DNA of 6,167 nucleotides from a virus. Position 1 is the stretch's first letter. The number at the start of each line of letters is the position of its first letter. The notes under the pieces were generated by a model. It ran no database searches. It worked only from the letters and a program-made list of their open reading frames with translations, and had not been told where the DNA came from. Positions 1 to 6,167 of this stretch are shown here, piece by piece. The DNA is taken from IMG/VR virus record IMGVR_UViG_3300020030_000089, positions 1 through 6,167 of that record; one strand, 5' to 3'. A program made the translations under genes and the position numbers.

Positions 1-118
1 TTAACTCAACTCCCCCCATGTCGTATATCCGTACCTTACTCCCCCGATTCTCAAGTGCTCGCTATGACGATGCTGTTGCGATTGCTAGAATTATTCGAGC
101 TGTTGCAAGCGCGCCAAA
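1..118. repeat. Terminal redundancy copy 1 (identical to 6050-6167), a circular-assembly overlap
   Basis: Base-by-base comparison: ttaactcaactccccccatgtcgtatatcc...gttgcaagcgcgccaaa occurs at both ends of the window with a constant offset of 6049. Confidence 0.95.
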
Positions 119-821
119 AAGGATGGCAAGATTCGGTATTATAAATTATGATTCCGATTCTATCGTTTCTATTGTTCGTGCTTATTATCAGTATCTTACA
201 TTGAATCATCACCTAACCAATGAAGACGAAATTATATTACATAATGCTCGGTGCCTTACTAGGCTCTGTAACAGTTCTTCTGATGTCGATATTGAATCTT
301 ATCTTAATAAGTTGTATCGACTATTCCTTTATGTCAGTAAGTTCCTTAGGAATTGGCATCTGCCTCCCATCGGTGGTAATCTTGATTCTTATGCCAATCG
401 TATTATGTTTATCCTCAAAACCGGAATAGAATATGAAAAGAAAGCGGACTATGTACGAATGTGTGATTCGTTGCGAATACAACAGACTTTGCCAGCCCCT
501 ATGCTTCGGTATTTCTATGTACCAGCCGAAGGATGCGAAATGGCGACCATTGGTATCGGAGAAGACGGAGAATATGCAGACGGATTTATTCGTCCCGTTA
601 AAGAACAGATACACGTTCCGTTTGATGACCCCAGAATCCCACCTCTCGCGACTTGTAATTACATTAAATCCGCGAAGCCCGATACAAGAAGTGCCTATGA
701 TAGTGGGCAAAGTAGCAACTTACAAAAATGTCTTGATTTCCGTGCTTCTACCTTCTGTCGCGATATGATTAAGCATAAGAAACTTAATGACGCGAATGAT
801 ATATTTAACCAGATGGTTTAA
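1..821 (+). CDS. VP4: Replication initiation protein VP4 (HUH endonuclease), C-terminal part. It continues the ORF that starts at 5047. The first full codon starts at nt 3 and the stop TAA is at 819-821.
   Basis: ORF 18..821 is in the same frame as the open ORF 5047..6167 once the 6049-nt circle is closed (18+6049=6067, and 6067-5047=1020=340 codons). There is no stop between nt 3 and nt 18 (aac tca act ccc ccc atg). The joined protein is 607 aa. Confidence 0.85.
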   Translation, partial: NSTPPMSYIRTLLPRFSSARYDDAVAIARIIRAVASAPKRMARFGIINYDSDSIVSIVRAYYQYLTLNHHLTNEDEIILHNARCLTRLCNSSSDVDIESYLNKLYRLFLYVSKFLRNWHLPPIGGNLDSYANRIMFILKTGIEYEKKADYVRMCDSLRIQQTLPAPMLRYFYVPAEGCEMATIGIGEDGEYADGFIRPVKEQIHVPFDDPRIPPLATCNYIKSAKPDTRSAYDSGQSSNLQKCLDFRASTFCRDMIKHKKLNDANDIFNQMV

Positions 822-842
822 TCTTTTAATTATTAACTATTT

Positions 843-2582
843 ATGAGTGATTTTAATCCGCTAGACCGAGCGAAAATTGCCGTTCATCGCTCTTCCTTTG
901 ATTTATCTAGCAAAAAGTTGTTTACGGCAAAAGTTGGTGAAATTCTACCTGTTTATTGGCAGATTGCTATTCCTGGTAATAAGTATCGTATTAAATCAGA
1001 TTGGTTTACTCGTACTGTTCCGGTAAATACTGCTGCGTATACGCGTATTAAGGAATACTATGATTTTTACGCTGTGCCGTTACGCTTGATTTCTCGTGCT
1101 TTACCTCAAGCGTTTACTCAGATGTCTGATTATATGACTTCTGCCGCTTCGATGTCCGAGAATTCAGAACAATTAACTTCCGTTCCGTATACCACTACTT
1201 CTGAGATTAGTAACTTTATCTCAAACGCTTCTGTTCTTTTGGATGATGCTAATATCCCTTATCGTTACGGTGCTTGTAAGTTGTTGGATTACCTGAACTA
1301 TGGTTCTATCCTTGACCCAAATTCTTTGTCTAAGGCTATTGTAACTGCTGCATATACAGGTATTTCTGATTTGGATGATAATTTGAATCCTCTTCTTTAT
1401 AAGAGGTCTGTTGCGGTTAACCTGCTTCCCCTATTGTCTTATCAGAAGATCTATTTTGATTTCTTTAGCAACTCCCAGTGGGAAAAACATCAGGCATTTG
1501 CTTATAATGTAGATTATTGGGACGGTACTTCCGCATTCACCAAACAGACCATGTCCTATACTTGGATGCAATTACGCTACTGTAACTATCCTAAGGATAT
1601 GTTTATGGGAGTTCTTCCGGCGTCACAGTATGGTTCGGTTGCTGTTTTACCTGGTGTATTGTCTCCTACTGATAATCCGTCCCGTGTTTATGCTTATACT
1701 TCTGGTACTGGCTCTGTTGGTTCTATTATGAATTCTGCCTCTTCTAATAGTGTTACTACTAATAATACCTCTACCGCTACTCGCTATGCTACTCTTAATT
1801 CTGACCTTTCCGCCCTCGCAATCCGTGCAACAGAATACCTACAACGTTGGAAAGAGGTAGTTCAATTCTCCAGTAAGGACTATTCTGACCAAATGGCTGC
1901 TCAATTTGGTATTAAAGCTCCTGAATACATGGGTAATCATGCTCATTATATTGGTGGCTGGTCTTCTGTAATTAATATTAATGAAGTAGTTAATACTAAC
2001 CTTGATACCGATACTTCTCAGGCTAGTATTGCTGGTAAAGGCGTTAGCTCTAATAGTGGTCATGAAATTACTTATGATTGTGGTGCTGAACACTGTGTAA
2101 TCATGTGTGTTTACCATGCTGTTCCTATGTTGGATTGGGCTTCTACCGGACAACATCCTCAGTTATTGGTTACTTCTATTTCTGATTTTCCTCAGCCTGC
2201 TTTTGACCAGCTTGGTATGCAACCTGTTCCCCAAGTATCTATGGTTAACTCTAAGAATATGTCCGGCGATGGTACTGGAAATATTGGCTATAATCTTCGT
2301 TATTGGCAGTGGAAATCTGATATTGACCGTGTCAATGGAGCTCTCCGTCCTCAATTAGCTTATCAGGCATGGGCTGCGCCTTTAGGAGGTGAAAACCTTT
2401 TGACTCGTACTGGTCTTTGGAATTATAAATCTATGAAAGTATTCCCGTTCCAGATGAACTCTATTTTCTTACCCCAGGTTACTACGGCTAGTTATTCACT
2501 TGCTGTAGACCAGCTAATCTGTAATGTTAATTTTCAAGTTTATGCTGTTCAGAATTTGGACAGAAATGGTTTACCTTATTAA
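843..2582 (+). CDS. VP1: Major capsid protein VP1 (phiX174 F / Phage_F family), 579 aa
   Basis: The N-terminus SSFDLSSKKLFTAKVGEILPVYWQIAIPGNKY...IKEYYDFYAVPLRLI parallels phiX174 F (PHDLSH...IGRL...PVIAGD...VDIFTFYVPHRHVY) and gokushovirus/alpavirus VP1. It is the longest ORF and has a strong T-ending codon bias. An internal S/T/N-rich segment sits where VP1 insertion loops occur. Length fits non-phiX microviruses. Confidence 0.92.
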   Translation: MSDFNPLDRAKIAVHRSSFDLSSKKLFTAKVGEILPVYWQIAIPGNKYRIKSDWFTRTVPVNTAAYTRIKEYYDFYAVPLRLISRALPQAFTQMSDYMTSAASMSENSEQLTSVPYTTTSEISNFISNASVLLDDANIPYRYGACKLLDYLNYGSILDPNSLSKAIVTAAYTGISDLDDNLNPLLYKRSVAVNLLPLLSYQKIYFDFFSNSQWEKHQAFAYNVDYWDGTSAFTKQTMSYTWMQLRYCNYPKDMFMGVLPASQYGSVAVLPGVLSPTDNPSRVYAYTSGTGSVGSIMNSASSNSVTTNNTSTATRYATLNSDLSALAIRATEYLQRWKEVVQFSSKDYSDQMAAQFGIKAPEYMGNHAHYIGGWSSVININEVVNTNLDTDTSQASIAGKGVSSNSGHEITYDCGAEHCVIMCVYHAVPMLDWASTGQHPQLLVTSISDFPQPAFDQLGMQPVPQVSMVNSKNMSGDGTGNIGYNLRYWQWKSDIDRVNGALRPQLAYQAWAAPLGGENLLTRTGLWNYKSMKVFPFQMNSIFLPQVTTASYSLAVDQLICNVNFQVYAVQNLDRNGLPY

Positions 2583-2593
2583 TTTGTATTGTT

Positions 2594-3046
2594 ATGAGAA
2601 GATTTGATTATATTCCCCCTACTCCTGAAATTGGAGATAAGTTTGGCCCTATTGATGATGTTGAGGGACATCCCGCTTATCAACCTGGTGTATTTGATAC
2701 TGTTCAGACAGATGAATTACCAGATGGTTCATTAATCTTTAATGATATGACTGCCATCCTCCTTAATCAAGAAAAGTATCGTCGTCTCCTTGGTGATATG
2801 AATGTTGCTAATATCTTGGCTCAGATGCATCCGACACAGACTACTGCTATGGATGGTATGACAGATGAACAGCGTTTTGATTGTATTATCTCTCGCCATT
2901 GTCAAACTATGTCTGAGCGCCAGGCTGTATTGCAACAGTTGGCTTCTGAAAAGTCTGAACTTACGGCTTATGCCGAGGCTATGTTGGCAGAGCGAACAGT
3001 AGAGCCCGCTTCTGAAGCGTCCGCCCCTGCTGGTAGTGCTCAATGA
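2594..3046 (+). CDS. Hypothetical protein, putative internal scaffolding protein (VP3-like), 150 aa
   Basis: Sits between VP1 and VP2. Size is about 150 aa, it is acidic, and the codon bias matches neighbouring genes. Its stop overlaps the VP2 start (caATGA). I recognise no catalytic motif. The assignment rests on position, size and character only. Confidence 0.5.
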   Translation: MRRFDYIPPTPEIGDKFGPIDDVEGHPAYQPGVFDTVQTDELPDGSLIFNDMTAILLNQEKYRRLLGDMNVANILAQMHPTQTTAMDGMTDEQRFDCIISRHCQTMSERQAVLQQLASEKSELTAYAEAMLAERTVEPASEASAPAGSAQ

Positions 3047-4158
3047 AATTCTATGACATCGGAGAAAGCCCCTTAATGGGGTACTCCCAAAAACATATCG
3101 CTCCGCTTGTTCTTGGTGGCATTATTGCTGCTGGTGCTTCTCTTGCTGGTAACGCTATTGGTGCTGCCTCTCAGGACAAGACAAATCTGACTTCTATCGA
3201 TATTAATCGTCAGAATAATGAGTTTAATGCTGCTGAAGCCGAAAAACAGCGTCAATGGCAGGAAGAGATGTGGACCAGGAATAATGAGTATAATAGTCCG
3301 ACTGCTATGATTTCTCGTGGTCTTAATCCTTATATTGGTTCTTCTGTTGGTGCTGGTGTTTCTAAGTCTCCTGCCTCTGGAGGTTCTGCTGCTCAATCTG
3401 TCGGTATGCCATCTTTGCAAGCGTTTCGCCCTGATTTTTCTGATGTTGGTTCTGCTCTTGCTTCTATGGCTCAGGCTCGTGCTGCTATGATGAATGCTGA
3501 GGTAAACGCTGAACTTACTCCTTATAAGATTCAACAAATTCGTGGTGCTACTGATTATCGTAATATTGGTATTGGTGAATCTGGTTATTGGACTCCCTCT
3601 ACCGGCAAACGTTCTGCTCTTCTTGATCAGTCTAAGGAATATCAAGAATTAAAGAATATGGAATTTGCTGCTCGCCTTACCTCTGCTCAAGAGGCCCAGA
3701 TTCTTTTAGATTCTCAGGCTCAGCAGACGTTGAATAAGTATCTTGATGAACAGCAACAGGCTGATCTGTTTATTAAAGGTCAGACCCTTGCTAATCTATA
3801 TGCACAAGGTGCTCTTTCTGAGGCTCAGTATAAAAATCAGATGGCTCAGGCTGTAAAGACTGCTGTTGAAACGAATGGTATTCGTATTAATAATAGGATT
3901 GCTGCTGAAACCGCTGATTCTCTAATTTACGCTAATATCCAATCTAATCGTGCTCGTGGTCTTTCTGACCTTTGGACTTCTAAGAATATAAACGTTCTTA
4001 AGAATGTTGAGTATAGCAAGGAAAAGTCTGTACGCGATTACTATAAATGGTCTGCAAAACAGAAGTCTAAGGATGTTAATTCTTACGAGCTTCGTAATGC
4101 CCTTGAGTATGGTACTCGTATATTCCAAGGTATAGGTAATTCTATTGGTCGTAAATAG
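3043..4158 (+). CDS. VP2: Minor capsid / DNA pilot protein VP2 (phiX174 H analogue), 371 aa
   Basis: Has a Gly/Ala-rich hydrophobic N-terminal segment (IAPLVLGGIIAAGASLAGNAIGAA). This is followed by the motif typical of microvirus VP2, NNEFNAAEAEKQRQWQEEMWTRNNEYNSPTAMISRGLNPY. It then has a long Q/A-rich helical region (AQEAQILLDSQAQQTLNKYLDEQQQADL...). ATGA overlap with the upstream gene. An alternative start is ATG at 3076. Confidence 0.85.
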   Translation: MKFYDIGESPLMGYSQKHIAPLVLGGIIAAGASLAGNAIGAASQDKTNLTSIDINRQNNEFNAAEAEKQRQWQEEMWTRNNEYNSPTAMISRGLNPYIGSSVGAGVSKSPASGGSAAQSVGMPSLQAFRPDFSDVGSALASMAQARAAMMNAEVNAELTPYKIQQIRGATDYRNIGIGESGYWTPSTGKRSALLDQSKEYQELKNMEFAARLTSAQEAQILLDSQAQQTLNKYLDEQQQADLFIKGQTLANLYAQGALSEAQYKNQMAQAVKTAVETNGIRINNRIAAETADSLIYANIQSNRARGLSDLWTSKNINVLKNVEYSKEKSVRDYYKWSAKQKSKDVNSYELRNALEYGTRIFQGIGNSIGRK

Positions 4159-4197
4159 TTTTATTCATCTTCTGTGTTTATTAGTTTATTCATGATT

Positions 4198-4240
4198 GGC
4201 TTGCTCGTGATGAGTAGGCCTTTTTTGTTGTTCTTTTTTT
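4198..4240 (+). terminator. Rho-independent terminator candidate downstream of VP2
   Basis: Stem ggcttgctc (4198-4206), loop gtgat (4207-4211), stem gagtaggcc (4212-4220). That is 9 pairs including two G-U. It is immediately followed by ttttttgttgttcttttttt (4221-4240) and lies 40 nt after the VP2 stop. Confidence 0.6.
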
Positions 4241-4283
4241 CCGAAAGTACGTTTTCTTCAGGTTTGAATCAAGCGAAGCCCCT

Positions 4284-4351
4284 AGTTGCGTCCGAAGGAA
4301 AATTGAGTTATCCTCTCAATTTCGTCTCTTCTTGTCCATAAACGCGCAACT
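4284..4351. promoter_or_regulatory. Nested inverted repeats (structured DNA/RNA element) in the only long intergenic region. Candidate origin or complementary-strand priming structure.
   Basis: Outer 7-bp inverted repeat agttgcg (4284-4290) / cgcaact (4345-4351). It encloses a perfect 8-bp hairpin aaattgag (4300-4307) / ctcaattt (4315-4322) with the 7-nt loop ttatcct. The local sequence is visibly more G/C-rich than the rest of the genome. Confidence 0.4.
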
Positions 4352-4427
4352 CACACCCAACTGTAGAATCTGAATCTCCAAAAAAAAATCTCCAAGTTAT
4401 TTGCTTTTTTGAAAGATATTTCTTTCT

Positions 4428-4461
4428 TTTGCCCCCTGTAAAAACCAATTCATTAGTTTAT
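4428..4461 (+). promoter_or_regulatory. Possible Bacteroidota-type promoter (-33 TTTG, -7 TAnnTTTG-like) ahead of the small-gene/rep block
   Basis: tttg at 4428-4431 and tagtttat at 4454-4461 (TAnnTTTG with the last G replaced by T), separated by 22 nt. The ATG of the next gene is 22 nt downstream. The match is imperfect and the context is AT-rich. Confidence 0.25.
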
Positions 4462-4483
4462 TAACATTTAAAATTTTACAATT

Positions 4484-4678
4484 ATGCAGAAATTTATTAT
4501 TTCCCTTAAAGAAAAACAGACTGGTCGCGATATTTTACCGCCTTATATTGTCAATTCTCTGGATGGTCTTGGAAATTATTCTGAGCGAGTTTCTCCGTTG
4601 GGTCTTATTGTTATTGTGGATTCAATTAAAGAAGAAAATGATTTTGTCGAACTTAAAACTCAAGCTGATGAAAAATAA
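4484..4678 (+). CDS. Hypothetical small acidic protein, 64 aa
   Basis: Complete ORF directly after the intergenic region. Most of its codons end in T, like the confirmed genes. Its end overlaps the start of the next small gene by 11 nt. No recognisable motif. Confidence 0.6.
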   Translation: MQKFIISLKEKQTGRDILPPYIVNSLDGLGNYSERVSPLGLIVIVDSIKEENDFVELKTQADEK

Positions 4679-4751
4679 TAATATTTGGAAAATCGTAATT
4701 GGAGCTATTTCTGCTGCTCTTGGTTATATTCTTAATGCTATCGGGTTATGA
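4668..4751 (+). CDS. Small single-pass membrane peptide, 27 aa (MKNNNIWKIVIGAISAALGYILNAIGL). Candidate holin-like or membrane-targeting partner of the M15 peptidase.
   Basis: ATG at 4668 lies inside gctgATGaaaaat. A polar MKNNN head is followed by an uninterrupted stretch of about 20 hydrophobic residues. Codons are T-ending (aat aat aat att...gct att tct gct gct ctt ggt tat att ctt aat gct). Its stop overlaps the peptidase start (ttATGA at 4748-4751). The longer track ORF 4548..4751 shares this frame, but its upstream part overlaps the better-supported frame of 4484..4678. Confidence 0.5.
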   Translation: MKNNNIWKIVIGAISAALGYILNAIGL

Positions 4752-5044
4752 ATTCTGATCTTATGCATTTTCTTGATAGTTTGCTTTTTTTTAACTATCA
4801 TTTTACAATAACGAGTGCTTATCGCACTCCAGAACAGAATAAAGCTGCTGGAGGTGTTCCCACCTCTCAGCACTTAAAAGGCGAAGCTATTGACTTCAAG
4901 CCTTATGGTTCTACGACTTATAATCAGTTGTTACTATACATTATGGATAATGTTGAATATGATCAGTTCATTATTTATGATGGATTCATGCATATATCCT
5001 TTAGCTCAAGGAATCGTCATCAATTAATCGATAAAAGAAGGTAA
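4748..5044 (+). CDS. Zinc D-Ala-D-Ala carboxypeptidase-like peptidase M15 (Peptidase_M15_3/M15A-like), 98 aa. Putative endolysin.
   Basis: The signature ITSAYRTPEQNKAAGGVPTSQHLKGEAIDF matches the family pattern SxYR[ST]PxxNxxxGGxxxSxHxxGxAxD. The downstream GFMHISF supplies the third metal ligand. The predicted triad is H42 (nt 4871-4873), D49 and H82. There is no signal peptide and no wall-binding domain. Confidence 0.8.
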   Translation: MNSDLMHFLDSLLFFNYHFTITSAYRTPEQNKAAGGVPTSQHLKGEAIDFKPYGSTTYNQLLLYIMDNVEYDQFIIYDGFMHISFSSRNRHQLIDKRR

Positions 5045-5046
5045 TT

Positions 5047-6167
5047 ATGAAATATACTCCTGATTTACTTAAAGTCGCTGATCATTGCCAGCATCGCTCT
5101 TTTATAACTAATCGTTACACAGGCCGACGTATTGCTGTAGATTGTGGACAGTGTGATTACTGTATTTATAAGCGTGCTCAAAAAGCGTCCATGCGTGTGA
5201 AGACCGCTGGAAGTGCTTTCGAATATTCTTATTTCGTGACGCTTACTTATGATAATGAGCATATCCCTTTGATGAATTGTGAGGTGCTGCATAATGAGTA
5301 TGAAGATGCTTTAAGTATTTCAGGAGATAAAGTTTTTGGTTATGAGAAACATTCGTATATCCCGGTATCCGAATATAGTTGCTCAGATACATCTCGCTTG
5401 CGTCATATATTCTTTACACAAGTACAGGGTACAGTGCCGTATAACCGTGAGTCGTCTCAGTATGAACCGGTTAAGGATAATTGGTTTCTTTCTATGGATG
5501 CTATCCGCTCCTTTATTGCTAAGACGAAGTCCGCTACACCTTACGGTAAAGAGGGAGAACTTTCCGCTAGATACGGAGATAATCTTATCCCTTATTTGAA
5601 CTATGTCGATGTTCAGAACTATATTAAACGATTGCGTAAACATTTAAAAACAGCTTTAGGTTCTTATGAAACGTTACATTTCTTCGCTGTGGGTGAATAC
5701 GGACCAGTCCATTTCCGCCCGCATTATCATATCTTATTATTCACGAACTCGAAAGAAGTCTCAAAGGTATTACGACAGTGTCATGATAAGAGTTGGAAAC
5801 TCGGTCGTTCAGATTTCCAGGCTTCCCGCGGTGGAGCTTCATCGTACGTTGCGAGTTACATTAATAGCTTTTGCTCTACTCCCCTATTATATAGATCATG
5901 CCGTGCGTTTAGACCCCGTCAAAGAGCATCTATTGGATTTTTTGAAAAAGGCGAGGTTTTTGAGGAAGGTGAAGACATCTATCACGCGATTGAGCAAAAA
6001 ATCGATTCTGTCGTTAATGGAAGAATCTATAACTTCAACGGGATTAGTGTTAACTCAACTCCCCCCATGTCGTATATCCGTACCTTACTCCCCCGATTCT
6101 CAAGTGCTCGCTATGACGATGCTGTTGCGATTGCTAGAATTATTCGAGCTGTTGCAAGCGCGCCAAA
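5047..6167 (+). CDS. VP4: Replication initiation protein VP4 (HUH rolling-circle endonuclease, phiX174 A analogue), N-terminal part. Open at the window end and continues at nt 3..821.
   Basis: My own translation from ATG 5047 has no stop up to 6167. It shows an N-terminal Cys/His cluster (HCQH...CGQCDYC) and motif I FVTLTY (nt 5233-5250). Motif II is HFRPHYHILLF (PHYH at nt 5719-5730). Motif III is YVASYINS, with two Tyr three residues apart (nt 5845-5847 and 5857-5859) as in phiX174 A. This ORF is absent from the supplied ORF track because it lacks a stop in the window. Confidence 0.9.
   Translation, partial: MKYTPDLLKVADHCQHRSFITNRYTGRRIAVDCGQCDYCIYKRAQKASMRVKTAGSAFEYSYFVTLTYDNEHIPLMNCEVLHNEYEDALSISGDKVFGYEKHSYIPVSEYSCSDTSRLRHIFFTQVQGTVPYNRESSQYEPVKDNWFLSMDAIRSFIAKTKSATPYGKEGELSARYGDNLIPYLNYVDVQNYIKRLRKHLKTALGSYETLHFFAVGEYGPVHFRPHYHILLFTNSKEVSKVLRQCHDKSWKLGRSDFQASRGGASSYVASYINSFCSTPLLYRSCRAFRPRQRASIGFFEKGEVFEEGEDIYHAIEQKIDSVVNGRIYNFNGISVNSTPPMSYIRTLLPRFSSARYDDAVAIARIIRAVASAP
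6050..6167. repeat. Terminal redundancy copy 2 (identical to 1-118)
   Basis: Same sequence as 1-118. It lies inside the rep coding frame. Confidence 0.95.

Follow-up and report, generated by a model that had tools for sequence, protein, structure and literature searches.

Microvirus lysis has been worked out in phiX174-like phages only. For the abundant microviruses of the gut and the environment, no lysis mechanism has yet been settled (PMC3394797, PMC9239249). The locus described here raises the question of whether two adjoining genes, a very small ORF for a predicted membrane peptide and an ORF for a minimal M15 peptidase, could act together to this end. An initial annotation of the DNA had read them as a two-component lysis module, in which the peptide would serve as a dedicated, holin-like or pinholin-like partner of the enzyme; the 27-aa and 98-aa ORFs that it listed, and the ATGA overlap between them, are all present as it placed them (Table 1).

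The window, by which we mean the whole stretch of DNA analysed (6,167 nt), is the genome of a microvirus, with a Phage_F capsid protein (Pfam), a pilot protein and a replication initiator (Rep) that spans both window ends. Bases 1-118 are repeated at 6050-6167, which gives a circle of 6049 nt for this gut microvirus. The region of interest is tightly packed: Rep begins 2 nt past the M15 stop, and the ATG of the short peptide form sits 11 nt within the 3' end of ORF64. An inverted-repeat scan of the non-coding gap upstream (4159-4483) gave nothing convincing. Rep carries conserved +1-frame ORFs, including one for a 69-aa protein; the lengths of the Rep-embedded ORFs are 84, ~180, 69 and 64/111 aa. 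A bacterium of the order Bacteroidales is the probable host; its identity is not established, since the bacterial genomes searched contained no close prophage (two distant M15 matches only) and the capsid protein is just 35% identical to that of phiHBP1.

Table 1. Positions of the features discussed, in window coordinates (type A is one of four sequence types of the small peptide, described in the text).
Feature	Position	Strand	Basis or remarks
Core ORF, 27-aa predicted single-TM peptide (short form)	4668..4751	+	ATG 4668, TGA 4749-4751
Long form of this gene (probable)	4563..4751	+	+1 overprint on ORF64, 62 aa
Minimal Peptidase_M15_3, 98 aa, candidate endolysin	4748..5044	+	Pfam, PHROG 894
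ATGA junction of core-ORF stop and M15 start	4748..4751	+	Sequence; same in 69/71 type-A loci with M15
ORF64, 64-aa protein, "host" gene of the overprint	4484..4678	+	Conserved in all type-A loci
Rep (replication initiator)	5047..6167, continuing 119-821	+	Crosses window end
69-aa ORF with two hydrophobic segments, inside Rep	220..429	+	+1 frame, 77/78 type-A genomes

The core ORF encodes MKNNNIWKIVIGAISAALGYILNAIGL, in which eight N-terminal residues with a net charge of +2 are followed by 19 uncharged residues that run to the stop and have a mean Kyte-Doolittle hydropathy of 2.0; the assignment to the membrane is by hydropathy only. Small residues (G/A/S/N) are gathered on one face of the predicted helix. 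Related peptides adjoin M15, upstream or downstream, in approximately 150 microvirus contigs and fall into four sequence types, A to D, all of which have a net positive N-terminus and an uncharged C-terminal helix of 18-23 residues, about half of them small and clustered on one face.

Patterns of nucleotide substitution identify this ORF as a real gene rather than a product of chance. In type A, the 21-codon core occurs as 18 different nucleotide sequences in 18 related loci, its variable sites are distributed 11/3/19 over the three codon positions, and dN/dS is ~0.09, as compared with 0.26 for M15. Type B comprises 33 nucleotide variants that encode 10 peptides (codon-position variability 7/1/19), with an identity of 0.95 for the peptide versus 0.76 for M15. 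Changes between the type-C loci of MG945328 and MG945336 are mostly synonymous and include the serine swaps TCT/AGT and TCT/AGC; a strict type-C DNA pattern had no match in IMG/VR. Searches with a profile HMM of the peptide returned a single strong match per microvirus locus (E<1e-9), always beside M15, and no other strong match, the next best being a frameshifted copy in locus L083 (E=0.003). The initial annotation had placed its proposal at risk on this very point, naming a lack of conservation and of purifying selection in relatives as evidence against it; the small ORF proves to be conserved and to evolve under purifying selection, and the proposal thus passes its own test.

Neither the 27-aa peptide nor its 62-aa form matched any entry of Pfam or PHROGs. 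A search of protein databases with padded peptide sequences retrieved 382 homologues, none of which has a Pfam domain and which are named "hypothetical", as are all of the 44-82-aa versions that gene callers give elsewhere on ~6-kb contigs. The peptide is undescribed in the GenBank records examined and in the searchable literature, where we also found no description of a microvirus holin or of a membrane partner for M15, in agreement with the initial annotation, which knew of no such partner.

The 27 residues are a conserved core and not necessarily the sole product, since their frame is kept open upstream of the short-form ATG, from 4413 onward. In the window, translation from ATG 4563 would yield 62 aa and from TTG 4548 would yield 67 aa, adding a hydrophobic N-terminal segment and a K-rich loop; counted from the first ATG, the product has 73 aa in 54 of the 81 unique loci. 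In the +1 frame of ORF64 there is a single stop in 1175 at-risk sites, against 15-33% in MCP, VP2, Rep, ORF150 and M15. This avoidance is limited to stop-forming bases (TAG 1/723, TAA 0/452, TGA 0/452; TGG 23.5%), and the +2 frame of ORF64 is normal in this respect. Of 79 loci, 58 have an upstream ATG at ORF64+46, and the proximal, short-form ATG is kept across type-A loci although the C-termini of ORF64 vary. ORF64 itself, which has no Pfam or PHROG match, shows a dN/dS of 0.40 and a dS reduced to 0.62, the latter fitting the expectation for a dual-coding stretch. Judged from these frame and codon patterns, the gene is probably also translated from upstream in this lineage, as a form of 62-73 aa, and the long and short forms may constitute a dual-start pair, an arrangement that would recall S107/S105 of lambda. 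An AlphaFold model of the 62-aa form consists of one continuous helix (pLDDT 91, pTM 0.41) and is uninformative on hairpin or topology. We rejected the view that the hydrophobic upstream extension is a mere by-product of T-rich third positions, the stop avoidance being specific to ORF64 at equal T3 content; its hydrophobicity as such does remain a by-product of this kind. The peptide had been described as far shorter than classical holins, which may not apply to the main product, the ORF being very probably longer (62-73 aa) in this lineage.

The neighbouring gene had been read as a zinc peptidase of family M15 with an intact metal-binding triad and no export signal, and each of these assignments was confirmed. 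The 98-aa protein matched Peptidase_M15_3 of Pfam (PF08291) with E=9.6e-12 and 45.4 bits (cut-off 23.2), and PHROG 894, "endolysin", with E=9.6e-21. The Pfam match covers profile positions 40-107 of 108 only and is thus short of a complete domain, making the protein N-terminally minimal: it lacks the ~30 first residues of full-length M15_3 homologues, including the FSxxE helix, and its N-terminus aligns with an internal helix of those proteins. Over 70 genomes nevertheless conserve this truncated form, with a length of 97-104 aa and the dN/dS of 0.26 given above. An alignment of 13 sequences that included full-length M15_3 proteins showed the zinc triad H42, D49 and H82 to be invariant, together with S23, R26, N31, S40, G45 and A47; the motif S40-Q-H42-L-K-G45-E-A47-I-D49 fits SxHxxGxAxD, and the C-terminal xH motif is represented by M-H82-I-S. 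The N-terminus contains no signal, TM or SAR segment (maximum 15-residue Kyte-Doolittle mean 0.89). Sequence matches included 1LBU and the T5 endolysin. The AF2 model (pLDDT 84, pTM 0.70) found VanY (5hnm), 1lbu and LdcB (4oxd) as its top PDB folds, with probabilities of 0.84-0.99 but as weak matches (E 0.02-0.2, TM-score ~0.5). We class the protein as a LAS-type zinc peptidase and a candidate endolysin. In tailed phages, Bacteroides phage B40-8 among them, M15_3 homologues carry endolysin annotations, and Roux et al. have proposed the microvirus M15 as an endolysin (PMC3394797). We rejected, as a model of this gene, the longer "peptidase" CDS of 125 aa that is given for Dulem viruses 226, 238 and 243: the added residues come from reading the TM ORF out of its proper frame, lack conservation, and are interrupted by stops both in the window and in L001.

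How consistently the two genes travel together was assessed from both sides. Among 72 microvirus-size contigs collected by way of M15, three lacked upstream DNA; of the other 69, all but one have a strong peptide-HMM match beside M15, and the remaining contig has a frameshifted copy. Eight larger contigs from the M15 search gave no peptide-HMM match. Conversely, in a sample collected by way of the peptide, M15 is present in 73 of 80 contigs and lies directly downstream in 71. The other seven are sister genomes in which the peptide is intact, no M15 motif occurs in any frame, and Rep follows ~50 nt past the TM ORF. ORF64 together with the TM ORF is a conserved unit 5' of Rep, with or without M15. 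The reverse condition, M15 without the peptide, is found in microvirus mar63 and in phiHBP1, an isolated microvirus of Bacteroides fragilis. The pair is thus a frequent but separable module and not an obligate one, and the claim that the peptide is a dedicated partner of the peptidase has to be withdrawn. Neither gene needs the other, and independent functions fit these distributions equally well; adjacency is, moreover, weaker evidence in a 6-kb genome than in a large one.

Recurrence of the pairing extends beyond the lineage of the window. Other microvirus lineages carry related peptides downstream of different M15 subtypes (126-132-aa and 166-aa M15), and one of these blocks, the ~700-nt segment that Kirchberger et al. 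reported as recombined between microvirus families (PMC9239249), contains the TM ORF too, indicating co-transfer with M15. Junctions vary: type A has an overlap of -1, the spacings of type B are 3, 9, 12, 13, 16 or 21 nt, and the two ORFs of L016/17 stand 2 nt apart in different frames, while types C and D place the peptide downstream of M15. The initial annotation had asked whether a small TM ORF is conserved directly upstream of M15 in other microviruses: such an ORF does recur, with other M15 subtypes as well, and it is not always upstream. Where the ATGA junction occurs, the two genes are, on the evidence of their overlapping codons, translationally coupled.

Taking these results together, we tentatively read positions 4548/4563-5044 as a compact, coupled lysis cassette, with somewhat less than an even chance of being right; in it, the membrane protein would play the primary part and M15 that of an accessory endolysin. 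Retention of the membrane protein in sister genomes that lack M15 points to it as the primary and indispensable member, and M15, having neither a signal nor a TM segment, would need a route out of the cytoplasm. The first gene would encode a very small inner-membrane protein, probably oriented N-in/C-out, whose conserved 27-aa core would place its basic N-terminus in the cytoplasm, followed by one helix of 19-21 residues, which bears a stripe of small or polar residues, and no C-terminal tail. The second would encode a cytoplasmic, minimal M15_3 zinc peptidase that cuts the peptide stems of peptidoglycan. Late in infection, the membrane protein would build up, self-associate via its small-residue face, and then permeabilise or depolarise the inner membrane; the lesion would let the signal-less, 11-kDa M15 reach the murein, with failure of the wall as the outcome. 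As a horizontally mobile accessory, M15 may make lysis faster or independent of host growth. Insertion into the membrane, its topology, the formation of oligomers and lesions, the timing and the muralytic activity are all inferred.

Comparison with characterised systems shows how far the likeness to holins goes. In lambda S-R and other holin-endolysin cassettes of tailed phages, as here, a small membrane gene is coupled to an adjacent muralytic gene without a signal, and the endolysin of Bacteroides phage B40-8 belongs to the same enzyme family, M15_3. Unlike those cassettes, the present one has a core of only 26-31 aa with one helix, no charged C-terminal tail and no holin homology; its membrane gene is overprinted, the pair is separable in nature, and no spanin was found. 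Pinholin S21-68, the partner of SAR endolysin R21, likewise has a G/A/S-rich helix, and small lesions or depolarisation suffice in that system, whereas M15 has no SAR or signal-anchor domain, so that depolarisation alone would not release it. The suggestion of a holin-like protein stands in part. Adjacency to an endolysin gene is seen in types A, B, C and D, and a TM segment is predicted (by hydropathy only). A hydrophilic, highly charged C-terminal domain is absent, all four peptide types ending in the hydrophobic helix; Pfam and PHROGs revealed no homology to a holin family, and no spanin or other outer-membrane-disrupting function suited to a diderm host was identified.

The main rival to the cassette, unlikely in our estimation but deserving close attention, is a wall-synthesis inhibitor of the phiX174-E/LysM type: the small membrane protein would bind and block one of the steps at the membrane by which peptidoglycan precursors are supplied (MraY, MurJ or similar), growing cells would lyse without an exported enzyme, and M15 would be an independent add-on or act once the wall is already failing. 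Protein E of phiX174 (91 aa, an MraY inhibitor) is also a small microvirus membrane protein whose gene is +1-overprinted, and its single TM helix carries the function in an enzyme-free lysis that matches the M15-less sister genomes. As in systems of single-gene lysis, the window encodes a small, +1-overprinted protein with a predicted TMD; a muralytic enzyme, foreign to such systems, is present in the window as M15, and the seven sister genomes encode the peptide but no muralytic enzyme of any kind. Overprinting in the +1 frame is found for E in D and for most sgl genes of ssRNA phages (PMC7693330). LysM (SglM) of ssRNA phage M, a MurJ inhibitor of 37 residues with a single TMD (PMC12506998), is comparable in size and build and shows that some 30-40 residues can suffice for phage lysis. 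The dN/dS of the helix is, furthermore, as expected of a specific protein-protein interface. Set against these parallels, Pfam and PHROG searches showed no similarity to E, LysM or other Sgls; E consists of an N-terminal TMD and a cytoplasmic C-terminal domain, whereas here the helix is C-terminal and ends the protein, in a genome that adds a peptidase; and LysM comes from an unrelated phage class. Inhibition of wall synthesis would also leave no need for the peptide to be paired so tightly and repeatedly with M15, and transferred along with it, as is observed in several lineages.

A still less likely reading assigns the membrane protein no role in lysis, but one as an accessory like protein K of phiX174, a superinfection-exclusion factor, or a membrane helper of replication or assembly, its adjacency to M15 merely reflecting that so packed a genome is permissive to insertion at one site only. 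Protein K is a hydrophobic protein of 56 aa whose gene overlaps A and C; it resembles the present peptide in being small, hydrophobic and overprinted, but it is non-essential, is unlinked to a lysin and shows no sequence similarity. The occurrence of each gene without the other fits such a reading, as do the constancy of the ORF64-TM ORF unit before Rep irrespective of M15 and the horizontal acquisition of M15 genes by microviruses at few positions (PMC3394797, PMC9239249). One permissive site, however, hardly explains both gene orders with different M15 subtypes and families, and the ATGA coupling would make expression of M15 depend on translation of the TM ORF.

M15 might, alternatively, work without a membrane partner, hydrolysing precursors in the cytoplasm in the manner of VanX/VanY (D-Ala-D-Ala or UDP-MurNAc-peptides) or aiding entry after delivery in the virion. 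A signal-less enzyme suits a cytoplasmic substrate, its nearest structures are VanY, the 1LBU DD-peptidase and LdcB, and phiHBP1, with M15 and no recognisable peptide, makes plaques (PMC13064476). We nevertheless think this improbable: the fold matches are the weak ones noted above, and the M15_3 homologues of tailed phages, annotated as endolysins, occupy holin-endolysin cassettes (PMC3394797). Microvirus Ebor, which like the present virus combines a hydrolase with a tiny predicted membrane protein (Gp1, 45 aa), produces a zymogram-verified peptidoglycan hydrolase, Gp7, of which its virions contain no more than traces (PMC11980548), and this speaks against delivery by that route. Ebor differs in that the genes for Gp7 and Gp1 are not reported as adjacent or coupled, no role is proposed for Gp1, the Gp7 lysin has 146 aa with 6SSC_A as its best HHpred match, and the host is an alphaproteobacterium.

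Equally to be weighed, and marginally more improbable, is that the holin is the 69-aa product overprinted on Rep, with the 27-aa peptide acting as an antiholin-like regulator or being unrelated. Within type A this ORF is 69 aa long in 65 of the 77 genomes that have it, all 77 sequences being different, stop avoidance is specific to the +1 frame of Rep, and its size and two hydrophobic segments are nearer to those of class II holins. Type-B genomes, which retain M15 as well as the mini-TM peptide, do not conserve the ORF in this form, however; it does not adjoin M15; and T-rich third positions render every +1 frame hydrophobic, so that hydrophobicity alone is weak evidence. That -1 frameshifting or stop read-through joins the TM peptide and M15 into a membrane-anchored or SAR-type endolysin is largely refuted and scarcely credible, for although the peptide is G/A/S-rich like SAR domains and most type-B loci have both ORFs in the same frame with the stop and one codon between them, the junctions differ among types, the peptide is downstream of M15 in C and D, GGG-TTA-TGA is no slippery site, the stops are strong, being TAA in 33 of 39 type-B loci, and no fused protein occurs among the 382 database homologues, all being at most 82 aa among the matches listed.

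It is possible, if doubtful, that the mini-TM family is the primary lysis effector of Alpavirinae-like gut microviruses, either as the smallest holin (26-31-aa core) or as a new "protein antibiotic" against a Bacteroidales wall enzyme, perhaps with a dual-start, overprinted timer, with M15 as a mobile, optional booster and with several conserved overprinted genes, in ORF64 and in Rep, that standard annotation has passed over. Gene callers that set a minimum of 90 nt and make no provision for overprinting will systematically overlook microvirus genes, limits that also account for the mis-extended peptidase in three GenBank records. What emerges here is a defined, widely conserved and hitherto unannotated gene family, having a profile, clear boundaries and natural "knockouts" in the form of M15-less and peptide-less genomes. 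If the peptide is a holin, it would set a new lower size limit for holins; if it is an Sgl, it would reveal a druggable weak spot in the wall synthesis of Bacteroidales.

Comparative analysis indicates that the 27-codon ORF preceding the M15 peptidase gene of this gut microvirus is a real, conserved and unannotated gene. Its sequence (MKNNNIWKIVIGAISAALGYILNAIGL) begins at an ATG inside the final 11 nt of ORF64 and ends at a TGA that overlaps the ATG of the peptidase gene as ATGA, the overlap pointed out in the initial annotation. At 84 nt the ORF falls under the usual 90-nt minimum of gene callers; it is annotated in no GenBank relative inspected and in none of six (0/6) in which it is present in its own frame, and in three of these six records the peptidase CDS has been wrongly extended upstream through it, out of frame. 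In PP511396, PP511323 and PP511322 (locus 638-1012) the CDS, labelled 'peptidase' or 'hypothetical protein', is overextended by 63 nt and reads 124 aa, versus a true ~103.

Among 18 loci of the window's lineage (type A of four peptide sequence types, A-D), the 21-codon core has 18 distinct nucleotide sequences and an almost constant peptide, variable sites being distributed 11/3/19 over the codon positions. Pooled dN/dS is 0.09 for the peptide, 0.26 for M15 and 0.40 for ORF64, and the conservation and purifying selection that had been proposed as a check on the small ORF are thus both evident. A second type, B (MKSETKSKIWSAIIAAAVSLLTSIAQIFS), comprises 33 nucleotide variants encoding 10 peptides, with codon-position variability of 7/1/19 and an identity of 0.95 for the peptide against 0.76 for the adjacent M15. 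An HMM built from 13 peptides and applied to all 15,140 stop-to-stop ORFs of the loci in the search set gave exactly one strong match per microvirus locus (E = 1e-15 to 6e-10), always adjoining M15; the next-best match (E = 0.003) was a frameshifted copy, and M15 loci on larger contigs of tailed-phage size gave none. A database search with the peptide returned 382 proteins, those listed being 44-82 aa in length and on contigs mostly of ~6 kb or less; none of the 382 has a Pfam domain, and the names given are almost always 'hypothetical'. At one type-B locus (L083, 2912-3001) an indel alters the C-terminal half of the peptide (...AAAVSLLIFLRLLLKYFRKS), which ends with the ATGA overlap onto M15; either natural variation or faulty assembly could account for this.

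The window represents a complete circular genome with a true size of 6049 nt, an exact 118-nt terminal direct repeat (bases 1-118 and 6050-6167) being the assembly overlap of the circle. All genes lie on the + strand, and the gap between the pilot gene and ORF64 contains no conserved ORF and only weak inverted repeats.

Features of the circular genome, in window coordinates
Feature	Position	Strand	Basis
Major capsid protein	843-2582	+	Pfam Phage_F
ORF150	2594-3046	+	ORF
Pilot protein	3043-4158	+	PHROG pilot families
Non-coding gap	4159-4483 (325 nt)		between pilot gene and ORF64
ORF64	4484-4678	+	ORF
27-codon ORF	4668-4751	+	ORF
98-aa ORF (M15)	4748-5044	+	ORF
Rep	5047 to 821, spanning the circle junction	+	ORF
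Rep +1-frame ORFs	5342-5599; 5666-6167 continuing 119-144; 220-429; 433-768	+	stop avoidance

In GenBank, the closest relatives are Dulem viruses of lemur faecal origin, along with Microviridae obtained from dog faeces and from a human vaginal sample. Since the capsid protein is 35% identical to that of phiHBP1 (PV598014), a Bacteroides fragilis phage reported to be the first microvirus isolate with a Bacteroidota host (PMC13064476), the host is likely to belong to the Bacteroidales; no close prophage was found among 185,579 bacterial genomes scanned.

The 98-aa protein matches Peptidase_M15_3 (Pfam; E = 9.6e-12, over the curated threshold) and PHROG 894, 'endolysin' (E = 9.6e-21), and H42, D49 and H82, together with a SAYR...N motif, are invariant in alignment with full-length M15 homologues, bearing out the minimal peptidase with an H-D-H zinc triad recognized in the initial annotation. 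The first ~30 residues of the domain are missing and the N-terminus is not hydrophobic by hydropathy, in agreement with the claimed lack of an export signal. The solved structures closest in sequence are the Streptomyces Zn DD-peptidase 1LBU and the T5 L-alanyl-D-glutamate endolysin; a predicted model (pLDDT 84) found VanY, 1LBU and LdcB as best folds, all with weak scores. M15 peptidases are already known in microviruses (PMC3394797, PMC9239249, PMC9865509).

Seventy-two microvirus-size IMG/VR contigs were found via M15, three of them lacking upstream DNA; the peptide ORF lies directly upstream in 68 of the remaining 69, the other having the frameshifted copy. A search with the type-A peptide pattern recovered 80 contigs; M15 was immediately downstream in 71 (with the ATGA overlap in 69 of these) and present in two further contig-edge cases. 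Seven type-A genomes of 5.4-6.1 kb (IMG/VR contigs L128, L163, L169, L180, L188, L191 and L204) retain ORF64 together with an intact peptide whose C-terminus reads ...GYILSAIGV; Rep begins ~50 nt further on, and none of the frames of these genomes contains an M15 motif. In M15-bearing Microvirus mar63 and phiHBP1 the mini-TM family has no recognisable member, nor was a peptide found near M15 in four further M15-bearing microviruses, one a gokushovirus; the sequence covered for a fifth, MT135414, ends ~110 nt past M15 and is uninformative on the peptide. The pairing recurs in other lineages with the order reversed: in MG945328, MG945336, MG945875, MT135448 and MT135365 a related peptide (MTKEQLNKISNALCALISAVCAALSYFFS) begins within the 3' end of M15, for which most of these records give a length of 130-132 aa; a similar peptide lies 3' of M15 in MT135399, and in OQ686874 another (MNKKIKKVIEIIIAVLSALLGAFAGTQL) overlaps the end of a 166-aa M15. 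By alignment, the ~700-nt recombinant block described around the peptidase in MG945328 and MG945336 by Kirchberger et al. (PMC9239249) takes in the TM ORF, substitutions between the two being mostly synonymous and including two Ser TCN/AGY swaps. Judged from these genomes, linkage of peptide and M15 is frequent and recurrent and not obligate: the pairing originally noted stands as a conserved adjacency, and either gene can occur without the other.

Upstream of M15 the same block, shared by these distantly related microviruses, contains ~300 nt of near-identical non-coding DNA (4737-5036 in MG945328, 5030-5362 in MG945336) with a GC-rich motif, ACGTGAGGAAGGCGAACTTGTTCGC, repeated twice, which may belong to an origin or a hairpin.

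The 27-codon ORF is read in the +1 frame relative to ORF64, and in the window this frame is open from 4413. We scored sites at which a base choice would create a +1-frame stop (codons with T in second position, followed by one that begins with A or G) from codon 16 onward in 79 ORF64 genes. One stop occurred at 1175 such at-risk sites, compared with 15-33% in MCP, VP2, Rep, ORF150 and M15. This avoidance is base-specific (TAG at 1 of 723 sites, while TGG reaches 23.5%; TAA and TGA at 0 of 452); A is used, at 6.7%, in fourfold-degenerate codons not at risk, and stops are normally dense in the +2 frame. The frame is open in 76 of 77 cases, with 35% expected from within-gene synonymous shuffling, and the lowered dS of ORF64 (0.62 versus 1.1-1.2) fits dual coding. 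Third-position T is 0.59 in ORF64 and 0.55-0.58 in other genes; an origin of the open frame from T-rich third positions, which yield hydrophobic, partly stop-poor +1 frames in every gene, is ruled out by the at-risk test. Type A thus very probably makes a longer form as well, and a dual-start arrangement is therefore possible in that lineage. Translation from the first ATG would yield 73 aa in 54 of 81 unique loci; the window has ATA at that position, and its own first ATG (4563) would yield 62 aa. The proximal ATG is retained in type A despite varied overlapping ORF64 C-termini (DEK, DGN, DENK, NGE, NGK, IHE, VHE). Type B shows no +1 stop avoidance (11% stops, 11-60 open codons upstream), and types C and D and loci L016/17 have the short form only. 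We take the conserved functional core to be a 26-31-aa peptide, so that the 27-aa ORF first described survives as that core and is probably longer in the type A lineage.

The product of ORF64 itself is small, conserved and acidic-tailed and matches nothing in Pfam or PHROG; what look like counterparts, compared by eye only, precede M15 in type B, mar62/63 and phiHBP1 (e.g., MEKYYLCSIQSK..., MEEKKYYFAVLHY...).

The same specific stop avoidance extends over long stretches of the Rep +1 frame: in codons 210-375, third-position A amounts to 18-20% at sites not at risk and to 0 of 742 at at-risk sites. Four +1 ORFs conserved within Rep in 78 type-A genomes (84-87, 175-183, 69, and 64 or 111 aa) are probably overprinted genes; the type-B genomes tabulated likewise keep the ~180-aa ORF, with a length of 176 aa. 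The phiX174 gene A contains overprinted genes B and K, and Rep would harbour its +1 ORFs in much the same way; the fourth, strongly basic, could be J-like. The 69-aa product (220-429, +; MKTKLYYIMLGALLGSVTVLLMSILNLILISCIDYSFMSVSSLGIGICLPSVVILILMPIVLCLSSKPE) is very hydrophobic, with two TM-like segments, and is found in 77 of 78 type-A genomes, at exactly 69 aa in 65 and with no two sequences identical; type-B genomes do not conserve this form of it. It matches a class II holin in size and is an alternative holin candidate.

Peptides of all types begin with 7-10 residues of net charge +1 to +3 and continue with 18-23 uncharged residues up to the stop, about half of them G, A, S, T, C or N and biased toward one helical face, an architecture that suggests an N-in/C-out helix packing against itself or a partner. 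Because the predicted M15 would by itself have no route across the membrane, and tailed-phage M15_3 genes are endolysins with holin neighbours (PMC3394797), the best-supported reading is that peptide and M15 form a compact lysis cassette, a candidate phage lysis module. Since the peptide is retained in genomes that lack M15, the membrane protein would be the primary component and M15 a mobile accessory, optional to the system. For such microviruses the literature searched describes neither a membrane partner, as the initial annotation supposed, nor a holin or an overprinted small gene for a membrane protein; Ebor Gp7, a biochemically verified microvirus lysin, is of a different kind, and Ebor encodes in addition a 45-aa membrane protein with no assigned role (PMC11980548).

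The chief rival is that the peptide blocks the supply of wall precursors in the manner of E or LysM. It is consistent with the sister genomes that have no enzyme, with +1 overprinting, which is typical of single-gene-lysis (sgl) genes (PMC7693330), and with a helix conserved to an extreme degree; sequence alone cannot separate it from the lysis cassette. Like holins, the mini-TM protein has a predicted TM segment and adjoins a lysin gene, but it has neither a charged C-terminal tail nor homology to a holin family; it agrees structurally with Sgl proteins, but the window encodes a predicted muralytic enzyme. We therefore file it in neither family. Lesser rivals are a non-lysis membrane function for the mini-TM protein, action of M15 on cytoplasmic precursors or at entry, and a holin that is a different protein; a TM-M15 fusion produced by recoding can essentially be dismissed.

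In phiHBP1, Rep and a 54-aa ORF are followed by a full-length 134-aa M15_3 (84-488, - strand), recorded only as 'hypothetical protein', and this isolated phage is a tractable system for testing M15 requirements.
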